A DNA stretch of 64,000 nt, taken from contig JAVZCB010000004.1 of assembly GCA_038874595.1 (NCBI GenBank), forward strand, positions 32,001 through 96,000, written 5' to 3'. Of this stretch, positions 1 to 64,000 are shown in pieces (positions within the stretch are counted from its first letter, which is position 1; each line of letters begins with the position of its first letter). Source of the DNA: Candidatus Micrarchaeia archaeon (GTDB taxonomy: Archaea > Micrarchaeota > Micrarchaeia > CAILAH01). The notes under the pieces are model-generated. The model saw nothing but the letters and a program-made list of their open reading frames with translations. It searched no databases and was not told where the DNA came from. The position numbers and the translations under genes were made by a program.

Positions 1-207
1 AAGGAGGATATACGCCTTACGGTAAACGAGCAGAGCATGAACATAAAGGTTGATACTGCTGAGAGGAAATATAACAAGACACTCAAGCTTCCTGCAAAGG
101 TAGATCCAAAGAGCGCATCTGCAACATACAAGAACGGTGTGCTTGAGGTAAGACTGAAAAAGATAGGTGAGCAGGAAGAAAGCGGGTATGATGTTAAGAT
201 ACATTAG
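1..207 (+). CDS. Small heat-shock protein (Hsp20/alpha-crystallin), 5'-truncated by window edge
   Basis: Frame 1 translated by hand: ...KYNKTLKLPAKVDPKSASATYKNGVLEVRLKK...YDVKIH*. Carries the A-x-Y-x-N-G-V-L Hsp20 signature and a C-terminal V-x-I motif. Confidence 0.9.
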   Translation, partial: KEDIRLTVNEQSMNIKVDTAERKYNKTLKLPAKVDPKSASATYKNGVLEVRLKKIGEQEESGYDVKIH

Positions 208-280
208 CCTAGAAGCAAATTCTTGCTAATAGGTATGTTTTTAAATATTTAATATGAAATAAACCCGAGGTGGAATACTT

Positions 281-598
281 ATGAATAAGTATGGATACTT
301 TGCATTGATTGCTTTGCTGCTCGCAATCAATGTGGCATTTGCTCAAACAAACACTGCGTTGAGCACGCAGCTTGAGAATATAAAGAACAGCCTTAAAACC
401 ATACTGCCTATCGTTGCAATCGTTATGATTGTGCTTGCGGGCGTGGTATACGCTGCAGGGCAGGTAATGGGAGCTGAGATGAGGTCCAGGGCAAGTGTGT
501 GGGCCACATCACTGCTTGTCGGTGCTATCATCGGATTGATACTCGCTGCAAGCGCTGAGGCTATCGTTGGCCTGTTCAGCAGCGCATCACTGTTCTAA
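281..598 (+). CDS. VirB2/TrbC-like (T4SS/Ced-type) pilin, copy 1
   Basis: Sec signal peptide ending AFA, an amphipathic helix, then two hydrophobic helices joined by a short charged loop (GAEMRSRA). GAGGTG RBS upstream. No class III prepilin motif. Confidence 0.7.
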   Translation: MNKYGYFALIALLLAINVAFAQTNTALSTQLENIKNSLKTILPIVAIVMIVLAGVVYAAGQVMGAEMRSRASVWATSLLVGAIIGLILAASAEAIVGLFSSASLF

Positions 599-976
599 AA
601 AACTAAAATCTCTTTTTTACATTTTTGTTTATTTGCAATCCTCTATGTTAATATTTAAAACTTCGCACCAAATATTTCTTTGAGGTGGAATACTTATGAA
701 TAAGTATGGATACTTTGCGCTGGTCGCATTGCTACTTGCAATCAACGTAGCATTTGCTGCTAACACACAATTGATCTCACAGCTTGAAGGCATAAAAAAC
801 AGCCTTAAAACCATACTGCCTATCGTTGCAATCGTTATGATTGTGCTTGCAGGCGTGGTATACGCTGCAGGGCAGGTAATGGGAGCTGAGATGAGGTCCA
901 GGGCAAGTGTGTGGGCCACATCACTGCTTGTCGGTGCTATCATCGGATTGATACTCGCTGCAAGCGCTGAGGCTAT
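386..976 (+). repeat. 179-bp direct repeat (386-564 and 798-976) covering the pilin core, 1 mismatch
   Basis: Direct comparison of the two copies; the only difference is g439 versus a851 (synonymous). Confidence 0.9.
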
Positions 977-1010
977 AGTAGGTCTGTTTAGCAGTGCATC
1001 ACTATTCTAG
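696..1010 (+). CDS. VirB2/TrbC-like pilin, copy 2
   Basis: Near-identical paralog of 281..598 with the same RBS context (gaggtggaatacttatg). Confidence 0.7.
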   Translation: MNKYGYFALVALLLAINVAFAANTQLISQLEGIKNSLKTILPIVAIVMIVLAGVVYAAGQVMGAEMRSRASVWATSLLVGAIIGLILAASAEAIVGLFSSASLF

Positions 1011-1042
1011 GCACTTTTCCTTTTTTTTATTAATTCTGTTTT

Positions 1043-2575
1043 ATGTGTGGTCAGATGAGATGGGGGTACTGGCCAGCTCTTTATTCCGTAATACTTCTTG
1101 TTTCCTTTGTAATAAGCGCATCACAACCGTTAGTCGGTGATGAAGAGCAATACGCAATTGCAATAAAAGATGTCCAGCACTATGGGATACAGCCGTATGC
1201 AACTTATTTTGGAGAGCCGATGTTCTGGAAGCCCCCACTTTCATTTGCAATCTATGGTATAATCACAGCGCCAATTATAGGGGTCTTCCCGGAAACCGTC
1301 GCACTCCGCATCCCTTCCCTTTTGTTTGTGATTTTAGGGGTTGTTGCGTATTACCTACTGGTAAAGGATGACCTGGGAGAGGAAAAAACAAAATATGCGG
1401 TTCTGATTCTCTTAGTATCCTTGCCTGTTTTTTGGTTTGGTACCAGGATATTGACAGATATACCCGCCTTCGCCTTTACGATTATTATGTTATATGCACT
1501 AAAGAGGTATGCTGCTAAATGGAATGCTGGATTTCTGGGGTTATATGCAATCTCATTAGTCATTATTGGGCTTACAAAATCAGCCGCAATTTCTGTGCTT
1601 GCATTCTTACTTAGCGTGGTATATCTTTGGACATCTGGTATAAAAGAGCATAGTAAAATGCTAATAGCCGTTCTTGTGGGAGCTATCACAGCAGGTTTTA
1701 TTTTTTTTGGATATCCTCTTCTTCTGCAGGGATACGGTGAGGATGCATACAACAGCGGATTATTCGATTTAATAAGGATAGTCACACCTTTCCTCGATGT
1801 CATAATTTATAGGAACCTGCCAATTTATGTTTTCTTAATGCTCCCGCTGGGTGTGGTTGCAGTATTTTTTGCCATAAAAAACGCAATAAAAAGCAGGTCA
1901 ATCTTATTCTACGAGATATGGGCACTTTCATCACTTGCAGCTGTGATTAGTGCATGGGGATTCCTGCCGTGGTATCTGCTGTTCTTTGCACCCGCGTTTG
2001 CATATGTGGTTGCAAGAAATATTGAGGATAATATCATTGATAAGGCAACTATTATCTTCTTGGTACTGATATCGCTTGCATTGCATTGGGGGGTATCCCT
2101 AGCATTTTTTGGAGTGAGACAGGACTCCAAAGAGATAATGGATTATATTAAGTATATTGGCGATGAGAAAGTCATGCTCATAACACAACTCTCTGACGGA
2201 ACGGTGAATGCAGTATATGACTTGCCATATAAAGTGATTGTTACACCTGAAATAGGGATGGGTCGGCTAGACGCAAAAACTCGCAACATAACGTTCTGGG
2301 GAGTGAAGGAAAACACCACTGTTCCCAACAATATGCGCGGGCTTATCTATGATTATGATAATGAATCACTGCTTCCAAAGTTCATAGATAAGCTGAATAA
2401 AAAAGATTTGTATGTGCCGCCGGTTGCAAGAACAAGAAAATACTGGGATGGGGGGTTTGATGTAATTATCGCAAGAAAAGATTATGCTGATTCAATAAAG
2501 AAAGTTGCACCAGAGTATAAGGTTGTTTACACAACATCAAACAATGTTTATTATGTTTTCAAAAAGGAAAGTTAG
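1043..2575 (+). CDS. GT-C fold glycosyltransferase (PMT/ArnT-like, GT39/GT83)
   Basis: Polytopic membrane protein with DE-x-x-Y (GDEEQY) and FWKPPL in the first loop, an R-I-P-S motif, and a soluble C-terminal domain. Confidence 0.85.
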   Translation: MCGQMRWGYWPALYSVILLVSFVISASQPLVGDEEQYAIAIKDVQHYGIQPYATYFGEPMFWKPPLSFAIYGIITAPIIGVFPETVALRIPSLLFVILGVVAYYLLVKDDLGEEKTKYAVLILLVSLPVFWFGTRILTDIPAFAFTIIMLYALKRYAAKWNAGFLGLYAISLVIIGLTKSAAISVLAFLLSVVYLWTSGIKEHSKMLIAVLVGAITAGFIFFGYPLLLQGYGEDAYNSGLFDLIRIVTPFLDVIIYRNLPIYVFLMLPLGVVAVFFAIKNAIKSRSILFYEIWALSSLAAVISAWGFLPWYLLFFAPAFAYVVARNIEDNIIDKATIIFLVLISLALHWGVSLAFFGVRQDSKEIMDYIKYIGDEKVMLITQLSDGTVNAVYDLPYKVIVTPEIGMGRLDAKTRNITFWGVKENTTVPNNMRGLIYDYDNESLLPKFIDKLNKKDLYVPPVARTRKYWDGGFDVIIARKDYADSIKKVAPEYKVVYTTSNNVYYVFKKES

Positions 2576-2580
2576 GGGAG

Positions 2581-4092
2581 ATGTTGAAAATGACTCCTAT
2601 AAAAAACATGGTGCTGTTTTTAATTGCGTTTGCATTGTACTTATTGATTGTATTATCATCTAATTACTGGTTTATAGGTGATGAAGGGTTTTATGCAATA
2701 AGCATTTTTGAAGCTATAAAAAACGGGCCGCAGCTTTACATAACATTCCTTGGCACACCGGTCTTCTGGAAGCCATTTCTGATGATAGATGTTTATGCAA
2801 TGCTGGTGCAGCCACTTGCAAGCGTGCTGCCTCCTTATACTGCATACAGAATTCCCTCAGCGCTCTTCTCTGCCATCAATGTTGTGCTTGTATATCACAT
2901 AAGCAAAGAGTTCTTCGAAGAGAAAAAAGCGCTTATGATATCCGCGCTGTATGCACTCAACCCACTGATACTTTTGTTTGGGACAAAGGTGTTTATGGAA
3001 TCTCTCACGATGTCTTTTGTGTTTTTTGGGCTTCTTGCAACAACTCATATATGCAAAAAAGATAGCAAGCTGGATTGGGTTTCGGCTTTTCTTGGGATAG
3101 CACTTGCCATCACTGGCGCATCTTTCTCAAAATCAACAACAATCGGGCTTATGGCGTTCCTGATTTATGGTATGTACGCGTTCCTGGCGAACAGGAAAAA
3201 AATATGGGTTATTGCGCTTGCAGGCGTTGTCTCAGCTGCGGTAGTTTTTATAGTTCCGTTCCTTACAAAATTTCCTGATGCATTCTTCAAGCTTTATATG
3301 GAGGACTTCTTTACAAGAAGGATTGATTTTGAAACCTACCCGGAAAACATAATCTCGATGGCAGCATTGTCATCCTATCTTATACCATTGCTTTTTGTAA
3401 GTATACTTGGAATACGTAAGCTGGATTCCAAAGAACTATTTCTTGTGCTGTGGGTATTGCCCCTTCCTGTGATTATGCTAATGACTCCATACGTATGGTA
3501 CGGTTATTACTTTGTTCTTCCGCTTGTTGCAATCTCATTGATGGGCATTTCTCCCAGCAACAAAATTGATATGGCTATTGTAATCGCGATGCTAGTGCTT
3601 GGACTTTTGATATATGCTGGTGCCGAGGCATCGCACAGCCAAATAAGTGAGCTCAAGACGATTGAGTATATGGAAAAGCACATTGAAAGGGAACAATGTA
3701 TTTTGTATGTTGGTGCATTAAGCCCAATGACTATTGCATACCTTGAAGTGAGCGGCCACAACTTTAATGCAATCATAAACAATGCTGCAATTGATAAAAA
3801 GGCCAACGGCACGAGCACTATCATTCTTGATGCAAACCTAACACAGGAACAATTGCAAGTTGCTGTTTATGATTATATGAATGTGAGGTTTGCCGAGGAT
3901 ATTTCAAATAGAAAATACCTGTTTGCGCAGTGGAAAGGCCCTGGGAGCAATTTAAGGCTCAAGAGCATCAATAAAAAATGCTCCGATTTTGAATATGTGA
4001 TTGTGACTGATTATTATAAGAGATTGACAATTAATGGATATCAGCTTGTAAGTGATGAGGATCAGATGCGCGTATGGAAAAGGCAAAAATAA
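2581..4092 (+). CDS. GT-C fold glycosyltransferase (PMT/ArnT-like), paralog of the upstream gene
   Basis: GDEGFY, FWKPFL and RIPSALFS motifs; more than 10 TM segments. Confidence 0.85.
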   Translation: MLKMTPIKNMVLFLIAFALYLLIVLSSNYWFIGDEGFYAISIFEAIKNGPQLYITFLGTPVFWKPFLMIDVYAMLVQPLASVLPPYTAYRIPSALFSAINVVLVYHISKEFFEEKKALMISALYALNPLILLFGTKVFMESLTMSFVFFGLLATTHICKKDSKLDWVSAFLGIALAITGASFSKSTTIGLMAFLIYGMYAFLANRKKIWVIALAGVVSAAVVFIVPFLTKFPDAFFKLYMEDFFTRRIDFETYPENIISMAALSSYLIPLLFVSILGIRKLDSKELFLVLWVLPLPVIMLMTPYVWYGYYFVLPLVAISLMGISPSNKIDMAIVIAMLVLGLLIYAGAEASHSQISELKTIEYMEKHIEREQCILYVGALSPMTIAYLEVSGHNFNAIINNAAIDKKANGTSTIILDANLTQEQLQVAVYDYMNVRFAEDISNRKYLFAQWKGPGSNLRLKSINKKCSDFEYVIVTDYYKRLTINGYQLVSDEDQMRVWKRQK

Positions 4093-4142
4093 TTCATCAT
4101 TAGCAAAAACAACCGATTAATTATAGCACACCTTAATGCCAG

Positions 4143-4835
4143 CTAACTTTTGCTTTTAAGCTTGCCAATTAAGAGCATAGCCACCTGCTTGAGAAACTCT
4201 GCCCTGGTTTTCAGGTCAAGCTTGCTGCTGCCTTTTTTGCGCATATGAAATACTATTGGAATTTCCTTCACCTTTGCAAACCGACCTCTCGCCAATATTT
4301 CAAGCAAAATCTTATAACCCACTGGATTGAGCCTTGGGACAAGGGATAGGAATTTCCTGCGTTCCAGCATAAAAAAGCCGCTTAGCGGGTCGTACGCTTT
4401 CATGCCAAGCACATCCCTGCATAGAAAGGTCCCAACCTTTGAATCGAGGCGCTGCTGGTTACGGAGGTTCTTCACAAACCGCGAGCCAATCACTATTGAG
4501 TTTGGGGTGCGCACTATATAGTTATACATTTCAGGCAGGTATTTCGGGTCGTGCTGAAGGTCACCATCCATAACACACACATACTTTCCTCTTGAGTGTT
4601 TCAGGCCGGTTATAACCGCACTTGAAAGCCCCATCTTTTTTCCGCGCTCAATTAGCCTTATCTTTTTATTTTTCTTTTGCAAGGCGCGCACGAGCGCTTC
4701 CGTGCCGTCTTCTGAGCCGTCATCTATGAATATCACTTCATAATCAATATTTTTGAGCGACGAACCTATCCTGGAGATAAGAACCGGGATATTGCCGGCT
4801 TCATTGTAAACTGGGATTATCACTGAAAGGTCCAC
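4143..4835 (-). CDS. Polyprenol/dolichol-phosphate mannose synthase-like GT2 glycosyltransferase (DPM1-like)
   Basis: SVIIPVYNE, IDDGSEDGT, MDGDLQHDP, DPLSGFF and GYKILLE motifs. Confidence 0.9.
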   Translation of the reverse strand: MDLSVIIPVYNEAGNIPVLISRIGSSLKNIDYEVIFIDDGSEDGTEALVRALQKKNKKIRLIERGKKMGLSSAVITGLKHSRGKYVCVMDGDLQHDPKYLPEMYNYIVRTPNSIVIGSRFVKNLRNQQRLDSKVGTFLCRDVLGMKAYDPLSGFFMLERRKFLSLVPRLNPVGYKILLEILARGRFAKVKEIPIVFHMRKKGSSKLDLKTRAEFLKQVAMLLIGKLKSKS

Positions 4836-4853
4836 GGGATAATAAATGAGTAA

Positions 4854-4870
4854 ATCTTTATATAAAAACG
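4854..4870. promoter_or_regulatory. TATA-like element in the compact divergent promoter between the GT2 gene and the Cys-rich protein
   Basis: TTTATATAAA about 20-30 bp from both starts. Similar elements occur at ~16557 (tttatataaa) and ~29860. Confidence 0.5.
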
Positions 4871-4886
4871 GCGCATATATACGGTT

Positions 4887-6011
4887 ATGGGAAGGATAAG
4901 CATACTTATAGCTTTGCTTATGTTGGGCAGTATGGCGCTTTCATTTGCGTGGACCGAATATACAAGCGCTACTGTGGCCAAGCTTGTGCTTCTGGAATCA
5001 TATCCGGAGTGTGCAGCACAGATTGAGGAGGGTGCGATACTCCCTTACAAAGAAGAGCAGGTTGACCCGGTGCTTAAGGAGCCTGTTAATTTCCATTGTG
5101 ATACACTCACGTGCCCTGCGTTTGACCCTAAATACTGCCAGACAAGCGTGAAGACTTGCCAGAGCGAAACGATGGCTGGCAAGATGAAAAATTATGCCAA
5201 GAAAGCGTGCAACTGTGAGCAGGCAAAGCTGCTTGCACAGGCAATCACTTATTACATTGCAAAGTACAACCCGATGAATCTTATGGTGAATGAGGAATGC
5301 CGTGATGAATTCAACAATGAGCTAGAGAAGGCTATCAGGAGCGGGCAGCCGCAGTGGGAGGTAAGGTTCCAGTGCAATGCACCAAACAGAGAGTTTGTGT
5401 TCACATCACAGAGGTATAATGAAATGCTCTATAACGCGAGGACGTTTGCGTTTGCAGAAGCATATTCCGGCTCACAACCGTGGTTCTGCTACACGCTTGG
5501 CAAGCCGGGGAATGGGGCAGGCAGCGGGCTGAAAAATACCGGTGCGCTCTGCGCAAAAAACTCTGAGTGCAAGAGCGGGCGCTGCAGCAATAATGTATGC
5601 TGTGATGCGGACATTTGCTGCCCGGTGCCTGGTGTTAAAGGGTACCCGTGCGGCCAAGGTGAAAAATGCAGCAGTGATTACACGTGTGTGCCTGTGAACG
5701 CCAGGAACGGTGAAAAGTGCGATTATAATGAGGAATGCCAGAGCGGAAACTGCAGGCCTGGAAGCGGTGCAAGCGTATCAACCAGATACTGCTGCGGTGC
5801 CGGGAACGAGTTCTGCTGTGCATCAAACTCAGACTGTGCAAGCGGGCACGAGTGTAAAAATTATGCGTGTGTTGCAAAGCCGTTTGTGCCGCAATCAAAC
5901 AATACCCCTGGGGAGGAAGAGCAGAAATCACAGGGGTGCCTGCCCATTGCAGTGCTTCTTGCTGTTGTCGGCGGCCTGTTTATTTATGACCGCGGGCTTG
6001 GGCGCAGATGA
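4887..6011 (+). CDS. Secreted Cys-rich surface protein with a degenerate Zn-phospholipase C/S1-P1-like N-domain and a C-terminal GCLP-TM-basic anchor
   Basis: Signal peptide, Dickkopf-like C-x4-C-x-S-G-x-C repeats, and C-terminus GCLPIAVLLAVVGGLFIYDRGLGRR. Confidence 0.65.
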   Translation: MGRISILIALLMLGSMALSFAWTEYTSATVAKLVLLESYPECAAQIEEGAILPYKEEQVDPVLKEPVNFHCDTLTCPAFDPKYCQTSVKTCQSETMAGKMKNYAKKACNCEQAKLLAQAITYYIAKYNPMNLMVNEECRDEFNNELEKAIRSGQPQWEVRFQCNAPNREFVFTSQRYNEMLYNARTFAFAEAYSGSQPWFCYTLGKPGNGAGSGLKNTGALCAKNSECKSGRCSNNVCCDADICCPVPGVKGYPCGQGEKCSSDYTCVPVNARNGEKCDYNEECQSGNCRPGSGASVSTRYCCGAGNEFCCASNSDCASGHECKNYACVAKPFVPQSNNTPGEEEQKSQGCLPIAVLLAVVGGLFIYDRGLGRR

Positions 6012-6017
6012 GCTCCT

Positions 6018-6767
6018 ATGGACTTAAACAAGTTTAGTATTATTTTCTCTTCTTCTGATATTGCCGGAAGGAATATTGCAAGAATGATAGCTGAAGCCGG
6101 ATATGGACAGGCACTTTGCGAACTCCCTGAAAACATTCTATACAAAAAATTTGATGATAACAGCGGTCCTTACATTGTATTGAGCCGCCATAGTAGTGAG
6201 AAAAAGATACGAGCAATAACGTGCCATTTCACGGGAAATTGGAGTGGTGAGGCAAAGTATGGCGGCAATCCGCGTGATGTTTGTATTGCAATGCCTTCCG
6301 TGATGAAGGGGGTTGCACAGTATATCTCAGGCAAAATAAACACACTTACTGGATATGTGTTTACACTTGAGGTGACACATCACGGTCCGACCGGGAATTT
6401 TCCAATGATGTTCGTTGAGATTGGGAGTTGTGAGGAGGATTGGGGGAATACACAGGCAGCTGGCATAATTGCAGATGCACTCCTTAACGCAAAAGAATCA
6501 GAGGATGGTGAAGTTGTGATAGGGGTAGGAGGGCCGCATTACGCACCTGATTTCACAAGGCTGCTTGATAAGTACAGGATTGCGCACATAATACCACAGT
6601 ATGCCGTTGACGGCCTTGCCCTGGAGACGTTCAGGATGGGTATTGAAAGGAGCACTGAGCGTGTTGAGAAAGTGCTTATTGCGTGGAAAGGCTTGACAGC
6701 GGCACAGCGTGAAAAGATTATTGGATTTTGTAATGAATGCGATATAGGATACATAAAATACAAATAA
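6018..6767 (+). CDS. dtdA: D-aminoacyl-tRNA deacylase (archaeal DTD2)
   Basis: SRHSS, TCHFTGN, EVTHHGP, FVEIGS and GGPHY motifs. Confidence 0.92.
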   Translation: MDLNKFSIIFSSSDIAGRNIARMIAEAGYGQALCELPENILYKKFDDNSGPYIVLSRHSSEKKIRAITCHFTGNWSGEAKYGGNPRDVCIAMPSVMKGVAQYISGKINTLTGYVFTLEVTHHGPTGNFPMMFVEIGSCEEDWGNTQAAGIIADALLNAKESEDGEVVIGVGGPHYAPDFTRLLDKYRIAHIIPQYAVDGLALETFRMGIERSTERVEKVLIAWKGLTAAQREKIIGFCNECDIGYIKYK

Positions 6768-6818
6768 CATAAAGCACTGCTAGTGATATGCCGGCACGCA
6801 AAATCTGTGGTGTGACCT

Positions 6819-8021
6819 TTAAAACTTGAAATAATCAGTTATTCTCTTCTGGCTGAGCACAACGTCGTTTTTCAGGTAAACCGATATGTCATTTGAAAGA
6901 ATGTGCTTTGCGTAAGATAACATATCTTCAAGGGATGAAAATTTGGTGGCGCCGGCCTTGAATGCATTACGGACATTCTCGCGGACCTGCCATACGCCTA
7001 CGGGGACCATATAGCCCGGCTCGACCTCCCTGATTACTATCGCACGTGCCTGGCGCCTGCGCTCAAACAGGTGCTCAACAACAGCATAACGTGATGCGTA
7101 GTACCCGCCGGCCTGCTGCTCTGCATATTTAGTCCTGCCTTCGAATGGCTCGTGCTCTTTCGTGATAAATGTGCCGGTTTCTGATAGGTTCCACGTGGTG
7201 CCGTGCGCCCACGCCTCGTAATTCTCAAACTCCCATCTGCCTGGAATGAGCATCACAACATACCTATTGCTCAGGTAATAGGAGGTGTAAAGCTCATAAT
7301 CAGATATCTCCGGGGCTTCGCGTATGGCCTCGAGATATATCTTTGCAATCATATCATCCATTGCAGTGATACTCCACCTTGTTGGGACAAGGCGCTTGCG
7401 GGCATTCTCACCAAAGATGCCTGCACTGAACACACGAGTCAAATAGTAATTGTCATACCCCCTGTAAAGCAGTTCCTTGACAGCTACTGAGGCCTTAATG
7501 TTTTCGCTTGCAAGCGAATCTATGCGCTTCGGTATCTTCGCATTGCCAGTTATCCTGTAGTTCTCGAGCTGGCCTATCGGGCCCATCGGCTGGGTCATAG
7601 GCGAAAACTCAACCTCAGGCTTGGGGGCATACTTAAACTTTATTTCAACATCAACCGGCTCCTGTGATAGCACGAGCTCCTGCATATCTGAGATATACTT
7701 ATCCTTAGCGAGCACTTCGCGCTTCACAGCACTCCTAAATAATTTTGACCTTTCCTCTACTATCTTGTCCAGCGGCTGCCCGAACATCCTGCGCGGGTCA
7801 TCCTCAACAGGGGTATCACTTGCCATAGCCCCAACCGCTACCACCGGGTATCCAACGTGCCCTACAAATATGTTTGGAGGTGATGGGCCAAAAACCTCCG
7901 TCTTGACATCTGCAAAAACCTTGTTCTGGATATTAAGCCTCTGCAGTATAGGGCAGTAATCAAGGCCACATAAGAGACGAGAACCTTTGCACGGGACACA
8001 TAAATGCGCTGGTGGCATCAT
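6819..8021 (-). CDS. nreA: Archaeal DNA repair protein Nre
   Basis: CxxCKG..LCGxxxCP N-terminus, RLVPTRWSITAMD, GGYYASR, PVGVWQVRENVR and C-terminal PIP box QKRITDYF. Start placed at the ATG following an AGGTG RBS. Confidence 0.92.
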   Translation of the reverse strand: MMPPAHLCVPCKGSRLLCGLDYCPILQRLNIQNKVFADVKTEVFGPSPPNIFVGHVGYPVVAVGAMASDTPVEDDPRRMFGQPLDKIVEERSKLFRSAVKREVLAKDKYISDMQELVLSQEPVDVEIKFKYAPKPEVEFSPMTQPMGPIGQLENYRITGNAKIPKRIDSLASENIKASVAVKELLYRGYDNYYLTRVFSAGIFGENARKRLVPTRWSITAMDDMIAKIYLEAIREAPEISDYELYTSYYLSNRYVVMLIPGRWEFENYEAWAHGTTWNLSETGTFITKEHEPFEGRTKYAEQQAGGYYASRYAVVEHLFERRRQARAIVIREVEPGYMVPVGVWQVRENVRNAFKAGATKFSSLEDMLSYAKHILSNDISVYLKNDVVLSQKRITDYFKF

Positions 8022-8106
8022 ATCAATCACACACCTAAAGGTCATTGACAAGCCGCTGCATGGCTGTTCACACCACATACGGCACATGCTTGCTTAAATT
8101 GTTGGG

Positions 8107-9006
8107 GTGTATGCTTTAATAGTTAATTGCACTAATTCTGCTGTGGATGCTGCTGAGTTCTTCAACGAGTATTTTGTCAGGCCTATCATAATGCACGAAG
8201 GGTATAACTCAATCAACACTATCACCTATGCAATCATAGCAGTCATTGCAGCTTTTCTTATTTATAAGTTATTCAGAAAAGCTGGTGCTGAATTCAACAG
8301 GGATTTTATTGTGCGTGTAATCCCCTATATACTGTTGGGCTCAACAGTACGTGTGGTTACAGACAGCATAACAACCGGCGGGATGCAAGCATACGTGGGG
8401 CCCTTCAGGCCTGTATACGACGTTATTCTTGCAAGCCACATATACGATTATGGGTTCCTGACGGCAAGCCCGGGAATATTTTTCGTGATTGGGATTTTTG
8501 CAATAGCAACCATGTATTATTCATACAGGAGCAGGAACTATGACTTCGGTGCCAAGCTTGCATTTGCACTGTTCGTATTACATCTCATAATCCTGCTTCC
8601 ATTGTTTACGAATGTCACTTTTGGAGCACTCATAATAATACTTGCGGGTAGCATATGTGGGCTCTATATGGCATTCAAAAAAGAAAGTACAGTACCAATG
8701 CACTGGCTCGTGGTATTCTCGCAGGCACTTGACGGCAGTGCAACCTTTGTAACACTGGATATATATAATAGAATGCACAACGGGGGATATGTTGAGCAGC
8801 ACGTGCTTGCCAACCATCTCGCCTCAATTGCTGGGGACTCGATGGTTTTATTCCTGGCACTTAAGGTATTGCTTGCAATAGGTATTGTGTGGCTGCTCGA
8901 GAAGGAAAAAAACCAAAATGAGAAGGGATACATCGCACTGCTCATCATCATATTTGGGCTTGCACCCGGCGTGCGTGACCTGCTCAGGCTTGTGTGTGGT
9001 GTTTAG
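8107..9006 (+). CDS. DUF63 family membrane protein
   Basis: GYNxINTxxY, TxSPGIFF, LDGSATF, YVEQHVL and GLAPGVRD motifs. True start may be slightly downstream. Confidence 0.85.
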   Translation: MYALIVNCTNSAVDAAEFFNEYFVRPIIMHEGYNSINTITYAIIAVIAAFLIYKLFRKAGAEFNRDFIVRVIPYILLGSTVRVVTDSITTGGMQAYVGPFRPVYDVILASHIYDYGFLTASPGIFFVIGIFAIATMYYSYRSRNYDFGAKLAFALFVLHLIILLPLFTNVTFGALIIILAGSICGLYMAFKKESTVPMHWLVVFSQALDGSATFVTLDIYNRMHNGGYVEQHVLANHLASIAGDSMVLFLALKVLLAIGIVWLLEKEKNQNEKGYIALLIIIFGLAPGVRDLLRLVCGV

Positions 9007-9765
9007 ATGCTATACGTTATAGGGACTGGGCTTTGGCGTGGTGATGATATTTCGTACAGGGGCACGGAGTTGTGCCGCAACTCATCCAAGGTATATATTG
9101 ACAGCTATACACGGGCATTTGATAGCAAAGAGCTTGCAAGGCTTGAGGAGATAATTGGAAAAAAAGCAATACTGCTGGGTAGGGATGAGCTTGAAGAAAA
9201 GCTCGGCTTCCTTAGAGAATCAAAGGATGTGGATGTTGTGCTGTTGGTGCCCGGCGACCCGCTGATCGCGACTACGCATATCACTATTATTATGGAGGCC
9301 AGAAGAAGAGGGATACGGTACGAAATCGTACACGGGAGCTCAATTTATGATGCGCTGATAGGTGAGGCTGGCCTCCACATATACAAGGTAGGTGGGAGTT
9401 GCACCATACCTATGAGAGAGAAAAAAATCAGGCCGTACAGCGTTTATGATAAGATTGCCGAGAACACAAAAAGAGGGATGCATACGCTTGTGTTTCTTGA
9501 TACCGCACCGGGTAAGGCGATGATGATAAACGAAGCCCTTGAAATTTTGCAGGAGATTGAAGAAGAGAAAAAGCAAGGAATTGCAAGGGATGAGAATAAG
9601 ATTGTTGTAGGGTGCAGGATTGGGAGCGCACAGCAAAACCTCGTTTACGGTAGTATTGGAACCATCAAAAAGATGCGATTCACGGGTCCGTGCGCGCTTG
9701 TTTTTCCTGGAGAGCTGCACTTTTCAGAAGAGGAATTTCTAAGTTTTTTTGAGGTGCGGGAATAG
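9007..9765 (+). CDS. dph5: Diphthine synthase
   Basis: MLYVIGTGL, VPGDPLIATTH, HGSSI, GLHIYK and GMHTLVFLD motifs. Confidence 0.93.
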   Translation: MLYVIGTGLWRGDDISYRGTELCRNSSKVYIDSYTRAFDSKELARLEEIIGKKAILLGRDELEEKLGFLRESKDVDVVLLVPGDPLIATTHITIIMEARRRGIRYEIVHGSSIYDALIGEAGLHIYKVGGSCTIPMREKKIRPYSVYDKIAENTKRGMHTLVFLDTAPGKAMMINEALEILQEIEEEKKQGIARDENKIVVGCRIGSAQQNLVYGSIGTIKKMRFTGPCALVFPGELHFSEEEFLSFFEVRE

Positions 9766-9797
9766 GCATAAAATACTTCCCAGTAATAGTTGATTGT

Positions 9798-10223
9798 ATG
9801 GCGCAGGGCACGGATTATAAGAGCATAATAAAGAAAATCGATGATGGGAAACAGCTTCAGGAAAAAGAGAAGGCACTTGTTAAAGAAGCGATTGATAAAT
9901 GGCTTACTGAGAATGCCGTGATTGCAAACGGGATAGCCAGCCTCGTGAAACTGACTGCAGATGAGGACTCTTTCATAAAAATACGCCAGGTCATAGAGAA
10001 TGCCAGGAAGCGTGCTGAAAGTGGAAAAGAGCAACTAACTCCGGAAGATGAAAAAAAGCTCTATAGCGCGCTCGCATACCTGCGGAAAGAAAGCTCTGAA
10101 AAGATTGTCAACTCGGTGAAAAATGGAGGTATACTTTTTTTGGCAATGCTTGATGACAAGCTTGCAAAAGTTGATATCGGGGAAATCGGCAAGCTGCAAA
10201 AAATGCTAAAGACACTTAAATAA
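9798..10223 (+). CDS. Hypothetical helical protein (141 aa)
   Basis: Lys/Glu-rich ORF filling the gap between dph5 and priL; no recognisable motif. Confidence 0.7.
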   Translation: MAQGTDYKSIIKKIDDGKQLQEKEKALVKEAIDKWLTENAVIANGIASLVKLTADEDSFIKIRQVIENARKRAESGKEQLTPEDEKKLYSALAYLRKESSEKIVNSVKNGGILFLAMLDDKLAKVDIGEIGKLQKMLKTLK

Positions 10224-10311
10224 GCAAATAAGTGCGCACACAACCAACAAATCCAAATCGCCCTATCCTGCTGATTCTTGTTGCCTGTTTGTGCAATATC
10301 ATCTCGGGAGC

Positions 10312-11244
10312 CTATTCCTGTTTCTGCTTGCCTTTTTTCGTAAATTGAAGGGGGTTTTTTATCCCGCATTGCGCTACACATAACCCCTGCGCACGGAGTG
10401 TATTACAGGATGGCATAGAGTACCCCTTTGACCTGATATGCTCAAGATGGTAGTTTACCTTCTTCTCATCATAATTTGGGGCGTGAGAGAATACCTCAAT
10501 AATCTTGCTGTTCTCCCAGCCGCGCCTTATAAGAAACACTGCAAGTGCCCATCTTTTTATGTGCGGCACGTTTGCGCCTGCCCTCAGCTCATTGATTATC
10601 TGCTCCATGCACGGTGCAATGTCCTGGCTCTGCCTGCCAAGCGCTGGGGAACGCAGGGAAAGCTCGGAGAGTATCTCATTTAGTGCTGGCTTTAGCTGCT
10701 TTTTCAGGCTCTCACTTATAAGAGAATCGCGGATTGGCAGGCCTTCAGAAATCTTGCGCTTTATGGCCTCTTTCAGGAGGACGCCTTTCTCGTGCTCACT
10801 TATCTTAACGCGGCCGCCAGCAACTTCCCTGTTTGACAAAAGCATTGATGCAAAAGTTGAGCTATAAGTAAGATAATCCCGGAGACTTACGTGCAGGTCA
10901 TCCCCCATGGACATCCCAAGTTCAGCCATTAAAAAGCCCTCATCGCGGTTTTTCCTGCATATCTCAAGTGCACGCGTCGCCTCAGCATCAACAAACGCAT
11001 CGATTTTGCGATTAAGCAATGAAACAAGAAGGCGGGACACTGCATACGCGCGCACATCGTTCAAGATATCTTCGGAAGAGAAATATGAAGGGGTTGGGAG
11101 CCTGCCGTGTCGTATAGCACTGAGCACACGCTGTTTTGCAAGCTCAATCGCTTTTGCATCAACATCTGCCGCCATGCGAAGAAGCTTTACCTCTGCTTTT
11201 GTACTGTCAAGGAAAGGGTAATAACCGTGCTGGCGCTTCAGCAT
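10312..11244 (-). CDS. priL: DNA primase large subunit
   Basis: YPFL N-terminus and Fe-S domain motifs APCM, H..R, PNYDEK, YSMPSC..L...GLC and C.IKNPL. Start moved to ATG 11244 to avoid overlapping the divergent gene. Confidence 0.9.
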   Translation of the reverse strand: MLKRQHGYYPFLDSTKAEVKLLRMAADVDAKAIELAKQRVLSAIRHGRLPTPSYFSSEDILNDVRAYAVSRLLVSLLNRKIDAFVDAEATRALEICRKNRDEGFLMAELGMSMGDDLHVSLRDYLTYSSTFASMLLSNREVAGGRVKISEHEKGVLLKEAIKRKISEGLPIRDSLISESLKKQLKPALNEILSELSLRSPALGRQSQDIAPCMEQIINELRAGANVPHIKRWALAVFLIRRGWENSKIIEVFSHAPNYDEKKVNYHLEHIRSKGYSMPSCNTLRAQGLCVAQCGIKNPLQFTKKGKQKQE

Positions 11245-11299
11245 ACCTTTGCTTATGAATGCAGAACATTTAATAAATTTAGAATAGTAATTTTCCCTT

Positions 11300-13435
11300 A
11301 TGAGACGTGCATTTATCCTCCTGCTGCTTATCGTCTCGTTGGGGTGGAGCTTTAATATACAGGAATATTTAAGCCCTAATGAGAGTGTCAAGAGTGTAAC
11401 CTATCTAGATATGGTTGGCCCTGACGGTGCATACGTGATGTATTATGTTGACAACGAGCCAATAATGCTAGTCAAGGGAGACCAGATTGTCGAGAATAAA
11501 GAGATACTAGTTGCCGTGCTTGAAGGATACTTCTTTAATAAGGATTTTCCAAAGGCAAGCGAGTTGCAGGAGATACACGAGAAGTGGCTGGAGTTCAATA
11601 AGTCCAGGTCATACACATTCAATAATGAATACGTACGGGAATTTTACCCCCCTGAAAAGTATTGCAAGCAGCTTACCGGCCTTACGGTGAGGCACTGCAA
11701 TAAAAACGAGACAAACTTCCACCCCTGCATTACATCCTGTGGTGCTGTGCCTATTTGCAGGGGCAGTATACTTGAAGGAGGCATCACATCCCTGCAGAAA
11801 ACAACAAGAGATTTTCTTGATGGAATTATGAGCCTTGATGACGAAACAATGAATTTGGACAGGTATGGCTCCCAAATTAGCGAAATTACGGAGAAGCTTG
11901 AAGGCATAAAATACTCTAATTACAATGCCCAGACGCGCAAGGACATTGAGGTGCTTGTTGCTGCAATGGAGGGGATAGAGGTTTCTGCAACTAAGATTGA
12001 AAATAATATACTGTTCTCAGACTTGTTGCCGGCTGCTGGGCTACAGCCATACTGCGGCCCAACCAATTACTCAAAAGATGCACAGGCATGGCTCACTGCA
12101 AAGGCCAAAACAATAAAAAGCAGGACATATAACCTGTTCCATGTTGATTCTATCGCGACAAGAGTTCTCGAGAAAACTGCACAAAGGAAAGAGTTAAAGG
12201 ATAAAATGAAGACGACAAACGAGTACAGCTCAAAGTTCAACAGGATTGATGGGATATACAATGACCTTTATGCAAAGTATGTCAAAGTGAGCAAGTATGT
12301 GAAAGATGATACGCTTACAGGCGATATTGAAACATTACGCGCAAAAAAGGATTCGGTGCGGGATGACATTTACATTGGCAATTATAACCGGGCCGACCTA
12401 ACCATAAAGCAGTTTGATGTGCTTGCGGAAACTTTCTCTTCAAGAGTAAATGAGTATTATAACAAAACAAACAAAATCGACGAATACAAAACACTTGCAG
12501 ATAAGAAATTCATAATGGCAGAGTGGGATATTGAAGCCACAAATATATTCCTAGGCCAGCAGTTGCAGGATGCAAAAGCAAAGAGGACTGCACTTGATGA
12601 GAGGCTTGCGGCAAAGATCGACCCGGAAGAGCTTGATATGATTATCCAAGAATACGAAGAAATCATAAAAGATGTAGATGAGATTATAAAAGCAAAAAGG
12701 GAGCACGCTTTAGATACAATAATGAGCAAGGTTGTTGCGGCCTCAAACTCATACTCAGATATGTTGGCGTCTGCGTATGCGGGCGCTAATGAAGGGAGCT
12801 TCCAGCAAAGGAGACAGGTACGCGAGTATGTGCTTCCTGCAACGCTTGTTGTTGTTGACTTGGTTGCAATAGGAATATTTATAGCCGCATTCGTGTATAT
12901 GGTCGGCTCAGGCAGGATACGCCTGAGAAAGATTGCTGCTGTGCTCTGGTCTTTCATATTCATAGCATTCTTTATGGCCGTTGCAGGGAGCTCAATCGCT
13001 TCTTATATGCTTATTGACCAGAAAACCAATAAGGCCAGTTTTGATTCGTTTTATACATATGTGGTTGGTAGCGATTCGGCCGTGATTGTGATTGATACAA
13101 AAAGCGGTAGTGTAAATGAAGAATGTGCACGGGAGCTTAAATCAACAATGGAAAGACAAATGAACAAAACAGTATACCTGTATAAATATACGCTTGAGGG
13201 GTGCGAGCTTGTTGATTACACCACGGGTGCGAATGTAACCGCGAGCTTAAATGAGAAAAAAACCGTTGATGCGTGCGAAGAGAGCATGGGGCAGATGCCG
13301 CGTGTGTTCATCAAGTCTGCACAAGAAGATTCAACAACATTCTCTGTCAAGTATTATCCAAGCGCAACGATTGCGGGCAGCCCTGATTATATCCAGTTAT
13401 GCCTCCTGAATACGATACTTAAAGAGGGACAGTGA
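11300..13435 (+). CDS. Hypothetical membrane protein: signal peptide, Cys-containing domain, long coiled-coil, two TM helices, C-terminal alpha/beta domain
   Basis: Architecture read from the translation. The C-terminal domain resembles the downstream 166-aa protein. Confidence 0.8.
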   Translation: MRRAFILLLLIVSLGWSFNIQEYLSPNESVKSVTYLDMVGPDGAYVMYYVDNEPIMLVKGDQIVENKEILVAVLEGYFFNKDFPKASELQEIHEKWLEFNKSRSYTFNNEYVREFYPPEKYCKQLTGLTVRHCNKNETNFHPCITSCGAVPICRGSILEGGITSLQKTTRDFLDGIMSLDDETMNLDRYGSQISEITEKLEGIKYSNYNAQTRKDIEVLVAAMEGIEVSATKIENNILFSDLLPAAGLQPYCGPTNYSKDAQAWLTAKAKTIKSRTYNLFHVDSIATRVLEKTAQRKELKDKMKTTNEYSSKFNRIDGIYNDLYAKYVKVSKYVKDDTLTGDIETLRAKKDSVRDDIYIGNYNRADLTIKQFDVLAETFSSRVNEYYNKTNKIDEYKTLADKKFIMAEWDIEATNIFLGQQLQDAKAKRTALDERLAAKIDPEELDMIIQEYEEIIKDVDEIIKAKREHALDTIMSKVVAASNSYSDMLASAYAGANEGSFQQRRQVREYVLPATLVVVDLVAIGIFIAAFVYMVGSGRIRLRKIAAVLWSFIFIAFFMAVAGSSIASYMLIDQKTNKASFDSFYTYVVGSDSAVIVIDTKSGSVNEECARELKSTMERQMNKTVYLYKYTLEGCELVDYTTGANVTASLNEKKTVDACEESMGQMPRVFIKSAQEDSTTFSVKYYPSATIAGSPDYIQLCLLNTILKEGQ

Positions 13436-13932
13436 TGAAGAAAGCCAATAACAGCACGTTTACAAAGCAAATCCTGCTTGTAATTGCTGCCATACTTGCA
13501 GTATCAGCAGTATATTTGCTATGGAGCGTGGGTGAAAAAGAGGATTATGGTGGGGAGCTCGTGCTAAGTGATAAGCAGATTAGCAATTATGAAGGGGCCT
13601 TCAAGCTTGCTGATGGGAAAAGGATTGCAATCGTAATGGATACGAGAGGGCTTACGCAGGAAAACAGAGTGTCGGTATACCAATGCGGTGTTGGGTTTGC
13701 ATCATCGCTTGCCCGTATCGGTAAGAACATAACTAATTTTGCCATTGAAGATAGTGGATGCTATGGGCCACTTAACAGAACGAGCATAACGAAATGTAAT
13801 GAGCTCATCCATGCTGAGGATTACATTATCCTGCTTAAGGGCGGTGAGCCAGATGCAAAATATTACGAGGACCACCTGCTTGTCATGGTCCCACAAAATA
13901 ATACGATGGAGTGCGGTGTGAAAGCAAAGTAA
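13432..13932 (+). CDS. Hypothetical membrane-anchored protein, paralogous to the C-domain of the upstream gene
   Basis: N-terminal TM helix, start overlapping the upstream stop, shared Cys spacing. Confidence 0.75.
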   Translation: MMKKANNSTFTKQILLVIAAILAVSAVYLLWSVGEKEDYGGELVLSDKQISNYEGAFKLADGKRIAIVMDTRGLTQENRVSVYQCGVGFASSLARIGKNITNFAIEDSGCYGPLNRTSITKCNELIHAEDYIILLKGGEPDAKYYEDHLLVMVPQNNTMECGVKAK

Positions 13933-13966
13933 GCGTAAAAATCGATGGGTGAAGCGCACTAAAATC

Positions 13967-15196
13967 CTAGTACCTTAAAAGAGCACCTATTCCAAAGAAG
14001 CCATTAAGGAACTGCCCACCTTCCGGAGTATCTGTTGATATGAATTCAATCCTTGCACCTGATGACTCTGCAAGGTTTTCCAGCTCCTCAACCATATCAG
14101 TATCCTCAAGCACAGAGACTTTCCCACCGCAGCTGCATGTGACTTCCTGGCCTTCCTGTGTAATATATGTGGTACCCTCCTGGCCGCATTTCTGGCATTT
14201 ATACCTTATCCTGTGCAGGTAAAGGCCTTCTGAGAGTAACAGGGTATTGACACGCTTGGATTCAAGTGCTTCCAGCACTTCCTTGACACCATAAGTTGCA
14301 AGGCCTCCCTTGACAACATTTTCAATGAACATCTGTACCAGCTTCCTTTCCTGTGCGGCTTCCTGATTTGCTATTATCTCCTCAAGCTTTTGCATAATCT
14401 CGTGTATGCCATTCTCATCGCTATATCCCGTATCTACTTTTCCAAGTATCTTAATCTGGTAGTTGAAGTACTTGCCATCAAGGAAGTAATCTTTTATTGG
14501 GCCAGGGCCTCCAACAATTACACCTTTCATATTCTGTACATTAAGGAAAACTTCATCCATCGCCTCGCCGACACGCTTGTAGTAGTCCTCCTTGCCGATT
14601 TCCACAAGGCGCTGGTACCGTGCGGCACTTTGGCCTCCCTTATGCGTTTTTGATGGTGCTGTTGAGTGAACATGCCTTACAATGCGGACGTTTTTCCCTT
14701 CAAGGATTGCAAGCGTTGCATCCGAGCCGTCAATTGCAAGCAGGCCATAAGATTCCTTTGGCTTTGTGAACACAAGCAGCGGCTCAAGAAAGAAAGATGA
14801 GTCGCACCTGTAAAGCTGTATCCCGATAGGGTCTGGGGGGACAATGTAAAACAGCTTGATATCGCTCTCCCCGGGGTTTTTTGAGATGTTGCCTGCAAAG
14901 ATAGCAATCCCGTTATCGGGTGGCTGGTTAAAATGCTTCAGGAAATTAAGGATGCGCTCAAGCGCACCTAAAACATTGTTCCGTGTCTGTTTTGATTTAA
15001 TATTGCTTGCTTGTGAATATTCAGAGCGTAGCCGCCCCGCAACATCACCAATTGGGTATTTTGGAGGTATGTAAAGAGAAATTAATTCTGTACCTGAACC
15101 GCGTATTTTGCTGAGCTCGGCTACCCTTTTCTTTATCTCGCGCCTGCTTGCTTCCAATTTTATATCCTGCTTGTCTTCACCTGTGATATAAACCAA
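13967..15196 (-). CDS. prf1: Peptide chain release factor aRF1
   Basis: GTELISLYIPP, ASNIKSK, YRCD and HKGGQSAARY motifs; Zn-ribbon insertion. Confidence 0.97.
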   Translation of the reverse strand: MVYITGEDKQDIKLEASRREIKKRVAELSKIRGSGTELISLYIPPKYPIGDVAGRLRSEYSQASNIKSKQTRNNVLGALERILNFLKHFNQPPDNGIAIFAGNISKNPGESDIKLFYIVPPDPIGIQLYRCDSSFFLEPLLVFTKPKESYGLLAIDGSDATLAILEGKNVRIVRHVHSTAPSKTHKGGQSAARYQRLVEIGKEDYYKRVGEAMDEVFLNVQNMKGVIVGGPGPIKDYFLDGKYFNYQIKILGKVDTGYSDENGIHEIMQKLEEIIANQEAAQERKLVQMFIENVVKGGLATYGVKEVLEALESKRVNTLLLSEGLYLHRIRYKCQKCGQEGTTYITQEGQEVTCSCGGKVSVLEDTDMVEELENLAESSGARIEFISTDTPEGGQFLNGFFGIGALLRY

Positions 15197-15206
15197 CTCC
15201 TTACAG

Positions 15207-15929
15207 TTACCTGTGGCTGGGCCCTAAACGCGGCAACTGCCGCATGCTTATGAAATTCTCCAGGCCCATCTTATTTAATAAATCCCTCATATAACTGCCG
15301 TCTACACGCGACAATTTGATTTCTTCTATGCGGGTGTTCTGGTTAGCAATGCCTTTTGAAATAGCATTAAGATGCCATGCTGCTGGAAGAATGTCGTCAT
15401 GCGCGGATATCTCGTATATCGCACCATAAACATCCACGTTTCCTGCTTTTACACCCGTTGTTGAAACCACAAAATCGCGCACGTGTGCCATCTGCGCCTT
15501 TGTATTTTCAATGATTGCGTTCTCAACCAGGTCACCGCTCACCGTGCTGGCGCGCTCCACAGATGGAAATATATACCGCATCAAACCTGCAATAGATGGG
15601 TGCACACCATCAAGCTTGCCACCATTGGAAAACAGCTTGCATGCTGTGGTTACCGCACCACATTTAGTATGCCCAAGCACAAGAATAGCCAGCTTGCCAT
15701 CCACCGAAAAGTGGGTAAGTGCATATGCAAGTGATGACTTTGATTCATCACCAAGCCCGAACACGTTGCCTGCGTTTTCAATCGCAAAAACCTCGCCAGG
15801 GTTTGCACCCAAGAGATTGATATCAACACGCGAATCTGAGCAGTATATCGCTACAAGGGGCGGGTTTTGGCCTTCTTTCAGCTTCTCCAAAAGTTCCTCG
15901 CGCGATTGTGGTCCAATCATATCTGCCAT
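15207..15929 (-). CDS. Beta-class carbonic anhydrase
   Basis: Zn-binding motifs CSDSR, ENAGN and GHTKCGAV. Confidence 0.88.
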   Translation of the reverse strand: MADMIGPQSREELLEKLKEGQNPPLVAIYCSDSRVDINLLGANPGEVFAIENAGNVFGLGDESKSSLAYALTHFSVDGKLAILVLGHTKCGAVTTACKLFSNGGKLDGVHPSIAGLMRYIFPSVERASTVSGDLVENAIIENTKAQMAHVRDFVVSTTGVKAGNVDVYGAIYEISAHDDILPAAWHLNAISKGIANQNTRIEEIKLSRVDGSYMRDLLNKMGLENFISMRQLPRLGPSHR

Positions 15930-15964
15930 ATTATCACAACTCCTTGAATGCATATAATGTAGTG

Positions 15965-16534
15965 TTATAGTCCTTTGGAAATCTTAAACATGAGCAGGTC
16001 ACGGCGGCACTGCTCAACAAGCGAGCGTGCCACATCGAGCTTTCTCCTGAACCCTGGGAGTATTGAGTTTGAGAACCTGAGCGGCAAGAGCAATTCGTAT
16101 GTGCTGCTCATCACCTCAAACAGTCTTGTTGCAGTTTCATAGTCATCCTTTCTCATGTGCTCTATTATCTCACGCCGTGCCTCCCCAAGCGCATCGAGAA
16201 GGCCGAGCAGGTACGCTTCCGGTGGCACACCGAGGTCTTTATAATGTGGCAGTGGCTGGTTGCCAAGCATGTGCAAAAGGAGCTGTGCCTCTGCATACTC
16301 CTGTTGTGCCACAAGCACTAAGGAATTGGATGAACCCTGCATCCCCAAGACCTGCGGTTTGATACCTTCAAGCATCTTGTTTGCGTCATCCGCCCTACCT
16401 GCATGCATCAGCTGCATTGCCCTGCCACATACACGTATTATTTCCTCACACTTCTCCTTAACCATTAGGTAGGAGGACTCTTCCTCTAAAAGCACCTTCG
16501 AAGCATCTGAAATGATATCTGAGATATCCTGCAT
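15965..16534 (-). CDS. Translin/TRAX (C3PO) family protein
   Basis: QEYAEA, YLLGLLDALGE.RR and RRKLDVARSLVE motifs. Confidence 0.88.
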   Translation of the reverse strand: MQDISDIISDASKVLLEEESSYLMVKEKCEEIIRVCGRAMQLMHAGRADDANKMLEGIKPQVLGMQGSSNSLVLVAQQEYAEAQLLLHMLGNQPLPHYKDLGVPPEAYLLGLLDALGEARREIIEHMRKDDYETATRLFEVMSSTYELLLPLRFSNSILPGFRRKLDVARSLVEQCRRDLLMFKISKGL

Positions 16535-16585
16535 AGGGGAATTTGGGTGCTAAACATTTATATAAAAAACCGCCGATTATAGGCT

Positions 16586-17836
16586 ATGCAAAAGATGTAT
16601 TTGGCATTGCTGATTATCTTCGTGTCTTTAGTACAACTTGTGGGTGCTGCGGTTTGCGTGTACGAGCCACGGCTCAATGTGTCCTCAAGTTCTGTGACGA
16701 CATTATTCCCACACGCTGGCGATAAAATAGCACTGCAAGCACTGCTGCAAAGCGATGAGTTATATGCTGGCGTGATGGAAATCTATCTTAGAAAGGGTGA
16801 GTTGAAATACCCGCTGGCAAGCAGGGAGATATACATCGTTCCGGGAGATAATAAGATATCTCAGGAGTTAGAGCTTCCAAGGATGCTTGCTTCTGGTGTT
16901 TATGAGCTCAATTTAAGGATTGGTGGGTTTGTATATAAGTTGCCTTTGATTATTAATGGGAGCGAAACAGAAGATAAGGTATTTGTAAGCGAGGATATGG
17001 GGACGCTTGAGGTTATTGCTTTAACAGATACGCCTGTAATTGTTGTGCAGGAAATCGTGTTCGCAGATGGCAGGCGCGCGAACAAGGAGTATTCGGTTAC
17101 ACCGGTTAATAATACTGCTGTAATAAGGGAGATGGCTTGTGATGACTGTCTTCAGAGAATCAAGATAAGTAACAATGAGTTGTGGGCAGTCATTGAAAAA
17201 ATATATGGGGTTTATGAAGAGCCATACGCAAAGGTTATTGGGCTTAAAAAAGATAAGTTAGAGCTTGAGGTGTGTGCACCAGGAGAGTATACTGTATACA
17301 TAAATGGTGAGAATAAGGGAAAGATGAAAAACAAAGGGGACATTGAAACTGAATTGCAGAGCGGTTATGAGAAAGTGAGCCTAATATTATATGGAAAAGG
17401 GGAGATACTTAGCAAAGGGATTGACCTTGGCGAGTTCAGGGATGAGAATGCTAATATCTCAGTGAAGGTTATTGCACAGCAGCCGTTTACGGTGCGCCTC
17501 AGCGCAATGGATAGGTTTGGAAGGGAAGTGCTGAGCACAGGTGAGATAGAGATTATAGATGAGAGTGGGAATACGTTTTATGATAAGGTATCATTCGCGG
17601 GGAGCACAGAAAGGAAGTACAACTTGGCGGAAGGGAGATATATTGTAAAGTACAATGGTGTAAGTACAACGGGGTCTGCGGTGCCTGAACCGGCCGTTCC
17701 TTTACCACAAACTCAGCCAAAATATGAGCTTGTCCCAGCCGACCTTGTACCGGTTATTGCAGCTGTCCTGGTGCTTGCAGTGGTGGTTGCCATATTTGCC
17801 TTGATGAAGATGAAGAACTGGAGAAGAAATGTTTAA
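16586..17836 (+). CDS. Secreted multi-Ig-like protein with C-terminal TM anchor
   Basis: Signal peptide, beta-rich repeats (G.Y.L/V), Pro-rich linker, TM helix and basic tail. Confidence 0.75.
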   Translation: MQKMYLALLIIFVSLVQLVGAAVCVYEPRLNVSSSSVTTLFPHAGDKIALQALLQSDELYAGVMEIYLRKGELKYPLASREIYIVPGDNKISQELELPRMLASGVYELNLRIGGFVYKLPLIINGSETEDKVFVSEDMGTLEVIALTDTPVIVVQEIVFADGRRANKEYSVTPVNNTAVIREMACDDCLQRIKISNNELWAVIEKIYGVYEEPYAKVIGLKKDKLELEVCAPGEYTVYINGENKGKMKNKGDIETELQSGYEKVSLILYGKGEILSKGIDLGEFRDENANISVKVIAQQPFTVRLSAMDRFGREVLSTGEIEIIDESGNTFYDKVSFAGSTERKYNLAEGRYIVKYNGVSTTGSAVPEPAVPLPQTQPKYELVPADLVPVIAAVLVLAVVVAIFALMKMKNWRRNV

Positions 17837-17863
17837 ATACGAAGAAAATGAAAATTTGGATGT

Positions 17864-19840
17864 ATGCTAAGGAAAGAGGAGGTAAAATGCTGGTTTCGCG
17901 AGCAAAAACGCAAGTGGAAAAGCTTCGTTGCAGTTCCACTGTTAGCGGCCAGCATCATGGCTATTGGGCCTACTGTTTCACACTCACAGGAGGTAATAAG
18001 GATGAGTAGTAATCAAGCATTAAAAACTCCTATATCGAAAACTAAAGAAACTGCTGAAATTGTGCACGAGAATTCCTACAATGTTCTAAACTCCATAAAT
18101 GCTACTGTTAATTCAACTGAAACGGAGAGGGTACTGGGTGCACAATCATTGAAAAACCTTGTAAACAGGTACGGGAAAAAAGATATCATAAATGGATTAA
18201 ATAGACTTAAGAAGAGTGGAAAAATCAACGAAGAAGAATATAATAGGCTTGTTGAAATTGCTAATGAGATTGATTATGACAGGATGTACAAGAACGTTGT
18301 AACAACACAGAGTTTGAAAGTTGGCGGCAAATCTGAGAAGGTTGATGCAATAAAAGACACAAGCGTCCTGCTTGATAAAGAGATAAGGGATGTTGTATGT
18401 TTTGTATACCTTGTTTCAATAATAAGCATCCCTGAAATGAAAGAGGTACCGCACCCTGAAAAAAAGCTTTACTTTACAGCTCATACTCAGGATACTAAGA
18501 ACGCCGAAAAAATAAAAAAACAAATTGACGATGTGCAGAGTATTTATAACACGCTCCTATCAGATAAAATTTCGGAGATTAATTACCTTGCAATCAGGGG
18601 AAAGCAAGCATATCTTTTTTTGCAAGGATATCCACCACTTGGCTTACATATTGACTTTGAGCCGCTTTATTCAATTGCGGGCAGGCTTAAGCCTCCTGAA
18701 ATAGGAGATGTACCTCTTCAAAGTGATCCACAAGTGGAATATTTTGGGAAGGAATACAAAGACAGAATAAAGAAGATAGGTAATAACTACTATGTTTCTG
18801 GGAAGTGGCTGTATACAACACCCGAAGGGCGCGAGGCGCTCAAAGGATATTTCTCACAAGGCAAATGGGAGATTGGTGGAATTAAAAGCACTGATAAAGA
18901 TGCATCTAAAAAGCTGTTCGAACTAGTTGAGAAAACGGCCGGGACGTATGGTTATGAGAAAACGATGGCGTGGCTTGAGGAGCATTACAAGCAAGGTAAA
19001 ATAACAAATGAGCAGATGCAGATGATTGAGCCGCTGGTCCGTGTTGTTGATGAGATAAGGAAACGCATTGTGAGTATGGCTTACGAGTCAACTAAAGATA
19101 TTATGATGTTCTATGCAGGTGGTGAAAAGCGATTCGAGCTGAGACCTATTGGAGGCTCACAGGCAAGTATAACTGTTGGAGGCGGTGCTTACTATACAGC
19201 ATTTGAAGTGTACGATGAAAAAAATAAAGCGGTTGTGGGTACTTTATACGTGCGCGGCGAGTTACAATGGGAGAAATACAGCGGCTTAGCGGTACAGTTC
19301 CAGGTGTTTAATGATTTCGGCTTGATGCAGGATAACAAGAGCATTGTTGATGCGAGTGCACTTGCTTTTGGAGCGGAATTGAGCGAGCAGGTAGGGAATA
19401 GACTTGCACTTAAGTTTGGATTAGGTGGGCAGGTGGCACTAACTGCACAAAACATATACACAAGTGGAGGAGTTACGTGGTACCCAAAGAAAAATATGCT
19501 ATATATTCAGGAGGTTGGCATTGGACCGAAGCTGTCCCTCACAAACATAGACGTTGAAAATATACTTAAAAACCAGGGATTCACACCGGAGTTTGCAGGT
19601 GCGATGGGTAATGTTATCCCTCCATATTTATGGAAAGCTGGCATTCCTGTAGATATTACATTTGGTGGCAAAAATTGGAAACTTGAGTTATCATCAGAGG
19701 CAGGATATATGCTTCTTACAAATAAAGACCTTAAAGGAATTCCTGAAGGGGGAAAATTCTACTGGGGCGGGAGTGCTGGTGTAGAGATTAACCTCTATGA
19801 AGATTGGGTTATTAACCTAAACATCTCGGTTTACAAATAG
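17864..19840 (+). CDS. Secreted protein with SHOCT-like helical repeats and a C-terminal putative transmembrane beta-barrel
   Basis: Signal peptide, then ~11 Gly/aromatic-rich amphipathic strands at the C-terminus ending INLNISVYK. The CDS is certain; the fold is inferred. Confidence 0.65.
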   Translation: MLRKEEVKCWFREQKRKWKSFVAVPLLAASIMAIGPTVSHSQEVIRMSSNQALKTPISKTKETAEIVHENSYNVLNSINATVNSTETERVLGAQSLKNLVNRYGKKDIINGLNRLKKSGKINEEEYNRLVEIANEIDYDRMYKNVVTTQSLKVGGKSEKVDAIKDTSVLLDKEIRDVVCFVYLVSIISIPEMKEVPHPEKKLYFTAHTQDTKNAEKIKKQIDDVQSIYNTLLSDKISEINYLAIRGKQAYLFLQGYPPLGLHIDFEPLYSIAGRLKPPEIGDVPLQSDPQVEYFGKEYKDRIKKIGNNYYVSGKWLYTTPEGREALKGYFSQGKWEIGGIKSTDKDASKKLFELVEKTAGTYGYEKTMAWLEEHYKQGKITNEQMQMIEPLVRVVDEIRKRIVSMAYESTKDIMMFYAGGEKRFELRPIGGSQASITVGGGAYYTAFEVYDEKNKAVVGTLYVRGELQWEKYSGLAVQFQVFNDFGLMQDNKSIVDASALAFGAELSEQVGNRLALKFGLGGQVALTAQNIYTSGGVTWYPKKNMLYIQEVGIGPKLSLTNIDVENILKNQGFTPEFAGAMGNVIPPYLWKAGIPVDITFGGKNWKLELSSEAGYMLLTNKDLKGIPEGGKFYWGGSAGVEINLYEDWVINLNISVYK

Positions 19841-19845
19841 GTGGT

Positions 19846-21936
19846 GTGATGAGAAAGCTTGCCTTTGTACTGGTCGTTGTGCTCTGGTGTGCTGTGCTAC
19901 TATACGGGGCAAGCGAAAGCAAGAGCCGCACATATACGATGCCTGATTATAGCATTTACTCGATGAGCTCTGAAATCACGCAAGTAATCAATGCAAACAC
20001 TGCAAAAATAACAAGTGATAAGATATGTGCCGGGGATTCTAGGAATTTGAGAGAGTATGTTGATTATGCAGTTACACAAAATACTCATGTAATAACGCAT
20101 TGTGACATTTCAACATCTACGCTGGATTGTGATAAAAGCAAGTATACAATCGTAGGTGAAGGTATTGCGAGCACGGCTGAAGTAATCTCTGAAAACGAAT
20201 ATAACATCCTCAAGAATAGCGGGTTGAAAAGGTTTACTGCATATGGGGTTTTAACCCAAGGCGAAAAGAATGTTGTTGATGAGATCTCGGGCTCGAGATA
20301 TGGCGGTGCACATCTCGCAAGGATGGATATTGATGGTAAGATATGTACGGGATGCACACACATAAAATATGCAAAAAGCCGTGGCGGGCTTGGGTGTACT
20401 GGAACTTACAAAATAACTGTTATCGGGCCTGATGGAAGCACTGCTGCTGTTTATGAAGGGCCTCTTGAAGAGTTTGCCGAGTCAACTAAAAAGATTAATT
20501 ATAAGTTTGATAGGGCAGGGCAGTATACTGTGAATTATGAAACAGCTGTAAAAACCTGTGTAGGCATACTGAGTGAGGAGCCAATAGGTGGGACACGGGT
20601 TATACATCCTTTCTTTGACCCATCTGGTTTGTACTTGCCATTCGTGATTAAGGAATCTGTCAAGCTTGATATCCTAAGCGGTATTAACGTTCCTGACATC
20701 ATTCCGTCACAGGGAGTGATTGATAATGAGATTGACCCGTCAACGGGTAAAATAGTGCCAAAAACACTCACAGAGAATAAGCAGGATACGTTTACTTTAA
20801 GGTTCAGCCTGTCAAACCCACAGGATAGCAGCACAGATATGAAAATCACATCTATAAGCTGGCCGTTAGATGCTACAAGTGATACTAAAATTGCAAAGCT
20901 CAAGATAGATAATGCTGTTATAACACCAAGTGTTGGAAGTGGTATCACGCTCAAGCCAGGCCAAACGCTTTCCGTTGAGATTAAAACAACAGCAACTGCC
21001 CCAAAGGGGTCGGTTGGGATGCATACCTTGAAGGTTGATTACTCATATGATGCAACAGCTATTGGGATATGTGCAAGCGGTGCGAGCGAGAAACGCGGTG
21101 GAAGTGTATACGCAACAATACAAGTGTTGCCAGAAAACGTTCAACCGCAGGATAATTTAGGGGTAACTGTTAGGGTAACGCCGCCTTTAATAAACACTAA
21201 TAACTATGAAAAGGTAAACAAGGATGGTGTAAAAGTAGACGGATATGTACTGCTGAACCCTGGTAAAGATAATATTGGTGTTGAAGGTGCAAACGTAACC
21301 CTATGGAGTATTACAAAACACTCCAGGAAAATTAATAGTGGAAAACCGCTAACATCCACCCTTTGTTATCTGCCACCTGAAAACAACAAAATGGTAAAAA
21401 CGGATAAGAACGGCTACTATGACTTTTCAAATGTGCCTTTGACTTTATGTAAAATTGGTGGTGACGAGGAAGGGTTCCTTAACGCCACTGTAACTGCAGA
21501 GTATGCAATGCCTGGGAAAGCACCGTTGCGTACACAGCCCACTTCCGGAGGCTCAACCATAAGCACGCCTATCCCGGACCCAACGTGCACTCTTACATAC
21601 AAGAGAAAAACTGGGAATGTTGAGACATACGAGATTACTGTTAATATAAAGAACTGGAAAGATGGGTTTGTTGTAAACACTGCTGGCGGCAAAGAGAAAG
21701 GCAGTTACGATTGTGGCAGTGGCGGGGGCCCGGTAACAACTGGTATCAGAGGAAGCTTAAAGGGCGAGAACCCTACACTTACATTTGAATGCTCATACGG
21801 TGCAGAGCTTACACCGGAGATGTCGCGCGTGGTTGTGTACGGGTTGGATTACAAAAAAACCAATGACCAGAGAGCGCCATTTACAACTATGGTGTGCAGG
21901 GAAAAAATCGGGATGTGTTACGTACAGCTAGGCTAA
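19846..21936 (+). CDS. Secreted multi-domain beta-sandwich (Ig/CARDB/carboxypeptidase-regulatory-like) protein
   Basis: Signal peptide; Thr/Gly/Cys-rich beta strands; motifs FDRAGQYTVNY and VEGANVTL...KTDKNGYYDFSNVP. Confidence 0.75.
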   Translation: MMRKLAFVLVVVLWCAVLLYGASESKSRTYTMPDYSIYSMSSEITQVINANTAKITSDKICAGDSRNLREYVDYAVTQNTHVITHCDISTSTLDCDKSKYTIVGEGIASTAEVISENEYNILKNSGLKRFTAYGVLTQGEKNVVDEISGSRYGGAHLARMDIDGKICTGCTHIKYAKSRGGLGCTGTYKITVIGPDGSTAAVYEGPLEEFAESTKKINYKFDRAGQYTVNYETAVKTCVGILSEEPIGGTRVIHPFFDPSGLYLPFVIKESVKLDILSGINVPDIIPSQGVIDNEIDPSTGKIVPKTLTENKQDTFTLRFSLSNPQDSSTDMKITSISWPLDATSDTKIAKLKIDNAVITPSVGSGITLKPGQTLSVEIKTTATAPKGSVGMHTLKVDYSYDATAIGICASGASEKRGGSVYATIQVLPENVQPQDNLGVTVRVTPPLINTNNYEKVNKDGVKVDGYVLLNPGKDNIGVEGANVTLWSITKHSRKINSGKPLTSTLCYLPPENNKMVKTDKNGYYDFSNVPLTLCKIGGDEEGFLNATVTAEYAMPGKAPLRTQPTSGGSTISTPIPDPTCTLTYKRKTGNVETYEITVNIKNWKDGFVVNTAGGKEKGSYDCGSGGGPVTTGIRGSLKGENPTLTFECSYGAELTPEMSRVVVYGLDYKKTNDQRAPFTTMVCREKIGMCYVQLG

Positions 21937-21945
21937 AAATAAAGG

Positions 21946-22590
21946 TTAGTAATTCTTACTTTGTTTTTTCCCCTCATCTCTTACAAGGAAAGTTGTTCTA
22001 TAAACACGCCTTCCTTTTTTGACACCATACAATTTGTTTGAAGTTATTAGTTTGAAGTTGAGTGCTGATAATATCGTTGCAGCCGCAGATTTGCTGCCTA
22101 CATATATGTCAAGCCCTTCTTTAAGCTCTTCAGTCTTTGGAATGAAAGTAAGCCGCTCAAGCTGGCTTATCAGCCGCTCTGCGAATGCTTTATCATGTGC
22201 GTACCTGCCTCGCAGCTGGATTATGGCTTCATAGTAACCGGCAGATTTCTGGGCACACACGTTGCACAGTGATTCCTTAATCCGAAGAGGGATGCGGAAT
22301 TCCATACTTATCTTATCATACTTCACAACTATGTGCTCATCCTCAATCCAAACTTCAGGAGTCCCAAAACTCTTACTTTTAAATTCGTGTGATAATGCAT
22401 CTTCAACAGGGGTTGCCCAGGATGTAAACCGCTCAGCCCCGCAATTCCTACACCTGTATATTGTAACTTTCAATGGCAGTTTTGGCATATTCATTGCCAG
22501 ATAACAATCAATACAAAAACTACCAATGAAATCCTTATCACTTTCAAATGCGCCACATTTTGGGCATTGCTTTGGCATAACAACAACCAC
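21946..22590 (-). CDS. nmd3: NMD3 family ribosome biogenesis protein
   Basis: Four CxxC pairs plus GYYEAIIQLR, GLDIYVGS and YRTT motifs. Confidence 0.88.
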   Translation of the reverse strand: MVVVMPKQCPKCGAFESDKDFIGSFCIDCYLAMNMPKLPLKVTIYRCRNCGAERFTSWATPVEDALSHEFKSKSFGTPEVWIEDEHIVVKYDKISMEFRIPLRIKESLCNVCAQKSAGYYEAIIQLRGRYAHDKAFAERLISQLERLTFIPKTEELKEGLDIYVGSKSAAATILSALNFKLITSNKLYGVKKGRRVYRTTFLVRDEGKKQSKNY

Positions 22591-22600
22591 ACTAATTTAA

Positions 22601-23845
22601 TTACTGGTGCGAGCGCAATTCCTCAAGCGCTTTCCTGACAGCTGACATAGATATCTCACTTTCCCTATCTTTAAACAGCTCATAAATCTGTGCTGCCTCT
22701 GATGGCGTTGCACCTGCCATTAGCGCCAGCGTTTTGGAATGCAACCGCATATGTCCCTTGTTTATCCCTTCCTGTGTTAGCGCACGCAACGCCGCAAAAT
22801 TCTGTGCCAATCCTACCGCAGCAGCAACACTGCACAATTCAGGTGCGGATTTCACCTGCAATATCCTATCTATGCAAATTCGTGCAGCCCTATGGTTTGT
22901 ACCGCTGCCCACAATACCTAAAGATAGCGGAAGCTCAATCTCACCAGCAAGCTTCCCATCCTCGATATAGTACTTTGTTAAAGGATGATAGGATGAATTG
23001 TAGGCCGCATATGCGTGTGCACCAGCCTCAACGGCACGTGTATCATTACCTGTTGCAAGCGCAAGTGCTGAAATTCCATTCATTATACCTTTATTATGAG
23101 TAACTGCACGAAGTATATCATTCTCAGCCAGCGCCTGCGCATCAAGGATTCCTTTTGCCAGTTCTAAATCTGATGTAAGGTATGCCTTTGCACGCGATAC
23201 GCGCTTAATGCAAAGGTTTGAGAGTATTCGCAGGCGTGCTTTTCCACCTATCATCTCAACAATAATGGGCGCCAGCGATTCAGCTACCTTGTTGATAGTA
23301 TTCGCACCCATAGCGTCACGTACATCAACAGAAAAATAAACTATTGTATGGCTCTTGCCGTTTGTGCTGAACGTGCGTGCCCAAATGTCACGTGCACCGC
23401 CGCCCCTCTCTTTCATTGAAGGGATAATCCCATCAATATGGCCGAGCAATGCCTGCTTGCTTGAATTAATTTTCGTATCCGCATCAGGGATTGGGTCAAC
23501 AACCTGCACCTGCCCTATCATAACTGGGTCAGATGATGATGCTGTAAACCCACCAAACTCGCGCGCCATCTTTGCAGCTTTTGATGCGGCTGCAACCACG
23601 CTTGGCTCCTCACCGGCCATTGGTATCAGGTAATCCTTGCCATTAATACGAAAATTTGTGGCGATACTTAAAGGCAAGGAATAGAGGCCTATAACATTCT
23701 CACGCATTGCGTTGGCTTCTTCTATTGATAGGCCACCGGAGCGTATGCAAGATATCTCATCATCAGATAAGTTAATGAGGGATTTCAAGTATGACAGCCG
23801 TTCAGATGGGGATTTTGAATGAAAACCCGAAATGTCAGAATGCAT
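22601..23845 (-). CDS. mvaA: HMG-CoA reductase, class II (bacterial type)
   Basis: ENVIG, EEPSVVAAAS, DAMGANTIN, RILSNL, THNKGIMNG, GNDTRAVEAGAH and GINKGHMRLH motifs. Confidence 0.93.
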   Translation of the reverse strand: MHSDISGFHSKSPSERLSYLKSLINLSDDEISCIRSGGLSIEEANAMRENVIGLYSLPLSIATNFRINGKDYLIPMAGEEPSVVAAASKAAKMAREFGGFTASSSDPVMIGQVQVVDPIPDADTKINSSKQALLGHIDGIIPSMKERGGGARDIWARTFSTNGKSHTIVYFSVDVRDAMGANTINKVAESLAPIIVEMIGGKARLRILSNLCIKRVSRAKAYLTSDLELAKGILDAQALAENDILRAVTHNKGIMNGISALALATGNDTRAVEAGAHAYAAYNSSYHPLTKYYIEDGKLAGEIELPLSLGIVGSGTNHRAARICIDRILQVKSAPELCSVAAAVGLAQNFAALRALTQEGINKGHMRLHSKTLALMAGATPSEAAQIYELFKDRESEISMSAVRKALEELRSHQ

Positions 23846-23862
23846 TAAAACACCGTGCCTTT

Positions 23863-24051
23863 CTATTTTAGGTATTTCTTTGCAGCCCTTACCTTATAAA
23901 GTTTGTCAAGCTCGTTCCGGACATCATAAAACGACAGATGACGTATTTCAACCCCGGACTTGGCAGGCCCTGCTGGAGGCTTGAACGTGGGTGTTGATGC
24001 GATTTTTTCAAGTTCAACTATGCGTTTTCTTAACTCATCAAAAGAGCTCAT
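23863..24051 (-). CDS. Small hypothetical protein (62 aa)
   Basis: Starts 11 bp after the ATPase stop, co-oriented and filling the gap. Confidence 0.55.
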   Translation of the reverse strand: MSSFDELRKRIVELEKIASTPTFKPPAGPAKSGVEIRHLSFYDVRNELDKLYKVRAAKKYLK

Positions 24052-24062
24052 ACCTTTGGCAC

Positions 24063-25592
24063 CTACCGCTCTAATATCTCCTTCAACGGGACGCCCTTCT
24101 CAACCGCATCAAGCAAAGATTCCCTTGAATTATAATATTCTGCAACCACCCTGCCAACGTGCTCAACATCAACACAGCCCTGCTTTATCATATAATTCAG
24201 CACTTTTGATTTTTCATTTATATCTGCGGATATCTCCTTCTGTGTCATTCCTGTATAAAGGCTGAGGCGGTCAGCAAGTGAGGATATTTCATCCACTTTG
24301 TCAATCCTGTCGTTTCTGGGGTTCCACCTGTAAATTACCCTGTGCCTGCCACGGTCATCAACCTCTGCAACCTCAAACGTCCTGCGCAGGCCGGTACGCC
24401 TGTTCCTGTATTGCACAACTATTAAGTCCAGCGCTCCCAGCATAGATTGTGGGATATCCACAGGCGGATTGGTCAAACGGGATATCGTTTGCTCCGCGTT
24501 ATCTGCGTGTAAAGTTGCAATTACAGAGTGCCCCGTGTGCATCGCCTCAAACAGGATTTCTGCTTCACGCTTACGTCTAACTTCACCAACTATAATCCTG
24601 TCAGGGCGCATACGTAACGAGTTCACGAGCAGGTCAAGCATCTTTACCTCACCTTTCCCTTCAGGGTTTGGAAGCCTTGTTGAAAGGGGAACCCATTGCA
24701 GGAAGGATGGGAGATATATCTCACGTGTATCTTCTATGCTTATTATGCGCTGGTTAGGTGGGAATAGATTTGAAAGCGCGTTTAGGAAAGATGTCTTACC
24801 GCTACCCGTACCCCCTGAAACAAGTATTGACATCTCGTTCTGGATGCTCAGCCATAAGAGTGCCATAACCTCTGCGGATACTGTTGATGACTGCACAAAC
24901 ATAGTTGGTGTCCATGGATTTCGCGCAAATTTTCTTATTGTAATGGTATTGCCATTAGTGGAGATTGGGAAGAGTGTTGCATTAACACGGTCACCTGTTG
25001 ATAAGCGTGCATCCATAAGGGGATTGAGCAGGTTAATCTGCCTGCCAACACGGCGCCCTATGGCAGCAGCATAATCCTGCACCGTTTTCTCTTCTTTCAG
25101 CACAACGTTTGTAATGCACCAACCATACTTCTTATGGAAAACCCATATGGGCTGGCCTGCACAGTTTACTACGATTTCCTCAAGGTTCTCATCATGAAGG
25201 AACGGCTCCAAATCACCCAAGCCAAGTGTATACTGCATAAGGTACGCTGAGAGAATTTTCAGGTTCTCGGGCGGCAAATTAGGAAAATGCCTGAGTAAAA
25301 CTTTTGAAGTCTTTGAGAAGAACTGGTCGCGCACATACTTGCTCTTCTGGACATCAAGCATCTCTGATATATCAATGTTTACTTCGCCAACAAGCTCACC
25401 GCGTATTTGCGTATCTAATATAAGCCTTGTCCCTTCCGCAAGACCTGGGATTTTAATCGAGTAGTACGGGACGTACAAATCTGGCCTGTGCGATATCTGC
25501 ACCTCCATGGCCATGCCTTCAACATTAAGTTGATAAGTATCAACCGCGCGCACCGCACCACTGTCATTGTTCTTCTTTCCGTTTTGGACCAT
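24063..25592 (-). CDS. Type II/IV secretion / Tad pilus assembly ATPase (CpaF/VirB11/ArlI family)
   Basis: Walker A GGTGSGKT, Asp box SIEDTRE, LRMRPDRIIVGEVR and His box MHTGH...TLHA. Confidence 0.93.
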   Translation of the reverse strand: MVQNGKKNNDSGAVRAVDTYQLNVEGMAMEVQISHRPDLYVPYYSIKIPGLAEGTRLILDTQIRGELVGEVNIDISEMLDVQKSKYVRDQFFSKTSKVLLRHFPNLPPENLKILSAYLMQYTLGLGDLEPFLHDENLEEIVVNCAGQPIWVFHKKYGWCITNVVLKEEKTVQDYAAAIGRRVGRQINLLNPLMDARLSTGDRVNATLFPISTNGNTITIRKFARNPWTPTMFVQSSTVSAEVMALLWLSIQNEMSILVSGGTGSGKTSFLNALSNLFPPNQRIISIEDTREIYLPSFLQWVPLSTRLPNPEGKGEVKMLDLLVNSLRMRPDRIIVGEVRRKREAEILFEAMHTGHSVIATLHADNAEQTISRLTNPPVDIPQSMLGALDLIVVQYRNRRTGLRRTFEVAEVDDRGRHRVIYRWNPRNDRIDKVDEISSLADRLSLYTGMTQKEISADINEKSKVLNYMIKQGCVDVEHVGRVVAEYYNSRESLLDAVEKGVPLKEILER

Positions 25593-25600
25593 AATAATAC

Positions 25601-26788
25601 TTACCTCCGCTTTTCCTTTTCCTCCCGCAGCTTCCTCATAAGGTCAATCAGCTCCTGGCGCTTCTGTTCCATCATAGTTACATCACGCTTTGTCTCCTTT
25701 ATCTTTTCCTTTGCCTCCTCAAGTTTTCCGCTGACTCCGCTCACAGCAGTTGGGGATACCTCTATCTTTATCGCCTGCAATTCACGTATAAGCAGCTTTA
25801 GCTTCTTGTCAAGCCTCTCCTCCTCATCTTCCAGCTCAGCAAGCATATCCGCAATCCTCTTTACCTCAGCATACCTGCGCGCAATTACATCCTCGCTTAT
25901 CTTGCTCTCAAGCACCTCAACATCCTTGCTGAAATCGTTTATCGTCTTGAGTGCAAGCCGCATCTCATCAAGCCGCTTCTCAAGCGTTTCATTAAGAGAG
26001 GAATACATCTGGCTTACACTTTCAAACTCCTCACGAACATTCTTTATCTCCTGGTCAAACTTGCCAGTGCTCAATTGCGAATACGTTGCCAGCCGGGTCT
26101 TAAGCGCCTCCTCCTTCTCAGAAAGGTCTGAAAGCTCAGAATCTATCTCATCTTTCTGCTTTTGCAAAGTCTCACGGAGAGCGCGCACCTTCCTGAGTGC
26201 ATCATCATAATTTGAGACAAGCGTTTCCATAACCGCCGCATCCTGCATATATGAGCTTTCTGCCTCCTTAAGCTGCACGCTGTACTTATCCATCCTCTCC
26301 TTAACCTTAAAGGCCATCTCCTCAAGGTCATGAACCATTACTTTTGCTTCTTCGTTTGCCTTCTGCCCTTCCTTCTTGATTTCATTTAAAGTTTCAACCG
26401 CTGCCCTAACCCCCTCACTCACAGAAGATAGATTACCTATAATTGAGGACAACTTTTTGCTGGATTCCTTTGACTCCGCCAAAAGCCCTGCAATGCGGTT
26501 TGAAAGCCCTTCCAGCTCAACAAGAAGCGAATCACGCTGCTCACGCAGCTCTTTTACCTTTTCAGGCTCAGTCACTGACTCCCCAGCCCATACAAGGTAT
26601 GCTGTTGTAAACTGGTATTCAATCTTGATTATCCCTTCCTCTTCAAGTATATGGGACCATTCCTCAATTACCTTCTGGGCAATGCCAAGCTCCTTTGAGG
26701 CGCGTTCAAGCGAGACACGTTTATTCTTGTAAATAAGGTTTATGAGCTGATCAACACCTGTGCTTATCAGTGAATCTACGTATGCCAC
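25601..26788 (-). CDS. N-terminal winged-helix plus long coiled-coil protein
   Basis: TGVDQLINLI..KRVSLERASKELG...IEEWSHILEEEGIIKIEY followed by ~320 aa of heptad-rich sequence. Confidence 0.8.
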   Translation of the reverse strand: MAYVDSLISTGVDQLINLIYKNKRVSLERASKELGIAQKVIEEWSHILEEEGIIKIEYQFTTAYLVWAGESVTEPEKVKELREQRDSLLVELEGLSNRIAGLLAESKESSKKLSSIIGNLSSVSEGVRAAVETLNEIKKEGQKANEEAKVMVHDLEEMAFKVKERMDKYSVQLKEAESSYMQDAAVMETLVSNYDDALRKVRALRETLQKQKDEIDSELSDLSEKEEALKTRLATYSQLSTGKFDQEIKNVREEFESVSQMYSSLNETLEKRLDEMRLALKTINDFSKDVEVLESKISEDVIARRYAEVKRIADMLAELEDEEERLDKKLKLLIRELQAIKIEVSPTAVSGVSGKLEEAKEKIKETKRDVTMMEQKRQELIDLMRKLREEKEKRR

Positions 26789-26952
26789 AAAATGTATTTG
26801 GAGAAATTTAATATAAATCTACCATATGCTCGCAGCCCGCGGCCGCGCACTCAGTCACATATATTTATATGTTTCCTATTTGATGGGCCACTAAGGGAAT
26901 ATTATTATTATTTAAAGGTTTTGAGAAATATATCCTGCAAGCTATAGAGGGA

Positions 26953-27240
26953 TTGCCAATGGAATATACAAAAGAGGACCTTATGGGGGTTATTCCTATA
27001 AAAAGTGCAACAAGTGGCTCTGCATTCACAAGGGTTAAGCAGCAAAGGGCAATATTTGACAAGTTTGGTGCAGAAGGGGTTTCAATCTATGCATCAATCA
27101 ATGGTAAAAAAAGCGTTGAGGAAATCCGTGCTGATTTGAACATGACTGCAAGCAGAATCGTTGAGATACTTGAGTTCATGGAAAGGGAAGGTGTGATACA
27201 GCTAAAGACAATTTTTGAGATTGAGTCGGAAAGGAACTAA
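26953..27240 (+). CDS. Single winged-helix-repeat protein
   Basis: KFGAEGVSIYASINGKKSVEEI...EILEFMEREGVIQL; the same unit repeats in the next gene. Confidence 0.75.
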   Translation: MPMEYTKEDLMGVIPIKSATSGSAFTRVKQQRAIFDKFGAEGVSIYASINGKKSVEEIRADLNMTASRIVEILEFMEREGVIQLKTIFEIESERN

Positions 27241-27255
27241 GCGGAGTTCTGATGT

Positions 27256-29421
27256 ATGATGCCTTCTGAAATAAGGATTACATTGGGAAAAATGGACCAA
27301 CTATCGCAGTACAAGCTCAAGTTAGAGGTTAGTAAAAAGTTTGGAAATGACGGCCTTAAAATTTATAACTTGCTTGAGAAATCAACTGATTTTGAGCTCC
27401 TGCGCAAAGGCGCCGGGCTTGATGATGACAGGTTGTACAGGATACTTGCTTTCATGGCCCGTGTAGGGTTGATTAGTGTAGAGGGGCTACCAAAAAAATA
27501 CCTGGAGGAAAGCCCTATTACAGAAGGCTTGGTTGTTGGTGTTGCACCTGCCGAGTCACTTATGCGTTTCAGGCATCAAAAGGCGCTTTTCAAGGAGTTC
27601 TCTTCAGATGGGATTAAGGTTTACGAGTATATTCGTAGCACTGAATCCACATTTGACAGGATTTCACGGGACCTTGGGATTGAACCAGAAAAAGTAAAAG
27701 AAATCCTGGACTTTATGATATCAAATGGTATTGCGTATTCAAAACAAGTAAGCCCCGCAAAGGCCCCAGAAAAAGAGTTAGAGAAACCAAAAGAAACAAT
27801 TGAAGAGGCAGCACTGCCTAAGGCCAAGGTGGAAGAAAAGATTTCTTTGGAAACCAAAAAGCCGCCTGCACAACCAAGCGGAAGGGAGATGGCAAAAGCA
27901 GCACAGCCTCCTGAAACTATCCAAGAATTTAGAAGTGAAAAAGCTATTGATGAAAGTGCTGAATATAGGATTGCAGATTTACCGCTTGCTGAAAGATATA
28001 ACATACAAAAAGAGATGCTTGACAAATTTGGCGCGGACGGATTGAAGGTTTATTCCTTGTTTACCATCCCTTCAACTGTTGCTAAGGTCGTGGAGCTTTC
28101 AGGAATTAGCAGGGAAAGAGTAATAGAGATTGCCGGAAAAATGCTTGAGAAGAAATATCTGACTACTAAAGAGAAGGTTATAACAGGTGAAGAAAAGCAG
28201 CTAGCGGAAAGGACCACAAAAAAAGAAGAGGCGATGCCAGAGGTACCAAAAGAGAAAACGATTGTTGAAGAGAAGAAGATAGAAATTAAGCCTGTTGAAT
28301 TGGAAAAAGAAAAGGAAGAAAGGCGTGTTGAGACTAAGGAAAAAACCAAACCTCTTAAATACGAAGAGAAAGAGGAGGAAATCAAACCCGTTGAGCTTGA
28401 AGAGGGAGAAAAGCTACCTGAGATTGAAGAGGAGATAACACAGCCAGAAACGGAGGAGAAGGAGGAGTTGCCAGCTGAGGAAGAGGAGGAGATTCAACCC
28501 CCGGAAGAAGAGGTGGAGGAAAAACCTGCTGGTGAAAAGGGAGAGGAAGAAATTCAGCTCCCGGAGATAGAAGAAGAAATAACCGCTCCAGAAATAACCG
28601 AAGAAGAGAGCGAAGAAAATAAAGCACCTGCTAAAGAAGAGCTCAGCCAATTTGAGAAGATAATAAAAGATGAGTACGGCTCCAAGGGACTTCTTGTGTA
28701 CAGGCTTATAGATGGCAAAAGAACTGCTGAAGAGATAATGAAAGAGGCAAATGTGGATGAGGAATTCATAATAGAATTTTTCGGCTTCCTTGAAAACAGA
28801 GGGATTATCAGGCTTGAGAAACCTAAGGGTGAGCAAGTCAAGGAGGAAATTGAAACAGAAGAAAAAATGCCTATCTCTGAAAGTTTTGCTGCACAGCCAC
28901 TCACTGAGAATATTAAAGTTCCAAAGAAGGAAATCATAATACTTGATGTTATCCCGCTCGATGTCCCAATCCTGCAAAAGATGCCATTGCCTGCAAGGAT
29001 GTCGCTTGAGGCAAAACTTCTTGCAAAGTTTGGGCCGCGTGCGCTCAGGATACTAAACAGGATTGATAATGAGAGCGATATAGTAAAAATTGCCATAGAG
29101 AATGCAATAGACCTGGATGAGCTTGATGAGATTTTATACGCGATAAGCAATAGCGGTGGCTGCACGTTTGCGACGCTCAGTGAAGATGATATAAAGAGGA
29201 GATATGGTGATGAAGCACTAAAAATATATAAGAAGTACGGGCGGGAAGGCGTAATCATATATGAACTTATAGGCAAAATGGACTCGCTTAAAAAGATGGT
29301 TTCTTTTGCAAAGGTTGACCCAAAGAAAGCTGTTGAAATTATTGTGGACATAAACGAGTTGCTCGGTATAGAAGGAGTAACAAAGAAGGACCTGTACGCG
29401 GAGCTCGGGCTTCGGGAGTAG
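27256..29421 (+). CDS. Multi-winged-helix repeat protein with acidic low-complexity linker
   Basis: About six K-F/Y-G-x-x-G-h-x-h-Y units and a Glu/Pro-rich linker. Confidence 0.8.
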   Translation: MMPSEIRITLGKMDQLSQYKLKLEVSKKFGNDGLKIYNLLEKSTDFELLRKGAGLDDDRLYRILAFMARVGLISVEGLPKKYLEESPITEGLVVGVAPAESLMRFRHQKALFKEFSSDGIKVYEYIRSTESTFDRISRDLGIEPEKVKEILDFMISNGIAYSKQVSPAKAPEKELEKPKETIEEAALPKAKVEEKISLETKKPPAQPSGREMAKAAQPPETIQEFRSEKAIDESAEYRIADLPLAERYNIQKEMLDKFGADGLKVYSLFTIPSTVAKVVELSGISRERVIEIAGKMLEKKYLTTKEKVITGEEKQLAERTTKKEEAMPEVPKEKTIVEEKKIEIKPVELEKEKEERRVETKEKTKPLKYEEKEEEIKPVELEEGEKLPEIEEEITQPETEEKEELPAEEEEEIQPPEEEVEEKPAGEKGEEEIQLPEIEEEITAPEITEEESEENKAPAKEELSQFEKIIKDEYGSKGLLVYRLIDGKRTAEEIMKEANVDEEFIIEFFGFLENRGIIRLEKPKGEQVKEEIETEEKMPISESFAAQPLTENIKVPKKEIIILDVIPLDVPILQKMPLPARMSLEAKLLAKFGPRALRILNRIDNESDIVKIAIENAIDLDELDEILYAISNSGGCTFATLSEDDIKRRYGDEALKIYKKYGREGVIIYELIGKMDSLKKMVSFAKVDPKKAVEIIVDINELLGIEGVTKKDLYAELGLRE

Positions 29422-29473
29422 CAAAGGAACCTTTTTATTCGTTTCCTATTCTAAAATAGCCATTGGTGTTTAT

Positions 29474-29854
29474 ATGGACCAGTTTCACGGGCGTTCGATG
29501 ACAAACCCGCGCGGCGGGAAAAAGGTTCCCAACAGGGATAAGAGGAAATATGAATGTGGAGGGTATTTTGCAGCACCGAAAATTGGTGAGGATATTCGCG
29601 AGAAGTACAGGTGCCGTGGCGGTAACCTGAAAATCCAGCTTAAGCAGGTGCAGTACGCAAATGTGGACGTTGACAAAGGCAGGGTTGTAAGGGCAAAGAT
29701 TATCAAAGTCAATTCAACACCAGATAATAGGAACTATGCTAGGCAGGGCCTCATTACAAAAGGGTCACTGCTGACAACAGAGGTTGGCGAGGTTGTGGTG
29801 CAAAACAGGCCATCACAGCATGGTGTTGTAAACGCGAAGCTTGTAAAAAAATAA
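29474..29854 (+). CDS. rps8e: 30S ribosomal protein S8e
   Basis: RDKRKYE.G, RCRGGNLK, NYARQGLITKG and RPSQHGVVNAKL motifs. Confidence 0.93.
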   Translation: MDQFHGRSMTNPRGGKKVPNRDKRKYECGGYFAAPKIGEDIREKYRCRGGNLKIQLKQVQYANVDVDKGRVVRAKIIKVNSTPDNRNYARQGLITKGSLLTTEVGEVVVQNRPSQHGVVNAKLVKK

Positions 29855-29909
29855 TCTATTTTTATATAAACCCCTATGTTTGTAAAAGCAGATATAGAAA
29901 TATTTATAA

Positions 29910-32900
29910 ATGGGTTTCCTTCTAACTGCATCTGGTGCTAGTGTGAAAACTAAGGAAGAGGTTCTTAAAGAAATAGACGCTGTAAAAAAGATGCTGTTTG
30001 AAGTATCTTCAATAATCATTAAGGATGCAAAGGTATCAACTGGCCTCCCGGAAGATAAGGCGGCTGAAATACAACAAGGCGTAGATAAGATAAAAGAACG
30101 CGTTGATAGCATCTTGTGCGATTACTGTGACTTGAACAGGGACCAAAACATAGCCTCTGAGCTGAGCCTGCTCGCAGGTTCCATAGATTTCAAGATAGAT
30201 TACATACAAGAGGAAGTGCAAAAGTTCCCGGAGGACCGAGCACTTTTAGCATTTATGGGCTTGAATGCGTGCAGGGCGAGCATTGAAGATGTGTTAAAAG
30301 GAGGCATCCCCGCCACCCCAAAAAAACAAGCCATTGACGAGTTTGATGTGCTCACGAACGGGACAAAAAATGAAAAGCTCAGCTTTCTCTTTAATCTTAA
30401 TGGTGATGTGCTTACTGATGAGCAGACGCTTAAGCTGATTAAGGCATATGAGAAGGAGAAGGACGTGGATGTTTCTGCAATGCTAAAAGAGTACATAAAC
30501 CTAAAACTCAATGCTGACTCTTTTATATACACAAAGAAACTTATGCAAAGCGATAAGAAGGAGGATAGGCTTGAAGGCCTGCTATACCTGCGCGGTATGA
30601 GCACAAAACATTCCGCAGTGGTAGATTTGTTGCTTTCATCCTACCTTAATGAAGAGGATGTACAAGTAAGAAACGTAATGATGGATATGATAACGCGGCG
30701 GCTTGGCCCTTCGGCGCTTATTTATTTTGCAAAAAAGACTAATGATGCAGAGCACCACCGAAAGCTTGCAGCGCTATTACCGGTGTCAAAGGAACTTGTG
30801 GAGAAGGTATGGGATAGTGCTTCTGATGGAAATCCAAACCTACAAAAGTTTTTGGAAGAGCTAAGAAACCGTATGCTTATTGCAGAAAATAAGAATGCAC
30901 TTCCAATGAGCAAGACAGACAAATATGCAATAGCTGATAGGCCAGATAAAGAAAAGATACTATCTGAAATAAGGCAGAACTTGGCGCCGTATGGAGAAGC
31001 TATTGCTGCGGCGCTTGCAAAAGGTGCCACACTGCAACAGATTTCAGAGAATGCGAAAATCGGGCTTACAAATGCTATAAGAATTGTGCAGGATCTTATG
31101 CTCTGCAATTATGTGGTAAGAAAAGGCAGAAATGCGGAAGAGATCGACGAGCTGCTTGCCGAGATTGAAAAAGAGAAACGGACTACGTTTCTTATGGAGT
31201 ATATAAAAAACACCTCACTGCCTAGTATAGTAAGAATGGCTGCTGGGAGAAAGTGTATCAAAATTTATGCTGACACGGGCATGCACCTCAAACTTGAAGA
31301 GATGTGTGCAAGCCTTCCAGATATACCTGAAGCTATAAAAATTGAGGCCGGGAAGCGTGTCATTGAAATATACAGCCAGAAAGGGTGGGACCGCCGCATA
31401 GCTGACTTTGGCAAGAAAGCAGATAATGGCCTGATGCCTAAAATTGTGCTTGATGAAATCCAGAGGATAATAACGAATACAAGCCCCTCAGCGGATGCAT
31501 ACGATAACAAAACTGCTGAAATAACAAAAAGCGCAAATGAGACCTTATTTGAGAGCGTGTTTGAGCCAGTGGGGAATGGTGATGGGTATGAGAAAGATGC
31601 TGAAAACAATGCTCCAATAAAGAAGGTTGTAACTGCAAAAATACCTATAACTGTGGATATGGTGCGAGAGGTGGAGGCATCTGAAGATTCAAGCAGCGCC
31701 TATGAGGCAAACACCAATGATAAAACAGAAAAACCGCCCCTAGCTGCGGATGAAGCGGAATCTAAAAAGATGGAGCCTGGGGCAGCTGGTATGTTGGGAA
31801 GTGCTGATACCTCCAAAAGTGGTGTTACCGAGAAAACATCTGGCCAGGAGAATAGCGCGGGGCCCTCTGAGCTTCAGGCTGATCATAGCGAAATGGCCAA
31901 TGCCAATGAAAACCGCACTGAAAATCCCACAATACCTGGATTGGCCAGCCCAGATGCAGGGCAAGCTTTAGACCTATCTCCTTCTGCTACAAATGAGGAG
32001 GTATCATTGTTCCGCATTGAAACAACGAAGCCCATAACAATTCCGCCCCATTTAATTGAGATGGCAAAGGAAAAGATTGGCCCGGCGGTGGAGAACGAAG
32101 AGGGTACTGATATTGTGGACAAGATGCCTGTACAGCAAGCATTCCCATTCTATGCCCAAGCGTATGTAGATTATATATACCTAAAGGAAAAGAATGGGGG
32201 CAACACACCACTGAGTGCAGAGGCAGGACCTATTGCGCAAGAAGGTATAATGAGCAATAACGAATTGCAAATGCCGCTGTTTGAGGAATACAATACAAAT
32301 AAGGAGGAGAGCGCTGAAAGGCAAGCTGATGATAAAATACGTATTGCTGATGAGAATGCAACCACTCCCAAGGATACTACTAAAGAAAACGCAACCAGTA
32401 ATGCTGGCGAGAAAGAGCATGCAGTGGAAAAAGAAAATGATAGTGGAAGTAATAGTGAGAGTGAAATACAATTAACGGGTAGTGAGAGTGAAATACAATT
32501 AAGCGATAATGATAACGAGATAAAAAGTGCAGGTGGTAAAGAGATAATTGATAAATCAACGGTGCCACCCTTACCAAAAGAAGTGAAAGAAGATGGGCAA
32601 GCTTTTAAAATCGATCTGGAACCAGTGGGAAAACCGCACGATGCGGTGCAGAGCACTAACGCAAACAATGTTGATTATGATATGAGCGCACAAAAAAGTG
32701 CCGCTGATGGAACTTCGGAGCGGGATATACAAGCTGTCAATGAAATCCTCCTAGTACTCTCAAAGTGCTTTATGAAAGAGCACGCAAGCTTTGAAAGAAC
32801 AATGCAGCTTACCAAGGCAGTGATTGACAGGATACATAACGGGGAAAAAGTAACCGCTAATGATATTGTAGACATAGCAATCAAAGAAAGAATACCTTTC

Positions 32901-33260
32901 CTGCTTAAAAAAGAGGTTAAGAAAAATGCCTATGAAATTGATCGCGCACTGCTAATGGCATATTATGAGCTGCCGCACAAAAAAGTAAAAAAGCAGCAAA
33001 AGGTCCTGAAATGGGCCATAGCGATAGCGGCTACAATAGCAATTGCACTGTCCGCACCAAAGGCATACCACTACGCACAAACAGCATACCATACTAACCC
33101 AGTTGTACAAAAGACTGTTGAATCTGCAAGTAGCATTACAAAGGACGCTATAAACAAGATTGAAAAGAAAATCCGAGACACACAGAAACTCGGGAACAAA
33201 GCAAAAAAGAAGGCCAAAAATGTTAGGGATTATATACGTGATAAACTGCACCTGAAATAA
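29910..33260 (+). CDS. Large hypothetical protein: helical/HEAT-like N-half, acidic disordered region, single C-terminal TM
   Basis: 1116-aa ORF with a TM segment WAIAIAATIAIALSA near the C-terminus, followed by a basic tail. Confidence 0.75.
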   Translation: MGFLLTASGASVKTKEEVLKEIDAVKKMLFEVSSIIIKDAKVSTGLPEDKAAEIQQGVDKIKERVDSILCDYCDLNRDQNIASELSLLAGSIDFKIDYIQEEVQKFPEDRALLAFMGLNACRASIEDVLKGGIPATPKKQAIDEFDVLTNGTKNEKLSFLFNLNGDVLTDEQTLKLIKAYEKEKDVDVSAMLKEYINLKLNADSFIYTKKLMQSDKKEDRLEGLLYLRGMSTKHSAVVDLLLSSYLNEEDVQVRNVMMDMITRRLGPSALIYFAKKTNDAEHHRKLAALLPVSKELVEKVWDSASDGNPNLQKFLEELRNRMLIAENKNALPMSKTDKYAIADRPDKEKILSEIRQNLAPYGEAIAAALAKGATLQQISENAKIGLTNAIRIVQDLMLCNYVVRKGRNAEEIDELLAEIEKEKRTTFLMEYIKNTSLPSIVRMAAGRKCIKIYADTGMHLKLEEMCASLPDIPEAIKIEAGKRVIEIYSQKGWDRRIADFGKKADNGLMPKIVLDEIQRIITNTSPSADAYDNKTAEITKSANETLFESVFEPVGNGDGYEKDAENNAPIKKVVTAKIPITVDMVREVEASEDSSSAYEANTNDKTEKPPLAADEAESKKMEPGAAGMLGSADTSKSGVTEKTSGQENSAGPSELQADHSEMANANENRTENPTIPGLASPDAGQALDLSPSATNEEVSLFRIETTKPITIPPHLIEMAKEKIGPAVENEEGTDIVDKMPVQQAFPFYAQAYVDYIYLKEKNGGNTPLSAEAGPIAQEGIMSNNELQMPLFEEYNTNKEESAERQADDKIRIADENATTPKDTTKENATSNAGEKEHAVEKENDSGSNSESEIQLTGSESEIQLSDNDNEIKSAGGKEIIDKSTVPPLPKEVKEDGQAFKIDLEPVGKPHDAVQSTNANNVDYDMSAQKSAADGTSERDIQAVNEILLVLSKCFMKEHASFERTMQLTKAVIDRIHNGEKVTANDIVDIAIKERIPFLLKKEVKKNAYEIDRALLMAYYELPHKKVKKQQKVLKWAIAIAATIAIALSAPKAYHYAQTAYHTNPVVQKTVESASSITKDAINKIEKKIRDTQKLGNKAKKKAKNVRDYIRDKLHLK
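32453..32502 (+). repeat. 23-bp direct repeat, period 27 bp (encodes SESEIQL twice)
   Basis: tagtgagagtgaaatacaattaa at 32453-32475 and 32480-32502. Confidence 0.85.
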
Positions 33261-33301
33261 AACACAGGATATACAACCACAAATACTAGAGTGATAAAAC
33301 G

Positions 33302-34243
33302 TTATGTATAACTTACAGATGCAGTGCGGCTTGGGGCTAGCAGCGTGTTAAAATTGATATTTATCTGCAACGGCCACGCTATCTCTTCTATAAAAGACCT
33401 AAGTATGCCGCGCTGTGGTGATATCTCGCACCTATCATACTCTTTTATGCCTGCAAGCTCTGCCGCTTTATTAAACGCGCGTGTCTCATTGCCAAGCTCA
33501 TCGACCAGCCCTATACCATACGCCTGCCTGCCTGATAAAATCCTGCCATCAAGCACCTGCTCAAACTTCTCATCGCTAAATCGTGGCCGGCCGTGCCTGT
33601 TCTCATACACTGCATTGCGGAACTCATCGAATATTTCATCAATGATTGACTGCAGCACTGCACGCTCTCTTTCAGTCAGGTTATGGCCCACATCACCTAT
33701 CCCCTTAAGTTCTCCTGAAGTGATATCTGTATAATTTATGCCAACCTTACTGAACAGCCCTGCGAGAGATATGGTTGTTGTCCGGACCCCTATGCTGCCA
33801 GTTATTGCTTCTGGCTCTGACACTATATAATCAGAGCCGGCAGCTGCATAATAACCACCAGAAGCAGCCATACTCCTGAAATATGCAACAACCGGCTTTC
33901 TCGAATGCTTAACACGCTCATATATTTCCCTGCTTGGGATTACCTCACCACCTGGTGAATCGATATAAAGGACAATTGCCTTAACATCTTCACGGGATTC
34001 GGCAGAATCAATCATCTTAATGATATCTCTCGCGCTTGGTGGCGGCTCTGGTGAAAACACACTAGAAGGCCCTGAGTAATCAGATATCTCGGACTCTATC
34101 TTAACTTCAGCTATACACGGCTTTGAAAGAAAGACAATCCCAAGCACCTGTCCTATAGCTGCAAGCAGGACTGCACCTACAGCAAAGATGATCATTAAAA
34201 GCGCAATCATACCTAATATTGATATACCCTGCGGCCTTTTCAT
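33302..34243 (-). CDS. sppA: Signal peptide peptidase SppA (S49)
   Basis: IDSPGG, AASGGYY, TGSIGV and DGRILSGRQA..IGLVDELG motifs. Confidence 0.93.
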   Translation of the reverse strand: MKRPQGISILGMIALLMIIFAVGAVLLAAIGQVLGIVFLSKPCIAEVKIESEISDYSGPSSVFSPEPPPSARDIIKMIDSAESREDVKAIVLYIDSPGGEVIPSREIYERVKHSRKPVVAYFRSMAASGGYYAAAGSDYIVSEPEAITGSIGVRTTTISLAGLFSKVGINYTDITSGELKGIGDVGHNLTERERAVLQSIIDEIFDEFRNAVYENRHGRPRFSDEKFEQVLDGRILSGRQAYGIGLVDELGNETRAFNKAAELAGIKEYDRCEISPQRGILRSFIEEIAWPLQININFNTLLAPSRTASVSYT

Positions 34244-34300
34244 AATGAAAGTTCGGGCCTATAATTATTATAAGCTTCATCTTTTAGAAAAAGCGATATT

Positions 34301-34813
34301 ATGAGCTTGGACCTTGCTGCCATAATCCTATTCATCTTTCCGCCCTATGTTGCAAACGCACTGCCAGTAGTATTTGGGGGAAAGCTTCCGATAGATATGG
34401 GCATTGTTGCATGGGACGGCAGAAGGCTTCTTGGTGATGGTAAGACGTGGAAGGGGCTCTTTGTTGGTGTTGTGGGTGGCGTGCTTGTAGGGTATGCTGA
34501 GGCGTTTGCCACTGGCAACTCAGCATTTGCATTCCTTGCACTGCTGTCAAGCACTGGTGCAATGCTTGGGGATATACTTGGAAGTTTTATCAAAAGGCGT
34601 ATGAATTATGAGAGGGGCAGGCCATCTTTGTTTATGGACCAGCTCCTATTCATCATCATTGCATTTCTCTTGTCCTACCCGGTATTGGTGCAACTGCTGC
34701 CGGCGGTCCTGCTGCCTGAGAGCATAGCATTAATCCTGCTTACCACATATGTAATGCACAGGGTAATGAATATAATTGCAAACAAGCTCGGGCTGAAAAA
34801 GGTGCCATGGTAG
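34301..34813 (+). CDS. carS: CDP-archaeol synthase
   Basis: PPYVANALPV, PID.G...DGRRLLGDGKTWKG, GDILGSFIKRR, DQL.F and C-terminal LKKVPW. Confidence 0.92.
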   Translation: MSLDLAAIILFIFPPYVANALPVVFGGKLPIDMGIVAWDGRRLLGDGKTWKGLFVGVVGGVLVGYAEAFATGNSAFAFLALLSSTGAMLGDILGSFIKRRMNYERGRPSLFMDQLLFIIIAFLLSYPVLVQLLPAVLLPESIALILLTTYVMHRVMNIIANKLGLKKVPW

Positions 34814-34826
34814 TTGGGGGGATTTT

Positions 34827-35402
34827 ATGGTAAAGGTAATATGTGTCACTGGAATGCGTGGAGGGGGTAAAACTGTATTCGGAGGAATTGCACGATCAAT
34901 GGGGCTACCTATATACGAGATGCGCACAATAGTTGTTGAGATGATGGAAAAGGAGAGCATTGAGATAAGCAACAGGAATATCCGCGAATATGCAAAAAGC
35001 ATACGTGAGCAGTTCGGAAAGGATGTGGTTGCGAAAAAGATGGTAGAACGGATCGGCAATACCCATACCAAAGATGATGTTATAGTTATTGTTGGGATAC
35101 GTGGGATGTATGAGACAAGGACATTCAGGGAAGCTTTCGGGGAAAAAAATGTTATCTTACTTGCCATATACGCACCCCCAAAATTGCGGTATGAACGCCT
35201 TGTTAAAAAGGAAGCTGGGATAAAAGAGAATAACAGCTATGAGGAGTTTCTTTGGAGTGATGAGATGGAATTGGGGTTTGGAGTCGCAAAGGCGATTGCG
35301 CTTGCAGATGTTATGATTGTTAATGACGGCACGATTGAGGAATACACTGAAAATTGCAGAAAGATTATCAGGAAAATAATCGATGGGGAGGTGAAAGTAT
35401 GA
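34827..35402 (+). CDS. P-loop nucleotide kinase-like protein (UPF0200/dephospho-CoA kinase-like)
   Basis: VTGMRGGGKT, GIRG..E, E...G...AIALAD..IVNDGT motifs. Confidence 0.8.
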   Translation: MVKVICVTGMRGGGKTVFGGIARSMGLPIYEMRTIVVEMMEKESIEISNRNIREYAKSIREQFGKDVVAKKMVERIGNTHTKDDVIVIVGIRGMYETRTFREAFGEKNVILLAIYAPPKLRYERLVKKEAGIKENNSYEEFLWSDEMELGFGVAKAIALADVMIVNDGTIEEYTENCRKIIRKIIDGEVKV

Positions 35403-36112
35403 TGAAATTGAATTTTGACTATGGAAAGGAGGGGTTTTATTATGAGAGTGCAAGCCTTGAGGACGGGCTTGTAGATGCATATAATGCTATAGGGGATATC
35501 CCATATTCGCTGCTTGGGATAAGTGCAGAAAAAATCCGCCTGGAAATATCAAAAATCCAGGCAGCAGATTTTGAAAGCGTGCTTTCGCAGGTAAGAATGG
35601 CTGAGATCATAAAAGGCGCCGGCGGTGCAGAATTTGCACACCTGTGCGAGTCGGTGGTTTTTGACGAGCTTGTCAGAAAATATGTTGGTGAAGTTATACC
35701 TGTGCGCAAAGTTGGTCTAAAATCCCCACAATTCAAGGGAAAGATGGTATTCATGAATGACACAAAGGACTGGATAATAGTAAAAAAAGCCACTGTATCC
35801 AAGGATACCACGCCGCGCGAGGCCGCTGCATTCCTGTTTGGGGTAAAAGCGGCCATATTATCAAAATACTTATCACTCAAATATCCTGAGAGGGGTGCTC
35901 AAGCAGCTACAATGGCAAAGGCGCTTAAGGGAAAGCGAAAAAGCCTGGGTGCCCTGAAAGATGTATATAATGCCAGCGGAAAAAACGTATGTGCATTTAT
36001 GGAAGGTGCAGCACTGCTTGGGTATACGCTTACGCCGACCCAGGATGCGATTAAAGAGGCATTCCCTGAGCTGAAGCTTCCTGGGATAAGAGGGCGAAAA
36101 CCAAAGGGGTAA
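35399..36112 (+). CDS. Conserved archaeal hypothetical protein (DUF2666-like)
   Basis: DWIIVKK..V...T.P.E.AAFL motif and C-terminal FPELKLP..RGRKPK. ATG overlaps the upstream stop. Confidence 0.65.
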   Translation: MMKLNFDYGKEGFYYESASLEDGLVDAYNAIGDIPYSLLGISAEKIRLEISKIQAADFESVLSQVRMAEIIKGAGGAEFAHLCESVVFDELVRKYVGEVIPVRKVGLKSPQFKGKMVFMNDTKDWIIVKKATVSKDTTPREAAAFLFGVKAAILSKYLSLKYPERGAQAATMAKALKGKRKSLGALKDVYNASGKNVCAFMEGAALLGYTLTPTQDAIKEAFPELKLPGIRGRKPKG

Positions 36113-36192
36113 ACACATAGGTTATTGGCGAGGGATGGCAATTCAATGGAGATGATAAAGTATATATAATAAAATGTACCTAATTTTATTGG

Positions 36193-46774: not shown

Positions 46775-46944
46775 CACGGCACACATCTACAGTTGCCGTT
46801 GGTGGTAGGGCCAAGCAAGCAAAGATTTGCGGGCGCCGGCTCCCTACAGCTTCGGTTGCCGGGGGTTGATAAGGGTATGCTTTCGGCATCGGCCGAAAGA
46901 TGCGCCTTTTGCTTTTTGCAAAAGTGCGCCGCGCTGGGGGCCCT
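46775..46944 (+). ncRNA. Putative structured non-coding RNA directly 5' of tRNA-Ser
   Basis: GC-rich intergenic block closed by AGGGCC(46807-12)/GGCCCT(46939-44), with several hairpins including a C-UUCG-G tetraloop. G-U pairs favour the + strand. Confidence 0.5.
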
Positions 46945-46947
46945 TAT

Positions 46948-47070
46948 GCCGAGGTGGCAGAATCCGGTAATGCGTACGCCTTGAGAGCGTATGTCCGAAA
47001 GGACTTAGGAGTTCAAAAGGAATCACTGGCGATTTTCTGCTGGTGGTCGATGAGAATCTCCTCCTCGGCG
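46948..47070 (+). tRNA. tRNA-Ser(UGA) with a 39-nt intron at 59/60 (47018-47056)
   Basis: Acceptor GCCGAGG/CCTCGGC plus G73; anticodon arm TACGC-CTTGAGA-GCGTA; long variable arm GTCC-GAAA-GGAC; T-arm AGGAG-TTCAAA|T-CTCCT interrupted by a BHB-like intron. Confidence 0.93.
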
Positions 47071-47167
47071 CTTTTTTCTCATTTCTCTTTATCGATAATC
47101 GATAATCAGTATATGCTCGCCTCGGAGGTTTTACCTAATGGTAAAAACCCTGCAGCACAGCTCCAGG

Positions 47168-47187
47168 TCTCCTCCTCGGCGCTTTTT
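47168..47187 (+). repeat. 20-bp exact copy of the tRNA-Ser 3' exon plus T-tract (47057-47076); att-like remnant
   Basis: TCTCCTCCTCGGCGCTTTTT occurs at both positions. Confidence 0.8.
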
Positions 47188-47226
47188 CTGATTTTATCTT
47201 CTGCACACTTATGAGTAAAACTAAAA

Positions 47227-48588
47227 TTAGAATTCAAGGTTTTGCATCATATCCCTGATATTATGCACTTCAACAAGGTTAATGATATCCTTCTTCTGCG
47301 TGCGCACCGCGGCAGTGAACACAACCGTATCCTTCTCCTCGATCAGGCCGTGCTCAAGGCAAAACAGTGCAGCACGTGGAAGGATATGCTTCTTTGGCAT
47401 TGCTGTCCACATAACCGGTATAACATTATATAATAAGCTCATCTGCGCCGCAACTTCCTGGCTTGTTGTGATGGCAATGAGAGGTTTCGGCAACTTAAAC
47501 CTTGAAATCACCTGCGCACCGTAACCGCCGCGTGTTACCACCACAATCTTATCAATCTCTTTGTTTGATGCAATCGAATATATTGTATTGCTTAATATCT
47601 GCGATGTTGGGTCAAGTGATTTGACGTGCTCGGTGCAATTAATCTTCGTTTTAACATAGGGCGCAATCCGCCTACCTACTTTCTTGATTGCACGCACTGC
47701 ATTAAGCGGGTACTTGCCAACAGCGGTCTCATTAGAGAGTAGGATTGCGTCTGCACCATCCAAAACAGCGTTTGCAATATCACTCACCTCTGCACGTGTC
47801 GGTACAGGATTGTTTATCATGGAATAAAGTACTTGCGTGGCCACAATGCTCGGTTTGGCATGCTGATTGGCAATATCAATTATTTCCTTTTGTATTATCG
47901 GAACTTCCTCTGCCGGAACTTCAACACCCAAGTCACCACGTGCAATCATAACACCATCTGCCTCCCGGATAATTTCGTTTATGTTGCGCACGCCATCCCA
48001 ATTCTCTATCTTTGCGATTATCTTCGCGCGCGTATACTTCCGTGCCTCCCTGACATCGCGTGCAGTACGCGTAAACGAGAGTGCCACAAACGACGGGGCA
48101 GTAGAGCGGAGCACCTCAACATCGGGTTTCTTAAGAATCGGAAAATTAAACGTCCGCTCTTTCATATTAATGCTCATCCTGTCCTTTATAGTTACATTAT
48201 CATGCGCTTCAAGCCCAATCATGCCTTTTGACCTTGACACAACCTCCATCTCAACAAGGCCATCATCTACATACAGTAAATTGCCAATACGTAAAAAAGA
48301 GTACATATCCTGGTCAAAACATGGCTGTGCGCCGCCCGGCCTTCCTATTTCCAGAGTTTCGCCTTTCTTGAGCGTGATTGCCTTTTGTGTGCGTATCCTT
48401 ACCTCCGGCCCTGAAGTGTCAAGCATAACCGGCTTATTGTGTTTTGCTATGAGATTATACTCACGCACCGCATCTGCAACTGATACGTGTGATAGGTTTA
48501 AGCGGACAACATCACTTTCAGCAAGCACCTGCGCAAGCACTTTGCTATCATAAAGCGAAGGCCCATACGTTGAGATTACCTTAACCAT
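47227..48588 (-). CDS. pyk: Pyruvate kinase
   Basis: RLNLSH, LDTSGPEVR, IIAKIEN, MIARGDLGVE, PTRAEVSDIANAVLDGADAILLS.ETAVGKYP motifs. Confidence 0.96.
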   Translation of the reverse strand: MVKVISTYGPSLYDSKVLAQVLAESDVVRLNLSHVSVADAVREYNLIAKHNKPVMLDTSGPEVRIRTQKAITLKKGETLEIGRPGGAQPCFDQDMYSFLRIGNLLYVDDGLVEMEVVSRSKGMIGLEAHDNVTIKDRMSINMKERTFNFPILKKPDVEVLRSTAPSFVALSFTRTARDVREARKYTRAKIIAKIENWDGVRNINEIIREADGVMIARGDLGVEVPAEEVPIIQKEIIDIANQHAKPSIVATQVLYSMINNPVPTRAEVSDIANAVLDGADAILLSNETAVGKYPLNAVRAIKKVGRRIAPYVKTKINCTEHVKSLDPTSQILSNTIYSIASNKEIDKIVVVTRGGYGAQVISRFKLPKPLIAITTSQEVAAQMSLLYNVIPVMWTAMPKKHILPRAALFCLEHGLIEEKDTVVFTAAVRTQKKDIINLVEVHNIRDMMQNLEF

Positions 48589-48667
48589 GATGTATAATCT
48601 CAAGCCAAATTAATAAAATGTGCTGGCTTAAAAAGCAGTGTAAAGAAAAGAAATAAAGTGCTGCGTT

Positions 48668-48973
48668 TCATTTCTTTGTGACCTTCTCCTCTTTCAGCAC
48701 CATCTTTGCAATCATAAATACAACAAGCGCAATTATGATGAAGTTAAGCAGTGCCGCCAGGAATGCGCCCCATCCTATCACAACCGGGCCGAGCGCAAGC
48801 GTTGCAGTCGCCCAGTCGCCGCCAGGGATGACCACTGCCACGATAGGCATTATTATGTTGTTTACGAGCGATTGCACAAGCGTAGTTACAGCTGCACCCA
48901 TTATGAATGCGACTGCAAGCCCTACCACCTTATACTCTGCCAAGAATTCCTTAAACTCCTCTATGATGCCCAA
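48668..48973 (-). CDS. mscL: Large-conductance mechanosensitive channel
   Basis: EEFKEFL...VVGLAVAFIMGAA..LV.SLV..IIMP and GAFL.A.LNF.IIA motifs. TTG start after a GGTGA RBS. Confidence 0.9.
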   Translation of the reverse strand: MGIIEEFKEFLAEYKVVGLAVAFIMGAAVTTLVQSLVNNIIMPIVAVVIPGGDWATATLALGPVVIGWGAFLAALLNFIIIALVVFMIAKMVLKEEKVTKK

Positions 48974-49031
48974 TATATCACCGAAATGCAATCACCCTGA
49001 ATAAATATAAACCCTACTATAAAATTGGAAG

Positions 49032-49197
49032 AGCTCCTGCCGGGATTTCCAATCCCTTCTTGGTACCGGTTCCTTGTGCAAAGCACAAAGAAAGGGCTTT
49101 GAACCCGGGTCTTCGGCGGTCTCCAGCACGTGGGCTTTCTGTGCATCTGGAAAGCATTGAGAGGCCAACGTCCTTGACCGGGCTAGACTACAGGAGC
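49032..49197 (-). tRNA. tRNA-Glu(CUC) with two introns: 37/38 (49119-49157, 39 nt) and 59/60 (49046-49097, 52 nt)
   Basis: Acceptor GCTCCTG/CAGGAGC; anticodon arm TTGGC-CTCTCA|C-GCCGA; T-arm CCGGG-TTCAAA|T-CCCGG. Both junctions form a 4-bp helix with 3-nt bulges; spliced length is 75 nt. Confidence 0.92.
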
Positions 49198-49252
49198 CTG
49201 TATGATTTTTAGGGCGGATAACCATTTTAAATATTATTGAAGAAGGTAGTTT

Positions 49253-50263
49253 ATGAGAGGAGCTATAGTCGCACTTGCAATCGCTGTTGTCCTGTTTGTT
49301 GCTATGTCGGGATGTCTTGAGCCACAGAAGCCGACCATTCCCACAAAACCTGATAGTAATGGCAAAGATAATCTGGCTGCCACTAACAAGACTGAAGAGA
49401 ACATAACAAAGGAGATTGTTGTGGGGCCGTGCAGGGCAACCACACAGAAAGGTGTGGATGTATGCCTGCTCCAGAAGGGAATCTGCGACGATATTAGTGA
49501 TGCGCTCATGAAAGATTCCTGTTATATGGCAGCAAGGGAGTGCAACAAAATTGCAGATGATGACATGAGGCACAGCTGCCAGATAAGTGTAGGGTTCTCT
49601 GAATGCGAAGGCGTAAAGGAGCAGGCGTTGTGCAAAGCGCTCCTAACAAACGATTCCTACTACTGCGGTGATAATACGGATTGCCTACTTAAGTTCGCGT
49701 ATAAGATAAACAGCACTAAACCGTGCGCGCTTATTGTGGGTGATTACATAAGAAGCGGGTGTAGGGCAGCGGTTCTGGGAGACCCGTTCAAGTGCTATGT
49801 ATACGAGGAGTTTGAGGCGAGCCGTAAGGAATGCATAAAAACATACGCGCGCGTCACTGGCAAGGATGGGGATTTGTGTGCACAGATAACAAACGATAAT
49901 TATAGGGATGACTGTTACTACGGCGTTGCGGAGGCAAGTGGGGATTACTCAAACTGCCTGCTCGTGAAGGCGTACAAGACCAGAAAAGACTGCATCATAG
50001 CGGTTGCATCAAAGACCGTCAATCCAGATATCTGCGATTATAGCAGTGATTTTGATAATGACAAGGCGTACTGCAAGGTGCGCGTCGCACAGTATAACTT
50101 AAAACCATCAATATGCCAGAACATTAATGTGGCTGGATATATCTGGGGCTGTTTTGCGGACTCAATCGTTGATAATGAGACGCCGATATCAGAATGCGAT
50201 GCAATAACAAACCCAATGTACAAAGACTGGAGGGATGAATGTTATAAGAGGGCACGAAAATGA
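49253..50263 (+). CDS. Cys-repeat lipoprotein
   Basis: Lipobox-like MSGC and about 10 repeats of C-x2-I-x6/7-C-x3/4-A. Confidence 0.8.
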   Translation: MRGAIVALAIAVVLFVAMSGCLEPQKPTIPTKPDSNGKDNLAATNKTEENITKEIVVGPCRATTQKGVDVCLLQKGICDDISDALMKDSCYMAARECNKIADDDMRHSCQISVGFSECEGVKEQALCKALLTNDSYYCGDNTDCLLKFAYKINSTKPCALIVGDYIRSGCRAAVLGDPFKCYVYEEFEASRKECIKTYARVTGKDGDLCAQITNDNYRDDCYYGVAEASGDYSNCLLVKAYKTRKDCIIAVASKTVNPDICDYSSDFDNDKAYCKVRVAQYNLKPSICQNINVAGYIWGCFADSIVDNETPISECDAITNPMYKDWRDECYKRARK

Positions 50264-50291
50264 ATACTGCCTGCCTTTTTTTCAATATAGT

Positions 50292-50906
50292 TTAGTGCTT
50301 TGATTTTAGCTGTTTCAGCACGAAGAAGCTCTCCCTTTCCATCTCCTCAAGCCTAAGGGTTATCTGCTTTGCCTGCTCCTCAAGCCGCGGTATGAGTATA
50401 TACTCAAGCGCATTCACGCGCCTTTTTGTCTTCTCTATGTCCTTGATTATCCTCTTCAGGGCATTCTCAGTCTCAGCAAGCTCGAGTATCATTGCCAGGA
50501 CTTTCTGGAACGATGCAATGGTTTCATCCATACCGTAGTCTGTGGTCATAACACTATACTTATAGCCGTTATCCTTCCCCTCTTTTTTGACTTCCGGTAT
50601 GCGCACACCCATCACGTTGCGCTCCGTGACTTCAAGAACATATGGCTCTGGCATGCCCTCAGCTGCTACATTAAGCGCCAGCGGGCCGTTCCGTATTTCA
50701 ACAGTAACCATCTGCATATACGCGTTGTAAAGCTCATCGTTGAGCTGCTCGCGCATATTGCTCGCACGGCTGTAAATCTTGAAAAACTCCATAATGAGCG
50801 CATCGCGCTTCTGCTTAAGAAGCTTGTGCCCGCGCTCTGCAAGTTTCTTCCTGTCTTTTATTTTCATAAGCTCCATGCGTGTCGGTATAAGCTGGTCAAC
50901 CGCCAT
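50292..50906 (-). CDS. atpD: A/V-type ATP synthase subunit D
   Basis: PTRMEL, RGHKLLKQKRDAL, NVMGVRIP and TKRRVNALEYILIPRL motifs. Confidence 0.95.
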   Translation of the reverse strand: MAVDQLIPTRMELMKIKDRKKLAERGHKLLKQKRDALIMEFFKIYSRASNMREQLNDELYNAYMQMVTVEIRNGPLALNVAAEGMPEPYVLEVTERNVMGVRIPEVKKEGKDNGYKYSVMTTDYGMDETIASFQKVLAMILELAETENALKRIIKDIEKTKRRVNALEYILIPRLEEQAKQITLRLEEMERESFFVLKQLKSKH

Positions 50907-50958
50907 GCTCGTATTAAGAATGCATAATATTTAAAGCATTTTGCGGGGAGAATATGCC

Positions 50959-52719
50959 GTGAAGGTCGGGATAGAAATACACCAGAGGCTGAATACTGGT
51001 AAGCTGTTCTGCAGGTGCCCATCAATTTCCAAGGGTATAACGCTTGGTGAAATCAGGAGGCAACTGCACGCAGTGAAAAGCGAGATGGGCGAGAAGGATA
51101 TAGCTGCAGTGAAAGAGGAGCTCAAGAATGAATGGTTCACATACGTTGTTACTGATAACTCCTGCCTTGTTGAGACCGATGATGAGCCGCCGCATGAGCC
51201 AGACCGTGATGCGCTGCTTGTGGCGGTTGCGGTCGCAAAACATATGCACATGTCAATCGTGGATGAGATTTTCTTTATGCGTAAGATTGTGATTGATGGC
51301 AGTAATACCTCCGGCTTCCAGCGGACGGGTATGATTGGGCTTGGGGGATACCTTAAATGCAAGAGCGGAAAAATTGGGATACAGTCGCTGTTTCTTGAGG
51401 AGGAGAGCGCGGGCATAATCGATGAGAAGGGGAGTGCAAAATTCTCGCTTGACAGGCTTGGCATCCCGCTGATTGAGATTGCAACTGCACCTGATATTAA
51501 GAGCGGTGAGCAGGCGCGTGAGGTTGCAGAATCCATAGGAATGATGCTCAGGATGACCGGGATGGCTGCACGCGGTATAGGTACTATAAGGCAAGACCTT
51601 AACATATCAGCGGACGGCGGGACAAGATGTGAGATTAAAGGTGTGCAGGAGCTTGATGATATCCCGTTGATTGTTGATAAGGAGGTTAAAAGGCAGGAGC
51701 GGCTTCTCGAGCTGATACCTAAAATCCCTGCTGAAGAGAAACCGAGCGAAATCGTTTATGTTGATGTTACTGAACAATTCAAGAACGGGAAAGGATTCAT
51801 ACAAAAAGCCATTTCTGAAGGTGCGCGTGCCATAGGTGTGCTGCTCCCAGGAATGAAGGGATTGCTTGGATACGAGTTATACGAAAACCGGCGGTACGGC
51901 ACTGAGCTTGCGGATTATGCACGCGTGTTCGGGTTTGGTGGGATGATACACGGTGATGAGGATTTTGCAAAGTACGGTGTTGATAAGGAAGCTGTTGAGC
52001 GCGAGCTTAAGGTGGGCTTGAGAAGCTCGTATGCCATACTCATCGGCAAGTTTGATGAGAAGATGCGTATGGCATTCCAAAGCATCATTGACAGGGCGTA
52101 TATGAAAAAGATACCTGCTGAAACAAGAAAAGCACTTAAAAACGGCGAGAGCCAGTACATGCGCCCGATGCCTACAGGTGCACGTATGTACCCAGAAACA
52201 GATGTTGAGCCGATTATTGTTGATGAGCATATCCTGAAAGAGTGTGAGAAGTATTTGCCGCGCGACCCTGATGAAGTGCTCAGTGAGCTTGAAAAACAGA
52301 CCAATAAGGAGCTTGCACTGAACCTCTTGCATTCGCCGCGGTTGGGTGCATACTATAAAGCTATTGAGAAAGGGGCAGATGCGAAAACAGCGGCAGTAAC
52401 TTTTGTTAATACAATGAAGGCGCTGGCGCGCGAGGGGCTGCCTGTTGAGAAGATTGATGATGATAAGATAATTGAAGTACTCGTGAGACAGGCGAGAGGT
52501 GAGATTACAAAGAAAGCTGTGGAAGAAGTGCTTAGGCAGATGTGCAGAAAGCCAAACGTAGATGTTGAAAGTATCATAGAAAAAGGGGATTTGAAAAGGA
52601 TAACCGGTGATGCGCTCAAAAAGATAGTCATTGAAGAAAAAGGGGATATACAGAAAATCCTCTCAAAGTACAGGTTAAGGGTAGAGGCGGAAGAGCTTGC
52701 CGGCCTTATTGGGTCTTGA
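50959..52719 (+). CDS. gatE: Glu-tRNA(Gln) amidotransferase subunit E
   Basis: KVGIEIHQRL..KLFC.CP, RKIVIDGSNTSGFQRT, LDRLGIPLIEIAT and GARMYPETDV motifs. GTG start. Confidence 0.96.
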   Translation: MKVGIEIHQRLNTGKLFCRCPSISKGITLGEIRRQLHAVKSEMGEKDIAAVKEELKNEWFTYVVTDNSCLVETDDEPPHEPDRDALLVAVAVAKHMHMSIVDEIFFMRKIVIDGSNTSGFQRTGMIGLGGYLKCKSGKIGIQSLFLEEESAGIIDEKGSAKFSLDRLGIPLIEIATAPDIKSGEQAREVAESIGMMLRMTGMAARGIGTIRQDLNISADGGTRCEIKGVQELDDIPLIVDKEVKRQERLLELIPKIPAEEKPSEIVYVDVTEQFKNGKGFIQKAISEGARAIGVLLPGMKGLLGYELYENRRYGTELADYARVFGFGGMIHGDEDFAKYGVDKEAVERELKVGLRSSYAILIGKFDEKMRMAFQSIIDRAYMKKIPAETRKALKNGESQYMRPMPTGARMYPETDVEPIIVDEHILKECEKYLPRDPDEVLSELEKQTNKELALNLLHSPRLGAYYKAIEKGADAKTAAVTFVNTMKALAREGLPVEKIDDDKIIEVLVRQARGEITKKAVEEVLRQMCRKPNVDVESIIEKGDLKRITGDALKKIVIEEKGDIQKILSKYRLRVEAEELAGLIGS

Positions 52720-52789
52720 TAATTTGTGTGCTTTTTGGCGTTTCGTGCTGTGGCGACATTTTTATTGATTAGATAGCATTAAAGAAAAG

Positions 52790-53422
52790 ATGGAAGAATT
52801 GCTTTACAGGATTAGGTATGCGGATGACAGTATTACTGCACTGATTAACAAAAGATGGGCTGAATTCCAGAAGATGAAAAATGCCAGTGAAAATGATTGG
52901 TTTTCTGAGTTATGCTTTTGTATCTTAACGGCCAATGCATCTGCCGAGATGGGGATACGGGTGCAGAACGCGCTCGGGTATGAGGGGTTTGCAAAAATAC
53001 CTGCCGGGCAACTTCCTGAATCCCTTAAAAAAGCCGGGTCGAGGTTTTATAACAGGCGTGCAGAGTTCATAATAGGCGCGAGAAAGTTTGATGGGAAGCT
53101 GAAGAAGATACTACTTGGTATTGAAAATGAGGGTGAAAGGCGCGAGTGGCTTGTTAAAAACATCAAGGGCATAGGGTATAAGGAGGCGAGCCATTTCCTA
53201 AGAAATGTGGGTGCGGCACAGGATGTTGCAATCATAGATAAGCATATATTGAGGCTGCTCAAAAAGCATAAAATTATTGGTGAGACTAAAAAAATGGCTG
53301 GCAGGGAAAAATACATTGAGATAGAAAATGCAATTAAGAAAATTGCAAAAAAAGCCGATATGCCTGTGGGAAAGCTGGACCTGTACCTGTGGCATATGCA
53401 AACCGGCAAAGTGCTGAAATAA
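52790..53422 (+). CDS. ogg: 8-oxoguanine DNA glycosylase/AP lyase
   Basis: ELCFCILTAN, HhH motif IKGIGYKEASHFLRNVG, AIIDKH and C-terminal DLYLW...TGKVLK. Confidence 0.93.
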   Translation: MEELLYRIRYADDSITALINKRWAEFQKMKNASENDWFSELCFCILTANASAEMGIRVQNALGYEGFAKIPAGQLPESLKKAGSRFYNRRAEFIIGARKFDGKLKKILLGIENEGERREWLVKNIKGIGYKEASHFLRNVGAAQDVAIIDKHILRLLKKHKIIGETKKMAGREKYIEIENAIKKIAKKADMPVGKLDLYLWHMQTGKVLK

Positions 53423-53472
53423 AAAGTTCTTATGATGAAATGAATGTAGTGAAATCTGGGTACGGTGTTGAT

Positions 53473-55305
53473 GTGATACTTGAGATAAAAAGAAAGATTG
53501 CAGAGAAGGTTGCCGAGGCACTCAAAAAAGAGTATGGGATAAGTGCCAGTGCTGAGGATATAATCAACCTTGTGCAGGACGGCGGTGTTGAAGATGTTGA
53601 TATTGAGTGTAGGGCAGCGTTCAGGTTTGCAAAGGAAGTGCGTGCAAGGCCAGCCGAGATTGCAGAAAGGATTATGCCACATCTCAGGGATGAGCTGTAC
53701 TCAACGAGCAACGCAAACGGATATATCAACTTCACGTTTACACATAAGTTCTATGAGAGGTTTGTCAGGGATTACGAGCTTAAGTTCCCGAAGAATAACA
53801 TTAAGGTTATTGTGGAGTATCCAAGCGTAAATCCAAACAAGCCGCTGCATATCGGGCATTTGAGGAATGCAGTAATCGGGGACTGCATAGCAAACCTGCT
53901 TGAGTATTGCGGTTACGATGTAATACGAATGGATTATATTGATGACCTTGGGCTTCAGGTTGCGCAGAGCTTGTGGATGTGCATGCACGGTGCAGTGCCT
54001 GAGGAGGGCAAGAAATATGACCACTGGCTTGGCGAGATGTACGTTGAGGCCGCAAAGAAGTATGAAGAAAGCGAAGAGGTCAGGAAAGAAGTTGAGGAGA
54101 TAATGAAAAAGCTTGAAGAGGGTGAGCATACTGTTGCACACCTCGGCCGTGAGATGGCAATGCAGTGTGTTGAGGCACAGAAGGCCACACTCCAGAGAAT
54201 GAACATATTCCAGGATGTCCTTGTATGGGAAAGCGATATCGTGCGCGCAAACCTGCTGAAGAGCGGTTTGGATATCCTTGAAAAGAAAAAGATACTGAAA
54301 ACTGCCGGGAAGGACAGCAAATATGCTGGCTGTAAGATAATCGAGCTGAGCACGCACCCACTATTTAAGCATCTTACAGATGCGGACAAGGTACTTGTGC
54401 GCGCGAACGGTGTTGCAACGTATACTGCAAAAGATATCTCATTCCAGATGTGGAAGTTTGGCATAATCAAGGATACGCTTGTGTTTGATAAGATGCTTAT
54501 GCAAAAGAACGGCAGGCTGCTGTTTACGAGTTGTGCGCTCGGCCAGCCCGCAAACTTCAGCGGTGCAAAGAAGGTAATCAATGTTATAGGTGTGGAGCAG
54601 GAGTATCCACAGAGCGTAATCAGGGTAGCGCTTGAGATGGCGGGGTTTGCTGAGGAGGCCAAGAATTATAAGCACGTTGCGTATGGGCACGCGCGGCTTA
54701 AGGAGGGGAGGTTCTCAGGCAGGAAAGGGACGTGGATAGGATTCTCAGCAGATGAGCTCGCTGATGTAAGCGTCAGCAAGGCACAAGAGCGCATAAATGA
54801 TAAGTTCAGGAATTATAGTGATGATGAAAAGAGAAACATAAGTGAAGCTGTTGGCATAGGTGCGATACGGTTCTCTTTTATCAGACTTGGCCCTGAGAAG
54901 GAGCTCGTGTTTGACTGGGACAAGGCACTAAGCTTTGATGGGGATAGCGGGCCATACCTGCAGTATGCGTATGCGCGTGCAATACACATCCTTGAAAAAG
55001 AGGCGATTGATGAGTATTGGGATGGGAGCATCGTGTTCACTGAGAAAGAAGAGATGCGGCTCATACGTGAGATTGCAAAGTTTGAGGAAGTATGCAGAAA
55101 AGCCGCTGATTCTTACGCACCGCACGATGTTGCAGATTATGCTATTAAGCTTTCAACACTGTTCAGCTCGTTTTATGTATCGTGCAGGGTCATTTGTGAT
55201 GATAAAAATGTGTGCGAGAGCAGGAAACGGCTTGTAAGGAAGTATGCTGAGACGCTTGAGCGATGTTTGCGTATCCTTGGAATACCAATCATAAGGAATA
55301 TGTGA
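53473..55305 (+). CDS. argS: Arginyl-tRNA synthetase
   Basis: SVNPNKPLHIGHLRN (HIGH), FSGRKG and GDSGPYLQYAYAR motifs. Start placed at the GTG following a GGTG RBS (alternative ATG at 53440). Confidence 0.95.
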   Translation: MILEIKRKIAEKVAEALKKEYGISASAEDIINLVQDGGVEDVDIECRAAFRFAKEVRARPAEIAERIMPHLRDELYSTSNANGYINFTFTHKFYERFVRDYELKFPKNNIKVIVEYPSVNPNKPLHIGHLRNAVIGDCIANLLEYCGYDVIRMDYIDDLGLQVAQSLWMCMHGAVPEEGKKYDHWLGEMYVEAAKKYEESEEVRKEVEEIMKKLEEGEHTVAHLGREMAMQCVEAQKATLQRMNIFQDVLVWESDIVRANLLKSGLDILEKKKILKTAGKDSKYAGCKIIELSTHPLFKHLTDADKVLVRANGVATYTAKDISFQMWKFGIIKDTLVFDKMLMQKNGRLLFTSCALGQPANFSGAKKVINVIGVEQEYPQSVIRVALEMAGFAEEAKNYKHVAYGHARLKEGRFSGRKGTWIGFSADELADVSVSKAQERINDKFRNYSDDEKRNISEAVGIGAIRFSFIRLGPEKELVFDWDKALSFDGDSGPYLQYAYARAIHILEKEAIDEYWDGSIVFTEKEEMRLIREIAKFEEVCRKAADSYAPHDVADYAIKLSTLFSSFYVSCRVICDDKNVCESRKRLVRKYAETLERCLRILGIPIIRNM

Positions 55306-55483
55306 AAAATATGCAAATAAGGAATTATTCGTTAAGAAAAGAGTGCTTGAGGGAATATTGAGCATAAATAATGGGTATTAATTCTTAATAAGAATTATTT
55401 AGTTGTTAATATTCTTATAGGGAATACGCACAAAATAAAAAACTAATTTAAGCTTTGCTTGTGATTGCTTGCTAGGTGTCACT

Positions 55484-57808
55484 ATGGCATATGTTGTCTG
55501 GTTTGGTGATTTAAAGAAGGAAGATGTGGCAATTGCTGGCGGTAAAGGCGCAAACCTTGGCGAGATGACGAGAGCAGGATTACCGGTGCCGCCGGGGTTT
55601 GTGCTCACATCGGATGCATACTTCCAATTCATAAAAAACGAGGGGCTCGAGCAAAAAATCAAGAACATAATACGCAAAACAAATATCTATAATGCGGATG
55701 AGCTGCAAAAGGCAAGCAACGATATAAAAAAGCTCATAATGGATGGAAAAATGCCAAAGGATGTTGAGAAAGAGCTCAGGAAGGCATACCAGATGCTGAG
55801 AGGCAATGAGAAGCAGTTCTTTGTAGCGGTGCGCAGCTCTGCAACTGCTGAAGACCTGCCTGAGGCGAGCTTTGCGGGCCAACAGGAATCGTTTGTAAAC
55901 GTTGAAGATGAGGACGGCGTGGTTGAAGCGGTGCGCAAGTGCTGGGCATCGCTGTACGGTGCACGCGCAATATTTTATAGGGAAGAGCAGGGGTTCGGGG
56001 ATAAGAAGGTTGGGCTTGCCGCAGTTGTGCAGCAGATGGTACAATCAGAGAAATCGGGTGTGATGTTCACAATAGAGCCGCAAACGAATGATGAGAATGT
56101 AATTGTGATTGAGGCGGTTTACGGGTTGGGGGAGGCAATCGTATCGGGTGCTGTAACTCCAGATACATACAAGATTGATAAGAAAAATATGGAGATTATT
56201 GATAAGCACATCTCAGAGCAGAAGTTCATGATCACGCGCGTTGGCAGTGATACCATACACGTAAATGTTAAGGAAGATATGAGAGATAAGCAGAAAATCG
56301 ATGATGAGCAAATACTTGAGCTTGCTGAGTTTGGAAAGAAGATTGAAGAACATTACGGGAAGCCACAGGATATTGAATGGGCAATGAGCGGGAAGAGCCT
56401 CTACATCGTGCAGAGCAGGCCGGTAACAACCACCAAGAAAAAAGGCACGGGCACCGCTGCACAGCAGAAGCTTGCCAGTGTTGCCAATGCAAAGATTATA
56501 GTGAGAGGGCTTGGTGCAACAACGGGTGCAAGCGGCGGTAAGGTGCGCGTGCTCAGCAGCCCGAAAGATATTGGTAAGGTTGAGAGCGGTGACATACTGG
56601 TTGCCAAAATGACATCACCTGATTTTGTGCCTGCTATGCGAAAGGCAAGCGCGATAGTTACAGATGAAGGGGGGATTACATCACACGCGGCAATTGTAAG
56701 CAGGGAGTTGGGGATACCGTGCATTGTCGGGACCACAAACGCGACAAGCGTGCTCAAGGACGGAATGGTTGTTACTGTTGATGCGGACCACGGGCTCGTT
56801 TATGAAGGTATGGTGGATGTCGGCCAGAAGCATGCGGATGAGAAGCCATTATCACTCTCGGCTATAGAGGCAAAAATACCCACCGGCACAAAGGTATACG
56901 TAAACCTTGCAGAGCCCGCACTTGCAGAGAGTGTGGCGGCGCGCGATGTTGACGGGGTAGGCCTTCTCCGTGCAGAGTTCATGATTGCTGATATTGGAGT
57001 ACACCCGCGCAAGATGTATGAGGAGAATAGGCAGGAGGAGTTCATAGATAAGCTTACTGAAGGGATAAGGAGGATTGCAGCGGCGTTCTACCCGCGCCCA
57101 GTGGTTTACAGGACAACTGATTTCAAGACCAATGAGTATAGGGCGCTTGAAGGCGGTGAGAAGTATGAGCCGCAGGAAAACAATCCAATGATAGGGTACC
57201 GCGGGTGCTCCAGGTATATACATGACCCTGAAGTGTTCAAGATGGAGCTGATGGCAATCAGGAAAGTGCGCGATAAGTACGGGCTGAAGAATGTGTGGGT
57301 TATGGTACCGTTCGTGCGCCGTGTAGGCGAGCTTGTGCACGTTAATGAGCTTATGAAAGAGGCAGGGCTGCACAGGACTAAGGATTTCAAATTGTGGGCG
57401 ATGGTTGAAGTGCCTTCAGCGGTGTTTATGATTGATGAGATTGCAAAGCACGTTGACGGTGTCTCAATAGGTAGCAATGACCTTACCCAGCTCATTATGG
57501 GGATTGATAGGGATAATGTAATGCTGGCGCGCGAGTTTGATGAGAGAAATACTGCCGTGTTAAGGGCAATAAAACACGTAATAAAGGAGTGCAACAAACA
57601 AGGGGTTACCGTATCTTTATGCGGCCAGGCACCGAGTGTTTACCCAGAATTTGCAGAGAAGCTTGTTGAGTATGGGATAACGAGCATCTCCGTAAACCCG
57701 GATGTGATTGAGCGGGCAAGAAAGCTGGTTGCATCAGCCGAAAGAAAGCTCACACTAAAAATGTTAAGAAACATACAAGAGAAGCTCTTAAAAGATGGTG
57801 ATGAGTGA
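55484..57808 (+). CDS. ppsA: Phosphoenolpyruvate synthase
   Basis: GGKGANLGEM, VRSSATAEDLPEASFAGQQ, phospho-His motif TSHAAIVSRELG and SIGSNDLTQL. Confidence 0.96.
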   Translation: MAYVVWFGDLKKEDVAIAGGKGANLGEMTRAGLPVPPGFVLTSDAYFQFIKNEGLEQKIKNIIRKTNIYNADELQKASNDIKKLIMDGKMPKDVEKELRKAYQMLRGNEKQFFVAVRSSATAEDLPEASFAGQQESFVNVEDEDGVVEAVRKCWASLYGARAIFYREEQGFGDKKVGLAAVVQQMVQSEKSGVMFTIEPQTNDENVIVIEAVYGLGEAIVSGAVTPDTYKIDKKNMEIIDKHISEQKFMITRVGSDTIHVNVKEDMRDKQKIDDEQILELAEFGKKIEEHYGKPQDIEWAMSGKSLYIVQSRPVTTTKKKGTGTAAQQKLASVANAKIIVRGLGATTGASGGKVRVLSSPKDIGKVESGDILVAKMTSPDFVPAMRKASAIVTDEGGITSHAAIVSRELGIPCIVGTTNATSVLKDGMVVTVDADHGLVYEGMVDVGQKHADEKPLSLSAIEAKIPTGTKVYVNLAEPALAESVAARDVDGVGLLRAEFMIADIGVHPRKMYEENRQEEFIDKLTEGIRRIAAAFYPRPVVYRTTDFKTNEYRALEGGEKYEPQENNPMIGYRGCSRYIHDPEVFKMELMAIRKVRDKYGLKNVWVMVPFVRRVGELVHVNELMKEAGLHRTKDFKLWAMVEVPSAVFMIDEIAKHVDGVSIGSNDLTQLIMGIDRDNVMLAREFDERNTAVLRAIKHVIKECNKQGVTVSLCGQAPSVYPEFAEKLVEYGITSISVNPDVIERARKLVASAERKLTLKMLRNIQEKLLKDGDE

Positions 57809-57900
57809 AAAACAAATGTTGAACACACGTCATCTTCAAGCCGAGCAGCCACCCCATCAATCACAACCTTTAAAAAATATGGATATCAAACCTTTTTGCA

Positions 57901-58836
57901 ATGAGGATACTATTGCAATTCCCAGAAGGATTAAAGCAGGATGCTCTTAGATACATAGAAAAATATGAGAACGAGGGGCACGAGGTAATTCTTTCAGGTG
58001 AGCCCATATACGGTGCGTGCGATATACCGCCACTTGAAAAAGCCAAACTGCTCAGATGCGATAAAATTGTGCATTTTGGCCATACAAAATTCATGAATAT
58101 TGCTGATATTAATGTTGAGTATGCTGTTGTGCCTGCTGATATACCGATTGAAGGGGTTTTGAAAGCTGCTGTTGAGGAGATAAAAAAGCACAAAGAGCAT
58201 AAGAAAATTGGTTTGATAACAAACGCAAGCCATCTTCACCAGGTTGAACAAATAAAAACCGCACTTTCAAATGCAGGGTTTGAGTGCATAACTGCAAAAG
58301 GTAGCGCGAGATGTGATAATGAATGCCAGATCCTTGGGTGTGATGTAACAGCACTTAACAGCATCAGAAAAAATGTAGATTGCGTTGTTTATTTTGGTGC
58401 AGGGCAGTTCCACGCGTTTGCACCGGGTGCGATGGAAAAGAGCGAACTGCCACCAATCCTGTGGGTTGACCCTTACTCGCACGAGATAAAATGGATTAAT
58501 GATGAGCTGAAACGCATACAAAAGATAAGGCAGGCTGCAATTGCACGTGCTTCAAATGCCTGTGTGTTCGGCATACTGGTGAGCACAAAAGCAGGACAGT
58601 ATGCACTTGACAGTGCAGAGATAATAAAGGCTAAAATTGAAAATAGCACCAATAAGAATAATGCCAAAAAGAGAAAGGCAGTCATAATTGTTAGTGATAC
58701 GTTTGATTTTACAGCGCTCAATAATTTTACTGGAATTGAATGTTGGGTAAATACGGCGTGCCCGCGCATTGTAGATGACCAGAACAAGCTGCGCGCACCA
58801 ATAATAAATGCGAGTGATGTTGAAGTTATACTTTGA
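57901..58836 (+). CDS. dph2: Diphthamide biosynthesis enzyme Dph2
   Basis: LQFPEGLK, YGACD, HFGH, QILGC and TACPRI (three Fe-S Cys). Confidence 0.93.
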   Translation: MRILLQFPEGLKQDALRYIEKYENEGHEVILSGEPIYGACDIPPLEKAKLLRCDKIVHFGHTKFMNIADINVEYAVVPADIPIEGVLKAAVEEIKKHKEHKKIGLITNASHLHQVEQIKTALSNAGFECITAKGSARCDNECQILGCDVTALNSIRKNVDCVVYFGAGQFHAFAPGAMEKSELPPILWVDPYSHEIKWINDELKRIQKIRQAAIARASNACVFGILVSTKAGQYALDSAEIIKAKIENSTNKNNAKKRKAVIIVSDTFDFTALNNFTGIECWVNTACPRIVDDQNKLRAPIINASDVEVIL

Positions 58837-58856
58837 TTTTTCTCTTACCACTCAAA

Positions 58857-58900
58857 TCAAAAAAACCGGGGACACAAAAAAGAATAAGAAAAGAAAAAAA
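58857..58900 (-). terminator. Oligo-T terminator region downstream of the S-layer gene
   Basis: Long A-runs on + (T-runs on -) immediately after the S-layer stop codon. Confidence 0.5.
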
Positions 58901-58914
58901 GGGTTTTTAGGACT

Positions 58915-61653
58915 TCAGCCTTGCAGCTTTGCAATGAAGTTGGCTGCTGCAGTCAGTGTGTCCTCAGCAGTGTAGCCTGCAACAACAATTTTGCCGTTGC
59001 CGACCTCCTGGACAACAACGTCACCGGCCTTCTCGAGCTTCACACCTGTGCCGCTGAGAATTGCCTTTGTAACGGTGTTGACCTCGTCACCACCTACAGA
59101 CACAACTGTCTCCAGGCTGCCTGCATTGGTGTCGAGCACCACGAGGTCTGCCGGGACGTTCTGCCTCTCACCGAGCTTGGACTTGTCAGCCACATTGAGC
59201 TGGCATGACACTTTGTCCAAACCAGAGACGCTTGCACTGCCCGCTGTACAGGAGCCAGTCTTCACGTCAATGCTCTTGACTTTGACCTTCACACCATCGG
59301 AGAGTGTTATTTCATCGCCCTCTTTCAGGTTGCTGTATGTCTCAGTCATTGAGCCGGACGCTTCAGCACTGACAGACTGCCACATGAAGGCAAGCGTTGC
59401 AACATCCTTTGCAAGGGTCACACCATACGTGCCAGAACCGGTGTCTGCAGAGTCAACATAGGAGCCCCTGTCTGTGTAGTAATAATCCTTCTCAATCTTC
59501 GTTGCAGTTGCACCTATGATGTTCCAGTGACCGGCATCCTCTGAAGCTGCGGTTGTATTTGCACCCAGACCAAATGGTGCAGGTGTGTAAGACTTGTAAA
59601 TCACATAATTCTCTTCAGAGCCGTCGGTTGTGCCAGCAAAGTCGAACTCAAAGTCCATTGTTGAGTTCACTGGTACAGTACCAACCGGATTCTGTGTCTT
59701 CTGGATTGCCCTTATGCCGAGCCAGTCAGCGTTGCTGTTGCCTGCATCTTCACCAATGCTCACATAGAGTGTGTAGTAACCAGCACCACCAACTATTGCA
59801 CCGTTAGCTGCCGCAAAAGCATAGTCACCACTAGCATTGTACTTGCCTACCATGAAGTACATCGGGTACTCTGCACCACCAAAGTTGTACTTAACCTTCC
59901 AGCCCTGTGCATATGTCCTGGTCATCTGGTTAGATTTTGCTTCCTGTACAGGCACGTAGTCACCACCTACATCCACAAGAACAACTGGGCTTGTTGTGTA
60001 CATTGTATTTGTGGTTGTCAGGTTGCGTGAAACGGGCGCATAGATGAACTCATCTGTGGTTATCTCGTTGTTTATCTTATCCAAGAACTTGAAGATCTTG
60101 GAACCCGCAGATACACGTACAACCTTTGCGCTCGTTGAGCCGCGTGGACCTGTGTAGTAGGTTGGCCCTGCTGAGTTAGAGTGGTTGGATGCAGTTACCG
60201 TGTGGTCATATGAGAACCCGCCTGCACCTTCAAGCGAGAAGGTAACCGGCACGTAGTCCTTGTCCTGCAGCTTGTTGCCGCTGAACGTGAACCTCCACCT
60301 TGCAGGAACCTTCAGCACATCAAGTGAGTCGCCTGGGTTCATGTTGGTGTACTGCCCAGTCCTTGTCAGGTAGATCTGGATTTTGTGCAGTGCATCCATC
60401 TTTGGGCTCGCAGCATCCCTGTCCTTCCAAATGAGCCTTGCCTTGAAGTCCTTGTTGTTTGTGTCATCAATCTTCTGGCCGTTCTCAAGGGTAATCTCAT
60501 TTGAGAACACTGCTACCTCTGCCCACTTCTCTGCAAGTGTATAACCTGGAGCTGCCTGGTAGACACGCACCCTGTATGTGTTGCCGCCTGCAGCAATCTC
60601 AGTGGTTGCACCCTGCGCAACAACCTTGTTTGCAATCTCTTCACCAGCAGAGTTCTTTATGCTGAAGATTGCAAGGTCGGTTGGCTGGCCACCAGATGCG
60701 GGCTTAAGGTCACCGAGGACGAGCTTGTTGCCGTCGCCAAGGTCGAGGGACTCACCGATTTGCAGTTTTGGCGAGTATGCACTCTCCTTTGCGAGCTTTA
60801 TCTTACCCGCGGTCGTTGTTGGAGGTGTTGGATAATCACTCATCTCAGACACGACCCACTCCTCACCGAGGTACATAACCTTAACCCTGTGGTTTTCAGT
60901 TGCCTTGTCAAGGTTGTAGTTCGGGTGGGCAGAATTCTTACAGTATGCCCAGTCGCCACCAACAGAGTCGCCACATACTGGGAGGCCATCGTTGCCGAAC
61001 ACTATCTCGTATGCAACCTGTGTGTTCTCAGACCTGAAGTCACCATCTACATCGTTTGAGAAGTAGACTTTGTCTGACTTCACGTAGAGATACTGGTTCT
61101 CATCATATGTGTTGCCGGAGTGTGTGTCGTGAACAACATAGTCCTTCAGCGGTGGGTAGTTGCTACCGCTAATCTTCAATGCGGTCAGCTGGGTTGCAGA
61201 GTTGCCATCCCATGGGCTACCAGTAACCTTGTCCTCTGCCCTGTTCTTTGTTGCCAGGTCGATGTAGTCAGAGATATATGTCTCAAACCCATACGCACCT
61301 GCGGGGATAACACCTGCCGGTGTGGTAACCTCAAGGGTCACGGACTTGCTGAGCACCTCACAAGCACCTGCATTACTTGCAGCACAAGTCAAACCGTCAA
61401 GACCGGTTGGTGTTGCAGTGACTGCAGCCTGCTTAAATGCAAGGTTGCCCAAGACAGCCGCAATGTTCGCAGCAGCTACGCCGTCACTTGCCTTCGCAGC
61501 AGCACCAACAACGACCTTGGCCTGAGGTACGCCGTTGGCGTTAATCAGCTCAGTGTTCCCAAAGGACACTGCGCCTGCGCCCAGCAGTGCACTTCCCAAT
61601 AGGGTTGCGCCAGCCGCCAGAGCGACTATCTTCTTCGTATTCAGACTTTTCAT
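58915..61653 (-). CDS. S-layer protein (Methanococcales/Thermococcales-type N- and C-terminal domains)
   Basis: MKSLNTKKIVALAAG leader, VVVGAAAKASDGVAAANIAA N-domain, and VGG..VN.VT...IVVAGYTAEDT..AA C-domain. Confidence 0.88.
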   Translation of the reverse strand: MKSLNTKKIVALAAGATLLGSALLGAGAVSFGNTELINANGVPQAKVVVGAAAKASDGVAAANIAAVLGNLAFKQAAVTATPTGLDGLTCAASNAGACEVLSKSVTLEVTTPAGVIPAGAYGFETYISDYIDLATKNRAEDKVTGSPWDGNSATQLTALKISGSNYPPLKDYVVHDTHSGNTYDENQYLYVKSDKVYFSNDVDGDFRSENTQVAYEIVFGNDGLPVCGDSVGGDWAYCKNSAHPNYNLDKATENHRVKVMYLGEEWVVSEMSDYPTPPTTTAGKIKLAKESAYSPKLQIGESLDLGDGNKLVLGDLKPASGGQPTDLAIFSIKNSAGEEIANKVVAQGATTEIAAGGNTYRVRVYQAAPGYTLAEKWAEVAVFSNEITLENGQKIDDTNNKDFKARLIWKDRDAASPKMDALHKIQIYLTRTGQYTNMNPGDSLDVLKVPARWRFTFSGNKLQDKDYVPVTFSLEGAGGFSYDHTVTASNHSNSAGPTYYTGPRGSTSAKVVRVSAGSKIFKFLDKINNEITTDEFIYAPVSRNLTTTNTMYTTSPVVLVDVGGDYVPVQEAKSNQMTRTYAQGWKVKYNFGGAEYPMYFMVGKYNASGDYAFAAANGAIVGGAGYYTLYVSIGEDAGNSNADWLGIRAIQKTQNPVGTVPVNSTMDFEFDFAGTTDGSEENYVIYKSYTPAPFGLGANTTAASEDAGHWNIIGATATKIEKDYYYTDRGSYVDSADTGSGTYGVTLAKDVATLAFMWQSVSAEASGSMTETYSNLKEGDEITLSDGVKVKVKSIDVKTGSCTAGSASVSGLDKVSCQLNVADKSKLGERQNVPADLVVLDTNAGSLETVVSVGGDEVNTVTKAILSGTGVKLEKAGDVVVQEVGNGKIVVAGYTAEDTLTAAANFIAKLQG

Positions 61654-61845
61654 CCATTCACCTCAATTTTTTGGGTATGGAGAAGGCTATGGCTTAGCCT
61701 CACTCCGATGGTATTCTGATTAACGAGGAAGATTTATAAAACTAAACCCGTATTATTCACTTTTGTATATATATCCTGCTTAATATTACGGCGTTTGCAA
61801 TTGTTAATATCGCAAATGTCGAACTTAACGAGAGAGCTTATATTT

Positions 61846-63525
61846 TTAAAGGAGAGAGCGTACAATATAAAACACCCCAAACACCGACGGTATTATGAAT
61901 ACAAGATAAACTGCAAACCTCTTCCAGGAGCCACTATAATCAGCAATAAACAGGCTTGCAAGCACTGAAAATTCAAGCAGATATATGTTCACTGCAAACT
62001 CAACTGCCGGCAGCAGGCCGCGTGATGAATTGGTTGATAGCAATGTCTCTATATAACTCAGGTCAAGAGAAGAAACAAGCGAGAGCACTGCACCAAAGAT
62101 TGCCGGCACAAGTATGCACGCCAGCATCAGGTTATACTTCTGCATTGAGAGGATGCTCTCACGCTCACGCAGAAGCATAAACATATCGTGTATATCCTCA
62201 GCTGTGCTTTTAAGCGCCCTCTCCAAGGACGCGCCAACTTCTTGTATCTTTATTAGTAGCGATATGCCGCGCTCAATCACAGGTGAGCGGTTCCGGTCGA
62301 CGATAGACTGGAGCGCCACACGAACAGGGAACCCTGCATTAACCTGCCTGCTGGCACGCTTAAACTCCTTTGAAAGCTCACTATAGTTTGCCTGTGATAT
62401 CTCCTCTATAACCTTCTCCATGCCCAATGTGTGAAGTGACGCGGCATAAAACAGCGCATCCGGCATATAATCTTCCATTGACGAGATGCGCATATCATCG
62501 AGGTAAAGGAAAACCCCATAAACAAGAAGTGGCAAAAGCAGAATTATAAGAGAGAACGGGGACTGGGTAATGAAGAATAAAAGCAGTGAACCCAACAGCG
62601 AGCCTATTGTAAGGTAAGGGAGGAAACTTTGCGCAGGCATTTGTATGCCGTACCTGCCAAGGAATACTGTAAATTTGGTAAGCTCATCCTTGGAAAGGAA
62701 ATCGGCACCGCGCTTTGAGATAGGCGGTGAGAAAAATCGCATCGCGAGCAGGAGCGAAAGTGTAAGCAGCGGAAGGGCAATCACGTATATTATAAATACT
62801 GATTCTGCGGTAAGCGAAATATCCATAAATGAGGAACCTACTAGTATATATGTAGTGGCAAGCGCAGGCACAACGGATGTAAGCGCAATCAGGATTACCC
62901 CCATCACCGAGCTTCGCGATGCGAACTCCTTTAGCCGCGCACGATGCTCAGAGCTTATCTCATCAACAAGCTTGTTAAGGCCGCTGCCCTCGTACCCATA
63001 CGAATATAAGAATGCAAGGTGCGACAGTGCCTTATCAAGCATCCTGGAATCGGCCATTTCACGCGCCCGGTTTATTGCATCCTGGGGGCTGACACCGTTC
63101 TTCAAGTCGTTTAGTATGCTCTGGAATATAGGCTGTGTGGAATCGCCGAAAGACGCTGCGGACTCAAGCGCACTCTCAAACGGGACACCTATTGCAAGCT
63201 CTGTTGAAAGCGCACGAAGCTGTATCGGGAGGTCCGCCTCAATCCTGAGTGCGCGGTTCCTTGCAAGCAGTTTTGGAACGCGCAGGGAAAGCAGGAAAAA
63301 CAATATCACGAGCAGGATAACAACAACCGGCTGAAGCAATACATCAGTGATAACCCCTGCAAGAAAAATCCAGCCAATCAATACTGCTGCTATAAAAGAT
63401 GCAATAAGCGCATAAGATGCATACTGCCCAGGGTCATATGTAAGCCCTGCACACCTGATATCGCGTGCAAGCTCTGCCCTGCGCGCATCACTTAACAGCT
63501 TAAACGCCATAGCGGCTACCATCAC
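61846..63525 (-). CDS. Type II secretion F-family (fused TadB/TadC, ArlJ-like) pilus platform protein
   Basis: Two repeats of IE..LP..L...S...G..h..AL, each followed by TM bundles. Confidence 0.85.
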   Translation of the reverse strand: MMVAAMAFKLLSDARRAELARDIRCAGLTYDPGQYASYALIASFIAAVLIGWIFLAGVITDVLLQPVVVILLVILFFLLSLRVPKLLARNRALRIEADLPIQLRALSTELAIGVPFESALESAASFGDSTQPIFQSILNDLKNGVSPQDAINRAREMADSRMLDKALSHLAFLYSYGYEGSGLNKLVDEISSEHRARLKEFASRSSVMGVILIALTSVVPALATTYILVGSSFMDISLTAESVFIIYVIALPLLTLSLLLAMRFFSPPISKRGADFLSKDELTKFTVFLGRYGIQMPAQSFLPYLTIGSLLGSLLLFFITQSPFSLIILLLPLLVYGVFLYLDDMRISSMEDYMPDALFYAASLHTLGMEKVIEEISQANYSELSKEFKRASRQVNAGFPVRVALQSIVDRNRSPVIERGISLLIKIQEVGASLERALKSTAEDIHDMFMLLRERESILSMQKYNLMLACILVPAIFGAVLSLVSSLDLSYIETLLSTNSSRGLLPAVEFAVNIYLLEFSVLASLFIADYSGSWKRFAVYLVFIIPSVFGVFYIVRSLL

Positions 63526-63595
63526 TTAAATGTAGTGAAAAAGGAATAAAAGCGCTTACACTTACATAATAAAATAGTGTAAAAGGAAAAATCAA

Positions 63596-64000
63596 TCAAA
63601 ACGCGTTCCTGTCAAACTCGCCGAGCACTATTTTTTGTAGCTCAACAGGCTTGACTTCTTCAGCAACTTTAAGTGCATAATCCAGCTTTGCTTCTGAATC
63701 TGAATAAATCTCAACAATCACTTCCCCTTTTCGTATGCGATCCCCGTGCTCGCATTTAAGCACGCACCCGGCCCCCTTTACTTTTGGTGCACCAGCGGCA
63801 CGTGCAATCCTTGATATCTTAGAATTGCTAATATAATCAACGCGGCCATCCGCATCTGCATAAATCTCTGCCTTGTACTTCCCAATTGGCAAATCGTCCA
63901 CACGCAGGTTCGGCGAGCCACCCTGCGCCTCAACAATCTCGCGCAACTTATCAAACGCCTTGCCTGACTTGATTATGCTCATTGCCGTGTTATATCCTTC
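63596..64000 (-). CDS. AMP phosphorylase / thymidine phosphorylase family, C-terminal part (5'-truncated by window edge)
   Basis: SGKA..K.REIVEAQGG and IARAAGAPK.KGAG...GD...GE motifs. Confidence 0.85.
   Translation of the reverse strand, partial: EGYNTAMSIIKSGKAFDKLREIVEAQGGSPNLRVDDLPIGKYKAEIYADADGRVDYISNSKISRIARAAGAPKVKGAGCVLKCEHGDRIRKGEVIVEIYSDSEAKLDYALKVAEEVKPVELQKIVLGEFDRNAF

Follow-up and report, generated by a model that had tools for sequence, protein, structure and literature searches.

Does an archaeon of the Micrarchaeota encode a transmembrane beta-barrel and, if so, which membrane would it enter? Such barrels are considered characteristic of diderm bacteria and their organelles and are classed as Omp85 clients. 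An initial annotation of 64,000 nucleotides of micrarchaeal DNA (the whole stretch analyzed, here called the window) had proposed an outer-membrane-type barrel protein, seen as a pore either in an archaeal outer membrane or in the membrane of a host. The open reading frame that it described, with the strand motifs that it quoted, is present (Table 1) and is also uninterrupted in an independent assembly from another study, the sole difference being one synonymous change. The source genome was sampled from a hot spring (918 kb, 93.5% complete), and genomes of the same genus carry the label Candidatus Micrarchaeota. Contamination or a bacterial insert is ruled out by neighboring archaeal housekeeping genes (aRF1, primase large subunit, translin, NMD3, S8e), by a genome contamination of 0.05%, by a GC3 that deviates from the genome mean by less than one standard deviation and by family-wide synteny. 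The open frame is a genuine archaeal gene. Separately, only 5 tRNA genes were found by ARAGORN in the whole source genome, a low count that probably results from non-canonical introns or unassembled copies.

Table 1. Features of the barrel locus and of the surrounding window.
Feature	Position in window	Strand	Basis
Cassette gene 1: 416-aa secreted beta-rich (Ig-like) protein, C-terminal membrane helix, basic tail	16586-17836	+	ORF, synteny
TATA-like box, 32 nt 5' of the signal-peptide ATG	17832-17839	+	Sequence, leader comparison
Barrel gene (cassette gene 2)	17864-19840	+	Single open frame, 658 aa
Predicted extended Sec/SPase I-type signal peptide, residues 1-41	17864-17986	+	Conserved h-region and cleavage motif; third-position bias
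Overlapping -1-frame ORF, 40 codons, own GGAGG site, ends across the internal start	17887-18009	+	Leader comparison
Helical N-terminal domain, residues 42-381, no recognized fold	17987-19006	+	AlphaFold2 secondary structure
Internal Shine-Dalgarno-like GGAGGT and in-frame ATG (Met47)	17989-18004	+	Leader comparison
Long helix, residues 382-408, leads into strand 1	19007-19087	+	AlphaFold2; present in all orthologues
Predicted 12-stranded amphipathic beta-barrel domain, residues 413-657	19100-19834	+	AlphaFold2, structural alignment, loop asymmetry
Cassette gene 3: 696-aa secreted unanchored Cys-rich beta-sandwich protein	19846-21936	+	ORF, synteny
S-layer protein gene, 912 aa	58915-61653	-	PF05124, 53.5 bits, above Pfam cut-off

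The signal peptide that had been read from the sequence is conserved among orthologues. It consists of a long basic n-region and an h-region, followed by Pro at position -6 and small residues at -3 and -1, and third codon positions account for a disproportionate share of its substitutions (16 of 34 and 9 of 18). Motif and conservation together argue for a cleavable Sec signal peptide. Tat export was considered and rejected: an RR pair occurs in four leaders at varying positions, and TatC was not found in the nine family genomes. A TATA-like box lies 30-34 nt 5' of the start in 11 of 11 leaders examined, a position from which the barrel gene would be transcribed as a leaderless message.

All structural evidence presented here is prediction. 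Using an eight-sequence alignment of orthologues, AlphaFold2 folded residues 405-658 into twelve strands (pLDDT 85.5, pTM 0.78). Structural alignment of this model against 48,161 solved chains gave KdgM as the best match (Z 16.9, rmsd 1.8 Å over 156 residues) and autotransporters at Z 14.8-16.6 (BrkA, Hbp and AIDA-I at Z 16.2-16.6), with NanC, NalP and EstA also matched. All 50 structural matches listed are membrane barrels and the best ones are 12-stranded outer-membrane barrels. A separate Atlas model reached TM 0.65-0.69 to an autotransporter, KdgM and DUF481, and an Atlas feature search matched Tsx, OmpG, KdgM and LamB clusters. Strands 2-12 of our model superpose on KdgM 1-196 and NanC 2-191, beginning with the first strand of these porins, while strands 1-11 end on the C-terminal strand of autotransporters; jointly, the two superpositions imply that the modeled barrel closes. 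Two independent predictors and structural alignment thus support the proposed outer-membrane-type fold, and structure prediction did not return the soluble beta-sandwich that the initial annotation had named as the result that would count against it. The strands are amphipathic and rich in Gly and aromatic residues from residue 413 onward (window position 19100), as described, but the model contains 12 of them instead of about 11.

Sequence composition was analyzed alongside the model. The strand count of 10 exceeds that of shuffled sequences (4.8 +/- 1.6, p 0.004); the simple strand counter also ranks helical membrane proteins high and hence was not used for a barrel census. Hydrophobic/polar alternation by column lies above all 500 column shuffles. 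The soluble Ig neighbor alternates equally strongly, so alternation is not diagnostic of a barrel. One face of the barrel is 74% hydrophobic and 4% charged (the face being picked by hydrophobicity), while Gly makes up 19% of the polar face compared with 2-8% in the soluble Ig neighbor, and Cys is almost missing from the barrel. A Gly-rich, Cys-poor polar face is typical of a porin lumen. Superposition and composition together suggest a lipid-facing hydrophobic exterior. At the sequence level, Pfam, NCBIfam and PDB sequences gave no match above cut-off for the barrel protein, neither the KdgM porin profile (PF06178) nor the autotransporter profile (PF03797) matched any member of two family alignments, and a viral fold search returned only weak, phage-borne barrel matches.

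In each orthologue of the barrel protein, strands 1-2, 3-4, 5-6, 7-8, 9-10 and 11-12 are linked by short segments (2-10 residues, with one of 13 in the contig L052), whereas long loops, 8-39 residues in length, are found at four of the five even-to-odd junctions. This one-sidedness of the tight turns is retained at 14-25% identity. The description of the strands as joined by short turns is accordingly right for the odd-to-even junctions only. The model would put the long loops on one face, along with the N- and C-termini and the helical domain, and the tight turns on the opposite one. Termini and tight turns of bacterial barrels share the periplasmic face. Compared with bacterial outer-membrane proteins, the archaeal barrel is therefore modeled one strand out of register, which resembles a circular permutation by a single strand. 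When aligned over the full length by Foldseek, model and autotransporters superpose poorly (TM 0.24-0.28).

This topology bears directly on how the protein could reach a membrane. BAM clients have their termini on the tight-turn (periplasmic) face, which is not where the model places them. The aromatic residue near the C-terminus had been taken as a beta-signal, a reading that we abandon because in strand 12 the parity of Y657 is the polar one and because the C-termini of orthologues are variable, most ending in K, R or a polar tail. A search for Omp85/BamA (PF01103), suggested by the initial annotation, found none in 9 family genomes or in 301 Micrarchaeota genomes, with positive controls, and neither POTRA nor TamB was found in the 93.5% complete source genome. 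Since the beta-signal argument fails and no Omp85, POTRA or TamB was found, the barrel protein is not a BAM-type client; a non-homologous insertase is possible.

The same results can be read as those of a protein that never enters a membrane. It could be a soluble ligand-binding barrel or curved sheet, with a partner or lipid ligand shielding the hydrophobic face, that the predictors bend toward a porin. The equally strong alternation of the soluble neighbor, the missing beta-signal and BAM, and Foldseek TM-scores to porins of at most 0.49 are in line with this. Further, Solan et al. considered it unlikely that archaeal barrel-like sequences form functional barrels (10.1101/2021.02.17.431615). 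We nevertheless consider a non-membrane protein improbable, given the agreement of two predictors, the rigid fit to KdgM, the restriction of all 50 listed matches to membrane barrels, the Gly-rich polar face and the conservation of one-sided tight turns in strongly diverged orthologues. A membrane barrel of some kind is, in our estimation, quite probable.

Ahead of the barrel lies a predicted helical domain for which the best Atlas match had a TM of 0.26, the domain having been searched as part of a larger chain. The initial annotation had seen two SHOCT-like repeats in this region. Only one stretch resembles SHOCT (PF09851) and does so at E 0.12 and 12.6 bits, well short of the gathering cut-off of 27, so that we do not retain this assignment; the second supposed repeat is a conserved helix cap that opens the long helix preceding the barrel. 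The arrangement of the domains is based on a full-length model (pLDDT 79, pTM 0.60). According to alignment ranges, the long helix coincides in part with autotransporter linker helices, at their outer end, and residues around 256-268 overlap the N-terminal plug regions of FadL-type and COG4313 channels. This weakly suggests that the helix lies over the barrel mouth on the loop face and that the lumen is capped by the protein's own helical domain. We picture the barrel as a monomer carrying its helical domain, probably with a capped lumen, which may make it an anchor or a gated conduit rather than an open pore.

Which membrane would such a protein occupy? One answer is that it is a porin or tether of an outer membrane belonging to the archaeon itself, inserted from a periplasm-like space with helical domain and loops pointing inward toward the anchored Ig protein. 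Fold and topology are equally compatible with this answer, at least two further barrel candidates are encoded in the source genome, and inner and outer membranes have been reported for ARM-1 (PMC8784108). This option, the first of the two offered by the initial annotation, is however weakened by the S-layer gene in the window (Table 1) and by a cultured Micrarchaeum, in which an S-layer covers a single membrane (10.1101/2021.04.28.441871). The failure to find Omp85 in 301 genomes also speaks against it.

Regarding the other barrel candidates of the source genome, one (L029:5784-7700, plus strand, equal to G000:C3:95783-97699) encodes 638 residues with a long signal peptide and ends in Trp. It lies 6 nt upstream of a gene for a 1608-aa protein with many Big_1/invasin-like domains, which makes for a parallel barrel-plus-adhesin layout. 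Another (L028:8438-12643, minus strand, equal to G000:C2:206437-210642) encodes 1401 residues without a Pfam match. Its signal peptide resembles that of the barrel family by eye, the profile match (E 0.53) not being significant, and a purine-rich site precedes an internal Met. No homology was detected between the 658-aa barrel protein and these two candidates.

The barrel gene is the middle member of a three-gene cassette. In every family genome examined, cassette gene 1 is found directly upstream, and wherever the contig continues, a gene for a secreted Cys-rich protein of about 690 residues follows; in the window, the gap between the barrel stop codon and cassette gene 3 is 5 nt. The barrel gene occupies the same position in 9 of 9 family genomes, three of its copies having been found by position alone, and is present on four metagenome contigs as well. 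None of the three cassette genes was found in about 300-395 other Micrarchaeota genomes, where fast divergence limits detection, and protein sets of 5.8 billion and 1.8 billion sequences contained family members only, with three relatives. The cassette appears to be vertically inherited and was detected in a single family of Micrarchaeota, a restricted distribution that counts against a porin of the archaeon's own outer membrane. Barrel identity to the query ranges from 14 to 45% among orthologues. In L006 and G001, the whole barrel gene is 24-26% identical to the query while the two partner genes reach 37-44% and the housekeeping neighbors 59-85%, and the barrel gene is the fastest-evolving of its locus.

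Several other observations concern the same region. Four family assemblies are broken in or beside the barrel gene (G007:C12/C9, G008:C13/C7, G003:C8/C30 and G006:C16/C52), which would fit strain heterogeneity at the locus. At window positions 11300-13932 (plus strand), a 711-aa secreted membrane protein with two helices and a 166-aa partner with no Pfam match are encoded in synteny across the family at 43-69% identity. A secretion-type ATPase (PF00437), a coiled-coil protein and a 721-aa multi-winged-helix protein (window 24063-29421) are syntenic with the cassette in several genomes.

Two metagenome contigs, L051 and L052, capture divergence of the locus between close strains. They are 96-99% identical over 10 kb outside one 2-kb block (L051:2460-4445) that cannot be aligned by blastn and in which the replaced sequence starts at codon 141 of the barrel gene and ends at codon 169 of the Ig gene downstream. 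The resulting barrels are 25% identical. Because the first ca. 170 residues of the cassette gene 3 product were exchanged with the barrel, the N-terminal domain of this Ig protein is a candidate partner of the barrel; the co-exchange is a single event for which adjacency alone may account. In a second sample, the segment encoding the same domain carries an in-frame 12-nt insertion at window position 20213. Wholesale replacement between near-identical strains would be expected of an exposed interface under antagonistic selection. It would not be expected of loops that face inward, as they would in an outer membrane of the archaeon itself, and, with the evidence above, we regard that location as unlikely.

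A conserved internal start adds a further possibility. A Shine-Dalgarno-like site followed by ATG or GTG is found a few codons past the cleavage site in 9 of 10 complete leaders, in differing codon phases, compared with a background of 1.3% of source-genome ORFs carrying one between codons 36 and 60. The internal site is also retained, in another codon phase, in L051 and L052, both of which were identified only once the prediction had been made. In L006, the signal-peptide frame is one base off the barrel ORF (L006:6800-6945) and the gene begins at the internal ATG; this reflects either an error in the assembly or a protein that can do without export. Conservation of the site and the L006 offset make a signal-less isoform starting at Met47 possible. 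The overlapping -1-frame ORF (Table 1) has counterparts of 29-40 codons that stop close to the internal start in 8 of 10 leaders. Judging from this recurrence, it is possibly regulatory and may explain the conserved Cys of the signal-peptide n-region, the Cys codon supplying the TG of its ATG.

The barrel might also belong in the archaeon's own cytoplasmic membrane, either as a capped, gated channel or as a barrel anchor that displays the helical domain and its Ig partner. The exported form would be oriented outward, and a signal-less form from Met47 could insert from inside. No second membrane would be needed, outward-facing loops would explain the hypervariability, the lumen is capped in the model, and the internal ribosome-binding site and the L006 frameshift permit a cytoplasmic form. 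Against this, a leak would drain the proton gradient, no native beta-barrel is known from an energised prokaryotic plasma membrane, and a single helix, as found in the upstream gene product, would be a simpler anchor. We hold little expectation that this location is correct.

We tentatively favor a different reading, in which a Sec-exported barrel with an attached helical domain inserts from outside into a second membrane, that of a partner cell, as part of a contact module. The Sec-type signal peptide, whose conservation we show, would export the protein. The C-terminal 245 residues are predicted to close into a barrel the size of KdgM or of autotransporters, one face of which is hydrophobic and the other polar and rich in Gly. 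In the predicted arrangement, for which the conserved loop lengths argue, termini, helical domain and long loops share one face and only tight turns are found opposite. As only these turns would need to cross the bilayer, insertion could proceed from the secretion side without BAM, similar to that of beta-pore-forming hairpins. The helical domain and the loops would remain oriented toward the symbiont and both Ig partners, with the N-terminal domain of the secreted Ig protein pairing with the barrel and the membrane-anchored Ig protein tying the assembly to the symbiont. The least certain step is the target, putatively the partner-cell membrane, where allele exchange would mirror host specificity or evasion. 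A host membrane, the second option of the initial annotation, fits both topology and hypervariability. More doubtful is a fuller version in which a single-chain, circularly permuted porin-type barrel enters the host membrane without BAM and serves there as anchor or conduit of a tripartite contact apparatus. In this version, barrel and cognate adhesin domain would be swapped between strains as one cassette that determines host specificity, and the conserved internal start would yield a signal-less second form.

Comparison with known systems indicates where the archaeal protein departs from precedent. Like the monomeric KdgM/NanC porins (PF06178; PDB 4pr7, 2wjr, 8xua), it is predicted to have 12 antiparallel strands, equal curvature, and tight turns and long loops on opposite faces. 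It differs from them in its 7-8% identity, the one-strand register shift, the placement of both termini on the loop face, the 370-aa helical domain, the missing C-terminal beta-signal and an organism in which BAM was not found. With type Va autotransporters (BrkA, Hbp, AIDA-I, NalP, EstA) it shares an extended signal peptide, an N-terminal domain, a long helix and a 12-stranded barrel. In contrast to these, strand 11 instead of strand 12 matches the last autotransporter strand, BAM/TAM was not found, and, as strand 1 starts out from the loop face, there is no need for the helix to pass through the lumen. Pores of the alpha-hemolysin class and mycobacterial MspA insert from one side, where their termini and soluble mass stay while tight turns cross, and they do not need Omp85. 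These barrels are oligomers of single hairpins, whereas the archaeal barrel is modeled as a single-chain 12-strand meander of compatible topology; neither group is represented among the 50 structural matches listed.

Ihomp1, a pore of the archaeal second membrane in Ignicoccus, is likewise a pore-type protein but is alpha-helical and not a beta-barrel (PMC3422733). The study of the PopA superfamily of Bdellovibrio, an oligomeric porin-like family, contains a tentative remark on a possible porin-like relative in DPANN Altiarchaeales (PMC12228718); we see no link between PopA and the archaeal barrel protein. This was the only mention of a possible DPANN relative in a literature search on archaeal beta-barrel porins that covered few subscription papers, and a search of the same coverage on Micrarchaeota barrels found no paper.

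In conclusion, we describe an archaeal gene whose product is predicted to form a membrane beta-barrel of unusual topology. At 245 residues, the domain is compact enough to be refolded, recorded in bilayers and solved structurally, and the two natural alleles in near-identical strains offer a ready specificity test. If our interpretation is true, an inherited, one-strand-permuted archaeal barrel without detectable Omp85 would represent another route of barrels into membranes. It would also provide a molecular handle on the question of a second membrane in Micrarchaeota, where published accounts differ (PMC8784108 versus 10.1101/2021.04.28.441871), and on how DPANN symbionts attach to their hosts and tap them.

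Follow-up and report, generated by a model that had tools for sequence, protein, structure and literature searches.

What kind of element lies immediately upstream of the tRNA-Ser(UGA) gene in this archaeal contig? A first-pass annotation, made from the letters alone, had described positions 46775-46944 as an unassigned multi-branch structured RNA, and had suggested either a novel ncRNA that is co-transcribed with the tRNA and released by its 5′ processing or a conformational switch. The window, i.e., the whole stretch of 64,000 nt that was analysed, spans positions 32001-96000 of contig C4 in an archaeal genome of 0.92 Mb with 93.5% completeness (G000; G, C, L and f label genomes, contigs, loci and families). 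In our judgement, the segment is quite probably a small non-coding, polar and non-autonomous mobile repeat of Micrarchaeia, inserted before a formerly leaderless tRNA-Ser gene. The locus is composed as follows.

45614-46735, minus strand: MscS mechanosensitive channel gene (mscS), an ORF with a Pfam MS_channel match, divergent from the tRNA gene
46739-46746, plus strand: TATA-like box, the putative promoter element of the tRNA gene, recognized by ortholog comparison
46948-47070, plus strand: tRNA-Ser(UGA), with exon 1 at 46948-47017 and exon 2 at 47057-47070 (Rfam RF00005, 43.4 bits, E 7e-8)
47018-47056, plus strand: T-loop intron of tRNA-Ser(UGA) at position 59/60, 39 nt long; its central helix (UUCA with UGAG) is BHB-like
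47077-47187, plus strand: hairpin module of 91 nt, then an exact 20-nt duplicate of exon 2 and T-tract (47168-47187)
47227-48603, minus strand: pyruvate kinase gene (pyk), an ORF with a Pfam match, convergent with the tRNA gene

Neither ARAGORN nor an Rfam search of the window at gathering thresholds detected the tRNA-Ser(UGA) gene, and the output of a relaxed ARAGORN run was noise. Relaxed introns at 59/60 are cleaved by the epsilon2 EndA of ARMAN-2 (PMC3239211). Downstream of the gene, the 20-nt duplicate of exon 2 begins at the splice junction. The tRNA-Ser gene on contig C3 has the same downstream arrangement, with the module repeated at C3:54785-54987, and in two relatives (G007 and G008) T-loop introns have antisense starts that are similar to the end of the 91-nt module. 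A Pfam match for tRNA splicing endonuclease near the start of contig C7 (C7:174-661) falls on two open frames, possibly due to a frameshift, an intron or an assembly error, and the Pop5 match in this genome is below the cut-off. The window also contains, at 36193-42882, an ORF of 2229 aa whose start is signal-peptide-like and in which long stretches are coiled-coil-like.

Synteny with mscS is kept in G002, G003, G006, G007, and G008, and the locus of G001 is rearranged, with pyk as the sole neighbour kept. Two of the five syntenic tRNA-Ser(UGA) orthologs (G001 and G006) are leaderless, and the other three (G002, G007, and G008) carry inserts different from the one described here. The distance from the TATA-like box to +1 is 33 nt in G001 and 32 nt in G006, neither of which has an insert, 102, 85, and 191 nt in G002, G007, and G008, respectively, and 209 nt in G000. 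Because of the distance of 32-33 nt in the leaderless orthologs, the start site in G000 is expected near position 46771. The promoters of G000 and G002 align up to the expected +1 and diverge beyond it; therefore, about 176 bp have been added between the promoter and the tRNA. The gene was formerly leaderless, and the repeat entered between its promoter and +1. From its position, the insert of about 176 bp is probably transcribed as a leader. That this leader is cut off by tRNA 5′ processing, as first suggested, is plausible: the segment follows the TATA-like box and precedes +1, the genome encodes an RNase P RNA, and the acceptor stem is still predicted to form with the leader attached (P ~0.84). 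Conservation at orthologous loci on the transcribed strand, as expected of a dedicated ncRNA, was not found.

The insert at 46772-46947 consists of two tandem units, diverged from each other, of a polar repeat, the right end of which lies on the +1 of tRNA-Ser(UGA) without a gap. In a unit, a linker and a G-rich core are followed by a closing stem, which surrounds a short loop or, alternatively, two hairpins that are exchangeable.

46772-46799, plus strand: left degenerate end of the insert, with an ACGGCA/TGCCGT hairpin, ending in CTAC and linker
46790-46847, plus strand: repeat unit 1, with G-rich core, closing stem GTAGGG/CCCTAC and a shortened hairpin 1
46848-46947, plus strand: repeat unit 2, with linker, GGTTGCCGGGG core and closing stem ATAAGGG/CCCTTAT, its right end on the tRNA +1

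The left end looks like the remains of a further unit. A BLAST search of the segment against its own genome gave matches of 85-100% on contigs C2, C3, and C5, where arrays with an identical 16-nt right end abut the +1 of tRNA-Cys, tRNA-Ser(GGA), and tRNA-Phe. Unit 1 is locally 85-97% identical to these copies and has lost hairpin 2 relative to those on C2 and C5; in unit 2, hairpin 1 is replaced (46880-46899) and hairpin 2 is conserved (46902-46927). The genome has six arrays in total: four in sense at the +1 of Ser(UGA), Ser(GGA), Cys, and Phe tRNAs, and two in antisense that start at the first intron base of tRNA-His (T-loop, 59/60) and tRNA-Gln (anticodon, 37/38). In 11 expanded units, which are related sequences and hence only indicative, pairing within the internal hairpins amounts to 96%, and three changes are double-sided. 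Between genera, the closing stem is altered on both sides. A covariance model built from short units scores the expanded units of the window weakly, and their membership therefore rests on direct identity. The linker and core at 46848-46870 look like a head-to-tail fusion of the 3′ end of tRNA-Cys/Ser with the 5′ end of a tRNA (by eye and post hoc, about 17 of 21 nt agree), and the unit may possibly derive from a circular or tandem tRNA. Perfect tandem repeats are common in this genome, and many other tandem repeats cluster at its tRNA genes; the genes for tRNA-Leu, Val, Ala, Ser(GCU), and Asn have further tandem hairpin repeats, situated in leaders, introns, or trailers.

C1:24517-24732, C1:143671-143908, C2:669-815, C2:58755-58873, and C6:28409-28533: other tRNA-associated tandem hairpin repeats

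All motifs quoted in the first-pass annotation are present where it had placed them (ACGGCA at 46776 and TGCCGT at 46794; AGGGCC at 46807 and GGCCCT at 46939-44; GGCGC at 46832 and GCGCC at both 46902 and 46926). The plus strand folds at -78.8 kcal/mol (z -2.11), a value reached by 5 of 200 shuffles; folding of the segment is only moderately above chance, and z is -2.82 for the minus strand. Most of the hairpins are real, but ATGC/GCAT has a pair probability of ~0 because an 8-bp hairpin at 46880-46899 (P ~0.98) replaces it. The helix AGGGCC/GGCCCT, taken to close the whole structure, is indeed favoured in the window copy (P ~0.9), but it spans two repeat units and pairs the left stem of one unit with the right stem of the next. 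In homologs, each unit is closed by itself (46805-10 with 46842-47, and 46869-75 with 46941-47 in the present numbering), a fold that costs 1-4 kcal/mol more in the window copy. When the units are read in this way, the structure ends 0 nt from the tRNA instead of the 3 nt originally given. The proposed alternative folds of GGCGC have pairing probabilities of ~0.35 with the copy at 46926 and ~0 with that at 46902, and therefore no two-state switch is predicted; the alternatives derive from repeated modules, of which both GCGCC copies are parts.

Known RNA families were also considered. The statement that 5S, SRP, and RNase P signatures are absent holds, with no match at the locus at E<=10, and diverged forms of these RNAs are ruled out by the presence of all three true genes elsewhere (C4:124856, C2:58425, and C5:56176). 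Splicing endonuclease and RtcB are also encoded elsewhere in the genome. Among 4227 Rfam models searched with gathering and E-value thresholds, the tRNA alone was significant, and no ribozyme or other Rfam family besides tRNA matched the locus at E<=10. The anatomies of HDV, pistol, twister, and hammerhead ribozymes, mapped by eye, gave no consistent fit. A mini-tRNA formed by pairing of the linker with the G-rich core holds in G000 and breaks in G003 and G006, and guide-target pairing of the core GGT with the flank has inconsistent spacing between leader and intron copies. BoxC-type intrastrand triplexes (PMC4666352) were found neither in the window nor in any of 20 units, using our own type-1-like implementation of the ITxF purine-type rule (three stems of 6-15 nt, loops of 1-6 nt).

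Where else does the repeat occur? A covariance model built from 20 short units was applied to 150 sampled genomes, and matched seven of the eight genomes of the family and five of about 140 other genomes of the class (one probably false); matches beyond the own family fell in a few genomes of families f11, f26, and f27. Of the family loci with E<=0.05, 22 had not contributed to the training set; hand classification placed 13 of them in antisense at a 5′ splice site, two in sense at +1, one in sense at the start of exon 2, and six elsewhere, so that the right end is 0-1 nt from a tRNA processing site at 16 of the 22 loci, although these counts are not independent because the genomes are incomplete MAGs and the copies are related. 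A simple rule describes the tRNA sites: copies are in sense at +1 or exon-2 start and in antisense at the first intron base, and the right end faces the exon in every case, 0-1 nt away. Locus L083 is a second case of a copy at the exon-2 start. Family copies elsewhere form the start, or the whole, of true introns; the window copy is not an archaeal BHB tRNA intron, being located upstream of +1. At L067 (G001:C57, about 7900-8140), a Thr 5′ exon is followed by a sense copy and then by an Asn-like exon-2 start, which is either a chimeric gene or a misassembly.

Copies outside tRNA genes are found at gene ends, including after stop codons, or in frame within proteins. Direct duplications of 13-68 bp from the right end accompany 6 of 13 such copies, and two metagenome copies likewise carry flanking duplications; among 32 copies at tRNA genes there is none, barring one shared T-arm match. 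In a phosphomannomutase gene (L131 / L072; G003:C17:13866-14009), three 48-bp units are in frame at the N-terminus, where the copies replace the native start present in G000. TatD of G001 (L306:437-1240) has 22 additional codons in frame compared with TatD of G000, with an element-like hairpin inside. The element was not found in phage and viral collections, a pattern scan of genome contigs gave mostly chance matches in G+C-rich bacteria, and no description of the family was found in the literature on Micrarchaeota/DPANN tRNA repeats.

The repeat is multi-copy, patchy at orthologous sites, and polar, with a precise right (3′) end, a variable left (5′) end, and duplications of variable length; the last three are features expected of a retro-element, the duplications being found at non-tRNA copies only. 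The leader would be transcribed and removed by RNase P, so that the insert is tolerated, and intron copies would likewise be tolerated through removal by the splicing endonuclease. With less certainty, the repeat may spread by copy-and-paste in which RNA processing ends serve as joining points for its right end: a polymerase provided in trans would prime from exon-1 3′ ends, or jump between templates at RNA 5′ ends. Such joining would explain the sense copies at RNA 5′ ends, the antisense copies at exon 3′ ends, the variable left ends, the tandem units, and the variable-length duplications. We propose this RNA-end-coupled route only tentatively. Its most specific form, a SINE-like archaeal element inserting, via a non-canonical reverse-transcribing activity, at the RNA ends that RNase P and splicing endonuclease generate, we regard as unlikely; if true, a SINE-like element would create or enlarge tRNA introns and leaders, which is a direct mechanism of intron gain. 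Searches for reverse transcriptase and Y1 transposase in 13 incomplete genomes revealed no mobilizing enzyme: G000 and 11 of 12 relatives gave no RVT_1 match, no Y1_Tnp match exceeded the cut-off in the 13 genomes, and neither enzyme tracks with the element. A search for Thg1 in G000 was also negative. The one reverse transcriptase found, of 426 aa and on G001:C26 (L306:1255-3557), is preceded by an AAC-rich repeat and accompanied by a plausible target gene, and by this context it looks like a diversity-generating retroelement.

Movement could instead occur at the DNA level, by an HUH/Y1 nuclease of the REP/RAYT or IS200 kind or by template-switching of replication at the hairpins of tRNA genes; selection would then retain only those copies that are processed out. 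The asymmetric hairpin, the conserved core 5′ of the foot, and the strand polarity are as in REP/IS200 ends (PMC3184786), and such a route has been proposed for the introns of Thermoproteales (PMC4090602). Copies after stop codons and in frame in genes, and the many other tandem repeats that gather at tRNA genes in G000, fit it as well. The lack of Y1_Tnp above cut-off in 13 incomplete genomes may argue against it, and so does the foot of the stem, which varies (GTAG, ATAA, CGAA, GCAG, AAAG) with no conserved tetranucleotide: GTAG is present only in G000 and one copy of G001, and outside these the foot covaries to other sequences. There is no conserved target either, the flanks being GCC, TTTGAA, CCAG, and others. 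To our knowledge, HUH elements do not make long duplications such as those seen here. Selection alone could account for the exact +1 position, because a leaderless gene tolerates insertion only there, but it could not account for the first intron base. We consider DNA-level movement somewhat unlikely, and slightly less likely than the RNA-end-coupled route.

Is the segment, rather, a functional RNA that aids or regulates tRNA maturation, as a switch, a processing guide, a tRNA-like element, or a self-cleaving ribozyme? Its stable fold with covarying stems, its retention in several genera upstream of tRNAs for Ser, Cys, and Phe, and two post hoc observations, i.e., that on inspection nt 1-3 of the tRNA could pair with GGU of the core and that linker and core resemble a tRNA junction, are in favour. 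Set against these, orthologous genes do without the element, the majority of the new copies lie outside tRNA genes or, in antisense, within introns, and neither a ribozyme match nor the switch pairing was obtained. Moreover, the stems of copies antisense to the transcript have 14 G-T against 2 A-C pairs in the element orientation, and 16 of 17 such copies fold better in that orientation, that is, on the non-transcribed strand; the structure therefore belongs to the strand of the element and not to the transcript that carries it. For a multi-copy repeat that is absent at syntenic orthologs, antisense in tRNA introns, and in or beside protein genes, the novel dedicated ncRNA or conformational switch originally suggested is not supported, and a functional leader in the broader sense is quite improbable. 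Local slippage duplication or an assembly artefact, without any mobility, would suit a MAG assembly with numerous perfect tandem repeats. This is very improbable and largely refuted by the divergence of the units in the window, the occurrence of the module at unlinked loci and in independent assemblies, and the covariation of its stems.

For annotation, 46772-46947 should be described as a repeat insertion in a tRNA leader, not as a new RNA gene. The arrival of archaeal tRNA introns has been stated as an open question (PMC4090602; bioRxiv 10.64898/2026.10.13.758758), and the recent preprint found no general route. The present family offers a donor that can be traced, a fixed rule of polarity, and orthologous sites both empty and filled, and therefore the route by which tRNA introns and leaders arrive becomes testable.

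Among known systems, transposed BHB introns of Thermoproteales are the first to be compared; related sequences occur there at different tRNA genes and positions (Fujishima 2010, as relayed in PMC4090602). The repeat is similar in its recurrence at different tRNA genes, at positions 37/38 and 59/60, in a lineage with a relaxed-specificity endonuclease. In contrast, what moves here is a polar hairpin module and not the whole intron, and it is also found in leaders, gene ends, and coding frames, and mostly in antisense within introns. With REP/RAYT palindromes and the Rickettsia RPE (PMC3184786), it shares a short, G+C-rich, strand-polar hairpin, tandem arrays, and placement after genes or in frame in proteins. 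Unlike REP/RAYT, it has no conserved GTAG-type foot and a low copy number, no RAYT was found, tRNA processing sites are targeted, and the duplications are long and variable. Like MITEs, it is non-coding, folded, and non-autonomous, with direct repeats beside some copies; unlike them, it has no terminal inverted repeats spanning the element, as the conserved core reaches 15-20 nt left of the terminal stem, no partner IS was found, and the duplications (13-68 bp) are not of fixed length. SINE-like and other target-primed retro-insertions have a precise 3′ end, a variable 5′ end, variable-length duplications, and head-to-tail units, all of which recur here, whereas a poly(A) tail is missing and no suitable reverse transcriptase was found. 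SINE-like retro-insertions are, as far as we know, not an established class in archaea. By analogy, the element would work most like a REP/MITE-type or SINE-like repeat, and its behaviour would parallel the transposition of introns in Thermoproteales.
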